Below are positions 1 to 64,000 of a DNA stretch of 64,000 bases, piece by piece (positions within the stretch are counted from its first letter, which is position 1; each line of letters starts with the position of its first letter). The notes beneath the pieces are model-generated. The model made no database searches, had not been told where the DNA came from, and worked only from the letters and a program-made list of their open reading frames with translations. The DNA is from a virus (lineage: Duplodnaviria; Caudoviricetes): positions 11,154 through 75,153 of IMG/VR virus record IMGVR_UViG_3300048670_000735; one strand, written 5' to 3'. Position numbers and translations under genes: made by a program.

Positions 1-2
1 AA

Positions 3-617
3 TCATTCTTTAGGATAATTTCACCAGCTGGCTCTGGAAACACATTTGCTATAAATTTATTGAGAGAGTATGTTAAAGACTCCGAGCATGTTAATAGCTA
101 TCATGACTATGATTTTTTTGATAACAAAATGCACAATGTAGCTTTGTTAAGAAACCCGTATGATTCAATTGCATCTAGTGTAGAGCTTAGCCTTGAATTT
201 ATTGATAAAAATCAAATTAAATATAACTTAAAAAATGCCTTAGAAACAAGAATTGAAAAATCAATAAAAGATTACGAATGGTTTTTAAACACATTAAATA
301 AAGAAAAAAATTCATACATTATGATATATTCATTTGATTCTTTAACAAAAGATCCAGAAGAATTTTTAATTAAATTTTCTAATACGTTTAATTTAAATTT
401 AAAAAAATTTAATAAAGAATTATTATCAAAAACCATTTTACAAAAAATGAAAAATCTTGAAATTGAATCAGTTAGAACTCCAAGAGATATAAGTAAAATG
501 AGGTCCATTATAAACAAGGCTGTTTTATATAGCGAGCCCATGAAAGACTTATTTGCTAAATATCAAAAACAATTAGAAAGGGAGAACATAAATGGTAATG
601 CAAGAGCCTCAATTTGA
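3..617 (+). CDS. Sulfotransferase-fold protein, 5'-partial (paralog 1 of 4)
   Basis: Frame is open to the window edge (SFFRIISPAGSGNTFAINLLREY); PSB-like loop SPAGSGNT, 3'-PB motif LLRNPYDSIAS, and YSFDSLTKDPEEF (YEDLxxDP-like). Confidence 0.7.
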   Translation, partial: SFFRIISPAGSGNTFAINLLREYVKDSEHVNSYHDYDFFDNKMHNVALLRNPYDSIASSVELSLEFIDKNQIKYNLKNALETRIEKSIKDYEWFLNTLNKEKNSYIMIYSFDSLTKDPEEFLIKFSNTFNLNLKKFNKELLSKTILQKMKNLEIESVRTPRDISKMRSIINKAVLYSEPMKDLFAKYQKQLERENINGNARASI

Positions 618-1245
618 TGAGACAGTAGGAAAAACTATTAAGGTAATAGCACCTATGGGTTCTGGATGCGTTTTATTTTCTAAACTTTTGCTTCATGTTT
701 GTGACGACATTAGCATAACGTCTGGGCAGGGCATAAAAGACGAATGGTTTGGCAATAATTGGCCAGAAATGATGGATCAAGAAGATCCTTTTGTTTATAT
801 ATTAAGAGATCCAGTAGATTCAGTAACTCAAAATGTAAAAATTTTTATGAAGTTTAAAGAAGGATATGACAAGCTATTTCAAGAAGAAGATCATCTACAA
901 ACTTCAATTTCTATTGCATTAGGAAAATATGAAATGCTTTTTACTAAATCAAAAGAAAAAGAAAATATTTTTAAAATTACCTATGAGTCAATGTTTACAA
1001 ATCCAAACCAAACTATTAAGAATTTTGTAAACTTTTTTAATTTGGAGCTAAATGATAAATATTCTGACTCTATTACAATAAAAGATATTTATCCAAAAAT
1101 AGCAGGAACACATCTTTCATTTTGGATACCAGACAATCACACCTCTGCATTTACTGAAATTGAAGATAAAGTTCGTAACAACGAAGCAGTAAAAGAAATG
1201 CAAAAAAAATATTTTGAGTACAAAAAGGAGATAGAGGCTTGCTAA
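592..1245 (+). CDS. Sulfotransferase-fold protein (paralog 2)
   Basis: IAPMGSGC, YILRDPVDSV, ITYESMFTNPNQT motifs. Confidence 0.65.
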   Translation: MVMQEPQFDETVGKTIKVIAPMGSGCVLFSKLLLHVCDDISITSGQGIKDEWFGNNWPEMMDQEDPFVYILRDPVDSVTQNVKIFMKFKEGYDKLFQEEDHLQTSISIALGKYEMLFTKSKEKENIFKITYESMFTNPNQTIKNFVNFFNLELNDKYSDSITIKDIYPKIAGTHLSFWIPDNHTSAFTEIEDKVRNNEAVKEMQKKYFEYKKEIEAC

Positions 1246-1829
1246 TTATAAACTCTAGTCCTGGATCAGGAAATACTTATTGCAGTGTACTATTGGAAGA
1301 AACTTTGGGCTATTGGGTTGAAGTATTTCATCGTCCAGATGCGTTAAACGAAAAAAGAAATCAAATTACTTTGTTTAAAAACCCATACGATTCAATATTA
1401 TCTGCTTTAGAAAAACATTTTCAAGACGTACACCCATCTCTTCAGCCATTTGATATAAACAATGAAGATGAGGTCAGACATAATATAAAAAACTACGTTA
1501 GGCTTTACAACATATATCTTGATGACTATAAAAAAGATCATATTTATCCTGTAACCTATGAATATTTAAGAAATGACCCAATTGATTTTGTTACATCTGT
1601 TGCAAACTTTTTTAATTTAGAAATAGCTAATAAAAACATTAGTGAAGCTAAGGTTTTACAAATAATTGACGAAAAGCGTCTTCGTTTAGAACATATAAGA
1701 AAAAGATTAATTCCTGTAAAAGAAAAAGAATCTTTAAAAAAATTTTTAACATCAAATGATTCTTTAAAACAAGTTTACGAAAGATATAATGAGCATAAGG
1801 AATTTTTTATAAATGTCAATACTAATTAA
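1239..1829 (+). CDS. Sulfotransferase-fold protein (paralog 3)
   Basis: INSSPGSGNTY, LFKNPYDSILS, VTYEYLRNDPIDF motifs; TTG start overlaps the previous stop. Confidence 0.7.
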   Translation: MLIINSSPGSGNTYCSVLLEETLGYWVEVFHRPDALNEKRNQITLFKNPYDSILSALEKHFQDVHPSLQPFDINNEDEVRHNIKNYVRLYNIYLDDYKKDHIYPVTYEYLRNDPIDFVTSVANFFNLEIANKNISEAKVLQIIDEKRLRLEHIRKRLIPVKEKESLKKFLTSNDSLKQVYERYNEHKEFFINVNTN

Positions 1830-2412
1830 TTCTCCAGAGGGATCTGGAAATAGTTTTGCAAAAGCAGCTTTGTACAATATAGGATGCTCAGCAAGCCTTA
1901 AGCATAATTATAAACTTTTAAATTCTGGAGAAGATAATATTTTTATATTAAGAAGTCCTTATGACTGCATTTTATCGGCTATGGAGTTACCATTTTTAAA
2001 TGACAAAAGCAGGGAAGGAAAAGTTGATTTAAGTCATCCACAAACAAACGAAGAGATAGATAGGCACATCAAGCAATACTTAAACTATTTAGATAATTAT
2101 AATAATGAAAAAGTTTATGCTTTAACATTTGAATTTTTAACCAGTAATCCTAAAAAATTTGTACAAAACGTTGTATCAAAATTTGAAACAAAAGTTTATA
2201 AAAGTAATTTTGATTTTATTACAGAAGAATCTGTTATAAAAACATTAATAAAGAAGAATCCAAATAGAGCGCCAATTAGAGATGATAATCCAAGAAAAAA
2301 AATAAATCTTAGAAGTGAAATAAAAGAATATTTAAATGAAGATAAAAGAATGAAAGATTTGTTTCCTATTTATATAGAACATAAGAATATATTGCAGTCA
2401 ACTGAAATATAG
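1813..2412 (+). CDS. Sulfotransferase-fold protein (paralog 4)
   Basis: INSPEGSGNSF, FILRSPYDCILS, LTFEFLTSNPKKF motifs. Confidence 0.7.
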   Translation: MSILINSPEGSGNSFAKAALYNIGCSASLKHNYKLLNSGEDNIFILRSPYDCILSAMELPFLNDKSREGKVDLSHPQTNEEIDRHIKQYLNYLDNYNNEKVYALTFEFLTSNPKKFVQNVVSKFETKVYKSNFDFITEESVIKTLIKKNPNRAPIRDDNPRKKINLRSEIKEYLNEDKRMKDLFPIYIEHKNILQSTEI

Positions 2413-2420
2413 GGTATACT
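2392..2420 (+). promoter_or_regulatory. Sigma70/SigA-type promoter, leaderless
   Basis: TTGCAG-17-TATACT, ATG 6 nt downstream at 2427. Confidence 0.6.
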
Positions 2421-2426
2421 ATAAAC

Positions 2427-2549
2427 ATGAAATGTGATTTTTGCGAAAACCCAAAGTATGTAGAGCGTCTTAACGCTAAAGGCATACTTGAAAATTTTTG
2501 CACAAAGTGCATAGAAAAAGTTGTTCTGCAAACAAAGGGCGGGAAATGA
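2427..2549 (+). CDS. 40-aa CxxC...CxxC zinc-ribbon microprotein
   Basis: Hand translation MKCDFCENPKYVERLNAKGILENFCTKCIEKVVLQTKGGK; directly behind a promoter. Confidence 0.6.
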   Translation: MKCDFCENPKYVERLNAKGILENFCTKCIEKVVLQTKGGK

Positions 2550-2626
2550 AATTAATGCTTAAGATCGGGATTGTAGTAGTCCTAGTTAATATATGTGGGT
2601 TAATCCTACAACTATATATAAACTAG
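2546..2626 (+). CDS. 26-aa hydrophobic microprotein
   Basis: MKLMLKIGIVVVLVNICGLILQLYIN; ATGA overlap with the previous gene. Confidence 0.45.
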   Translation: MKLMLKIGIVVVLVNICGLILQLYIN

Positions 2627-2700
2627 GGGATATAGCTTAATCTGGTTAAAGCACTTGTCTTATATACAATAGATTCTGGGTTCAAATCCCAGTGTCCCTA
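2626..2700 (+). tRNA. tRNA-Ile, anticodon UAU
   Basis: Acceptor GGGGATA/TGTCCCT+A; D-arm GCTT..AAGC; anticodon loop CT-TAT-AT (TAT at 2661-2663); T-arm CTGGG-TTCAAAT-CCCAG; CCA not encoded. Confidence 0.85.
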
Positions 2701-2714
2701 CAAAGGAGTAGAAT

Positions 2715-2825
2715 ATGAATAACAACGTAATAGTACCTGATGAATGGCCAAAACATAAAAAAATTAAATTTCTTGGCATAACAGTATTATTTGTAGTAAT
2801 ATTATTATTAATCTCAGTCAACTAG
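2715..2825 (+). CDS. 36-aa single-TM microprotein
   Basis: AAGGAG Shine-Dalgarno; MNNNVIVPDEWPKHKKIKFLGITVLFVVILLLISVN. Confidence 0.6.
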   Translation: MNNNVIVPDEWPKHKKIKFLGITVLFVVILLLISVN

Positions 2826-2832
2826 GATATAT

Positions 2833-2976
2833 ATGAAGAAGTTATGGGCAGGAATAAGTGGCATTGCGATAGCAATCCTTTCAGGAGTTGCATTGTCTAA
2901 ATTTTTAAAATGGGCGGGACAAGAAGAAATCTTTGATTTCGACCTAGATGAAGATATAGATAATGAAAACTTCTAA
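2833..2976 (+). CDS. 47-aa TM microprotein with acidic tail
   Basis: MKKLWAGISGIAIAILSGVALSKFLKWAGQEEIFDFDLDEDIDNENF. Confidence 0.6.
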   Translation: MKKLWAGISGIAIAILSGVALSKFLKWAGQEEIFDFDLDEDIDNENF

Positions 2977-3049
2977 ACTATATCGGTCAATACTCTGGCT
3001 ATCTTGGATTCTTATTGGAATATACTACGCAATACTCCTAATATGGTAA
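2963..3049 (+). CDS. 28-aa single-TM microprotein
   Basis: MKTSKLYRSILWLSWILIGIYYAILLIW; overlaps both neighbours in operon style. Confidence 0.5.
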   Translation: MKTSKLYRSILWLSWILIGIYYAILLIW

Positions 3050-3309
3050 ATAAGGACGAATCGGACAATCTAGCGAAATATCTAGCCGATGTGAGATATA
3101 GAGAAAACAATTACTTTGAAGCTAACAATCTGATGGCTAGCTCTTCGCTAGAATGGGTCATAGAAGTCCTACAAGGGCGTTTAGCCAAATGTTTGAATGC
3201 AAGTTCAGGGGTATGTGACATATGGTACATAGAAAGCCATTCTGACTGTTTACTGTTAATGGATCTATTGTACCAATTTAGTCGAGATGAGAAATATAAT
3301 GTTAAATAG
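3043..3309 (+). CDS. Hypothetical protein
   Basis: ORF track 3004..3309; ATG at 3043 overlapping the upstream stop is the likelier start. Confidence 0.55.
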   Translation: MVNKDESDNLAKYLADVRYRENNYFEANNLMASSSLEWVIEVLQGRLAKCLNASSGVCDIWYIESHSDCLLLMDLLYQFSRDEKYNVK

Positions 3310-3390
3310 GTTCTTCTACCGCCGCCGCACTTCAATTTTTTCACTTTTGCACTATTTGTCCAATATATACACGAATGGTAGAATTTAATA

Positions 3391-4887
3391 ATGAGTAAAC
3401 CAAATATTGTTATTGTAGGTGGCGGCACCGCAGGCTGGCTATCTGCTCTATTTGCTAAAAAGAGATATCCAGAAGCCAACGTAACTGTAATAGAAAGCAC
3501 CGAAATTGGAATCATAGGTGCGGGCGAAGGAACAGTGCCTATGGTTGTTACCCTTTTTGAACAGCTAGGCATCAGTTTAAAAGATTTAATTGCAAATACA
3601 AAATCTACTATTAAAAATGGTATAAAGTTTACTAACTGGTCAGAAGATGGCGGAAGCTATTTCCATGGGTTTACTTTTTATCCTGAAACTGCTGAAGATC
3701 TTAAATCTATTGATTTTGAAAATAAAGATTTTCCAAACTCAAGGCTATTTGCCTATGGCAAAAAAATAAATGATGAAGATTTTTGTTTTTTTACAATGAT
3801 ATCTGATCAAAACAAAATCCCATACACAGAAGAAGAAGGTAGATACAAAAAGCATGGATCTCATGCCTTGCATTTTGATGCAAGAGTGCTAGCTAAATTT
3901 CTAAAAGAAAAAAGCTTAGAGAGAGGAATCATTCATATTGATTCTAAAGTTGTTGATTCAGAAATATCAGGAAATAGCGTAGTATCAGTTACACTAGAAG
4001 ATACAACAACTATAAATACCGATTTTGTAGTAGATGCCACAGGATTTGCAAGGTACTTTATTGGAAATTCTTTGGGTGGAAAGTGGATAAGTTATTCAGA
4101 CAATTTACCAGCAGATTCCGCACAAGCATTTTTTTTAAAGATTGAAAACAAAGAAGAGATAGAGCCATACACAGAATCTACCGCAAGAGATTACGGTTGG
4201 GTTTGGAAAATTCCACTTCAACACAGGTACGGATGTGGCTACGTATATGATTCAAGGCTGGTATCTAATGAAGATATAAGAAAAGAAATTGTTGAAAAGT
4301 ATGGAGATGTTGAATTTATAAAGCAGTTTAAATTCGAACCTGGAGCTTTTGAAGATATCTGGATTGGCAACTGCATTGCCGTTGGTCTATCAGCAGGATT
4401 TGTAGAGCCACTAGAAGCTACATCATTGCAGCAAACTGCAACAACACTAAACAGAGTGTTTCATGAAGACGTAGAAGCGCTAAGCCCTGGCGACTACAGA
4501 GGGCATATAAATAGAAAATGCTTTAAAGATTCTGAAGCAATAAAAGATTTTATATATTTACACTACATGACAAACAAAACAAATAACGATTTTTGGAAAA
4601 ACTTTACATTAAATAATAAAATGCCAGATTCTTTAAAAGAAACGTATAAAAAAATTATTGATGTTGATGAAATAAAAATCTACGATCTTTTATGGCCAGA
4701 GTACAGCTATTATATTGTTGCTAAAGGCAATGGAATAATGGATGAAAATAACTTATCTAATTTTTCAAAAAAATACGAAAAATTTAATCAAGAAATACAA
4801 GAAAATTTTGAAGTAGAAAAGGCTTTGTCTAAAAAATCTATAAAGCACTATGACTTTTTAAAATTAAACGGAGGCTTCAATGAGTAA
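3391..4887 (+). CDS. Flavin-dependent halogenase (tryptophan halogenase/PrnA family)
   Basis: GGGTAG FAD motif, IGAGEGT, Lys in STIKNGIKF at the PrnA K79-equivalent position, WVWKIP, FVEPLEATS; leaderless promoter TTGTCC-17-TAGAAT-6-ATG. Confidence 0.9.
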   Translation: MSKPNIVIVGGGTAGWLSALFAKKRYPEANVTVIESTEIGIIGAGEGTVPMVVTLFEQLGISLKDLIANTKSTIKNGIKFTNWSEDGGSYFHGFTFYPETAEDLKSIDFENKDFPNSRLFAYGKKINDEDFCFFTMISDQNKIPYTEEEGRYKKHGSHALHFDARVLAKFLKEKSLERGIIHIDSKVVDSEISGNSVVSVTLEDTTTINTDFVVDATGFARYFIGNSLGGKWISYSDNLPADSAQAFFLKIENKEEIEPYTESTARDYGWVWKIPLQHRYGCGYVYDSRLVSNEDIRKEIVEKYGDVEFIKQFKFEPGAFEDIWIGNCIAVGLSAGFVEPLEATSLQQTATTLNRVFHEDVEALSPGDYRGHINRKCFKDSEAIKDFIYLHYMTNKTNNDFWKNFTLNNKMPDSLKETYKKIIDVDEIKIYDLLWPEYSYYIVAKGNGIMDENNLSNFSKKYEKFNQEIQENFEVEKALSKKSIKHYDFLKLNGGFNE

Positions 4888-5158
4888 TATAAAATATGTT
4901 TTATCAAAGATGAAAAGCAAGTCATACTGGAATAAAGTTAATACTATAGAGTTTATATCGTTTATGACAAAGGTCACTATTATTGTCCCAGGCCTTCTTT
5001 TTGGGATGCAATGGTGGTGGCTTTATATTTTTGCATTAGTATCTAGCATGTCTTTAATATGGACATCAACAAGAAAGACTTTGCCAACAATTATTATATT
5101 TAATGTAATTTGGTGTTGCTTAGCTACTGCGGCGATTATTAAACACTTTATTTTTTAA
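4880..5158 (+). CDS. Small multi-TM membrane protein
   Basis: Three hydrophobic segments; overlaps the halogenase stop. Confidence 0.7.
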   Translation: MSNIKYVLSKMKSKSYWNKVNTIEFISFMTKVTIIVPGLLFGMQWWWLYIFALVSSMSLIWTSTRKTLPTIIIFNVIWCCLATAAIIKHFIF

Positions 5159-5297
5159 ATCTTTTAGCTTGTTATAAATATAATTTATTCTTTGTTCGAT
5201 TTTTTGTTCAATTTTTCCAGCACGACTTTCATATTTATAATAATCTGTTTGAAAATATGGACTACGCATCATTTTGCTAAAATGGTCCCTAGGCATA

Positions 5298-6155
5298 CTA
5301 GTGCTCTTTAAACTCCGACATAAATTTTTCAGCAAGGTCTACACCCTCTAAACCAGATTGCTGCATTTCTTGTATGCGCTCTGGAGTAAACATAGGGTTT
5401 ACTTTTAAAGGCTTAATCCAAATATCAATTTCTTCTTCAGTGCGATTACCAATTTGTTTGTAGTACTCTTCTGTTTTGTAATTATAGAAAGTTCCTGGGT
5501 TATCTTCAGCTTTTAAAGAAAAATTAGAAAAAGCAAATCTAATACCAGACTCGACTTCTCTAACACCGTGGCTGTATGGATCAAATGCACTGTGTATGAT
5601 TAAATCGCCTCTTTCAGGCTGGTACTCAAAGCAACCTTCAAATCTATTTCCTTCTTCTTTTAATGTTCCGTCGACATTAACGTCTGGATAATAAATTGCT
5701 CCTCCAGTAAAATGTCCAAAATATGCAACAAGACCGTAATCGATTAGACAGCATGTTGCGTACTTGTCATCTTGAGAAAGTCTGTGGCATTGTCCTTTTC
5801 CAGGACTATCTGAGTGGCAAAACATTCCGCCATCTCCAGGTCTAACATTTAATATTGATTGAGACGGATGTATAACATAGTGTGGGTGTAATATTTCACT
5901 TACAAGCTCCCAAAATTCTAAAAGACGTGTAGGTCTAGGAGAAACCTTATCTACATACCAGCTTATTAAACTCTTGTCGTATTTATTTTTATCTCTGTCG
6001 TCTTTTTCTAAAAGTTCTTTTTCAAGATCAAGCATAAGATCTTCAGGTATAAAGTTTTTAAACAGAAATATGCCGCTAGGTGTGCCATATGCATCCACGT
6101 AACTCGATAATTTTATACAATCTGGTCGGTCATAGAAATACATTTTTTCCCCCAT
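5298..6155 (-). CDS. 2OG-Fe(II) oxygenase (prolyl-4-hydroxylase-like)
   Basis: HSD...FTGGAIYY...HGVREVESGIRF: HxD...H triad plus 2OG-binding Arg. Confidence 0.85.
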   Translation of the reverse strand: MGEKMYFYDRPDCIKLSSYVDAYGTPSGIFLFKNFIPEDLMLDLEKELLEKDDRDKNKYDKSLISWYVDKVSPRPTRLLEFWELVSEILHPHYVIHPSQSILNVRPGDGGMFCHSDSPGKGQCHRLSQDDKYATCCLIDYGLVAYFGHFTGGAIYYPDVNVDGTLKEEGNRFEGCFEYQPERGDLIIHSAFDPYSHGVREVESGIRFAFSNFSLKAEDNPGTFYNYKTEEYYKQIGNRTEEEIDIWIKPLKVNPMFTPERIQEMQQSGLEGVDLAEKFMSEFKEH

Positions 6156-6189
6156 TGCAATATGATTAATTGTATCACGAAATTAATAT

Positions 6190-6251
6190 TAAAAACCCCT
6201 AGCTGGAGGCGGATCCAACTAGGGGTGTACAGGGAGCATAACTCAACCTGA
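6190..6251 (-). ncRNA. Candidate ~60-nt two-hairpin small RNA ending in an intrinsic terminator
   Basis: Minus-strand TTGACT(6286-6281)-17-TATACT(6263-6258); transcript CAGGttGAGttatgCTCCCTG, then ACCCCTAGTTGGA-tccgcc-TCCAGCTAGGGGT-TTTT; no plausible ORF. Confidence 0.45.
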
Positions 6252-6282
6252 ATTTAAAGTATATTATATCTTTTAGGTAAAG

Positions 6283-6528
6283 TCAATTATTTTCTTCAGA
6301 GGGTTTAAATGAAGGAACAGGCCCTAAGAGATAGCCTTCTTCGTGATACTTAATCATTTTTTCAGTATCTTCATTTCCAACAACCTTATTAGAAATTAAA
6401 GAAAGCAAATCATAGATTCTATGCAACATTATGTATGTAACCATAGGCAGGTTGTCCTCTAAGTCAGAGGACTCATTTTTATTCTGGTCTTCCTGCATCT
6501 TGCCAAAAAATTTCTCTACCCATTGCAT
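6283..6528 (-). CDS. Hypothetical protein
   Basis: ORF track; true start may be the internal MQEDQ. Confidence 0.6.
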   Translation of the reverse strand: MQWVEKFFGKMQEDQNKNESSDLEDNLPMVTYIMLHRIYDLLSLISNKVVGNEDTEKMIKYHEEGYLLGPVPSFKPSEENN

Positions 6529-6589
6529 CAGTTTCTTTAATTTGAACTGATTCGTTTTCTATTTTGCAAATACAATTTCCATTACACAT
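6479..6589 (-). CDS. 36-aa hypothetical microprotein
   Basis: Hand translation MCNGNCICKIENESVQIKETDAMGREIFWQDAGRPE; GAGGAG SD upstream; fills the gap between two minus-strand genes. Confidence 0.5.
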   Translation of the reverse strand: MCNGNCICKIENESVQIKETDAMGREIFWQDAGRPE

Positions 6590-6797
6590 TTATATTCTCC
6601 TCAACACCTTTTACTATTTTATCATATGTTGACTTTCCAATATTATTTTTATATTTACACTCTAAGCAATATAAATAAATATTTTCTTCTAAATCTTGAT
6701 TACAAAAAAGAATGGATTGGTCTACTGGGCATAAAAGCTTTTCAACCAATCCTTCTTCTGACATGGAGATGTAAGTTGATACGTATTGTATCCTCAT
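6582..6797 (-). CDS. Small zinc-ribbon-like protein
   Basis: CPVD...CLEC; GGAG SD. Confidence 0.65.
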   Translation of the reverse strand: MRIQYVSTYISMSEEGLVEKLLCPVDQSILFCNQDLEENIYLYCLECKYKNNIGKSTYDKIVKGVEENINV

Positions 6798-6807
6798 CCC
6801 ATCTCCT

Positions 6808-7356
6808 TTACTTTGTCGGAAATTTTAAATAAAATTCCTTAGCTCTTGGGGTTATCCCCTTCCAAGCTGACCAATCTTGACCGCCATTGGTCATATAATA
6901 CGTTATCTCTGCGTTTGTTACTGGGTCGAATAACTCCTTGTTACTCTGTAGATCAAATTTCTCAAGTCTTTCTAGACCAAGATTTCCAATCATGTTTATT
7001 TGAAATAGTCCGTAAGAACTATCTCCTGTATTCTTATTCCCGTTATATGCAAGCGGTCTTCCATTAGATTCACGCTTTGCTATTGACCAAGCTTTTTTAA
7101 GGCTTAGTCCTTCGAATCCTACAGTCTCAAGTAGTAAAACTAGCTTTTCGTCTGTAAGCATCTCAGATGGCTTGTAAATCTCTTTACTAAAACTATCTAA
7201 GACTTCTTGCTTTAATTGGGCTTCAGTTTTCACTAAAGGCTTTACAGTCAAAGCGCTAGCTTGTGTGTTAGAAAACAAAAACAGTGTTGTCACTGCTATT
7301 ATCGTCCAGTCACGAACTAAATCGCTAAACTGTTGTTTTATATTCTCCATTGGCAT
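6808..7356 (-). CDS. Lysozyme-like/Rpf-like lytic transglycosylase with N-terminal hydrophobic segment
   Basis: AKRESNG (catalytic Glu), SSYGLFQIN, FDPVTNA, WSAW; GGAGG SD. Confidence 0.85.
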   Translation of the reverse strand: MPMENIKQQFSDLVRDWTIIAVTTLFLFSNTQASALTVKPLVKTEAQLKQEVLDSFSKEIYKPSEMLTDEKLVLLLETVGFEGLSLKKAWSIAKRESNGRPLAYNGNKNTGDSSYGLFQINMIGNLGLERLEKFDLQSNKELFDPVTNAEITYYMTNGGQDWSAWKGITPRAKEFYLKFPTK

Positions 7357-7383
7357 TTCCTCCTATAGAGATAACGAACTCTA

Positions 7384-7413
7384 AGAATAGCATTAAATGC
7401 AAACAAGTGTCAA
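7384..7413 (-). promoter_or_regulatory. Sigma70-type promoter of the muramidase operon
   Basis: TTGACA-18-TATTCT with extended TG on the minus strand. Confidence 0.6.
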
Positions 7414-7552
7414 GTTAGTTGACTAAAACAGCATCTCACATAATGATATATAAAAAAATATTTTTTAAGCATAGACCATTAAATAAAAGTTTGATACACT
7501 TAGAACTTCACAAATAAATTACACCGCAAGGCGGAGAAAAGGTCGTATATAA

Positions 7553-9487
7553 ATGTCACAAACTATTGCAAACCCTTATGAAAACTTTATTGCTTTATCT
7601 AGATATGCAAAATGGGTAGAATCAGAAGGTCGTAGAGAAACTTGGGGAGAAACAGTAGATCGATATTTTGACTTTATGTTAAGCCATTTAAATAAAAACT
7701 ATAATTATATTCCAGATGAAAAGCTTGTAGCGGAATTAAAAAATGGTGTATTTAAAAGAAACGTCATGCCGTCTATGCGCTCCGTTATGACTTCAGGAGC
7801 AGCTTTAGAAAGAGACAATGTTGCAGGATATAACTGCTCTTTTGTTCCAGTTGATTCACCTCGTTCATTTGATGAAACAATGTATATCCTTATGTGCGGC
7901 ACAGGAGTAGGATTTTCTGTTGAGTATAAGTACATCAACAAACTCCCTTCCGTTCCAGAAACTTTTGAAAAGTCTTCAACTGTAATTACTGTAGAAGATT
8001 CTAAACAAGGATGGGCAAAGTCTTATCGTGAGCTACTTGCACTTCTTTGGACAGGACAAATTCCAGCAATTGATGTATCTAAAGTTCGTCCTGCAGGAGC
8101 AAGACTTAAGACTATGGGTGGAAGATCTTCTGGGCCACAACCACTTGTAAACCTTTTTGATTTTACTATTGCAAAGTTTAAGAATGCAGCAGGACGCCAG
8201 TTAAAGCCTATTGAGGCACACGATATTATGTGCAAGATTGGTGAAGTTGTAGTTGTTGGAGGAGTTCGTCGCTCAGCAATGATTTCTCTTTCTAATATTA
8301 ATGACATTGAAATGGCAGCAGCAAAATCTGGTAATTGGTGGGAAAATAATACACAACGTGCACTATCTAATAACTCTGTTGCGTACTCACGCAAGCCAGA
8401 CATGGAGCAGTTTATTTCAGAATGGAAATCCTTGTATGATTCAAAATCAGGAGAAAGAGGCATATACAATGTGGCCGCAGCTCAGGCCCAAGCAGCCAAG
8501 TATGGTAAAAGAGATCCAGATATTCACTATGGAACTAACCCATGCTCAGAAATTATTCTACGTCCTTATCAGTTTTGTAACCTTTCAGAAGTCGTATTAC
8601 GTGAGCAAGATACAAAAGAGGATATTGCAAATAAAGTAAAGCTTGCAACAATACTTGGAACCTGGCAATCTACACTGACAGACTTTAAATATCTTAGAAA
8701 AATTTGGAAAGACAATACAGAAGAAGAAAGACTGCTTGGTGTTTCTCTAACTGGACAGTTTGGACATAAGTTCATGTCTGGAAAACAAGACATAGTTGCT
8801 TTAGAAGCTTATCTTATGTCTTTAAGAGAGTATGCTCGTGAAATGAATAAAGAAGAGGCTGGAAAAATTGGGATTTCTGAGTCTGCAGCTATCACATGCG
8901 TGAAGCCTTCTGGAACTGTGTCCCAGTTAGTCGGAGTGTCTTCAGGAATGCATGCATGGCATTCTCCGTATTATATTAGAACAGTTCGTGGTTCAAAAGG
9001 AGATCCAATTTCGGTATTCCTTAAAGAAGTGGGAATCCCCGTAGAAGATGATGTAATGAAGCCAAACGATACATACGTTTTTTCATTTCCAATAAAGGCG
9101 CCAGAAGGTGCAATTGTTAGAAATGATCTAACCGCTATCGAACACTTAAACATTTGGTTGGTTTATCAACGTGCATGGTGTGAGCATAAGCCATCAATTA
9201 CAGTTTCTGTAAAAGAAGATGAATGGATGGAAGTTGGTGCATGGGTATATAAGCATTTTGACGAAGTCTCTGGAATTTCATTTTTGCCGCATTCAGATCA
9301 TACTTATAAGCAGGCTCCTTATCAAGAGGTAACAAAAGAAGAATATGAGTCGCTTGTTGCAAATATGCCAGAAAATATTAGATGGGAAGATTTATCTTTC
9401 TATGAAACAGAAGATGGAACGTCTATAAATGCCACTCTTGCATGCAGCTCAGATGGAAATTGTGAGCTTGTAGATATTTCAGCATAG
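7553..9487 (+). CDS. nrdJ: Class II (adenosylcobalamin-dependent) ribonucleotide reductase
   Basis: MPSMR, YNCSF, GTNPCSEI, TCVKPSGTVSQL, HKPSITV and C-terminal CSSDGNC pair; no adjacent beta-subunit gene. Confidence 0.9.
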   Translation: MSQTIANPYENFIALSRYAKWVESEGRRETWGETVDRYFDFMLSHLNKNYNYIPDEKLVAELKNGVFKRNVMPSMRSVMTSGAALERDNVAGYNCSFVPVDSPRSFDETMYILMCGTGVGFSVEYKYINKLPSVPETFEKSSTVITVEDSKQGWAKSYRELLALLWTGQIPAIDVSKVRPAGARLKTMGGRSSGPQPLVNLFDFTIAKFKNAAGRQLKPIEAHDIMCKIGEVVVVGGVRRSAMISLSNINDIEMAAAKSGNWWENNTQRALSNNSVAYSRKPDMEQFISEWKSLYDSKSGERGIYNVAAAQAQAAKYGKRDPDIHYGTNPCSEIILRPYQFCNLSEVVLREQDTKEDIANKVKLATILGTWQSTLTDFKYLRKIWKDNTEEERLLGVSLTGQFGHKFMSGKQDIVALEAYLMSLREYAREMNKEEAGKIGISESAAITCVKPSGTVSQLVGVSSGMHAWHSPYYIRTVRGSKGDPISVFLKEVGIPVEDDVMKPNDTYVFSFPIKAPEGAIVRNDLTAIEHLNIWLVYQRAWCEHKPSITVSVKEDEWMEVGAWVYKHFDEVSGISFLPHSDHTYKQAPYQEVTKEEYESLVANMPENIRWEDLSFYETEDGTSINATLACSSDGNCELVDISA

Positions 9488-9553
9488 TGGTAGAATTATG
9501 GTATTGGGTAAAACCAAAATTCATGGGCATCCCGCCCACGAGGAGATGACAAA

Positions 9554-9793
9554 ATGGCTAAATTTGCAAAAGCAGATTTAAACAAAGATGGAAAGGTAAC
9601 AATGCAAGAACAGATTCTAGCAGCGTTAGCAAGCTACGGAAGAGCATTTCTTTCAGCAGCGCTAGCCTTATACATGACAGGAAATACAAATCCTAAAGAT
9701 TTACTACTTGGTGGCATCGCAGCCGTTGCACCCGTAATCTTGAAGGCGCTCAACCCAAATGATAAGAGTTTTGGGTTTACTAATAAAGCATAA
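9554..9793 (+). CDS. Holin-like membrane protein with N-terminal EF-hand-like extension
   Basis: Two hydrophobic helices (ALASYGRAFLSAALALYMTG, LLLGGIAAVAPVILKALNP); DLNKDGKVTMQE loop; promoter TTGTAG-17-TAGAAT at 9468-9496. Confidence 0.65.
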   Translation: MAKFAKADLNKDGKVTMQEQILAALASYGRAFLSAALALYMTGNTNPKDLLLGGIAAVAPVILKALNPNDKSFGFTNKA

Positions 9794-9808
9794 TAATTAG
9801 TCAATTAA

Positions 9809-9850
9809 GAATACTCCTGTGCTAAAATTGGTACAGGAGTATTCCTATTT
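9809..9850 (+). terminator. 14-bp stem-loop after the holin gene
   Basis: GAATACTCCTGTGC-taaaattg-GTACAGGAGTATTC-ctattt. Confidence 0.55.
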
Positions 9851-9865
9851 AGGAGACTATGGCAA

Positions 9866-10213
9866 ATGGCAGGACAAAAGAACTTTGAAGTAGATCAAAA
9901 TGCAACATTTAGCTTTATACTAGAATATAAAGATGATAATGACAACGCAATTGATTTAACTGGTGCATCTGCAAAGATGCAGATTCGTGATACAAAAGGT
10001 GGCTCTAAGTTAGCCGTCACCCTAACATCACCATCTGGTGGAATTACTATTAATGGTCCAACTGGGACACTAAATATTAAAATGACTCCAACCCAAACAA
10101 ATAAACTCTTTTATCCTAAATCATCTTATGATGTAATGGTTGTCGATTCTAATGGGAATAAGATAAAACTCCTTGAGGGCTTTATGACGCTCAATAGATC
10201 GGTAACCATCTAA
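9866..10213 (+). CDS. Virion structural protein, BppU N-terminal-like
   Basis: DQNATF..IDLTGASAKMQIR..YDV..LLEG pattern typical of this beta-sandwich adaptor. Confidence 0.65.
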   Translation: MAGQKNFEVDQNATFSFILEYKDDNDNAIDLTGASAKMQIRDTKGGSKLAVTLTSPSGGITINGPTGTLNIKMTPTQTNKLFYPKSSYDVMVVDSNGNKIKLLEGFMTLNRSVTI

Positions 10214-10653
10214 TGACCGAATCAGTAATAGTTAAAGAAACTAAAAATGAAGTAATTATAAAAACCCCTGGACCGCAAGGACCTAGGGGTAAAACCATTT
10301 TAAATGGGACAGGAAACCCTTCAAATAATTTTGGTCTCGAAGGAGATTTTTATTATGATGTTTCTATGTCAAAGTTGTGGGGACCTAAAAGAACAGACGC
10401 ATCCTGGGAAAACGCAACAATAATTGCTTTAACATCTAACACTCTTACTTATTCTTGGGAAATGGCTCAAGTTACTGGACCAGTTCAAGGTATATACTTA
10501 GTGGTGATAAATCATAACTTAGGATACAATCCAAACGTAACAATAAAGTCAAGCGCAGGGGATATACTTGAAACAGGTATAGACTATAACAACATAAACA
10601 AAATTACACTGACTATGGCACAGCCATTTTCAGGGACAGCATATCTGTCATAA
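10213..10653 (+). CDS. Fibre-associated structural protein with short collagen-like motif
   Basis: PGPQGPRG, GDFYYD, HNLGYNPNVT. Confidence 0.6.
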   Translation: MTESVIVKETKNEVIIKTPGPQGPRGKTILNGTGNPSNNFGLEGDFYYDVSMSKLWGPKRTDASWENATIIALTSNTLTYSWEMAQVTGPVQGIYLVVINHNLGYNPNVTIKSSAGDILETGIDYNNINKITLTMAQPFSGTAYLS

Positions 10654-10665
10654 GGGGGAAAGAAA

Positions 10666-11637
10666 ATGGCAAAAAAGTTTTTAGTTAGTATTGATCTCAA
10701 TAAGAATGAGTTACTCAATGCTAGAATTCAAAATTTAGGATCAGCACCATCAAATCCAGTATCAGGTCAGGTCTACTACAATACTGGCGATAACATCATG
10801 TACTTCTGGAATGGCACAGAATGGATTTCTACATCTGGCTCTCTAGAGGTTATTCAAGACGCTATTGGCGCATACGTAGAAGGCGGAGTAGGCCTTACAA
10901 GATCATACAATGACACTACAGGCGTAACAACAATAGATTTAGACAATACAGCTGTTACAGCAGGAACATACGGTTCAATTACCAAGGTTCCAACATTTAC
11001 TGTTGACCAGCAAGGACGTCTAACAGCTGCTAGTGAGGCAAACCTAGTTATTCCACTAGACTCACAAACAACAGGCGATTACGTAGCAACAATTATTGGA
11101 ACAGCTAACGAGGTAACAGTATCTCCAAATAGCGGTCACAATGCTGCAGTCACAATTGGCTTGCCAGACAATGTTGAAATTACTGGTAATTTACAAATTG
11201 GTGGAAACCTAAATGTTATTGGAACTGTCAACTCTGTAAACACTACACAGATTAACATTCAAGATAATAAAGTTAATCTTAATTCAGGATTTACAGGAAA
11301 CCCAGTAGCAGATGCTGGAATCAGAGTTGAGCGTGGAGACAAGCAGGATGTCGAAATCTTGTGGAAAGAGTCTTCAGAAAAATGGCAATTAACAAATGAT
11401 GGCCTAAACTATCACTCAATTGCTAGAAAATATGTAGAGGTTCTTGGAAGTCCATCTACAACTTATAATTTAATACACAATTTAAAAACATCTGAGGTTA
11501 CAGTTCAGGTTTTTCAGTCTGCCAGTCCTTTTGCTCAAGTTGAAGCAGATGTTAACTTAACAAATGAAAATACAGTAACAATTAATTTTGCTGTTGCACC
11601 AACAGCAGGAGAATACAAGGTTGTGATTGTAGGCTAA
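10666..11637 (+). CDS. Fibre/appendage structural protein
   Basis: GQVYYNT, VTAGTYG..VDQQGRLTAA, GNLNVIGT, HNL..VTVQVF fibre-type motifs. Confidence 0.65.
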   Translation: MAKKFLVSIDLNKNELLNARIQNLGSAPSNPVSGQVYYNTGDNIMYFWNGTEWISTSGSLEVIQDAIGAYVEGGVGLTRSYNDTTGVTTIDLDNTAVTAGTYGSITKVPTFTVDQQGRLTAASEANLVIPLDSQTTGDYVATIIGTANEVTVSPNSGHNAAVTIGLPDNVEITGNLQIGGNLNVIGTVNSVNTTQINIQDNKVNLNSGFTGNPVADAGIRVERGDKQDVEILWKESSEKWQLTNDGLNYHSIARKYVEVLGSPSTTYNLIHNLKTSEVTVQVFQSASPFAQVEADVNLTNENTVTINFAVAPTAGEYKVVIVG

Positions 11638-11638
11638 A

Positions 11639-12100
11639 ATGTCACGAAAAATGAAGGTGTTATTAAATTTACTTACACTGGTAACAGACCCAGAGGTAGG
11701 GCAAGAAGGTGATGTTTACTTTAACGTAACCTCTAAAAATTTAAGAATATTTAATGGTTTTGAATGGATTGAGCTTACACCCCCAAGTACAGATCCTACA
11801 CCATTTTATAGACACACTCATGCTTATGATGGAGAAGTAGCAACAATTGATATGCAGAATCCAATAACATTTTTAGAGTATAATGAGATAGAGTCTGCAG
11901 CAGTAATTCTTCCAGAAGTTGTTGGAATGGATGGAGGAGGCCCAGTGGAAACAAATGTTAATCCGTCATGGGAAACCTTAACGCTATTTGATGGCGGCAC
12001 AGAGCAAGAAGTTTTAGAGAATGAGAATCTAATAGATGGAGGAGGATCCGAAAACATCGTAGGAGGAGATATCCTAGATGGTGGAGGATCACACGAATAA
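11639..12100 (+). CDS. Acidic structural protein with DGG repeats
   Basis: GDVYFN..LRIFNG; four DGG motifs near the C-terminus. Confidence 0.55.
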   Translation: MSRKMKVLLNLLTLVTDPEVGQEGDVYFNVTSKNLRIFNGFEWIELTPPSTDPTPFYRHTHAYDGEVATIDMQNPITFLEYNEIESAAVILPEVVGMDGGGPVETNVNPSWETLTLFDGGTEQEVLENENLIDGGGSENIVGGDILDGGGSHE

Positions 12101-14097
12101 TGGCAACTAGAATTCAATTAAGAAGAGATACAGCACAGAACTGGTCTTTAAACAATCCTATACTTTTATCAGGAGAAATGGGAATTGAAACAGACACACT
12201 AAAAATAAAAATAGGTAACGGTTCAAGATGGAACTCTATTTCAACTTATGCATTTAAAGTTGGTCAAGCCAACGGAGTTGCAACACTAGACTCAACAGGC
12301 AAAATTCCAGCATCTCAAATTCCTACAAATATCAACATATCAGAATTAATTGATTCTCTTACAACTTCAGATATTGAAGAAGGATCAAATTTATATTTTA
12401 CAAATTCTAGAGCAGTATCAGCAAACGCTTCTGCAATTACAAATGCAATTGCAACAGAGGTTACAAATAGAAATGCTGCTATTGCTACTGCAAAGACTGA
12501 AGCCATTACCGCTGCATCAACAGATGCTACTACAAAATCTAATTCAGTACAAACAGCAGCAGCTTCAGATGCTACAGTAAAAGCAAATGCTGCAAAAAAT
12601 GAAGCAATTGCAGCATCTTCAATTGATGCTACTACAAAGGTTAATTCTGCCCTATCAACAGTTGCATCTAATTTGAATTCAGCAATTTCAGCAGAAGCTT
12701 CAAATAGAAACTCAGCAATTTCAACAGCAGTTTCAGGAGCAATAAATACTCTTACAACAAGTAATATTACTGAAGGAACAAATAAATATTTTACAGATGC
12801 TCGTGCAAAAGCAGCAGTAGCTTCTGATATTGCTAATGCAATTGATGCAATTCAATATGATGCAGGCATAACCGATCTTGCTTCATTTACAACATCTAAT
12901 TTGGCAGAAGGCGCAAACCTTTACTTTACAAATGCAAGAGCAATTTCTGCAACAAATAATAAGTTTAATGATATTTTAATAGCAATCAATACAGCAACAG
13001 ATGATTTGTCTTTGACAATTTCAAATGACTATTTATCTAAGTCTGAAGCTGCCAGCACATATGTAACATCACAAACTTTATCTAATACAGTTTCAGATTA
13101 TGTTTTAGAATCAGATAGAAACCAACAAGGTGGATTTGCAGGTCTTGATAATACAACTCACATATTAGATTCAATAATTCCAATAACAATTGCTAGAGTA
13201 TCTTCTCCTACATTTACAGGAACAGTAAATGCATCAAATCTAACTATTACAGGAAACCTAACAGTATCTGGAACAACAACAACAGTTAATTCTGAAAATT
13301 TATCAGTAAATGATCCACTAATAAAACTTTCACAAAATCAATATACCGCAGATGTTGTGGACATTGGTATTTATGGTTCATATGGAGCTTCTGGCAATAA
13401 TGCAGGAAATCACCCACACACTGGGCTTGTCCGTGATGCATCAGATAAAAAATGGAAGCTAATATCTGGAGCAGCAGAGGCAATATCAAATGAAATAAAT
13501 TTTGCATCAGTAGTTTATGATACATTAAAAGTTGGAGGCCTTGAAGTTGGGTCAGTTACCAATACAGAAATTGGATATTTAAGTGGAGTAACAAGCTCAA
13601 TACAGTCTCAGATATCTTCTAAGGCCCCTGTAGCATCACCAACATTTACTGGAACAGTTTCTGGTATTACAAAGTCTATGGTTGGACTTGGAAATGTTGA
13701 TAATACAACAGATGCAAACAAACCAATATCTTCTGCTACACAAGCTGCATTGAATGCTAAATTAACATCAGCTCAAGCAGATTTAAAGTATGCAACAATT
13801 GAAAATCCTTCATTTATTGGAATAATGGATTTTTCTCAACTAACAGTAACTGGACTTGAACTAGGGGATCCACTTCCTGCACAAGCTGGCAACTCTGGAA
13901 AATATTTAACAACAAACGGATCTGTAGCCGCATGGTCAACAATAAATCTTTCTGATTATCTTTCTAAAACAGAGGCCTCTTCAGATTATTTAAAAAAATC
14001 AGATGCAGCCAATGCTTATCAGTCTAAGATTACATACGGAACAAGCCAAACACCAACAACTGCTGGCGTGGCTGGCGATATTTACATACAGTACTAG
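12100..14097 (+). CDS. Fibre protein with Mtd-like N-terminal domain (module A)
   Basis: RIQLRRDTAQNW..NPILLSGEMGIETDT..KIGNG; three EGxNxYFT repeats; VGLGNVDNTTDANKP repeat. Confidence 0.8.
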   Translation: MATRIQLRRDTAQNWSLNNPILLSGEMGIETDTLKIKIGNGSRWNSISTYAFKVGQANGVATLDSTGKIPASQIPTNINISELIDSLTTSDIEEGSNLYFTNSRAVSANASAITNAIATEVTNRNAAIATAKTEAITAASTDATTKSNSVQTAAASDATVKANAAKNEAIAASSIDATTKVNSALSTVASNLNSAISAEASNRNSAISTAVSGAINTLTTSNITEGTNKYFTDARAKAAVASDIANAIDAIQYDAGITDLASFTTSNLAEGANLYFTNARAISATNNKFNDILIAINTATDDLSLTISNDYLSKSEAASTYVTSQTLSNTVSDYVLESDRNQQGGFAGLDNTTHILDSIIPITIARVSSPTFTGTVNASNLTITGNLTVSGTTTTVNSENLSVNDPLIKLSQNQYTADVVDIGIYGSYGASGNNAGNHPHTGLVRDASDKKWKLISGAAEAISNEINFASVVYDTLKVGGLEVGSVTNTEIGYLSGVTSSIQSQISSKAPVASPTFTGTVSGITKSMVGLGNVDNTTDANKPISSATQAALNAKLTSAQADLKYATIENPSFIGIMDFSQLTVTGLELGDPLPAQAGNSGKYLTTNGSVAAWSTINLSDYLSKTEASSDYLKKSDAANAYQSKITYGTSQTPTTAGVAGDIYIQY

Positions 14098-14106
14098 GAG
14101 GAACAA

Positions 14107-16878
14107 ATGCCATTTAAAATTTTTGACGGCTCCTCTTGGAATCAATTCAAAAATATAAAAATTAACGACGGCACCTCTTGGCAACCGTATAAAAAAGCAT
14201 TTGTTCATAATGGTACAGAGTGGAAAGAAATAGTTGCACCAATACCAGTAAATACAGCATTACCAGAGCTTTCATGGTCAACAGGCATACCTAACATTGT
14301 TAATCAAAATGTATCTGTATCAAACGGATCTTGGACAAACTCTCCTATATCATATAAATATCAATGGCAAAGCGGTTACTATGCAGTATCTGGATCATTA
14401 ATATGGGAAGACATAGCGGGAGCAACTTCTAGCTCATATTCAATTACTTCAGATGAAATATGCATGTTTATGGTCGGAAGATTAATAAGATGCTCTGTTA
14501 TAGCCATAAACAATGCAGGAGAAAGTTTGCCTTCTTACGGATCAATGTTTCAAACAATTATTGCTCCAGAAACAATGACATCTCTTTCTGCATCTGTTTC
14601 AGAAAATGGAGTAGTACAACTTTCATGGAGCAGATCAAAAGGTGCAAATGGCTATTACCTTCAATATCAAGGCCCAGAAGTTGCATTTACACAAATGGAT
14701 TTAGGTGATGTAACATCTTACACCATAAACACTGGACTAGCTTCTGGGACACTTGGAATATTAGTTGCTCCAATAAATACAACTAGCCCGTGGAAAGCAT
14801 ATTCTAACTCAAATGTTCAAGGTCAAGGAATGAATGCTGTTATATATGACCTTAAACCACTTAAGCCAAGAGTTACAGCAACATCTGTTGTTCAACATGC
14901 AAATGCTGTAACAGTGAGCTGGACAAATGAGCGTTTAACACAAACTTCTTATGAAGTTAGAACAATTGCAGTAGATGGAGCACCAGTAAGCAACGGACCA
15001 CTGAATTATTTTTATGAAATGTATAATGGCTCATCAACATCATGGACATCAGAAAATCTTCCAGGCGGACGTGCTTACACCTTTAAGGTTGTGGTAAATG
15101 GAACTGCTACAGGGTTTACAGAAACTTCTTGGGAATCAAATTCAACTACAACCACACTTCCAGTACCATCTGCTCCTTCAATTATTGAGGCTCCAGTAAT
15201 AACTAGCACTGGAAGATACTTTGGCTTGTCAAGAGGAGCTTCATGGGCAAATAATCCAGATTCAACCTCCTATAGTTGGTTTGCAAACGGACAACCACTT
15301 GGTCAATATGGCGGATCAATTACTTTAGACAGCTCTTATGATGGACAATCAGTTTATGTTGTATCTTATGCAACAAATGCAGGCGGATCATCTCAATCTC
15401 AAAGTAATTCATTAATTTGTTCAGCCCCGTCTCGCCCAACTAATCTGACTAGCCCAAGAATAATTGAATTAAATGGAAGCATGGTAGTTACAAGTGACGG
15501 TACTTGGAATGGCAATCCAACCTCTTATAGATATGAATGGAAAACAATAAATGATAGAGATTTTACATTAGGAGTAGGAACAAATAGCTCTTCATATAAT
15601 TTTGGATCAAATAGAACAAATACTTATTATGTTCTAGTTTGGGCAAGCAATCAGTTCGGAGAAAGCTTATCTGCTGCAATTTCAAATTCTTTAGTACCTT
15701 CAGCAGGCAATATAACATACGGATCATGCGAATCTTATTCAAATGGAACTGACTACGGCTACGATTGCTCTGGAACTACAAAGATGACCTGGACAAGAAC
15801 AATAATTGATTATAGAGAGCCTCAGCTTTTAAATGGTGTTGCAAATGGAACATATAGGTATGGCTGCTCGGCAAGAACATATGGAGAAAAACAATATGGA
15901 CCAACCTATGCTTGGACATTTAATTCTGCAGACTGTGGATATCAACAAACAAATTGTACTACTTGTAATTCATATATTCCATCAACAGGAAACTATAGCA
16001 GAAATGACTCAAACTGTGCGTCTGGAAGAAGATACTATAGAACTTGTATAACACCAAGTGGTTGCCCTAATATTGACCAAGACGGGGATTGCGTTCCTCA
16101 ATCAACCGATTGCAATACAGTTGTAAGATATCTTCCAGAAAGTGGATGGGACACTTCTCCATCTACTTCAGCAACAGGATTCCCAGCCTGTTCTTCAGGA
16201 TATAGATATTACAAAGTTGCAGTTAAAAATGAAGGTTGTTCAAATGAGTTAATTTGGGGAGATTGTACAGCATCAACATGGTATTGCTCTTTAAATGCAA
16301 CTGATGAACAAAATCAGTATACTTCTGCAACAGATGTTTCAACATCATCATGTAATCAGTATGCTGTTGCTTGCTCTACTTCTGGATACCCTGCTTTCCC
16401 AGCAATTCCAGTATGTGCACCAACACCTACACCTACACCAACTCCGACACCTACTCCGACACCTACTCCAACTCCGACACCCACTCCAACTCCGACACCT
16501 GCAAGCCCATGTTGCCAACCTGACGACGCTGGATATTGCACAAATATTGATGGAAATGGATATGGAGATTATTATAATTACCAGTACGATCCTTGCACTG
16601 GATCCTCATGCCCACCACAATATGTAGGAAGAACTTTCTGTGGAGTTCCAACACCACCATCATTCTTTAGCCCTCCACAATTCTTTAGCCCTCCAAGCTT
16701 CTGGGACGACTGGGAACCTCCATACTTCTTTAGCCCTCCACAATTCTTTAGCCCTCCAGACTTCTTTAGCCCTCCAAGCTTCTGGGACGACTGGGAACCT
16801 CCATACTTCTATAGCCCTCCAGAATTCTTTAGCCCTCCAGACTTCTTTAGCCCTCCAGTATTCGAAAGGTATGACTGA
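14107..16878 (+). CDS. Ig/FN3-domain virion protein with Cys-rich region, PT linker and C-terminal FFSPP repeats
   Basis: GSWTNSPISYKYQW and GTWNGNPTSYRYEW Ig-like repeats, FN3 segments, many Cys, (PT)13P, FFSPPx repeats. Confidence 0.75.
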   Translation: MPFKIFDGSSWNQFKNIKINDGTSWQPYKKAFVHNGTEWKEIVAPIPVNTALPELSWSTGIPNIVNQNVSVSNGSWTNSPISYKYQWQSGYYAVSGSLIWEDIAGATSSSYSITSDEICMFMVGRLIRCSVIAINNAGESLPSYGSMFQTIIAPETMTSLSASVSENGVVQLSWSRSKGANGYYLQYQGPEVAFTQMDLGDVTSYTINTGLASGTLGILVAPINTTSPWKAYSNSNVQGQGMNAVIYDLKPLKPRVTATSVVQHANAVTVSWTNERLTQTSYEVRTIAVDGAPVSNGPLNYFYEMYNGSSTSWTSENLPGGRAYTFKVVVNGTATGFTETSWESNSTTTTLPVPSAPSIIEAPVITSTGRYFGLSRGASWANNPDSTSYSWFANGQPLGQYGGSITLDSSYDGQSVYVVSYATNAGGSSQSQSNSLICSAPSRPTNLTSPRIIELNGSMVVTSDGTWNGNPTSYRYEWKTINDRDFTLGVGTNSSSYNFGSNRTNTYYVLVWASNQFGESLSAAISNSLVPSAGNITYGSCESYSNGTDYGYDCSGTTKMTWTRTIIDYREPQLLNGVANGTYRYGCSARTYGEKQYGPTYAWTFNSADCGYQQTNCTTCNSYIPSTGNYSRNDSNCASGRRYYRTCITPSGCPNIDQDGDCVPQSTDCNTVVRYLPESGWDTSPSTSATGFPACSSGYRYYKVAVKNEGCSNELIWGDCTASTWYCSLNATDEQNQYTSATDVSTSSCNQYAVACSTSGYPAFPAIPVCAPTPTPTPTPTPTPTPTPTPTPTPTPTPASPCCQPDDAGYCTNIDGNGYGDYYNYQYDPCTGSSCPPQYVGRTFCGVPTPPSFFSPPQFFSPPSFWDDWEPPYFFSPPQFFSPPDFFSPPSFWDDWEPPYFYSPPEFFSPPDFFSPPVFERYD
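16420..16500 (+). repeat. 6-bp coding tandem repeat encoding (PT)13P
   Basis: cca/cct/ccg + aca/act codon pairs. Confidence 0.95.
16654..16875 (+). repeat. Coding repeat: 8x F[FY]SPPx plus 2x FWDDWEPPY
   Basis: Repeated ttctttagccctcca and ttctgggacgactgggaacctccatac. Confidence 0.95.
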
Positions 16879-16948
16879 TGATGCTGATATCAGAATGCTT
16901 TACATCAAGCGGTGTCCCATGCTCCAAAGCAGGATCATGGTGTTAGTA

Positions 16949-16977
16949 TTGTAAAAATGGTGTCAATATGGTAGAAT
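16949..16977 (+). promoter_or_regulatory. Leaderless promoter of the module A cassette
   Basis: TTGTAA-17-TAGAAT (extended TG), ATG 7 nt downstream. Confidence 0.65.
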
Positions 16978-16984
16978 TAACATT

Positions 16985-17221
16985 ATGAAAATAAATATTT
17001 ATAAAGATGAAAAAATATTCATATCTGTCTCTGGACAAAATGCTTTTAATTTTTTTAAAAATAAAGATAATTTAACTTATACAATAGAGCCTAATACAAA
17101 AACAGAGGAAAGACATTTCTTAAAATATGTTTTTGAAGAACATGCTTTTAATGTTGAAATAAATGACACAATGGCAGAGGCCATATTAAACGAATATAGA
17201 TTTGAGTTGATTAATGAATGA
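16985..17221 (+). CDS. Hypothetical protein
   Basis: ORF track; directly behind a promoter. Confidence 0.6.
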   Translation: MKINIYKDEKIFISVSGQNAFNFFKNKDNLTYTIEPNTKTEERHFLKYVFEEHAFNVEINDTMAEAILNEYRFELINE

Positions 17222-17453
17222 AGAACTTACCCCTTGGGAAAAATATAAGCAAAATTTAGGTGAAACAAGACCTTGGGATATTGTAAATCCTGCAACAAAG
17301 TGGGTAGACGAAGATAAAGCAAAAGAAAGATTTGCTATTTGTAAAGATTGTCCAGAACTTATAAAACTAACTACTCAATGCAAGAAGTGTGGCTGTATTA
17401 TGAAAATAAAAACAAAACTTGAAAAAGCTTCCTGCCCAATTGGTAAATGGTAA
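17214..17453 (+). CDS. Small Cys-rich protein (DUF6171-like)
   Basis: RFAICKDC..QCKKCGC..CPIGKW. Confidence 0.7.
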   Translation: MNEELTPWEKYKQNLGETRPWDIVNPATKWVDEDKAKERFAICKDCPELIKLTTQCKKCGCIMKIKTKLEKASCPIGKW

Positions 17454-18001
17454 TGATTATTAAAGAATCTGAAATAATAAAAACAATATTTCCACCACAA
17501 GAACTAAAAGAACTACAAAAGTATGCCATGAAAATGTGGTCAACGCAACCAAATTACGATAAATCATTTGGAAGACACCAATGGGCAGACACTGAAGAAT
17601 TAAAGAAATTTCACGAGCTACTAACAGAGTTTGCAAGAGAGCATTTTGAGTCAGAAACACTCAAGCCTTCTTGGTGCCTAATGTCAGTTTACGAGGGCAA
17701 AGATGCAAAATTATGGAAACATAAAGATGATAACGCTTGCGTTTATCATATAAATCTTTGTGTATTCCAGAAGACTCCCTGGGAATTTTGGGTAGAGGGA
17801 AAGCCGTACCTATTAGAAGAAAATGATGCACTAATGACATACGGAAATGACCTAGAGCACTGGAGAGAAGAGTTTCCAGATCCTGATAATAATTTAGTTT
17901 GTAATGCTTTCTTTTTCTTTTGTGAGCCAGACCACTGGTACTTTACAGAAGGACCAGAATATCTTTACACTAATATTCGTGCACCACAAGGCGGATTATA
18001 A
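17447..18001 (+). CDS. 2OG-Fe(II) oxygenase
   Basis: LWKHKD...LEHWRE; DSBH-type pattern. Confidence 0.75.
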   Translation: MVMIIKESEIIKTIFPPQELKELQKYAMKMWSTQPNYDKSFGRHQWADTEELKKFHELLTEFAREHFESETLKPSWCLMSVYEGKDAKLWKHKDDNACVYHINLCVFQKTPWEFWVEGKPYLLEENDALMTYGNDLEHWREEFPDPDNNLVCNAFFFFCEPDHWYFTEGPEYLYTNIRAPQGGL

Positions 18002-18048
18002 AAAATATTAATGTATAATTAATTTATGCAGTACCGCCAGGAGGAACA

Positions 18049-18609
18049 ATGGCTACGAATTTCCCAAACGAAAAAGATGTTTTAGCTAATCCAAATCCAA
18101 CAGATTCTTTATCTGCCCCTTCACATTCACAGCAACATGCAAACACTAATGATGCTTTAGAGGCAATCCAGGATGCGATTGGTGTAACAAATTCATCAGA
18201 CTCAAATTCTTTAACATACAAAGTTAATACACTATCAACAACAGTTCAAACACTTGCAAACCAGTCCACTGGAATTGAAACACTTCTAGGCATTGAGGGA
18301 AACAACGATATAACAATCAATGGTATACAGAATAAGACAACCATAGACTCATACTCTGCATCAAACTACAGAACAGCAAGCTATGCTGTGCAAATAAGCA
18401 AGCCGTCAACTGGTGAGCACTATTTTTCAAATATTACAGCTATGCAAGGCACATCAGACATATATGTTTCTGAATCAAACATAGTAACAAACGCAGATTC
18501 TCCAATTGCAGTCACTGCATTTGAATCATCTGCTGGTATAATTAATCTAACAGTTACTCCAGTATCAGGCGAAGTAAAAGTTAGATATTTTAGAACCGCA
18601 TTGAAGTAA
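18049..18609 (+). CDS. Structural (fibre-associated) protein
   Basis: TNFPN..D..NP..D..HSQQHANTNDALEAIQ..G N-terminus; YRTASY beta domain paralogous to the next gene; GGAGG SD. Confidence 0.65.
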   Translation: MATNFPNEKDVLANPNPTDSLSAPSHSQQHANTNDALEAIQDAIGVTNSSDSNSLTYKVNTLSTTVQTLANQSTGIETLLGIEGNNDITINGIQNKTTIDSYSASNYRTASYAVQISKPSTGEHYFSNITAMQGTSDIYVSESNIVTNADSPIAVTAFESSAGIINLTVTPVSGEVKVRYFRTALK

Positions 18610-18637
18610 AAAAAGCAGTACAAGGGAGTCATAAATT

Positions 18638-19795
18638 ATGGCAATAGTAAACAAAAACTTTAGAGTAAAAAATGGCCTTATCGTCGACGGCTCAGTCGCA
18701 ACGGTAAATGGATATAACGTATTAACAGAAGCTTCAACTGCTTTTATCATCAATACAGTTGGCGGATCAGCTGATAGCGCAAATAACCCTAATACTGTTG
18801 TAAAGCGTGACGGTTCAGGTAATTTTGCAGCTGGAACAATAACAGCTACATTTTCTGGCAACTTAACAGGTAATGTAACAGGTACAGTATCAAGCCTTTC
18901 AAATCATAATACAGGAGCGCTTGCAGAAGGATCAAACCTATACTTTACAAATGCTCGTGCATTATCTGCAACAGCAGCCGCATACGATGCAGCAGGTGCA
19001 GCATCTAGCGCACAAGCAAATGCAGCAACAGATGCCACTACAAAGGCTAACGCAGCACAGGCTGCAGCAGCAATAGATGCAACTACAAAGGCTAACGCAG
19101 CACAGGCTGCAGCAGAAGCCACAGCAGCAGCAGCTCTTACAGCAGCAATTGCAACAGAAGTTGCAAACCGTAACACAGCAATTGGAGCAGCAGTCGATTC
19201 ATTGGTTGACGGTGCACCAGCACTACTTAACACATTAAATGAGTTGGCAGCAGCTATTAACGATGACGCTAATTACACAACAACTATTACAACAGCACTT
19301 GGAACAAAGGCTAACTCAGCTGACGTTACAGCAGCAATTGCAACTGCAAAGTCAGAAGCAGCAACAGACGCTAGCACAAAGGCTAACGCAGCACAGGCTG
19401 CAGCAGAAGCCACAGCAGCAGCAGCTCTTGCAAATGCAAAAAATGGTACAGCGTCATTTACTACAGTAAATGTAAATGATGTAGCGGCAGTAAAGGCATC
19501 TACATCAAATGTAGCATCTGCATCAACTGTAAACGCTTTAACATGGGCAGCAGCAGATTACAGAACAGCTAAGGCAATTGTTAAGTTGAAAAATGGAGTT
19601 AATACTCAGGTTTCTGAGGTATTACTAACATTAGATACAAACAACAATGTTGCAATAACAGAATTTGGAACAATTTCAACAGATCTAGATCTTGGAACAG
19701 TAACAGCTGCCTACGCATCTGGTAATGTTTCTATAGCAGTAACCACAACATATGCCTCAACAGATGTTATGGTATATGCAACACTAATTAAATAA
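18638..19795 (+). CDS. Ala-rich fibre/coiled-coil structural protein
   Basis: NKNFRVKNGL N-terminus, EGSNLYFTNARA, DATTKANAAQA repeats, LVDGAPALLNTLNELAAAI. Confidence 0.75.
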   Translation: MAIVNKNFRVKNGLIVDGSVATVNGYNVLTEASTAFIINTVGGSADSANNPNTVVKRDGSGNFAAGTITATFSGNLTGNVTGTVSSLSNHNTGALAEGSNLYFTNARALSATAAAYDAAGAASSAQANAATDATTKANAAQAAAAIDATTKANAAQAAAEATAAAALTAAIATEVANRNTAIGAAVDSLVDGAPALLNTLNELAAAINDDANYTTTITTALGTKANSADVTAAIATAKSEAATDASTKANAAQAAAEATAAAALANAKNGTASFTTVNVNDVAAVKASTSNVASASTVNALTWAAADYRTAKAIVKLKNGVNTQVSEVLLTLDTNNNVAITEFGTISTDLDLGTVTAAYASGNVSIAVTTTYASTDVMVYATLIK

Positions 19796-19859
19796 TTAAA
19801 TAAAGGGTATGGGGTCCCACCAAAACCCCAACAAAACAATTAGGGGATAGTGAACTTAA

Positions 19860-20231
19860 ATGGCAACAGTAGATAAAAACTTTAAGGTTAAGAATGGTCT
19901 TAACGTAGCAGGAGCTGCAACTTTTAATGCGGCTGTAAATGTAGACAACCTTGTATTAAATTCAACCCCCCTAGCTTTTGACTCAACAACTGGAAGATTA
20001 AAGATCCAGATTGGCGGAGTTTGGAAAGAAATTGCCCTCCTAACGGATGCGGCAGAAGATGTAAGCGCAATAACATTTATGGATATTGGATTGGCTATAG
20101 ACTACAACGGTCAGCCAATATATTCAGTTTATGCAAATGGAGTAAATACAACAGGAACAAAATTCGCTAATGGCGGAGATTATTCAACAGAAACATATAG
20201 CATGACATTCGATTCTGGAACAATTAACTAA
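19860..20231 (+). CDS. Small structural protein, N-terminus paralogous to 18638
   Basis: MATVDKNFKVKNGL. Confidence 0.65.
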   Translation: MATVDKNFKVKNGLNVAGAATFNAAVNVDNLVLNSTPLAFDSTTGRLKIQIGGVWKEIALLTDAAEDVSAITFMDIGLAIDYNGQPIYSVYANGVNTTGTKFANGGDYSTETYSMTFDSGTIN

Positions 20232-20283
20232 TTGTTTTGGAATTATTGTGGTGTTATAATTAGCAAATAAGTCTAAATAAGGG

Positions 20284-23040
20284 GTGGCAAATATGTCAAC
20301 AGTAAGAATTCAAGTAAGAAGAGGAACAGCAGCACAGTGGGCCTCAGTAAATCCAATTTTGGCAGCAGGAGAAATGGGTGTCGAGTCAGACACAAACCTA
20401 TTTAAATTCGGTAACGGGTCATCTACCTGGACCGCCCTTGCATATGCAAACAATTCAGATGTAGCGATTGGTGAAATTTCCCAAGACGCAATTAACACCG
20501 CACTTACAATGGGTGCAGGACTTTCAAAAACTTACAATGATGGTGCTAACACAATAACAATTAACGTTGATTCAAACGTAGTAGCACTTAAGTCATATGT
20601 AGATGCTCAAGTTTCAGGACTTGCAAATACAGTTGACACAGATTACATTCCACTTTCTGATCGTGGAGTTGCTGGCGGAGTTGCAGCACTAGATAACACA
20701 GGAAAAGTTCCAGCAAATCAATTAAATATTTCAGAAACAATTCAAGACGTAATTGGTTCAACTTTAGTTAGTGGAAGAGGATCAAATGTTTCTTACAACG
20801 ATGCAAATGACACACTAACTCTCACAGCTGGACTAAGAGGACAAGGCTCAGTTTCTGTAATCAACGCAACTGACAATAATGATTTAATTGTTAAATTAAA
20901 TCCAGTTGTTGCTGCTGATACAAAATTTACAGGACCTCTTGTTGAAGTGGGAACAGTAACATCAACAGATATTAATGCAACAAATGTTACAATATCTGGA
21001 AATTTAACAGTAACTGGAACAAGCACAACTGTAAACTCAACAAATGTTTCAATTGCTGATCCTATTATTCAATTAGCAGAAAACAATTCATCAGATGCAG
21101 TAGATTTAGGTTTTGTTGCAGCATTTAACAATGGCACACATCAACATTCAGGTCTTGTTCGTGACGCATCAGATGGAAGATGGAAGCTATTCTCAGGAGT
21201 TACAGCGGAACCAACAACAGTAATAGATTTTACAACATATACAAAAGACGGACTAGAAGTTGGAACACTTGTTGCAGACTCAGCAAGAATTGGAAATGTT
21301 ACTAATAATGAAATTCAACATCTAGACGGAGTCGGCTGGCCAATTCAAGGCCAAATTGATGAAAAGCTAGCTATAAGCACAGCTGCATCAACATATGCAC
21401 CAATAGCATCACCTATGTTCACTGGTACAGTAAATTTGCCAGAAGGAACAGTTACATCATACATGATTGCAAATGGAACAATTACTAATGAAGATATAGG
21501 AACTAATGCAGAAATTGCTCAATCAAAAGTTGCTAATCTTGTTGCTAATCTTGCAGAAAAGGCTACTACACATTCACCTACACTCACAGGAACCGTAGTT
21601 CTTCCTGGCACTACATCAATTGGAAGTGTCTCAGCAACAGAAATTGGTTATCTTGATGGAGTAACATCTTCAATTCAAACTCAACTTGCTCCAGTTCAAG
21701 GTTTAGTAAATTCAGTGTATGCACTTGAATCTGATTTAAATACAGCTGAAAATACAATATCTTCACTTGAGTCATCTATTGGTTCAATTAATACAACAAC
21801 AACTAGCCTTCAGACACAAATTAATACAAAGGCATCATCTGCATCACTTACAGCACATGAGGCAGATACAACAAATATTCACGGAATTGCAGATACTTCA
21901 GTTCTTGCAACAGCAACAACAGTTGCCACAGCAAAGTCTGAAGCAATTACAGCAGCAGGCACCGCAGCAGACACAAAGGTTTCAACTGCAGTAGCAGCAC
22001 TTACAAAGTCTTCAGTAGGCCTTGCAAATGTTGATAACACTTCAGATGCAAATAAGCCAGTTTCATCTGCTACACAGACAGCACTTGATGCTAAGTTAAA
22101 TCTTTCTGGTGGAACACTAACAGGAACACTTACACTATCAGGTGCCCCAACATCAGAACTTCACGCAGTAACTAAGCAATATGTAGATGGATTAGCAGCA
22201 GGAATTAATTTCCATAAGCCCGTGCTTGCTGCAAGTACAGGAAATATTTCAGTTGTATATAATAATGGAACAAATGGAGTTGGTGCAACACTAACTTCAT
22301 CATCCAATTCAACATTTACCAATATTGATGGAGCATCCATACCTTTAGACGGTAGAGTTTTAATTAAAGAACAAACAGATGCAAGACAAAATGGTGTTTA
22401 TACATTGACTAATGCTGGCTCAGCCAGTACTCCATGGATTCTTACTCGTGCAACAGATACAGATAACAATCCATCTGGAGAAGTTTCAGAAGGAGACTTC
22501 ACATTTGTTCAGGGCGGAAATACAAATATTTCAAAGGGATTTATTATGAGTACCGCAGGTACAATCGTAATAGGTACCTCAAATATTGTTTACTCACAGT
22601 TTAATGCTTCAGAAGCAATTATTGCTGGTACAAACATTACAAAGACTGGTGCAACAATTGCAGTAACAGCTTCACCAACATTCTCTGGTGCTGTTACAGC
22701 ATCATCTGGTGTAGTATTCTCAGACGGTACACAAACAAAGGTTGGCGTACCATCTATCACAACAATTGCAACAGCGATTTCATCATCAGAAACACTTGCA
22801 GCAGGAGAAGCAGATAAGTTTGTTCCACTAACTGGAGCAGTACAAATCACACTTCCTGCAACTGGATATTCAACTGGGCAGTCAATTGACTTCTACCAGT
22901 CTTCTGGTACAGGTGCATCATTTGCTTCAACAAACGGTGTTGTTGGAACTCCAGGATTAAAGTTCAGAACAACTAACTCAGTTGTAACAGCAATGAAAAT
23001 TTCAAGCGGATGGTTGGTCTTCGGAGACCTATCAGCGTAA
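20284..23040 (+). CDS. Fibre protein with Mtd-like N-terminal domain (module B)
   Basis: RIQVRRGTAAQW..NPILAAGEMGVESDT..KFGNG; GLVRDASD; VGLANVDNTSDANKP; RVLIKEQTDARQNGVY; C-terminal WLVFGDL; GTG 20284 or ATG 20293 start. Confidence 0.8.
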   Translation: MANMSTVRIQVRRGTAAQWASVNPILAAGEMGVESDTNLFKFGNGSSTWTALAYANNSDVAIGEISQDAINTALTMGAGLSKTYNDGANTITINVDSNVVALKSYVDAQVSGLANTVDTDYIPLSDRGVAGGVAALDNTGKVPANQLNISETIQDVIGSTLVSGRGSNVSYNDANDTLTLTAGLRGQGSVSVINATDNNDLIVKLNPVVAADTKFTGPLVEVGTVTSTDINATNVTISGNLTVTGTSTTVNSTNVSIADPIIQLAENNSSDAVDLGFVAAFNNGTHQHSGLVRDASDGRWKLFSGVTAEPTTVIDFTTYTKDGLEVGTLVADSARIGNVTNNEIQHLDGVGWPIQGQIDEKLAISTAASTYAPIASPMFTGTVNLPEGTVTSYMIANGTITNEDIGTNAEIAQSKVANLVANLAEKATTHSPTLTGTVVLPGTTSIGSVSATEIGYLDGVTSSIQTQLAPVQGLVNSVYALESDLNTAENTISSLESSIGSINTTTTSLQTQINTKASSASLTAHEADTTNIHGIADTSVLATATTVATAKSEAITAAGTAADTKVSTAVAALTKSSVGLANVDNTSDANKPVSSATQTALDAKLNLSGGTLTGTLTLSGAPTSELHAVTKQYVDGLAAGINFHKPVLAASTGNISVVYNNGTNGVGATLTSSSNSTFTNIDGASIPLDGRVLIKEQTDARQNGVYTLTNAGSASTPWILTRATDTDNNPSGEVSEGDFTFVQGGNTNISKGFIMSTAGTIVIGTSNIVYSQFNASEAIIAGTNITKTGATIAVTASPTFSGAVTASSGVVFSDGTQTKVGVPSITTIATAISSSETLAAGEADKFVPLTGAVQITLPATGYSTGQSIDFYQSSGTGASFASTNGVVGTPGLKFRTTNSVVTAMKISSGWLVFGDLSA

Positions 23041-23062
23041 TAGGATAAGGGAGAATACATAA

Positions 23063-23863
23063 ATGTCAAAACAATCAGGTAGAATGAGTCAATCAGCAAA
23101 TGACTTTTTGGCCCCATACGCACCCACAATAGGAACTGCAACAGATGTAGGAACTAATCGCCCATTTGGTAGCGGTGCAATTACAGTGACTTTTACACCA
23201 GACAGCCGAAACGCCGCAACATCCTTCACAGCGTCTGGTTTCTGCAGTGTTCATAACTCGATTCACTCAGCAACAGGCTCATCTTCTCCAATAACTATTT
23301 ATGGTTTTGGTTCAGGAGCTGTAACAAATATTACGGTAACGGCTACAAATGAATATGGAACATCACCAGCTTCTGACCCATCTAATTCAGTTACAGCTAC
23401 AACCGTTCCCGCTACACCAGGGGCACCGTCAGCAACAGGACAAGTAAATCAAGATACAGTTTCTTGGGTAGCTCCCTCAGACGGTGGAAAAGGAATAACA
23501 GAATATATATTAAGATCAAGTGATGGACCAACATATTCAGTGGGTTCAACTTCACGTGCAGTTGCTGAAACTGCTAATACATCACAACAATATTTTGTAC
23601 GAGCAATAAACGCAAATGGAACTTCCGTAGAGTCCTCTGGTTCTAATACGGTTACAACTCTTCCTCCTACATTCTTTTCACCACCTTCATTCTTCGCACC
23701 TCCAGGGTTCTTTGCACCTCCAGGGTTCTTCGCACCTCCAGGGTTCTTTGCACCACCTTCATTCTTTGCACCTCCAGGGTTCTTTGCACCTCCAGGGTTC
23801 TTCGCACCTCCAGGGTTCTTTGCACCTCCAGGGTTCTTTGCACCTCCAGGGTTCTGGGACTAA
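23063..23863 (+). CDS. Two-FN3 virion protein with C-terminal (FFAPPG)n tail
   Basis: APTIGTAT..VTATNEYGTS, VSWVAPSDGGKGITEY..VRAINANG; 10 FFxPPx hexamers plus FWD. Confidence 0.8.
   Translation: MSKQSGRMSQSANDFLAPYAPTIGTATDVGTNRPFGSGAITVTFTPDSRNAATSFTASGFCSVHNSIHSATGSSSPITIYGFGSGAVTNITVTATNEYGTSPASDPSNSVTATTVPATPGAPSATGQVNQDTVSWVAPSDGGKGITEYILRSSDGPTYSVGSTSRAVAETANTSQQYFVRAINANGTSVESSGSNTVTTLPPTFFSPPSFFAPPGFFAPPGFFAPPGFFAPPSFFAPPGFFAPPGFFAPPGFFAPPGFFAPPGFWD
23672..23860 (+). repeat. 18-bp coding tandem repeat x10
   Basis: ttctt(t/c)gcacctccaggg units. Confidence 0.95.
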
Positions 23864-23881
23864 TTAAATAAATTTTACCTC

Positions 23882-23910
23882 TTGACAAAATAGTTTATAA
23901 TTGATAAACT
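23882..23910 (+). promoter_or_regulatory. Sigma70 promoter of the oxygenase array
   Basis: TTGACA-17-TAAACT with extended TG. Confidence 0.75.
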
Positions 23911-23931
23911 ATAAATAAAGAAAGAGATTTT

Positions 23932-24606
23932 ATGACACAAACATGGTCAAATAAAGAAATTTTATTTCCAGGATTATGGGTATATAGAGACGTAGTTAAA
24001 CCAGAATTAAATTTGGTTCCTAGACTGCTTAACCTAATTGACAGCAGTGCTGGAAGAATTAATTGGAAAGAAGCAACTGTTGGCTATAATGAAAATAGGC
24101 CAAAGTATAGGGATTGCCAAGATATAAAAATTGGTGAAATTAAAAATCCTAACAATCCATATGATTATGAATTTAATGAAATATGGAAATTAGCAAAAGA
24201 TGCACAGTCTGGTCCAGTTGAAGATTACTGCACAGCTCACAGCGTAAGAATGGATTTTTGGGAAGTAATGAATTTTATTTCTTATGGTCCAGGGCAACAT
24301 TTTCAAGAACATGCAGATCACGGATTTTCTTATAGTGCAACCGTTTCCCTTGTTGCATATCCAAACGATGACTACGAGGGTGGAGAACTAGCTTTTCCAA
24401 AACTAGGAATTACTGTTAAGCCACGAGCAGGAGACCTATACATATTCCCTTCAAGCTATATCTATTCTCACGTGGCTCTTCCAGTTAGAAGCGGAAAAAA
24501 GTATTCTATTGTAACTATGCTTGATTATAATGACAATACGCATAACGATGAATACCGTGCATTAGTTGATAGAAGACTAGGCAATGATAAAAATAAGGGC
24601 ATATAG
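23932..24606 (+). CDS. 2OG-Fe(II) oxygenase, P4H-like
   Basis: YGPGQHFQEHAD, NDDYEGGELAF, HVALPVRSGKKY. Confidence 0.9.
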   Translation: MTQTWSNKEILFPGLWVYRDVVKPELNLVPRLLNLIDSSAGRINWKEATVGYNENRPKYRDCQDIKIGEIKNPNNPYDYEFNEIWKLAKDAQSGPVEDYCTAHSVRMDFWEVMNFISYGPGQHFQEHADHGFSYSATVSLVAYPNDDYEGGELAFPKLGITVKPRAGDLYIFPSSYIYSHVALPVRSGKKYSIVTMLDYNDNTHNDEYRALVDRRLGNDKNKGI

Positions 24607-25294
24607 AAAACAAAAAGATTCTGCAAACATATCACAGCTTTCAGTTAAGAGAGACTGGATGGATGAAACATGGGAATCTCATGCATACAAATGTTTTCCA
24701 ATAAGCCTTACAAACCAGCTGGGTTGGGGAATATCATTTCCAGAAGATATAACTTTTATATGGGATGGGATTTCAGACTCTTCTTCAGATCATGTAAAAA
24801 TATTATCAGGATTAAAATATGCACATTCAGGAAGAGGAAATGCCACAGTAAGCTTTAATACAGGCATTAGCTTTAAAACTGATGAAAATATAAGCCTATT
24901 AACAATGCCAGTTCCCAATTATTTAAGGGACGGCATTCAGCCATTTACAACATTAATGAGTACTTCATTTTTTAATGGCGAATTGCCATGTGCTTTAAGA
25001 GTAACAAGACCAAATGTTGAAATAACAATTAAAGCAAATACTCCAATATTTTCAATTCTTCCAATTAACCTTGAAGAAATTCAAGATTCTGAAATAATAT
25101 TTGAAGATCCAAGCCTTCTTCCAGAATTAAGTTTTGATCCAAAAGCTTATGGAGAAGAGGTATATAAAATAAATATGTCTGGAAAGTGGACAAATTTTTA
25201 TAGAGATGCCGTTGATCATTTAGGAAACATTTTAGGAAAACATCAAATAAAAGCAGTTAGGCTAAAGGTCCATGAGGACAAAAGCAACATATGA
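24584..25294 (+). CDS. DUF6065-like protein
   Basis: KRDWMDET..HAYKCFPISLTNQLGW signature. Confidence 0.7.
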   Translation: MIKIRAYRKQKDSANISQLSVKRDWMDETWESHAYKCFPISLTNQLGWGISFPEDITFIWDGISDSSSDHVKILSGLKYAHSGRGNATVSFNTGISFKTDENISLLTMPVPNYLRDGIQPFTTLMSTSFFNGELPCALRVTRPNVEITIKANTPIFSILPINLEEIQDSEIIFEDPSLLPELSFDPKAYGEEVYKINMSGKWTNFYRDAVDHLGNILGKHQIKAVRLKVHEDKSNI

Positions 25295-25321
25295 TAAAAT
25301 TATATAAAAGGGGTATTAAAA

Positions 25322-26017
25322 ATGATGAGACAAGATAATGAAATAATAGCAAACAGAGACATTGGTTTGCATGCTCCAAAATCAATAACCCCGTCAGGAT
25401 TCTTTGGCAATTCATCTGACAACATAGTAGAGATAGAAAACTTTTTAACAGAAGATGAAAGAGCAAGACTAATTGATTTTGCAATGAATAATAAAGTTTG
25501 GGATCAAACAGAAAGCCATGTCGATGAAGATGGCCTTGTCCTTTATGATGCTAACATATGGAAAGATAGAGTTTGTACATATCATTCTTTAATGAAATCA
25601 GATCCAAGTATACTAGAATTAATTAATTCTATGATTGCAAGATTAAAAATTGAAGTAGATAAATTTTTTAATGTTGATGCAAAAGAAACTGGACCAGCAA
25701 TTGTAAGGTGGCCAATAGGTGCAAGACAAGAACCACATGCAGATAAAGAATTTCACACTGGAATAGAAAAAGGAAGACCGAATGATTTTCCCTGGTATGA
25801 TCTAGCAGGCTTATTTTATTTCAATGATGATTATGAGGGTGGAGAATTATATTTCCCACAACATGGAATTGAGTTTAAACCAAAAGCAGGAGCAGCTTAT
25901 TTTTTTCCAGGAGACATGAACTATACTCATGGAGTTAGACCAGTAATCTCTGGAAATAGATTTACCTCCCCATTTTTTTGGACCATAATGAAACATTTGG
26001 ATCAAGTTGAAAAATAA
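25322..26017 (+). CDS. 2OG-Fe(II) oxygenase, P4H-like
   Basis: QEPHAD, YFNDDYEGGELYF, HGVRPVISGNRF. Confidence 0.9.
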   Translation: MMRQDNEIIANRDIGLHAPKSITPSGFFGNSSDNIVEIENFLTEDERARLIDFAMNNKVWDQTESHVDEDGLVLYDANIWKDRVCTYHSLMKSDPSILELINSMIARLKIEVDKFFNVDAKETGPAIVRWPIGARQEPHADKEFHTGIEKGRPNDFPWYDLAGLFYFNDDYEGGELYFPQHGIEFKPKAGAAYFFPGDMNYTHGVRPVISGNRFTSPFFWTIMKHLDQVEK

Positions 26018-26642
26018 TAACTGTTTAATTGATGACAATTTTTTGCTTGATGAAGAAATAGATTATTTACAGCAAATAATGTATTCTTATGAAAATACTT
26101 TTAATTGGATATATACTCCTACAGGAAACATGGACGCTGGCGATTATCGAGCAGTACACACTAAAAATACAAACAATTCAATGCAATTTATTCATACAGC
26201 AAAATTAGGAAAAATAGAATATTCAAATTTTTCAAAAGATGCCGAAAGAGTTCTATATAAGTTTTGTAAAAAAAACAATATAGAGGTTATAGATGTTTTT
26301 AGAATTAAAGCTAATTTAATTCCAAAACAAAATGATTATTTGCAAACAAATATGCCACACGTAGATAATGTTATTGATATTATTCCTGAACATACAGAGG
26401 GAGAGCATTATGTTTTTTTGTATTATGTAAACGATTCAGACGGCCCAACAGTAATCTTTAATGAAAAATATAATGGAGAAAAAAAAGATATCTTTTCTAT
26501 AAAACAAAAAATTAACCCATTAGCTGGAAGAGGCATATTGTTTAATGCAGACCAGTACCACGCCTCATCTATACCTAAAAAAACAAATTTAAGATGTGTA
26601 ATAAACATTAATTTAATAGGAAAAAAAATAAATGATAATTGA
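26007..26642 (+). CDS. 2OG-Fe(II) oxygenase (cyanophage-type)
   Basis: RIKANL, PHVD, LYYVNDSDGPT, YHASSIP..RCVININ. Confidence 0.85.
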   Translation: MKNNNCLIDDNFLLDEEIDYLQQIMYSYENTFNWIYTPTGNMDAGDYRAVHTKNTNNSMQFIHTAKLGKIEYSNFSKDAERVLYKFCKKNNIEVIDVFRIKANLIPKQNDYLQTNMPHVDNVIDIIPEHTEGEHYVFLYYVNDSDGPTVIFNEKYNGEKKDIFSIKQKINPLAGRGILFNADQYHASSIPKKTNLRCVININLIGKKINDN

Positions 26643-27072
26643 AAATTTAACCAAAAAAGAAATAGAGGCTTCCAGAGTCCTATTAGATCTGACCCTGGGC
26701 ATAGAGCATTCAGGTAAATCTTTTTTTAGTCATTTATACAACACATTTTATATATTAAAAAAAATGAATTTAGACGAAGATACATGCCTGGCAGGAATGT
26801 ATCATTCGATATATGGAACAGAGTATTTTAAGATAGACAAACAGGTGCAAAAAGATGAAGTTATTAAAACAATTGGACAAAAAGCAAATAAATTGGTAGA
26901 ATATTTTTGTACAGAAAATAGAAATGATTTTATTTTAAACGGTAAAATAGAAGATCAAGATAGGCTTTCTTTATTGTATATTTTATATGCAAACGAAATA
27001 GAGCAAAGAGGCGAAAAAAACATTTTGTTTTTAAATAAAATAAAAGAAGAAATAGGAAAGAGATTGCTATGA
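26632..27072 (+). CDS. HD-like helical protein (DUF6817-like)
   Basis: HSGKSFFSHL..CLAGMYHSIYGTEYF. Confidence 0.7.
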   Translation: MIIENLTKKEIEASRVLLDLTLGIEHSGKSFFSHLYNTFYILKKMNLDEDTCLAGMYHSIYGTEYFKIDKQVQKDEVIKTIGQKANKLVEYFCTENRNDFILNGKIEDQDRLSLLYILYANEIEQRGEKNILFLNKIKEEIGKRLL

Positions 27073-27896
27073 CAAACTTAGAGTATATTGAGCTATATCC
27101 AAGAATAGATGTTTATAGAAATGTTTTAAAAGATCCGCAGGCTTTATATCAAACTATGAAAAAATCTGAGGAAACTTCAAATGGAGAATACTTTTTAAAA
27201 ACTTGGGATGCATGGGCAAAATTTGGAACCTACACTCAGAAGAAAGACTTGGCTGAAGTTTCAGAAGATACAAAAACTAAAGATATGTTTATTGAAGAAA
27301 AAGATTTTGCAGATCAGGTTGAAGCAGCTTATGATTTAGTTTTGTTGGATTACATAAAAAGACACAATGTTGAGTTAAAACCTGGTTGGCATTTTAGCGG
27401 TTGTTCTTTTTCAAAATATAAAGATGGAGTAGACACTCTAAAAAATAAAATGACAATGCAGTACCACACTGATTTTATTATTGCAGAAAGAGAAATGCCT
27501 GGATCTAAGTTTCAATTAACATGCACAATGTACATAAACGATGACTATCAAGGCGGAGACATAGAATTTTTTATTGATGGAAAGCTAATTAACCATAAGC
27601 CACAAGCAGGAGACATTCTTGTCTTCCCATCAGATGAACCATACTTTCATGGAGTTAAAACAATATACAATGGTCAAAAGTTTTTTGTAAGAAATTTTGT
27701 AATGTACCCTTACGATGGAAGCCCTGAATGGCTAGCAAATCAAAAACAATTTGGTGCAGTAAATTGGATGAAAAAAGAATTTATTAGGCTAGAAGAGGCT
27801 ACAAAAAGAAACATGAAATATGTTGAAGATGGCGTAGAAATTCCAGTAGAGATTGCACACGCAAACCATAATGTAGAGTCAAAGGAAAGTATGTAA
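27069..27896 (+). CDS. 2OG-Fe(II) oxygenase, P4H-like
   Basis: MQYHTD, YINDDYQGGDIEF, HGVKTIYNGQKF. Confidence 0.9.
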   Translation: MTNLEYIELYPRIDVYRNVLKDPQALYQTMKKSEETSNGEYFLKTWDAWAKFGTYTQKKDLAEVSEDTKTKDMFIEEKDFADQVEAAYDLVLLDYIKRHNVELKPGWHFSGCSFSKYKDGVDTLKNKMTMQYHTDFIIAEREMPGSKFQLTCTMYINDDYQGGDIEFFIDGKLINHKPQAGDILVFPSDEPYFHGVKTIYNGQKFFVRNFVMYPYDGSPEWLANQKQFGAVNWMKKEFIRLEEATKRNMKYVEDGVEIPVEIAHANHNVESKESM

Positions 27897-37319: not shown

Positions 37320-38297
37320 ATGGAAATATTAGTAGGCACCAATTCACCAATTACTCATAGAGTTTTTTGGAAAGGCGAAACTGTCGATGCCGACTCTTTG
37401 CCTACAGTAAAGATTTATGACATCACAGAAGATCCTGCTGTCACACCCCCAATAAACCCTGGAACTTTAATAACAACCATAACATCAGAAAAAAGAGAAA
37501 CTGATGATGGTGTTTACGTTGCATATCTTCCTCTTGAATTAACAGATAAAAATAAGCAATTAAAAGTAGTATGGGAATATGTAGTAGATGGAAGCCCAGT
37601 TAGAAAAGAGAACAAGCTTTTTGTTCAAACTCCATATACTGATTTAACTCAGGCTGCAGAAGTTTTAGGGGTTGGAGCAGACTATTCTGACCCAAATTAC
37701 AAAACATTTTTTGATTTATTAGAAGCAGAAAGATATGCAAGAAAGCTAATTGAAAACTATACAGGTCAGCTGTTTTATTTATATGACGACGTAACAATAG
37801 TTTATGGCGCAGGAACAGACATCCTTCCGCTTCCATATAAACTTTCTCAGCTACATGAATTGTATTCAAATGATCTTTTACTTATAGACAATATTAATAA
37901 CATTAATAATCTAGGTTACGATATAGTTGTTTCAGAAAGCGGATTTGGAATAAGAATTAATCGTGCTAACCTGCTTGACAATACTGTATATGTTGCAAAC
38001 GGAATGATTCCTCCAACAATCAATGATTACTCAGGAGTTTTTAATAAAGATTCAGTTTATAGAATTGCGGGTAAATTTGGTTGGGCTGAAGTTCCAGACG
38101 AGGTAGATCTTGCATGTATAGAATTAATGAAAGATTATTTCTCTAAAGATAAAGTTTGGAAAAATAAATACATCAAAAACATCTCCACGTTTGACTGGAA
38201 ATTTGAATACGATTCAACAACATTTTCTGGAACTGGAAATAATTATGTAGATCAACTACTTCTTCCATACGTTCTAAATAAGATGGTTGTTATTTAG
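37320..38297 (+). CDS. Head-tail adaptor/connector protein
   Basis: ARKLIENYTGQ..GKFGWAEVPDEVDLAC..VDQLLLPY pattern; synteny. Confidence 0.7.
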   Translation: MEILVGTNSPITHRVFWKGETVDADSLPTVKIYDITEDPAVTPPINPGTLITTITSEKRETDDGVYVAYLPLELTDKNKQLKVVWEYVVDGSPVRKENKLFVQTPYTDLTQAAEVLGVGADYSDPNYKTFFDLLEAERYARKLIENYTGQLFYLYDDVTIVYGAGTDILPLPYKLSQLHELYSNDLLLIDNINNINNLGYDIVVSESGFGIRINRANLLDNTVYVANGMIPPTINDYSGVFNKDSVYRIAGKFGWAEVPDEVDLACIELMKDYFSKDKVWKNKYIKNISTFDWKFEYDSTTFSGTGNNYVDQLLLPYVLNKMVVI

Positions 38298-38298
38298 A

Positions 38299-38727
38299 AT
38301 GAACAGTGTTGTAGATTCACTTATGCCTATGCAGGCTGATATATATATCCAGCAAGATGAGCAGGACCCAAATACTGGCGCAATTAAAAAAAATTGGAAC
38401 TATTCAAGAACTGTAGCTTGCTCAGCAAAAGGAATAATATCAAATTCAGGCTCAGGAAGATCTGGAGACAAGCAAAATTTTTCAAACAGATATGCAAATG
38501 AACAAACAATTGAAATCAGAACAAATCTTCAAATAAATTATAGGGAAAAAATTAATAACATTAGAGATCTTCAAGGCAATGTTATTTGGAAAGAATTAGA
38601 TTATCCTACAGAAACTCCAACTGTTTTTGAAGTAATAAGCTCAACTCCGCTAACCGACCCTTTTGGAAATGTTCTTGCATACAACTCTCTTGCAAAGAGA
38701 TCGGAGAACCAGGAAATTGGACTCTAG
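38299..38727 (+). CDS. Head closure/stopper-like protein
   Basis: Synteny, size, QDPNTGAIKKNW. Confidence 0.55.
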   Translation: MNSVVDSLMPMQADIYIQQDEQDPNTGAIKKNWNYSRTVACSAKGIISNSGSGRSGDKQNFSNRYANEQTIEIRTNLQINYREKINNIRDLQGNVIWKELDYPTETPTVFEVISSTPLTDPFGNVLAYNSLAKRSENQEIGL

Positions 38728-39505
38728 CGTAGCTTTAATTCAAACCGCAAGCGGACTTGAAAGATTGATGGCTGGATCTGTTCCAGGTATTATTAAAGAT
38801 AGTACAGTTGCACAAGTATCTGCTTTTTTGTATTACGAAGCATCTGTTCTTTCAAAGCTTACAACAAATGATGCATTTAAGAAATTATTTAAGACAACAG
38901 TCTTTAATCAAATAGAAAAAGATTTTTCAGAGTATTTAGATTCACAAGCAAGAATAAAACAAAAATCTTTGCAGCATGTTTATGAGTGGAATAAGGCTGG
39001 AAATCCAGCAGCTAGATTATTTAAGTTAAACAGGTTAGACACAGAAGGCCTTTCGTTTAGAATTAATTATGATTTTAAATTATCAAAATCAACAGTTCCT
39101 TCAACAAATAAGCTACAAAAGAAAAAATATGTATTTGCAAACAAAGCCTCAATTATGGAGTCTGGTATGCCAGTAGTTATAAGGCCAAGATCTGCAGAAA
39201 GACTTGTTTTTGAATTAGATGGCGAAACTGTATTTATGCCAAAAGGAACTTCAGTAACAGTAAAAAGGCCTGGAGGCACAGCAGCAACAAACCAGTTTGC
39301 ATTAGCCTACGGTAGATTTTTTGGCGGGCCACTAGTTAATTCATCTATTAAGTCTTCAGGCTTACAAAGAATATTTAACTCTAAAATGGCGGCAGCCCTA
39401 GATGTTCCAATTAATATAAAGAAAGTGCAATATAGTTTCAGCCCTGGTAAAATAAGATATCAGGCGGACGCAGCATTAGAAAGATCATTTGGAGGCTCAC
39501 TATGA
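38717..39505 (+). CDS. Neck/tail-completion protein
   Basis: Synteny; TTG start at 38717 within ORF 38663..39505. Confidence 0.5.
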   Translation: MDSSVALIQTASGLERLMAGSVPGIIKDSTVAQVSAFLYYEASVLSKLTTNDAFKKLFKTTVFNQIEKDFSEYLDSQARIKQKSLQHVYEWNKAGNPAARLFKLNRLDTEGLSFRINYDFKLSKSTVPSTNKLQKKKYVFANKASIMESGMPVVIRPRSAERLVFELDGETVFMPKGTSVTVKRPGGTAATNQFALAYGRFFGGPLVNSSIKSSGLQRIFNSKMAAALDVPINIKKVQYSFSPGKIRYQADAALERSFGGSL

Positions 39506-40011
39506 CAGTAGATTATAAGATAGACGCAATGTTTGAGCTCCGTAAATTTCTATGGAAAGAGCTAAAGGCTACAGAAATTTTTGATAAAAACGATTACTAT
39601 TCAGATAATCTAAATGCTGAAATTATTCCTATAATTCCAGTTCAGCAGTCCCCAGAATTAGATCAATTCTTAAATGGCAAAAAGCATATAGTCTACGACA
39701 AGATCGGATTGTCATTTGAGGACATATGGCTGCTGGCATGTGAAAAGGTTTTATTTACAATATATTCAACTGACATATCAGATATATATGAAATCAGAAA
39801 CTTGATGATGGACCTATTTAGAAGAATGGACGAGTCCGCAAGAGATGTCAACAATAGCTCAGATTCCACTAAATTAATATTCCATAGCATACATGTTGTA
39901 GAGACATCGCCAATCGAGCCTTCATCTGAGCTAAAGGGCTTCTTGTCGGCAGATGTGATTTTAGAGGTAAAATACTCAAGAACAACAGATGGCAGAGGAA
40001 GATTCAATTAG
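39502..40011 (+). CDS. Tail terminator-like protein
   Basis: Synteny immediately before the tail tube gene; GGAGG SD. Confidence 0.55.
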   Translation: MTVDYKIDAMFELRKFLWKELKATEIFDKNDYYSDNLNAEIIPIIPVQQSPELDQFLNGKKHIVYDKIGLSFEDIWLLACEKVLFTIYSTDISDIYEIRNLMMDLFRRMDESARDVNNSSDSTKLIFHSIHVVETSPIEPSSELKGFLSADVILEVKYSRTTDGRGRFN

Positions 40012-40133
40012 TTGCTTTTAGTCAACTTATCCAGTAAAATTGGACTTGAGGTAAAAAGCCTAGCCAGCTTTGATTAAGATTTAAAATGTAAGTCAATATA
40101 TATATATGTTTATTTAACAGGAGGTTTTACAAC

Positions 40134-40883
40134 ATGGCACAAAATACAGGTAATGCTAGAAATATTCTCGTTGGTGCGTCACCGCTGTTTCTTTCAGTAA
40201 CAGATATCACTAGCGCAGACTATGTTCCAGCAGCAGAAGCAGGCGTATTAAACGCTTGGGCTTCAGGAAAAAATAAGACTGTCCCAGCATTTGCTACAGG
40301 AGAATCTTACACAGATACTTTGAATGCTGTTGATACAGCTACATCACTTTCAGCTGCAACACCAAAGGAAACTAAGGGTGCATTTTATCGTAACGTAGGT
40401 TACACAAACAACGGTCTTCAGGTTACATACAACCCATCATACGGTTCAGTAACAGTAGATCAGCTTCTTGACTCAGCAAAGCTTTTCAAGGAGACAATGG
40501 AAGTTATGATCGCAACAGAAATGGCAGAAGGTACTCTTGAGAACGTTCTTGCTGTATTCGGTCAGCGTTCAGATACTTTAACATCAGCGGGAACAGGTAC
40601 TTCTTCAACAAAGACACTTGGTCTAGCAGGTGGAGCTCTTGGCGAAGCGCCAACAGAGCGTCAGCTTATTGCAGTTGGTCAAGCACCAACATCTACAGCA
40701 GCGGCAGCAACTGAGCGTGTATATTATGCACGTCGTGTTCTTTCTGTACAACAGTCACAGTTCTCTTTGGCTCGTAACGCAGCATCAACATTCCCAGTAA
40801 CATTCCGTTTGTTACCATCTGGTGACTCAGCTCACGCAGGTAAGGAATATGGTTTCATCGTAGACCGTGTTCTTTCAGCATAA
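40134..40883 (+). CDS. Major tail tube protein
   Basis: NILVGA, VGYTNNGLQVTYNP..VDQL, FPVTFRLLP; GGAGG SD; promoter TTGCTT-17-TAAAAT; terminator downstream. Confidence 0.85.
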   Translation: MAQNTGNARNILVGASPLFLSVTDITSADYVPAAEAGVLNAWASGKNKTVPAFATGESYTDTLNAVDTATSLSAATPKETKGAFYRNVGYTNNGLQVTYNPSYGSVTVDQLLDSAKLFKETMEVMIATEMAEGTLENVLAVFGQRSDTLTSAGTGTSSTKTLGLAGGALGEAPTERQLIAVGQAPTSTAAAATERVYYARRVLSVQQSQFSLARNAASTFPVTFRLLPSGDSAHAGKEYGFIVDRVLSA

Positions 40884-40900
40884 TTAATTTAATTAATTAA

Positions 40901-40933
40901 TAGAGACCCCCTAAGAAATTAGGGGGTTTTCTA
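40901..40933 (+). terminator. Rho-independent terminator
   Basis: TAGAGACCCCCTAA-gaaa-TTAGGGGGTTTTCTA. Confidence 0.85.
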
Positions 40934-40991
40934 TTGCTATGATATTTTCAATATGATACAATAATTAAGACACAATCCTAGGAGGATTAAA

Positions 40992-41324
40992 TTGGCAACT
41001 ACAGTATATGATGTTGAAGAAATTCAACTACAAAATGGCGCAACAGTTAAACTCAAGCCTTTAACAATTAAAGAGCTTCGTGAGTTTATGAAAGTCATTC
41101 AAAGAACACAAGAAGTAACATCAGAAGATGAGACATTAACAATTCTTATTGAGGCATGTGGAGTGGCACTAAAGAAGCAGCTTCCAGACCTAGTAGCAGA
41201 TAAAGACGCATTTGAAGATACACTTGACGTTCCAACTATCAACCGCATTCTAGAAGTTTGCGGAGGAATTAAGATGGACGACCCAAACCAACTAGCGGCA
41301 GCAGTACTGGCTGGTCAGAACTAG
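40992..41324 (+). CDS. Tail assembly chaperone (G)
   Basis: Between tube and tape measure; GGAGG SD with TTG start. Confidence 0.8.
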   Translation: MATTVYDVEEIQLQNGATVKLKPLTIKELREFMKVIQRTQEVTSEDETLTILIEACGVALKKQLPDLVADKDAFEDTLDVPTINRILEVCGGIKMDDPNQLAAAVLAGQN

Positions 41325-41656
41325 ATCTAGCCGCTTTAGAAGGGGAAGTTTTTCTTCTTGGTAATTGGATAAATTACGAACAACTAGAAGATAATCTTTC
41401 AATGCCAGAGTTAATCCAGACTTTTAAATCAATGCAAAAATCTGAGTCGGAGAAAAGAAAATTCTTAGCTTCAATTCAGGGTGTAGATTTAAATGAAAGC
41501 AGTAATCAAAATGAGGAGGGATCTTCCTTTGAAGATGTTAGAAGAAGAGCACTTGGTATAAATGCATCAGCAGATGATGTTGTTTCACTACAAGGTTCAT
41601 TTGCCAGCGAAGCTGGTTTCGGCATTGGAGCAGGATTAGGATACTCTATAGAGTAA
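41282..41656 (+). CDS. Tail assembly chaperone T part, reached by -1 frameshift
   Basis: Slippery C-CCA-AAC at 41282-41288; the -1 frame is open for 40 codons into ORF 41402..41656. Confidence 0.75.
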   Translation, partial: PKPTSGSSTGWSELDLAALEGEVFLLGNWINYEQLEDNLSMPELIQTFKSMQKSESEKRKFLASIQGVDLNESSNQNEEGSSFEDVRRRALGINASADDVVSLQGSFASEAGFGIGAGLGYSIE

Positions 41657-41665
41657 TATAAGTAT

Positions 41666-44600
41666 ATGGCAGATAATTTAATCACCACCAATATTACCGC
41701 CAATGCAGACTTTACGAGCTTAAGAGCTCAGCTAGCTGCAGTTACTGCCCAACTCATAAAACTTCAAGAAACAACTGCTGGAACAAACGCAAAGCTTGCA
41801 AATCAAATTGCAGTAATGAACAAGTCGTTTGCAACTACCCTTGGCTCTACTGGTCAGTTTTCACAGCACTTTGTTTCTTTAACTTCAGACGTAGAAAAGT
41901 TTGGAAAGAATTTAGATCGTGGCCGTCTTAAATTAAGTGAGTACTATAACACTTGGAACGGCCACACTAAAAAATCAAGCAATTTAATTAGAGATCTTGC
42001 AAAGCAGCAGGTAATGCTTGAGCAGGCTATTATTCAGCCATTAGGTAAAAATGCACAGGGCTTAATGCAATACAACGTAATGGTTGCAAAAGGTCTTGAT
42101 GAGATAAAAAACAAAACAGCTTTAGCTAGACAACAAGCTTCAATTATGAATAAGGTCATGCAAGACGGTGCGGGCCAACTAATTAACTGGGGTAAAAATA
42201 CACAGTGGGCAGGTCGTCAGCTTACAGTAGGACTTACAGTCCCACTCATTGCCTTCGGAGCTGCAGCACAAAAAGCATTTAAAGAAGCAGACGCAGAGCT
42301 AGTAAGATTAACAAAAGTTTATGGCGGATTAGCCGCAACTTCATCTGAAGATTTAGCGCAAGTCAGAAAAGATGTAAAGGCTACTGCTAAAGAAATTGCT
42401 AGTTCCTACGGTGTAGCATATAAAGAAACAATTGCACTTGCAGCTGATTTAGCAGCCACTGGACAACAAGGAAATGAGTTAATTGCATCAACTCAGCAAA
42501 CAACAAGACTTGCTGTTCTTGGTGAAGTTGACAGACAAGATGCAATGAAAGCAACTCTTGCAATTCAAAATGCATTCAAGCAAAATACAAATGAGCTAAC
42601 ACAATCAATTGACTTCCTTAACGCAGTTGAAAACCAGACTTCCACATCTCTTCAAGACCTAACTGAAGCAATTCCAAAAGCAGGTCCAGTTGTAAAATCA
42701 CTTGGCGGAGACGTAAAAGATTTAGCTTTGTATTTAACTGCAATGAAAGAAGGCGGAGTAAACGCATCAGAAGGTGCTAACGCAATCAAATCAGCAATGG
42801 CATCTCTTATCAACCCTACAAAGGTTGCAAAAGAAATGTTTAACGGATTTGGAATAGATATTGATAAAATTGTAACCTCAAATGCTGGAAACCTAACAGC
42901 AACAATAGTAGATCTTCAGTCAGCGCTAGACAGTCTAGATCCTTTAAGCAAGTCAAGAGCTATTGAGCAATTGTTTGGTAAATTCCAGTACGCAAGAATG
43001 TCTGCGCTATTTGAAAACCTAGGAAAATCTGGATCGCAAACACTTCAGGTTATGGATTTAATGAAGGCAAGCACACAAGATCTTGCAGCAATTTCAGAGC
43101 GAGAATTAAAGATGATGACAGAGTCAGCATCAGGACAATTCAAGAGAGCCTGGGCTTCTGTTCAAGCAGACTTAGCCGCTGTTGGAGAACAGTTCTTAAG
43201 AATAAGCACAAAGGTATTAATTGTTGTAGATAAAATTATTCAATTTTTTCAAAATTTGCCAGGCCCAGTTAAAACATTCTTAAATGCTCTGGGCGGAATC
43301 ACAGCAATTGCTGGACCAATAATCATGCTTACAGGTGTACTCGGAAACTTCCTAGGATACATCATTAAGGGTATATTTCATTTAAAGCAATTAGGTAAAG
43401 GCGGACAAAGCTTTAAATTTCTTACCCCTGAAATTATGGCAGCAGATGCTGCAGCAAAAGGTCTTGCAACATCATTCTATAGTGATACAGAAGCAACAAT
43501 TGTTTTATCTAATGCTGTAAATACACTTTCAGAATCATTTGCTAACCTTGAAATGAAAGCAAATGCTGCAAAGGTTGCTGTTCAACCAGCGGTTGCAACT
43601 GTTGGTGGAAGCGCAGTAGCTCCAGGAGTTCTTGGACAAAGAGTAGTTGATAAAAACAATCCGCTAATTGGTTCACCTTATTCAAGAGATATGTCACATT
43701 TGATTCCATCTCAAATGCCACAAATGGGAACAATATTTGGAACAGTCCCAGGTGCTGGCCCAGTAAACGTTAGAGTTGGAAAAAATCCTCAAGCGTACAT
43801 GGACCAAGATCTTCCAAAGATCCCTGGAGTCACATCAGTAAATAACACATCTACTGGAATTGTTGCAGCTGAAGCAGCAAAGTGGCATGCAATGACAGCA
43901 GCAATTGCAATGCAGTCAGAAGCAGAAATAAAAGTATTGAAAAAAGAAGTAATGGCAACGGGAACAATTACATCAAGCCTATCTGATTCTTATCAAGCAT
44001 TGCTCCCAGAATTTTCTGAAATTACAAGTATGGCTGCACAAGAAACAGCTTTAATTGTTAAGCAGCTACAGCAAAGTAAAATAACAGCAGATGAAGCAAG
44101 AGCAAAAGTAATTCAGCTAAACGCAACAGTTGAAGCAATGCTTGCCGAAACAGCTCAAAAGATTGCAGCAGGACAAGGAAGAACTGTAGCCTTAACAACA
44201 GTTCCATTAACATCTCAACCTGTAGTAGACCCAATAACAGGTAAATCAAACATGAAAGAGATGTTCCACAAGGGAACAACAAAAGAAATTGCAGATAGAA
44301 TTGCAAGAGCATTAGGTGGAGTCAGAACCTCTGGAGCGGGATACAATATTCAGACTACAAAGCCTCAGCAATTAAACGCAGGAGGAAGAGTATATGATCC
44401 ATCAAGAGACGGCAACATCGTACCTGGAGACACATCAATTAACTATGATAATACTCCAGCAGTTTTGCAAGAAGGCGGCTATGTATTAAATCAAGGCGCT
44501 TCAAAAAATAATCCAGACCTAGTTAGTCTTGCAAAAAATTCCCGAAACTCTGGAGGAAAAATTGTACCAGCTGTAGTAACTCCAGGTGAGACTTACTTCC

Positions 44601-47600
44601 CTCCAGAAGTTGCTGAGACAATGATGCCTACACTTGAAAAGGCTAACAGAGGTTCAAAAATATCATTAAGAAATGTCGGCGGATATATAGGTGGTCTTGT
44701 AAAAAGATCAAAGAAGAACTACGGAATTAGCTTTGAAGATTCAGAGCAGATGCGTAGATATACTGAATATCATACGTCATCAAATTTTGACCAGTATGCA
44801 AAAGCGGCTTCAATTGCAAATGATGCAGAAGCACTAGTTGCTCTTGGGCTAAGCCCAGAAGAAGCTGTAAAGGAAGCAGATCGCTGGTTTGAAAAGAGAT
44901 ACAATAAAGCTTTAGAAAATAACAATGGAGTATTTAAGCAATCAGAATTTGATAAAGTTACACAAGAAAGCTATTCTGATTTACAAAAAGATTTAAAGAA
45001 AAGATACGGTATAACAAAACCTATCTCAAAAGAATGGCGCACACTTTCAAAGTCTGGAAGCCAGCAGATGAAGGCACAGCGCTGGAGATACACAAGTGGA
45101 AAAGTTGATTACACAGTAAGAAACAAAATATTTGATTTACTTGGAGAACCAGGGAAGAGATTAAAGAAAGAGGCTGCCTTTGCAAATCAAGAGCGAGCAC
45201 ACTACACATCTGGAAGCACACAAGCTAAATCTGGATTTAACTATTTAGGACAGGCAGTAATACAGCCTTGGGAAATTAATCAGCTTGCTCACGAGCTTTC
45301 AAGATATGGAGTTATACAAAATTCATTTTCTTTGTCATCTGCTGAGAATAAACAGCAGTTTGATAGAATTGCAAAAAATTTAGGATACTTAGATCACGAT
45401 GACATGTTGGAAAGCTTAAAGGGCAAAAAGAGTTCTCCAGCAAAACCTCCTAGAGTATTTAAAGTTGAAAATGGAATGACAGCGCCATTGCGTAAAATGG
45501 TTTCTTCTTCACCTGCACAATTTAAAAATTACATGAGATTGCCAGCCGTAGCAAGAATGCTCACTTTAGCTGGAGCAAGACTTAATGCTGGAGGAGCAGT
45601 TGGTGGCTCAGTCCGTAAAGGAAAATATAATTACGGAAAACTTCCAGCATGGATAATCAGAAATGAAAAGATCAAAAACCTAGCCAACACTGATCCAGCA
45701 CATGGTGTTTTACAAATTGGTAAATATCACCCAGCCTTGCATGTTAGAAATCAATATGTTGCTCCTTCTATTAGATATAAGAGTAACTATGAACCATTTA
45801 CATGGGACAAAGGTCCTAATGCTGGTCAAACTTTCTATTCCCCAAGAAGAACTGGCGGAGCACCAGCATTTGAAACTGGAACAATAGAGACAAGAGCAAA
45901 AACTGCTCTATACAATTATATGCAGGGTGACTATCAAGCAATTAATGATCCAGCAGTTCAGGCATATCTTTCAACCATAAGAACTAAATTTACAGGAACA
46001 CTTCATAGAGGAGTTAGAAACATATCTAGCCTTCCTCCTGTAATTAGTAATTTAATTAAAGAAGGCAGATGGGATGATCTTGTAGGCAAAGAGTTTATTA
46101 TGCGTCGCTCATCATGGAGCACAAATAAAGATACTGCAGAAGGCTTTGGTCAAATTCAGCTTATTGCAAACGTAAAAAATAGAAATGCTGTGCCAGCATC
46201 TGAAATATTTCCAAACTTAACATTCCAATCTCCACAGGGACCAGTACCAGTAAACGAAAGTGAAGTTTACATGGGAGGTAAGTTTAGAGTTATTGGAGCT
46301 GATAAAAATAGATTAAAGCTACAAGCAATATATGATGCTGCTCGTGAAAATGGCGGACCAGTAAATGCTGGAAGACCTTATCTTGTTGGAGAAAAGGGTC
46401 CAGAAATCTTCGTTCCAAAAAATGCTGGAGGTGTAATTCCAGGATACAACATGGGCGGAATGGTAAAGTCAATGATGATGAGCTCACTTGGATACATGGG
46501 TGGTTCTGCGCTTGGAGGAATGACAGGCTTGCCAGGCGGAGCAATGATTGGCGGAATGCTTGGCTCAATGTTTGGAATGGGCGGAGGCTCATCTATGGGA
46601 AGAGCTCCAAGGCCACAAGCAGAAGGTCCATTAAGAGAAAATGGAATGTTTGCAAAAAATTTATCTGCAGAGCATTTTACAAAACCAATAGGTCCAGCAG
46701 GAAAACTTGCAGATAAGTTAAATCTGCTTGGATCATCAGGTGGAAGATTTTCTAGTGTTTTAACAAAAATAGGACCACTTCTTGCAAGACTTCCAATGGC
46801 ATTTAATCCAGTTGGGGTTGCAATTGCAGCAGTAACAGCAGCTACAGTTCTTGGGGTTAAAAGATGGAAAGACCATAATGAACATTTAAGAATTGGAATG
46901 CTTCAATATAGCTTAACTGCAGAAGCAGCAAAAAAAGCTGGAGTAAAATTTACTGATTACAATACAAAGCTAGCAGATACCGTTACAAATATTCAAGCAA
47001 TAAGAGAAAGAAATCAGCTTTTGTATGAAAGCATGGAGTCTGCTGGAATGCCAATAGAGATGACTATTGAGCAATATAAGAAATTGCGTAAAGAGGTTAA
47101 GTCATCTTATGCAGACCAAATTAAATTAATTAATCAAACAAAGGGACCAGGGGATACAAGAAAGCTTGCAGAAGATCTTAAGATTCAGTTAATGGCAGCA
47201 GGCATGTCAGCAGAAGATGCAACAAAGAAAATTTGGGCAATGTTTAAACTTTCTGAAAAAGCAAAAGACGCTGCAACATTTACATTAGGAAACTCTGGCT
47301 TTAATAACATAAAAGATGGTCAATCTGTAGCAGTAAGTGCAATATCCAGATACAGCGCTGCAGCAAAAGAAGGCGGACGTGAAGGCGCAGGCGCAGTACA
47401 AACTGGACTGACATCAATAGATGCTGGCATACAAGACATGATTGCTAGAAGCAAAAAAGCAGCCAAAGCAGACAAGTCTGGCAATACAAAAGTATTAACT
47501 GAATATCAGGCACAAGAAGCTATGCTTAATAAATTAAATTCTCTTGAGTCATCAAAAGCAAGATTAACAAAAGCAACAAGAGATGAAATGATTAAGCAAA

Positions 47601-49159
47601 ACCCAGAACTTAAAAAGATTATTAATCCACTAGACACAATTGTAAGTCTATGGGGAAAGATGAATCTTGCAGCAAAAGGCTTTACAGGTAATTTAGAAGC
47701 TCTAGGTCCAAAAGCCGTTGAAACATTATCTAAGATTGCTGATGCTGTTTCTGAAGCAACAGCTTCCGCCAACAAGACTGGGTTATTAAAAGATCAATAT
47801 GCAATGCTTGATAAATTAACTGCACAGCAAAAGGCCTTAATGAAGGCTGCAAAAGGACAAAGCGTAGCCCAACAAATAAGTACTAAGGACCAGCTTAAAG
47901 CTCTTCAAAAACAAATTGATGCAAATAATAAACTTGCAGATGCAAGATTAAAAGCTCTTGATGCTGCAAAGCAAGAGGGAGATATTGCAAGAGAAATTGC
48001 TAAAAAGCAAGCAGAATATGATTCTGCTTTAGCAACAGGTAATGCAGCTGCAGCACAACAAGCAAGCCTAGATATTCAAGGACTGCAATCAGATCAGCAA
48101 TATCTTTCACAGAAAAAAGCAATTGAAGATGCGCTTAAATTACAAAATGCACCACTTGAAGCAAAAATAAAAGCAATTAACGAAGGTCAAGAAAAACTTT
48201 CTGACAGAGCAGCCCTAGCAGCCGAAAGTTTAGGAAAGATTAATGACAAGATAGCAACACAAAAACAAAAAATTGATGACGTTAATTCAGCAATGACAAC
48301 ATTTAGAATAAATGCAATCGCAGCTGGCAAAACTCTTGAAGAGTATGCTTTGACCAAAGAAGGAAAACAAGATGCTGCAGCAGTTGTAGGTACTTCAAAA
48401 ACAGCGGGAATAAAAGTTCCTGCCAGCAGCGGAGGTCAGTATGTAGGAAGTACGTTTGTTCCAAATACAAAGAATGTTGGGTCACAAGCACTAGACCTGA
48501 TTACTAAAACTGAAGATGCAGTAACTTCAGCTCTTACTTCAAAAGGCATTCAAATGGGCAGCGGAGACATCTACATTGTTGGAAAAGACGGAAAGAAAAC
48601 AAAAGTTGATGCAACTTCATATCAAGATGGTAAAAAATCTAATGCAGGTATAAACAGATCTACGGTAAATGGTAAAGAAAAGTTGTCTGTTCAAGCTTTG
48701 CAATTAGTTGCAGAAAAAATACCTACAAAGCAGGGAACAGAATTTTTTATTAAAGATACAAAGTACAAGATTACTGGGCCAGCTAACACCAATGGTATGC
48801 TACCAATTGAAAAAGCTGGATACGGAACAATGAATCTAAATCCAAGAATTCCTACAATTGTTGGAGACAGAGGCCCAGAGCTAGCATTTGGCGGAATGAT
48901 TATCCCTAATATGGCTAAGGTGCCATTCTCTTCTGCAAGATATGATGTCAATAAAGCAAATCTTAGATTTGAGCCAATGCGTGATAATTCATGTGGAAGC
49001 GTAATTAACCTTACTCAAAATATTTATCCTTCAGACGGAATGAATACAGATGCATTTGTAAGACAGGTCGTTCAGCAAACAAAACAAGCTATTGGACAAG
49101 ATACAAAGTTAAATGCTAAAATGGTAGGAAATTCAATGAATGTGAGTATTAAATCATGA
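41666..49159 (+). CDS. Tape measure protein with inserted cargo domains including an ADP-ribosyltransferase
   Basis: TP901-type core (GRQLTVGLTVPL..LAATG..AIPKAGPV..EQLFGK), Ala-rich helical composition, ENGGPV..YLVGEKGPEIFVP motif; ART motifs at 45911-46290. Confidence 0.9.
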   Translation: MADNLITTNITANADFTSLRAQLAAVTAQLIKLQETTAGTNAKLANQIAVMNKSFATTLGSTGQFSQHFVSLTSDVEKFGKNLDRGRLKLSEYYNTWNGHTKKSSNLIRDLAKQQVMLEQAIIQPLGKNAQGLMQYNVMVAKGLDEIKNKTALARQQASIMNKVMQDGAGQLINWGKNTQWAGRQLTVGLTVPLIAFGAAAQKAFKEADAELVRLTKVYGGLAATSSEDLAQVRKDVKATAKEIASSYGVAYKETIALAADLAATGQQGNELIASTQQTTRLAVLGEVDRQDAMKATLAIQNAFKQNTNELTQSIDFLNAVENQTSTSLQDLTEAIPKAGPVVKSLGGDVKDLALYLTAMKEGGVNASEGANAIKSAMASLINPTKVAKEMFNGFGIDIDKIVTSNAGNLTATIVDLQSALDSLDPLSKSRAIEQLFGKFQYARMSALFENLGKSGSQTLQVMDLMKASTQDLAAISERELKMMTESASGQFKRAWASVQADLAAVGEQFLRISTKVLIVVDKIIQFFQNLPGPVKTFLNALGGITAIAGPIIMLTGVLGNFLGYIIKGIFHLKQLGKGGQSFKFLTPEIMAADAAAKGLATSFYSDTEATIVLSNAVNTLSESFANLEMKANAAKVAVQPAVATVGGSAVAPGVLGQRVVDKNNPLIGSPYSRDMSHLIPSQMPQMGTIFGTVPGAGPVNVRVGKNPQAYMDQDLPKIPGVTSVNNTSTGIVAAEAAKWHAMTAAIAMQSEAEIKVLKKEVMATGTITSSLSDSYQALLPEFSEITSMAAQETALIVKQLQQSKITADEARAKVIQLNATVEAMLAETAQKIAAGQGRTVALTTVPLTSQPVVDPITGKSNMKEMFHKGTTKEIADRIARALGGVRTSGAGYNIQTTKPQQLNAGGRVYDPSRDGNIVPGDTSINYDNTPAVLQEGGYVLNQGASKNNPDLVSLAKNSRNSGGKIVPAVVTPGETYFPPEVAETMMPTLEKANRGSKISLRNVGGYIGGLVKRSKKNYGISFEDSEQMRRYTEYHTSSNFDQYAKAASIANDAEALVALGLSPEEAVKEADRWFEKRYNKALENNNGVFKQSEFDKVTQESYSDLQKDLKKRYGITKPISKEWRTLSKSGSQQMKAQRWRYTSGKVDYTVRNKIFDLLGEPGKRLKKEAAFANQERAHYTSGSTQAKSGFNYLGQAVIQPWEINQLAHELSRYGVIQNSFSLSSAENKQQFDRIAKNLGYLDHDDMLESLKGKKSSPAKPPRVFKVENGMTAPLRKMVSSSPAQFKNYMRLPAVARMLTLAGARLNAGGAVGGSVRKGKYNYGKLPAWIIRNEKIKNLANTDPAHGVLQIGKYHPALHVRNQYVAPSIRYKSNYEPFTWDKGPNAGQTFYSPRRTGGAPAFETGTIETRAKTALYNYMQGDYQAINDPAVQAYLSTIRTKFTGTLHRGVRNISSLPPVISNLIKEGRWDDLVGKEFIMRRSSWSTNKDTAEGFGQIQLIANVKNRNAVPASEIFPNLTFQSPQGPVPVNESEVYMGGKFRVIGADKNRLKLQAIYDAARENGGPVNAGRPYLVGEKGPEIFVPKNAGGVIPGYNMGGMVKSMMMSSLGYMGGSALGGMTGLPGGAMIGGMLGSMFGMGGGSSMGRAPRPQAEGPLRENGMFAKNLSAEHFTKPIGPAGKLADKLNLLGSSGGRFSSVLTKIGPLLARLPMAFNPVGVAIAAVTAATVLGVKRWKDHNEHLRIGMLQYSLTAEAAKKAGVKFTDYNTKLADTVTNIQAIRERNQLLYESMESAGMPIEMTIEQYKKLRKEVKSSYADQIKLINQTKGPGDTRKLAEDLKIQLMAAGMSAEDATKKIWAMFKLSEKAKDAATFTLGNSGFNNIKDGQSVAVSAISRYSAAAKEGGREGAGAVQTGLTSIDAGIQDMIARSKKAAKADKSGNTKVLTEYQAQEAMLNKLNSLESSKARLTKATRDEMIKQNPELKKIINPLDTIVSLWGKMNLAAKGFTGNLEALGPKAVETLSKIADAVSEATASANKTGLLKDQYAMLDKLTAQQKALMKAAKGQSVAQQISTKDQLKALQKQIDANNKLADARLKALDAAKQEGDIAREIAKKQAEYDSALATGNAAAAQQASLDIQGLQSDQQYLSQKKAIEDALKLQNAPLEAKIKAINEGQEKLSDRAALAAESLGKINDKIATQKQKIDDVNSAMTTFRINAIAAGKTLEEYALTKEGKQDAAAVVGTSKTAGIKVPASSGGQYVGSTFVPNTKNVGSQALDLITKTEDAVTSALTSKGIQMGSGDIYIVGKDGKKTKVDATSYQDGKKSNAGINRSTVNGKEKLSVQALQLVAEKIPTKQGTEFFIKDTKYKITGPANTNGMLPIEKAGYGTMNLNPRIPTIVGDRGPELAFGGMIIPNMAKVPFSSARYDVNKANLRFEPMRDNSCGSVINLTQNIYPSDGMNTDAFVRQVVQQTKQAIGQDTKLNAKMVGNSMNVSIKS

Positions 49160-49602
49160 CGTTAACACTACCAGTAGGTTCGGCTTTATTTATACAAGAT
49201 ACTAATGGAACTTGGCAAAAGTTAACTGAGCATAACAGATCACCCATATCTTTTGATACTCAAAGAATTGAAAGAACATCTAGGATGTCAAACGGAAGTC
49301 TTAGAAAAGTATTTGTAGCAGATAAGAAATCTTTGTCCACTTCATGGACCATGGTACCTTCATATAATTCAATGACTGTAGACGGCGGTTGGGGAGCTGA
49401 AGATTTAAAATCATTTTATTTAAGTGCAAAAGGTCAAGGTACATTTAATGTTAGAATATCCTATAATCTATCTAGAACTGAAGATTTTATTGCTACATTT
49501 ACCTCATGCTCATTTAGTATTATAAAAAGAAATGTTAAGGCTAGCTCATCTGACACGCCACAGCTTTTTTGGGATGTATCTATTTCATTGGAAGAAGTAT
49601 AA
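49156..49602 (+). CDS. Distal tail-like protein
   Basis: Directly after the tape measure; RMSNGSLRK..WDVSISLEEV. Confidence 0.6.
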   Translation: MTLTLPVGSALFIQDTNGTWQKLTEHNRSPISFDTQRIERTSRMSNGSLRKVFVADKKSLSTSWTMVPSYNSMTVDGGWGAEDLKSFYLSAKGQGTFNVRISYNLSRTEDFIATFTSCSFSIIKRNVKASSSDTPQLFWDVSISLEEV

Positions 49603-52600
49603 TGTTAACTGCATCTTCTAACGTATTAAACGCAATAAATAAATCAACAAGCATTTTAATTACAAATGGATGCCTGCTTGAATATAATATGAATGATATT
49701 ATCCAGGGTACCTCTGTAACGGCCCCAGAGGGGGTTTTGACGGCCTCTTTAACAGCTCCTGCAGATCAGGGAGGGTATACCTATAAACCCTTTGAAAAGT
49801 TATTTCCACTAAAAAGCATAATTGATCCAAGAAGACCCAAATCCGCTGGAATTCAGTACATGATTGCTGGAGATCCAAGCGTAGCAACAACATTATCAAG
49901 CGGGGTAGGCTCAAGAGATACATATGCTTCATCTAAAGAATTTTCTAAAAGGCTTTATTTTTCAAGTATAAAAACGGCATATAAATATTGGGTAACCCCA
50001 AAAGCATCAGGAAACTCATTATCAAATTGCATTTTATCATTAACATATCCTGCAGCAAAAAAAGCAGTATCAAATAAAATAACTATTAAGTTTGAAGTAT
50101 CTCATTCAAAGCCAACTTCTTGGAATGTAAAACTAGTTAATTTAACTGGTGCAGAGTCTACTATATATACAGGAACAACTTGCCCAGATTCTGGTATTGT
50201 AAATATTTACTACAATGGATCTGCATGGACAGAAACAGAGCCATCATCACCCGCAGTTGGAGTTGATTTAAGTGGTTTAAAGCTACAAGTAAACTCAATA
50301 AGCACATCTGGCGGATACCTTGGAGTAATAGAGATGTCTGCAAGGTATGTTGTAGATGTTACACAAAGATTAGAATCATTTACTATATCTCAAAGTGCAT
50401 CAGATTCTGTAGATGGAATCGTTCCCGTAGGCTCGGTAACTGCAAACTCAATTTCTCTTAACTTGAATTCATATGATAGAGTTTGTGAAAATTATGATAA
50501 AGCAATGGTTTTTGATAAAAACAAAATCAATTTATACAAAAATGTTATTGTAAAGCCATACGTAACTATTGAGTCAGAAAAAATAAACTTAGGAGTTTAT
50601 TACTTAGACTCATCAGATCTAAGCGAATTTGGAGACGTATCAATTACAGCTCTAGACGGAGCTAAAGAATTGCAGTTTATAAAGCCACCAGATACTGTAA
50701 CAAAAGATATGTCTTCTGTTGCAATAATAAGAAGATTGCTTGACTCAGTTGGATTTACAAACTATAAATTCAATGTTTCTGAAACAGATACAGCAACAAT
50801 AACCCCAGCCTACTGGTATACAGATCCAAATAAAACTGTATGGGAGCATATTCAAGATCTATGCAAAGATACTCAAATGGTTGCTGTGTTTGATCACAAT
50901 GACATTCTACAATTTTATCCAAGAGATTACATATTTGCAAAAAACAAATCTCCACAGATATCATTTAGGTATAATGCAAAATCAGACAAGCTTGCAAACA
51001 TAGCATCTTTGTCAGTAGAAACTGTTCCATCTGCAAAAGCAGTCAAAGTTTTATACAGCCCACAACTTAGCTCGTCTTATGACATTAGCTCAAAAGATAT
51101 TTTATACAGCTCACCAGTTGTTTCACTTGGAGCAGCAGCATTAACAAGAGACCTTTTGCCGAGCTCTCCAGCAGAAGGAACTTTAGGAACCGAAGATTAC
51201 GCACCCCTTGGTGTGGTTTATTTAGAACCAGTTGTAGTAAGTGGACAAGAAAAGCAGTTATATTCTTACGGCGGATACCTTGTTGTTGAAAAAGAAATTA
51301 TTGAGTACGACGCAATACAATATCAGTATCAAGACATAAATGATTCATCTGTTAAATACAAATGGATGAAGTCTGAATCTGATGTTCAAAAAAGTCAAGG
51401 TCTTTCAAAGCCAAATACATTTAAGCCTACAGGTAAATATAGAATAAAAGCTAGAAATGTTTTTAATGTTGTTTCTAGCACAGATACAGCTTCATTAACC
51501 CATACTGTAAATACAGACACGCTAGCAGCAGAATGGGAAGGCAAGAAATGGGACAGCGCAGCTGGAACAATTACATCAGACCAATCTGTTTTTACATTAA
51601 AAGAGGTTGTTGCATCGACTGGAAACAATTTATTTAACCCTATCCCAAAATCTATGATGACTTTATTTGCACCTAATTCAACTACAGTTGTAAATCCAGA
51701 TAAAACTTTGCCCAATTCTTACAAGCCAAATACAGTTTATTCAATGGCAACAACTAATGCAAAATATTTAAGCGGGGAAAGTTTTGTAATAGGAACCAAT
51801 ATGTACTTCCCGCTAGTCAAAGATCCAAAAACTCAGCAGGGAACAGGAGAGCAAAGAGTAACCTCTGGTTTAGCATTCTCTTTAAGCTCAGACAACAGAA
51901 GCGGATATTTACTTACAGTATCAACGTCACAAAATTCTAACGGGGAAAAGAATTACAGAGATGTAAATTTTTATAAAATAGTTGATGGAAAGCCTGTATC
52001 AATGACAAATTCTCAAAAAGATACAGACGGAACAATTATTACAAATATAAATGGCGGTCAACTCTACAGAATAGATATTCGTGCAAACTACTCCAAGCCT
52101 GCTGGGGGAACAACTAAAGTTCTTGCTCTTAAGATTTTAATTAATAACAAAACATTCGTTGTTGTTGATTCTAACCCTTTAAATATAACAGAGAAGATTG
52201 GCCTACTATCTCTTCAAGGTATATCAGCTTTTGATTATGTATACTCATCTTCAATAAGCTCAGCAAACTTTTTAGCCAATAATAGCTTTAATTTATATAA
52301 AGGATTTTTAGGCGGAGAGTCTTCTGTAGTTAAAAATTTCGGAGATTTTATTTTTGATCAAGGCAAAAAAATAGAGAGCCCTTCATGGATAAAAGAATTT
52401 GGGCCAGTAGCTAGAGAACTTAAAAGAATACAGACTAGATATACTACCCCAGGTTTTCCAAAATACTCTCAGCTTGTAAATAATCCAGACGTTACAATAG
52501 TTGGAGAATCAATAGACTCATTCACTATGGATATATTTGCAATGAATAATAGTGGTGCATTTGCCTCCCTAGCAAACGGAGAAGAAAAAACATTTACTGT

Positions 52601-52985
52601 TGTGGGAGACTTTATTGTTCCTTCAGATCCCTTTGAATATATTGATCCAGATTTAACAGACGTAGACAAACAAGAACAAGTAGGCTTCGAGTCTACCTGG
52701 ATACAAAGAGAAACAGAAGCTAGGGATTTAGCAAAATGGATGACCGAGCAATGGTCTAAGCAGCAAAGAGTTGTCTCTCTTGAAACATTTATAAACCCAT
52801 TAATTCAAATAGGAGATATAGTTGAGATTTCTTATCCAGAAAACAAAATATATTCATCTGAAGACACATCAATACCTTCAGGGTATTCAGCAAGTAAGTT
52901 TGTAGTGCTATCTTTAGACACAACTTATGACAATCAATCTTCCCCAACAACAAGAATAACCTGCAGATCGATTTATACTGGATGA
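49602..52985 (+). CDS. Large tail tip/baseplate hub protein
   Basis: LGVYY..ITALDG..TVWEHIQDLC..NPLIQIGDIV hub-like motifs; ATG at 49602 overlaps the previous stop. Confidence 0.7.
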   Translation: MLTASSNVLNAINKSTSILITNGCLLEYNMNDIIQGTSVTAPEGVLTASLTAPADQGGYTYKPFEKLFPLKSIIDPRRPKSAGIQYMIAGDPSVATTLSSGVGSRDTYASSKEFSKRLYFSSIKTAYKYWVTPKASGNSLSNCILSLTYPAAKKAVSNKITIKFEVSHSKPTSWNVKLVNLTGAESTIYTGTTCPDSGIVNIYYNGSAWTETEPSSPAVGVDLSGLKLQVNSISTSGGYLGVIEMSARYVVDVTQRLESFTISQSASDSVDGIVPVGSVTANSISLNLNSYDRVCENYDKAMVFDKNKINLYKNVIVKPYVTIESEKINLGVYYLDSSDLSEFGDVSITALDGAKELQFIKPPDTVTKDMSSVAIIRRLLDSVGFTNYKFNVSETDTATITPAYWYTDPNKTVWEHIQDLCKDTQMVAVFDHNDILQFYPRDYIFAKNKSPQISFRYNAKSDKLANIASLSVETVPSAKAVKVLYSPQLSSSYDISSKDILYSSPVVSLGAAALTRDLLPSSPAEGTLGTEDYAPLGVVYLEPVVVSGQEKQLYSYGGYLVVEKEIIEYDAIQYQYQDINDSSVKYKWMKSESDVQKSQGLSKPNTFKPTGKYRIKARNVFNVVSSTDTASLTHTVNTDTLAAEWEGKKWDSAAGTITSDQSVFTLKEVVASTGNNLFNPIPKSMMTLFAPNSTTVVNPDKTLPNSYKPNTVYSMATTNAKYLSGESFVIGTNMYFPLVKDPKTQQGTGEQRVTSGLAFSLSSDNRSGYLLTVSTSQNSNGEKNYRDVNFYKIVDGKPVSMTNSQKDTDGTIITNINGGQLYRIDIRANYSKPAGGTTKVLALKILINNKTFVVVDSNPLNITEKIGLLSLQGISAFDYVYSSSISSANFLANNSFNLYKGFLGGESSVVKNFGDFIFDQGKKIESPSWIKEFGPVARELKRIQTRYTTPGFPKYSQLVNNPDVTIVGESIDSFTMDIFAMNNSGAFASLANGEEKTFTVVGDFIVPSDPFEYIDPDLTDVDKQEQVGFESTWIQRETEARDLAKWMTEQWSKQQRVVSLETFINPLIQIGDIVEISYPENKIYSSEDTSIPSGYSASKFVVLSLDTTYDNQSSPTTRITCRSIYTG

Positions 52986-53002
52986 AATGGTAGAATGTAA
53001 AT

Positions 53003-53368
53003 ATGAGTAATATTAAGCAGCCAGCGTCAAAAACAGCAAAGCCACAAAAGCTTCTGCTGTTTCCTGGAGACCCATTAATAAAAACATTAAAGCCAGACTA
53101 TTATGTAATTGTTGACCCATCAACATTAGAAGAAATAGGCGTATCTGGAATAGAAAATACAGACGAACAAACAATTGTTGAAGACGATGATTCAGCTGTG
53201 GAAGAAGAATTTTATAGTGGTTTAGAAGCACCAAATTTAGAAGACATAACCTTGATAAGTAAAAAGATGGTTACAGACGACAATAAAAATCAATATGTTG
53301 AATTTGTTTTTAATATTAAAAATCACGTAGGCGATAAAGTGGTAGGGGTAACTGGATATGGACAATAA
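53003..53368 (+). CDS. Hypothetical tail-region protein
   Basis: ORF track; leaderless TGGTAGAAT-6-ATG. Confidence 0.65.
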   Translation: MSNIKQPASKTAKPQKLLLFPGDPLIKTLKPDYYVIVDPSTLEEIGVSGIENTDEQTIVEDDDSAVEEEFYSGLEAPNLEDITLISKKMVTDDNKNQYVEFVFNIKNHVGDKVVGVTGYGQ

Positions 53369-54314
53369 TTTAAATGCAACTGGAGAATATTTTTTCTATG
53401 AAGATGGAAAAGAAATATATCGCAGTAAAAATATTTTAACTAAGTTTGGTAAAAGATACATTACTCAATATCTTGCAGGAAAATCTACTTCTAATTTAAA
53501 AGACATAGCGCTGGGAGTTGGCTCAACAGCAGCAACAATAAATGATACTCAGCTTGAATTTGAGTTTTATAAATCAGTTGTAAACATGAGCAGCGTAGAT
53601 ATACAGACTAGCCAGCTAACTGGAGAAAGCACATACGGAATAGTTTATAAGTCAACAGTTCCAGTAGACGTAGCTGGAGTTATAAGCGAGGTTGGCTTAT
53701 TCCCTTCAGTGACATTTGGTAGTACAGACTATGCAGGAAATTCAATATCAACTTTTGAAAATAATCAAGAATGGTACGATTCAAATAAAGAATTTGCACA
53801 AGCTCTGACATCTCCTGAGCCAAAAATTGGAACCTACTATATTTCAATTGGTGCAGCATCTTCACAATCTAAAAATTATTTTTATAATTTTAACCTAGAC
53901 ATTTCTGGGTATAGTTCAAATGACAGCCTAACATTGGCATACTACCAGTCTGATTTAAATTTAGACTATGTGTTTGTAAGAACATACGATTCAAATGACA
54001 GATATTATGAAATTAGGTATCCCTCAAATAATTCAATAGGATATAAGATAAACTCTTTAACTTTAAATAATTTATATACTAGTGGATACGGAAATGGAAC
54101 ACCCGATAATCAGTCTATTGTTAAAATATCAGTAGGGGTTAAAGCAAAGTCTTCGGGCTCAACAAATGTTTTATTTGATGGCTTAAGAATTAATGATGAA
54201 GATGCGTTTAGATCTGACTACGGACTAATAAGCAGATCAGTTTTATCTACACCGATTGTAAAAACTTTGGGAAAGCAAATGGACATAGAGTATAGGTTAG
54301 GAATAAGCTTCTAA
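53358..54314 (+). CDS. Tail tip/baseplate structural protein
   Basis: NILTKFG..IALGVGST..DTQLEFE..ISEVGLF..SRSVL..IVK pattern. Confidence 0.65.
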   Translation: MDNNLNATGEYFFYEDGKEIYRSKNILTKFGKRYITQYLAGKSTSNLKDIALGVGSTAATINDTQLEFEFYKSVVNMSSVDIQTSQLTGESTYGIVYKSTVPVDVAGVISEVGLFPSVTFGSTDYAGNSISTFENNQEWYDSNKEFAQALTSPEPKIGTYYISIGAASSQSKNYFYNFNLDISGYSSNDSLTLAYYQSDLNLDYVFVRTYDSNDRYYEIRYPSNNSIGYKINSLTLNNLYTSGYGNGTPDNQSIVKISVGVKAKSSGSTNVLFDGLRINDEDAFRSDYGLISRSVLSTPIVKTLGKQMDIEYRLGISF

Positions 54315-56947
54315 TGCCACGCTATGATAGAGATGAAGTTGGCGCAAGTTTTCCTGCTGATTTAGAAAAAACAAATACTGCTTCAGCAGCTACTGCTGCA
54401 AAAACATCTCCAGGTTCATACGAAGTAAAGCTTAAGCTCCCATTAACAAGAGCTGCAAAAGTATTTTCTTTTTGGTTTACTTATTTATACCAAAACCCAG
54501 AAACAAAAATTGTTACAGAAGGCCCAAGATCCCCAACAGTTCAGCATGGGTTTGATGTTCCCAACCTAACTAAACCAGTACTTAATTTAACTTTAACCGC
54601 AGGGTTTAAATCTTACGGTGTTAAATTTGATGTAGACCCAACAAGCGTTCAAGAAGATGTTGTTATATTTGAAAGCTTAACGGGAGCATTCGCAGGAGAA
54701 CAATACATAGTTTACGTAGGAACATCTACCAACATAACTATTAATACATCAGATTTTGCACCTAGATGGGTTAGGGTTAGAGTTAGAGATAAATGGCTAA
54801 CTGCAAATAATTCAGAAGCAACCGCTGGCCCAGTCACTCCAAGAAATGCTGATCCAGACACTTCGACTCCTCCTTCAGCGCCACAATCTGCTTCAGTAAC
54901 TGGATCTATAGATTCAAACGACAAGAGTGGTTTTAGTGCAAAGCTCACAGCTTCATGGACAGCAAACTCAGATAATAACACTTCTGGGTATGTAATAAGA
55001 TGGACAACTCAAAATCCAGCAACAACACCGAATCCTTTATGGGAGTACGGACAAGTTGATGGTAAAGCAACAACAACTTTTGATATAACTGGACTTATCC
55101 CTAACACACTTTACTATTGGCAAGTCACAGCAAAGAGTCCTTACAATGCACTTACTTGGATTGGTGCCCAGTCTGGAACAGTAGGACCAATTATTGACGC
55201 AAATGCTCCAGCAGATGCTTTTGCACAATTAAGATCAATTATTTCAATAGGCGGAAAAACAGCAGACCTGTTTAAAATAGGAACAGGAATATCTCAATCT
55301 ATAAATACATCTACAACAATAACTCCATCACAAACTTCAGGTAACTATAGCGGAATTATTCTTAATAAATCCACAACGAACTTCGGACACAACTACTGGC
55401 TGAATACAGGACAATTTAGAGTAGGCAGTGCAACAAACTTTTTATATTGGGACGGATCAGATTTATATACAACAGGTAAAATAAATGCAACTGGTGGGTC
55501 TTTTAGCGGAGACGTTCAAATATCAACAGGATCTTTGTATGCTGGAGCACAACCAAATACTGGTGCAAGAGTAAGGTTAAATAGCGCAGGCTTATTCGCA
55601 TATGACTCAAGCAACAACCAAACCGTAGCTATCACACAATCAGATGGAAAGATCGATGCTCGTCAAGGATATATAGGCGGATGGACAATTAATGGAACCG
55701 CACAGACCACAGGAACTATTTCTAAAAATGGAACCATACTAGACAGCAACGGTAATATAACTTTAGGAGATACAACAGGAACATTACCGTCAATTGTTAG
55801 ATTAAGCTCAACAGATTCAACATACAGACTATGGGTAGGATCTCAATCCCCATCAACTGCAGCATTTAAAGTAGACTTAAACGGAAAGCTTTACGCAACT
55901 GGCGCAGTAATTGATGGAACCGCATCGATTGCTGGAACAGTAACAATTGGTGGAACTACAGCGTCAACAGTTGTGTCAAATGCATCAACAGCAGTATCTA
56001 CTGCAAACACTGCATCTTCTAATGCAAGCAATGCAGTGGCTAACGCACAAGCAGCTGCAACAGAAGCTAATACTGCTAAAGTAGCTGCTGCGGCAGCAAA
56101 AGCTATTGCAGATGCAGCATTGCCATCAACAAGTTTTAACAGAGACGCTATTGTAAATAGCATTAACAGCGCAACAACTACAACTACAATTAATGGCGGA
56201 AAAATAACCACGGGAACAATATCTTCAAATGCAGTTGTTTCTGATTTTATTTCTGCATTTTCTATCAATGCCGACAAGATTACTACTGGAACTATAACTG
56301 GAGTAACTGGAAACTTTACATCTGGTCGAGTAGGAGGATTTGATTTAGGCACTGGAGATTTAACTGGAAGACTTTCAGTTTTACCAAGAATTATATTCGG
56401 AACTAAAGTTCTTATTGGATGGAACGGCGGAAGCGACTACACAATATCCGCTGGTAACCCATACACTGACGCTGGGCAATCATTTTTTATTAACACACAG
56501 ACAAACGTATTTAGATTTGCAGCAGACTCTGCATCTAGAGCATACGCAGCGGAAATTAGAAATGATGTTAGAGCAAGAGATTTTAGATACATTAGATCTC
56601 TTGTGAATGATAGCTCATCAAGAAGGTTTAAGGAAAATATTACATATGCTCCTAAATCCTACTATGATAAAATTCTTAATATTACCCCAGCATTTTACAC
56701 ATATATTAATAACCACCCAGAAACTGATTCTGCTTTATGGGGAACACATTCATTCGGTCCAATTGCAGAAGATCTAGAAGATGCTGGCTTAGGTTTATTT
56801 GTTCAAAGAAATTTAAATGGAGAGCCTACTGCCCTTCAAAACGAACATAAGCTGGCATTTCTTTTAATACCAATAATTAGAGACCTCAAAGAAACCATAC
56901 AAAATATGGATCAAAGAATACTAGAACTGGAGAATAAAAATGTTTAA
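54314..56947 (+). CDS. Tail fibre/spike with FN3 domain and C-terminal S74 chaperone
   Basis: LTASWTAN..GYVIRW..GLIPNTLYYWQV; ADKITTGTI; SSRRFKENI..FGPIAEDL. Confidence 0.8.
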   Translation: MPRYDRDEVGASFPADLEKTNTASAATAAKTSPGSYEVKLKLPLTRAAKVFSFWFTYLYQNPETKIVTEGPRSPTVQHGFDVPNLTKPVLNLTLTAGFKSYGVKFDVDPTSVQEDVVIFESLTGAFAGEQYIVYVGTSTNITINTSDFAPRWVRVRVRDKWLTANNSEATAGPVTPRNADPDTSTPPSAPQSASVTGSIDSNDKSGFSAKLTASWTANSDNNTSGYVIRWTTQNPATTPNPLWEYGQVDGKATTTFDITGLIPNTLYYWQVTAKSPYNALTWIGAQSGTVGPIIDANAPADAFAQLRSIISIGGKTADLFKIGTGISQSINTSTTITPSQTSGNYSGIILNKSTTNFGHNYWLNTGQFRVGSATNFLYWDGSDLYTTGKINATGGSFSGDVQISTGSLYAGAQPNTGARVRLNSAGLFAYDSSNNQTVAITQSDGKIDARQGYIGGWTINGTAQTTGTISKNGTILDSNGNITLGDTTGTLPSIVRLSSTDSTYRLWVGSQSPSTAAFKVDLNGKLYATGAVIDGTASIAGTVTIGGTTASTVVSNASTAVSTANTASSNASNAVANAQAAATEANTAKVAAAAAKAIADAALPSTSFNRDAIVNSINSATTTTTINGGKITTGTISSNAVVSDFISAFSINADKITTGTITGVTGNFTSGRVGGFDLGTGDLTGRLSVLPRIIFGTKVLIGWNGGSDYTISAGNPYTDAGQSFFINTQTNVFRFAADSASRAYAAEIRNDVRARDFRYIRSLVNDSSSRRFKENITYAPKSYYDKILNITPAFYTYINNHPETDSALWGTHSFGPIAEDLEDAGLGLFVQRNLNGEPTALQNEHKLAFLLIPIIRDLKETIQNMDQRILELENKNV

Positions 56948-57143
56948 GTTTTTTTGCTCAATATGTATAGACGATAAAGAGCTTTATGCAGAATCATTAG
57001 ATAAAGATAACGCATATGCAACTTGCCCAGACTGTGGAGCAGCGCTAAAAGAAGGCTTTTCAAGACACAACGATATTACCGAAGAAGAAATGACTACAGA
57101 GTCATATCTTTCTAAGAATGGGCTAGACACAAATACCCCATAA
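56940..57143 (+). CDS. Small zinc-ribbon protein
   Basis: CSIC...CPDCG. Confidence 0.65.
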   Translation: MFKFFCSICIDDKELYAESLDKDNAYATCPDCGAALKEGFSRHNDITEEEMTTESYLSKNGLDTNTP

Positions 57144-57174
57144 TGGTATACTGTAAATCTATCAAGGAGATATA

Positions 57175-57330
57175 ATGGATAAAGCAGAATTAGTAATACA
57201 AGCACTGCAGCAAAGAATTGGCGAAGTTGTCTCACAGTATGAAACTCATATTGCAGTTCTCCGTGCAGAAATTACACAATTAGTAGAACAAATTAAAAAT
57301 CAGGAAGCTACACCAGAAACACAGGAGTAA
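57175..57330 (+). CDS. 51-aa coiled-coil protein
   Basis: AAGGAG SD; MDKAELVIQALQQRIGEVVSQYETHIAVLRAEITQLVEQIKNQEATPETQE; promoter TAGACA-17-TATACT. Confidence 0.7.
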   Translation: MDKAELVIQALQQRIGEVVSQYETHIAVLRAEITQLVEQIKNQEATPETQE

Positions 57331-57332
57331 AA

Positions 57333-64000: not shown

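Follow-up and report, generated by a model that had tools for sequence, protein, structure and literature searches.

Exchangeable modules, one with a predicted ADP-ribosyltransferase fold, in the middle of a phage tape measure protein

Introduction

Tape measure proteins (TMPs) are usually seen as rulers and channel formers of the phage tail, sometimes with cell-wall hydrolases, and in siphophages they leave the tail for the cell envelope before the DNA does. T5 pb2 and lambda gpH are long, proteolytically processed TMPs with glycine-rich and hydrophobic segments. In T5, pb2 is reported to be cut after R1127, directly before AEGG, and this cut ahead of an AEGG...GEHGTE..P sequence separates an enzymatic C-terminal piece (PMC10038345); in lambda, the site of TMP processing and the protease are still unknown according to a 2025 paper. 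The TMPs of mycobacteriophage TM4 and others have an embedded peptidoglycan-hydrolase motif that is used at infection (PMC1796659). Polyvalent proteins contain unrelated effector domains including ADP-ribosyltransferases (ARTs) and are delivered with the DNA; proteolysis has been proposed to separate their domains (Iyer et al., 2017; PMC5512222). T4 Alt is a mono-ART carried in the virion; injected together with the DNA, it modifies proteins of the host (PMC5512222, PMC7824862).

The TMP described here is encoded in a 64,000-nt stretch of viral DNA, which is called the window (Table 1), and comparison with related sequences indicates a probable two-slot cargo region with exchangeable modules in its middle part (residues about 1000-1600). 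It resembles pb2 and gpH in its length and in its glycine-rich and hydrophobic segments, and its sequence R1560|ENGG...GEKGPE..P recalls the pb2 cut site. However, this motif lies mid-protein with about 900 residues after it, the cargo is upstream of the motif and not downstream as in T5, and the cargo is an apparent ART instead of a muralytic peptidase. As in TM4-type TMPs, the enzymatic module is in frame, but the TM4-type enzymes have their substrate outside the cytoplasm, in the cell wall, whereas an ART, with its need for NAD+ and a target protein, implies delivery to the cytoplasm; the window TMP also differs in having two adjacent slots with a conserved linker and many alternative fillings. 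Polyvalent proteins, known from phages and conjugative elements, likewise carry effector-type domains in one polypeptide, at least two of them unrelated; the window TMP has one apparent ART and a first cassette without function assignment, and here the carrier is an essential structural protein. No Pfam domain like the embedded zincin-like metallopeptidase (MPTase), the processing agent of polyvalent proteins, was found in the window TMP. T4 Alt is a separate head-packaged protein whereas the present ART is part of a tail TMP, and the two are likened by description.

An earlier note on this DNA had proposed a polymorphic-toxin-like array inside the TMP. The likeness holds for the conserved carrier, the interchangeable toxin-type modules and the sharp recombination boundaries. 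It fails for position, since polymorphic toxins have a C-terminal toxin domain and the cassettes here are internal (residues 1021-1560 of 2497, followed by ~900 residues of conserved type). As for a cognate immunity gene, none was found beside the TMP gene, whose downstream neighbors are tail genes, and the 75-kb record (about 65% complete) gave no ADP-ribosylhydrolase or macro domain. Unlike polymorphic toxins, the ART family does not recur across a wider toxin pool; it is nearly limited to these TMPs, with 44 cluster representatives among 1.84 billion, of which 32 are at least 1900 aa long.

A literature search judged partly by titles and abstracts, with thin coverage of subscription journals, gave no paper on an ART in a TMP, and the word "tape" has 0 occurrences in the text of PMC5512222. 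We consider it fairly probable that this is a two-slot cargo region of exchangeable, linker-separated modules with a tail-delivered ART and a candidate cleavage at R1560|E1561. If a TMP carries a cytoplasm-type enzyme, some of the protein would have to enter the cytoplasm, and the tail could serve to deliver enzymes of takeover or counter-defence. The conserved linker and the base-precise, recurrent breakpoints amount to a sequence rule for in-frame module exchange in an essential structural gene, and a candidate rule for TMP processing, open to testing, comes from the alignment with the mapped T5 cut site.

Results and Discussion

Table 1. Features of the TMP gene and its surroundings; nucleotide positions are those of the window and residues those of the TMP.
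Feature	Position (nt)	Strand	Basis or remark
TMP gene	41666..49159	+	2497-aa open frame, no internal stops
PF10145 PhageMin_Tail core, residues 239-438	42380..42979	+	Pfam scan
Pre-junction block, conserved, two short NxGG motifs (nt 44375, 44546)	44306..44668	+	Relatives' identity
Junction motif J1, RNVGGYIGGLVKRSKKNYG, residues 1002-1020	44669..44725	+	pLDDT <35 in fold model
Cassette 1, helical, residues 1021-1305, 285 aa	44726..45580	+	AF2 model
Junction motif J2, LNAGGAVGGSVRKGKYNYG, residues 1306-1324	45581..45637	+	Recurrent breakpoint at 3' end
Cassette 2, N-terminal beta-rich subdomain, residues 1325-1404, invariant DPxHG	45638..45877	+	Strands in model
Cassette 2, predicted R-S-E ART core, residues 1405-1560	45878..46345	+	Fold match and invariant residues
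R1448	46007-46009	+	ART core residue
S1483	46112-46114	+	ART core residue
E1531 and E1533	46256-46264	+	ART core residues
"Post" motif ENGGPVNAGRPYLVGEKGPEIFVPK, preceded by invariant R1560, candidate processing site	46346..46420	+	BLAST and T5 alignment
Degenerate third junction, KNAGGVIPGYNMGGMVKSM, without NYG	46418..46474	+	Relatives have RNSGGIIPNYALGGRVHSGKNNYG here
Gly/Met-rich hydrophobic stretch	46475..46609	+	Read from translation
C-terminal IVGDRGPELAFGGMIIPN motif, second copy of VGExGPE type motif	48857..48925	+	Translation
Minor tail protein, downstream of TMP gene	49569-52985		PHROG match

The profile matches identify the product of the 2497-aa ORF as a TP901-type TMP. PF10145 scored 96.3 bits in the Pfam scan (cut-off 33.2), and PHROG tape-measure families matched with a best E of 1.5e-121, all matches within residues 1-850. 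The gene sits in the tail module between tail tube/chaperone-like ORFs and the minor tail protein, and PHROG matches upstream of it include a portal, a protease, a structural protein and an Ig-domain tube-like protein. The phage would be a siphophage of freshwater with a genome of roughly 115 kb. The Gly/Met-rich stretch might have a membrane role. No peptidase family appeared when the TMP, whole and in parts, was scanned against Pfam, a search that remote homologues could escape.

Both 19-residue junction motifs of the earlier note, J1 and J2, were confirmed by translation, as was the length of the segment after the first (285 aa); that after the second is 236 aa, against about 234 in the note. 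The lesser motifs are also present, NxGG starting at 44375, 44546, 46421 and 46448 and NGG at 46349, each 3 nt downstream of the earlier figure because that figure included the preceding residue. Set beside the R1560 site described below, the J motifs share a [RK]-N-x-GG start. J1 and J2 are not due to chance: the strict pattern GGxxGGx[VILM]x5NYG has two copies in the TMP and none in 20000 residue shuffles. NxGG occurs six times, always inside residues 904-1595, against a shuffle mean of 1.05 (six or more in 16 of the 20000 shuffles). When the junction-motif profile was run against the six-frame translation of the whole window, it found J1 and J2 only (26.6 and 21.7 bits; next best 1.6).

Of 121 TMPs, distant relatives included, 93 have the motif at 8 bits or more: one copy in 30, two in 54 and three in 9, with none in the other 28. 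Many relatives have no junction motif before slot 1, some have degenerate N-x-GG forms there, and a full J3 motif of relatives is not always followed by a cassette. The motifs proposed as punctuation between non-TMP-like modules are real and conserved, but do not always precede cargo and fall below 8 bits in those 28 TMPs. The pre-junction block is kept in 120 of 120 relatives at 36-96% identity (55-96% in the closer type, about 33-48% in the second type). Over the junction motifs both fold models have pLDDT below 50. These [RK]N-x-GG-x-[ILV]-GG-x-V-x5-NYG units, predicted to be disordered, probably function as autonomous linkers and show where modules are exchanged in frame between phages by recombination.

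The "Post" motif was found by BLAST in 118 of 120 relatives, whichever cassette precedes it. In the hhalign comparison of alignment A5 with the T5 pb2 C terminus, R1560|ENGG lies opposite PR|AEGGMMYPGVSYQMGEHGTEVVTP, a weak match (E 3.5e-4, probability 37%, 35 columns). The invariant R1560 aligns with R1127 of pb2; the NYG junction motifs do not align there. With lambda gpH, hhalign of the "Post" motif gave no match; the gpH C-terminal fragment of reported mass would start near residue 715, within AIGGAVGGG. By analogy with pb2, R1560|E1561 at the conserved R-E-x-GG motif is the most likely candidate cleavage site, and release of the cargo may require cleavage there.

It is also possible, if on the unlikely side, that the motifs are structural elements of a TMP trimer/tail-tip interface (short beta hairpins, register clamps) that are never cleaved, so that the cargo stays covalent. 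The same region has related short VGExGPE / GG-x-V-P motifs, one at the extreme C terminus, the homologous C-terminal piece of T5 stays hub-bound (PMC10038345), and the confinement of the junction motif to the TMP within the window argues against a general virion-protease site. Against this, the motifs are without structure in AF2 (pLDDT <50), where a monomer model cannot show trimer contacts, and many relatives with the same flanks lack the motif or have it in degenerate form. A more extensive scheme appears to us rather unlikely as a whole. There, the TMP would be a polyprotein whose [RK]-(x)-[NE]-x-GG sites, the same kind of site as the pb2 cut, are cleaved at assembly or after ejection. 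Interchangeable enzymes, here an Arg-type ADP-ribosyltransferase and in sister phages a kinase-like module, would thereby be set free in the host cytoplasm before the DNA arrives, and the phage would re-arm by swaps at the linkers. If true, it would provide a sequence rule for the long-unknown TMP cleavage sites, and the tail lumen, besides the head, would be a vehicle for injected takeover/anti-defence enzymes. A point against the cargo region as such is that a tail tube lumen has no room for three copies, side by side, of a folded cargo of ~560 aa.

Cassette 1 is modeled as a helical domain without known fold, with pLDDT of 86-95 over model residues 40-120 of the AF2 model. Foldseek with this model gave no match at E<=1e-3, the best VIA Z was 3.9, and nothing in Pfam exceeded the cut-off. 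Across 12 homologues the residues D, H, G-x-A, P, and N are invariant.

ARTs of the R-S-E clade have a triad of catalytic Arg, Ser-x-Ser, and Glu-x-Glu. The cassette 2 model (mean pLDDT 67; 70-88 over the core) has the split beta-sandwich of the ART fold. Its best Foldseek match has an E of 2.5e-5, with 64 matches at E<=1e-3, those listed being ARTs. VIA-align has ARTs in all 50 rows listed, and the alignment with Vis toxin covers 148 residues at Z 11.0 and rmsd 3.5 A. The ART motifs occur in sequence order as R1448 (LHRGV), S1483/S1485 (RRSSWS), and E1531/E1533 (NESEV); R1448, S1483, E1531, and E1533 are invariant in 19/19 and 16/16 aligned sequences, at identities down to about 35%. PF03496 (ADPrib_exo_Tox) scored 13 bits on cassette 2 (cut-off 23.4, E 0.065) and the cassette 2 profile had 0 matches in PDB sequences, so the ART call rests on a medium-confidence model plus conserved motifs. 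Together these indicate that cassette 2 (residues 1325-1560) contains an R-S-E ART fold of a family distinct from PF03496. The toxin-type effector module that the earlier note expected in the TMP is borne out for this one cassette.

The ART-like domain could be a catalytically dead structural relic, a bulk or binding module, as might be argued from the lack of any Pfam ART model over the cut-off, the restriction of the family to these TMPs, and the lack of a partner hydrolase or macro domain in the incomplete record. The invariance of the Arg, the Ser of S-x-S and both Glu down to ~35% identity, as expected under selection for activity, makes this improbable. In the arrangement that we prefer, slot 1 would hold the helical domain, and slot 2 would combine a small beta subdomain with an R-S-E mono-ADP-ribosyltransferase whose Arg / Ser-x-Ser / Glu-x-Glu site is intact. 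Since siphophage TMPs leave the tail ahead of the DNA, the tail most likely delivers the ART into the host cell at infection, where it would modify a host protein using cytoplasmic NAD+, as injected T4 Alt does.

Breakpoints recur at J2. The P0007 TMP is 96-100% identical to the window TMP in 50-aa bins up to "NYGK" of J2; it then has a different segment, 61 aa longer, with 58-88% identity over 1301-1550, and is 96% identical again from about 1551. Between the window and L003, DNA identity is about 90% as far as about residue 1320, falls to 66-83%, with a gap of 186 nt, and rises to 87-98% after 1560. Contigs of runs X7, X10, and X14 (three metagenome studies) agree with the window as far as nt 45638, a single base beyond J2, and then differ, the X14 contig having 363 letters in place of 222; the X7 and X10 breakpoints have the same variant sequence and may be one event. 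The cassette 2 N-terminal subdomain, replaced in P0007, L003, X7, X10, and X14, is the most often replaced piece, and the H and G of its DPxHG are invariant among aligned sequences. In four runs, for which contigs only were searched (weak evidence), no J1-J2 joint was seen.

The breakpoints in several data sets agree with the recombination junctions of the earlier note as to position, at the J2 3' end. They might also suggest that the motif DNA is itself a site of site-specific or homology-driven recombination, a shufflon-like or att-like core. This we find very improbable: J1 and J2 have 31/57 nt identical with a longest shared word of 11 nt within +/-60 nt, and relatives keep the motif peptide despite varied residues and codons. 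The motif is conserved as protein and not as DNA, which points to a linker.

The prediction of conserved flanks and junctions with different inserts came out positive in the relatives' TMPs, with 7-10 slot-1 families and two slot-2 families, counts biased by the retrieval of relatives through similarity to the cassette region itself. Strict clustering of 119 TMPs gave 10 slot-1 families (C2, C4-C12) and 2 slot-2 families; looser clustering of 193 TMPs gave 7 slot-1 families. Slot 2 is filled by the ART or by a kinase-like-looking family of 350-500 aa. The slot pairings in the 193 TMPs were S1+ART 36, S1+C3 61, S2+ART 61, and S2+C3 3, and a single TMP is arranged as J-C2-J-ART-J-C3. In loci L038-L081 an unrelated middle goes with an N core that shares 82-90% identity with that of the window TMP. 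On the N-core tree of 185 TMPs, built with FastTree from a region that may itself recombine, the slot-1 family changes at least 33 times (possible minimum 6; shuffled mean 77) and the slot-2 family at least 10 times (possible minimum 2; shuffled mean 53). An ordinary, vertically inherited region with merely fast-evolving cassettes and no exchange would explain why families track this tree far better than random labels, but it is scarcely credible and is contradicted by alternative slot families without detectable similarity at E 1e-4, unrelated middles behind 82-99% identical N cores, breakpoints sharp to one base or residue, and the pairing of S1 and S2 each with both slot-2 families. Longer relatives of the TMP have CHAP, LysM, and NlpC/P60 domains at residues 2680-3130.

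The tape measure gene and its setting

On sequence grounds, the product of the 2497-aa frame in the table below is a tape measure protein (TMP): residues 239-438 match PF10145 at 96.3 bits (Pfam cut-off 33.2), and the stretch of residues about 1-850 has hits to nine PHROG tape-measure families, the best with an E value of 1.5e-121. Portal, head maturation protease, a structural protein, an Ig-domain tube-like protein and small chaperone-like ORFs are encoded 5' of the gene, and a minor tail protein of 1138 aa is encoded 3' of it. Among 50,697 phage records megablast found none matching the TMP gene, and tblastn with residues 879-1645 gave one 36-residue match, to a Roseobacter phage TMP, confined to the 'post' motif that follows cassette 2. 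The runs containing window DNA are labelled freshwater metagenome; window 43700-47300 is present, whole or in part, in runs (X1-X20) of 10 studies, their labels being freshwater or lake metagenome. Six of these runs contain all or nearly all of its sampled words, and the source sample may be among them. Because the VGE/DxGPE motif is found both mid-protein (46346-46420) and at the extreme C terminus (48857-48925), the TMP looks like two tandem TMP-like units, the first of which ends in the cargo.

Coordinates of the tape measure gene, its junctions and cassettes, and features of related proteins
Feature	Location	Strand	Remarks
TMP gene	window 41666-49159	+	single open frame, 2497 aa
Two small ORFs	window 40992-41324 and 41402-41656	+	directly 5' of TMP, in the place of the tail assembly chaperone pair
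Pre-junction block	window 44306-44668		
Junction J1	window 44669-44725		residues 1002-1020
Cassette 1	residues 1021-1305		slot 1
Junction J2	window 45581-45637		residues 1306-1324
Cassette 2	residues 1325-1560		slot 2
C3 loci	L060:5357-6811, L018:5639-6691	+	aligned with 14 further loci in A4
Cell-wall enzyme zone in longer relatives	P0053 residues 2681-3128; P0039 residues 3002-3046		

A repeated junction unit in the TMP and its relatives

Both 19-residue motifs reported in the earlier note, J1 and J2, are present, and the further NxGG/NGG positions it gave are correct within 3 nt. The strict junction pattern occurs twice in the TMP and in 0 of 20000 shuffles; NxGG occurs six times against a shuffle mean of 1.05, six or more being reached in 16 of 20000 shuffles. 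A motif profile run over the six-frame translation of the whole window found no match beyond the two junction motifs.

Of 7999 candidates scored in a search with residues 880-1660, 343 TMPs reached E<=0.001, and the best 120 of these were kept, so that the relatives are chosen by similarity to this same TMP region. The unit [RK]N-x-GG-x-[ILV]-GG-x-V-x5-NYG (sometimes GYG) is seen again in them at about residues 1005 and 1310, even where N cores are only 60-70% identical. Some have a third, expanded copy (RNSGGIIPNYALGGRVHSGKNNYG) after a VGEKGPE motif, and the third copy in the window is degenerate (KNAGGVIPGYNMGGMVKSM). Among 121 TMPs scored with the profile at 8 bits or more, 28 have no copy, 30 have one, 54 have two and nine have three; the relatives in which none scores show degenerate N-x-GG forms in the corresponding places. 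The residues flanking the unit on either side are not conserved, and its pLDDT is below 50 in both AlphaFold models, which are of medium confidence. The unit may be read as an autonomous flexible linker.

Cassette 2 is predicted to have an ADP-ribosyltransferase fold

The AlphaFold model of cassette 2, built from a 19-sequence alignment, is of medium confidence (mean pLDDT 67, core 70-88). Foldseek returned 64 PDB matches at E<=1e-3, and among the matches listed all are ADP-ribosyltransferases (ARTs), including Vis, iota Ia, CDTa, C2-I, C3, ExoS/T, HopU1 and Tre1. VIA-align covered residues 1405-1558, with ARTs in 50 of the 50 rows listed and a Z of 11.0 to Vis (rmsd 3.5 A over 148 residues). 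Across 19 of 19 and 16 of 16 homologues, with identities as low as about 35%, R1448, S1483 and E1531/E1533 do not vary. The Glu-x-Glu motif suggests arginine as acceptor. No Pfam ART model scored over cut-off against cassette 2, so the ART seen in the model forms a sequence family of its own within the R-S-E fold. A beta-rich subdomain, in which DPxHG is invariant, takes up residues 1325-1404. A search for an ADP-ribosylhydrolase or macro domain found neither in the virus's own record, which is 75 kb long and estimated to be 65% complete; contigs carrying TMP relatives reach 117 kb.

Cassette 1 is helical, its helices being confidently predicted in a model of medium confidence overall, and its invariant residues are an Asp, a His and a G-x-A...P...N block. 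It gave no match over cut-off in Pfam, no PDB match at E<=1e-3 with Foldseek, a best Z of only 3.9 in a wide VIA-align search and no named cluster in the ESM Atlas (best score 0.88). As modelled, it matches no known fold or family among those searched. ARH3, at Foldseek rank 12 with an E of 2.5, is not evidence of a relationship.

Cassettes are exchanged between conserved flanks

Families were counted in the region bounded by the pre-junction block and the 'post' motif, both conserved. With strict clustering, 119 TMPs yield ten slot-1 families and two slot-2 families, the latter being either the ART or C3, a family of 350-500 aa that starts with FLGMP; one TMP carries both in series (J-C2-J-ART-J-C3). 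Looser clustering of 193 TMPs gave seven slot-1 families, of which the two largest occur in all four combinations with the slot-2 families (36, 61, 61 and 3 TMPs). On a FastTree tree built from residues 1-640 of 185 TMPs, the slot-1 family changes at least 33 times against a shuffled mean of 77, and the slot-2 family at least 10 times against 53. These counts argue that inheritance explains the cassettes in part and that they have been swapped repeatedly. Beyond the immediate clade, the relatives nearest in the N core have C3 instead of the ART. The interpretation in the earlier note is supported in part. It had proposed swappable, non-TMP-like modules between conserved flanks, and this is borne out: the inserts differ among relatives, the cassettes and junctions are real, and one cargo has the R-S-E ART fold of a toxin-type enzyme. 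The note's comparison with a polymorphic-toxin array is a loose analogy.

Invariant in C3 are the K of VFVKP, a Glu about 11 residues on, the D-L-x-x-x-N of RGDKDLGRGN and then D-x-G, a pattern resembling a protein-kinase-type signature. C3 had no match in Pfam or in a profile search of PDB sequences, and a Pfam scan of the middle regions of 20 relatives gave none over cut-off. In the ESM Atlas, the named clusters closest to C3 bear LepB_N (score 0.93), a lead only.

Breakpoints fall at the junction peptide

The closely related protein P0007 is 96-100% identical to the window TMP in almost all 50-aa bins as far as '...NYGK' and diverges directly after it with a longer N-terminal subdomain. Identity is 58-88% over 1301-1550 (about 74-88% in the ART core) and regains 96% at '...AIYDAARENGGP'. 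The DNA of locus L003 has the same divergence pattern. In the metagenome runs, which were read only where contigs cover, contigs of X7, X10 and X14 (three studies) match the window as far as nt 45638, a single base beyond J2, and differ from it thereafter. An X14 contig has 363 nt in place of 222 nt and rejoins the window at 45861; X7 and X10 carry the same variant. J1 and J2 share only 31 of 57 nt, so the suggestion that the motif is a DNA recombination site is not supported; this low identity argues that the constraint acts on the peptide and that the linker marks where in-frame hybrids survive.

Window 46616-46915 (residues 1651-1750) is only 22-56% identical to the otherwise 96-100% identical P0007; from this comparison it is another replaced segment, directly after the Gly/Met-rich region.

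Candidate cleavage site and proposed mode of action

Precedents for TMP cleavage are T5 pb2 and lambda gpH. T5 pb2 is cut after R1127, between a hydrophobic stretch and an enzymatic C-terminal piece (PMC10038345). There the T5 sequence reads PR|AEGGMMYPGVSYQMGEHGTEVVTP, exactly the stretch to which the 'post' profile (19 TMPs) aligns, R1127 being matched by the profile's invariant Arg (hhalign E 3.5e-4, probability 37%). The Arg-Glu-x-Gly-Gly of the 'post' motif is kept whether ART or C3 precedes it. From this alignment and conservation we infer that R1560|E1561, at the C-terminal edge of the cargo, is the best candidate cleavage site. The junction units start with a similar [RK]-N-x-GG. Lambda gpH has a GG-x-x-GG core resembling that of the junction motif, but hhalign of the 'post' profile against gpH gave no meaningful match. 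In gpH (L082:143-2704, gene H) a fragment of about 14 kDa from the C-terminal end would begin near residue 715, inside AIGGAVGGGASASGG (region about 706-750).

The ART is probably delivered by the tail and acts on a host protein at infection. The TMP would be built into the tail, its cargo region possibly unfolded, and expelled ahead of the DNA at infection; the ART would then reach the cytoplasm, with or without cleavage, and modify a host protein using NAD+, like T4 Alt. T4 Alt is packaged in the head, whereas the cassette 2 ART sits in the tail TMP. The cargo differs from lineage to lineage.

Related domains on other carriers

P0150 (1267 aa), which lacks the TMP N core, has, on either side of repeated FAKGGY-x-G-x-G units, an ART-like domain (298-466) and a C3-like domain (about 841-1150); the two cargo families therefore travel together on another carrier with similar punctuation. 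P0127 (399 aa) and P0143 (414 aa) look like short proteins with this same ART and a C-terminal motif of the GG...SDSI..L..GEYV type. Longer TMP relatives, up to 4319 aa, have CHAP, LysM and a sub-threshold NlpC/P60 match in their C-terminal half, and this is a second insertion zone, for cell-wall enzymes, apart from the ART/C3 slots.
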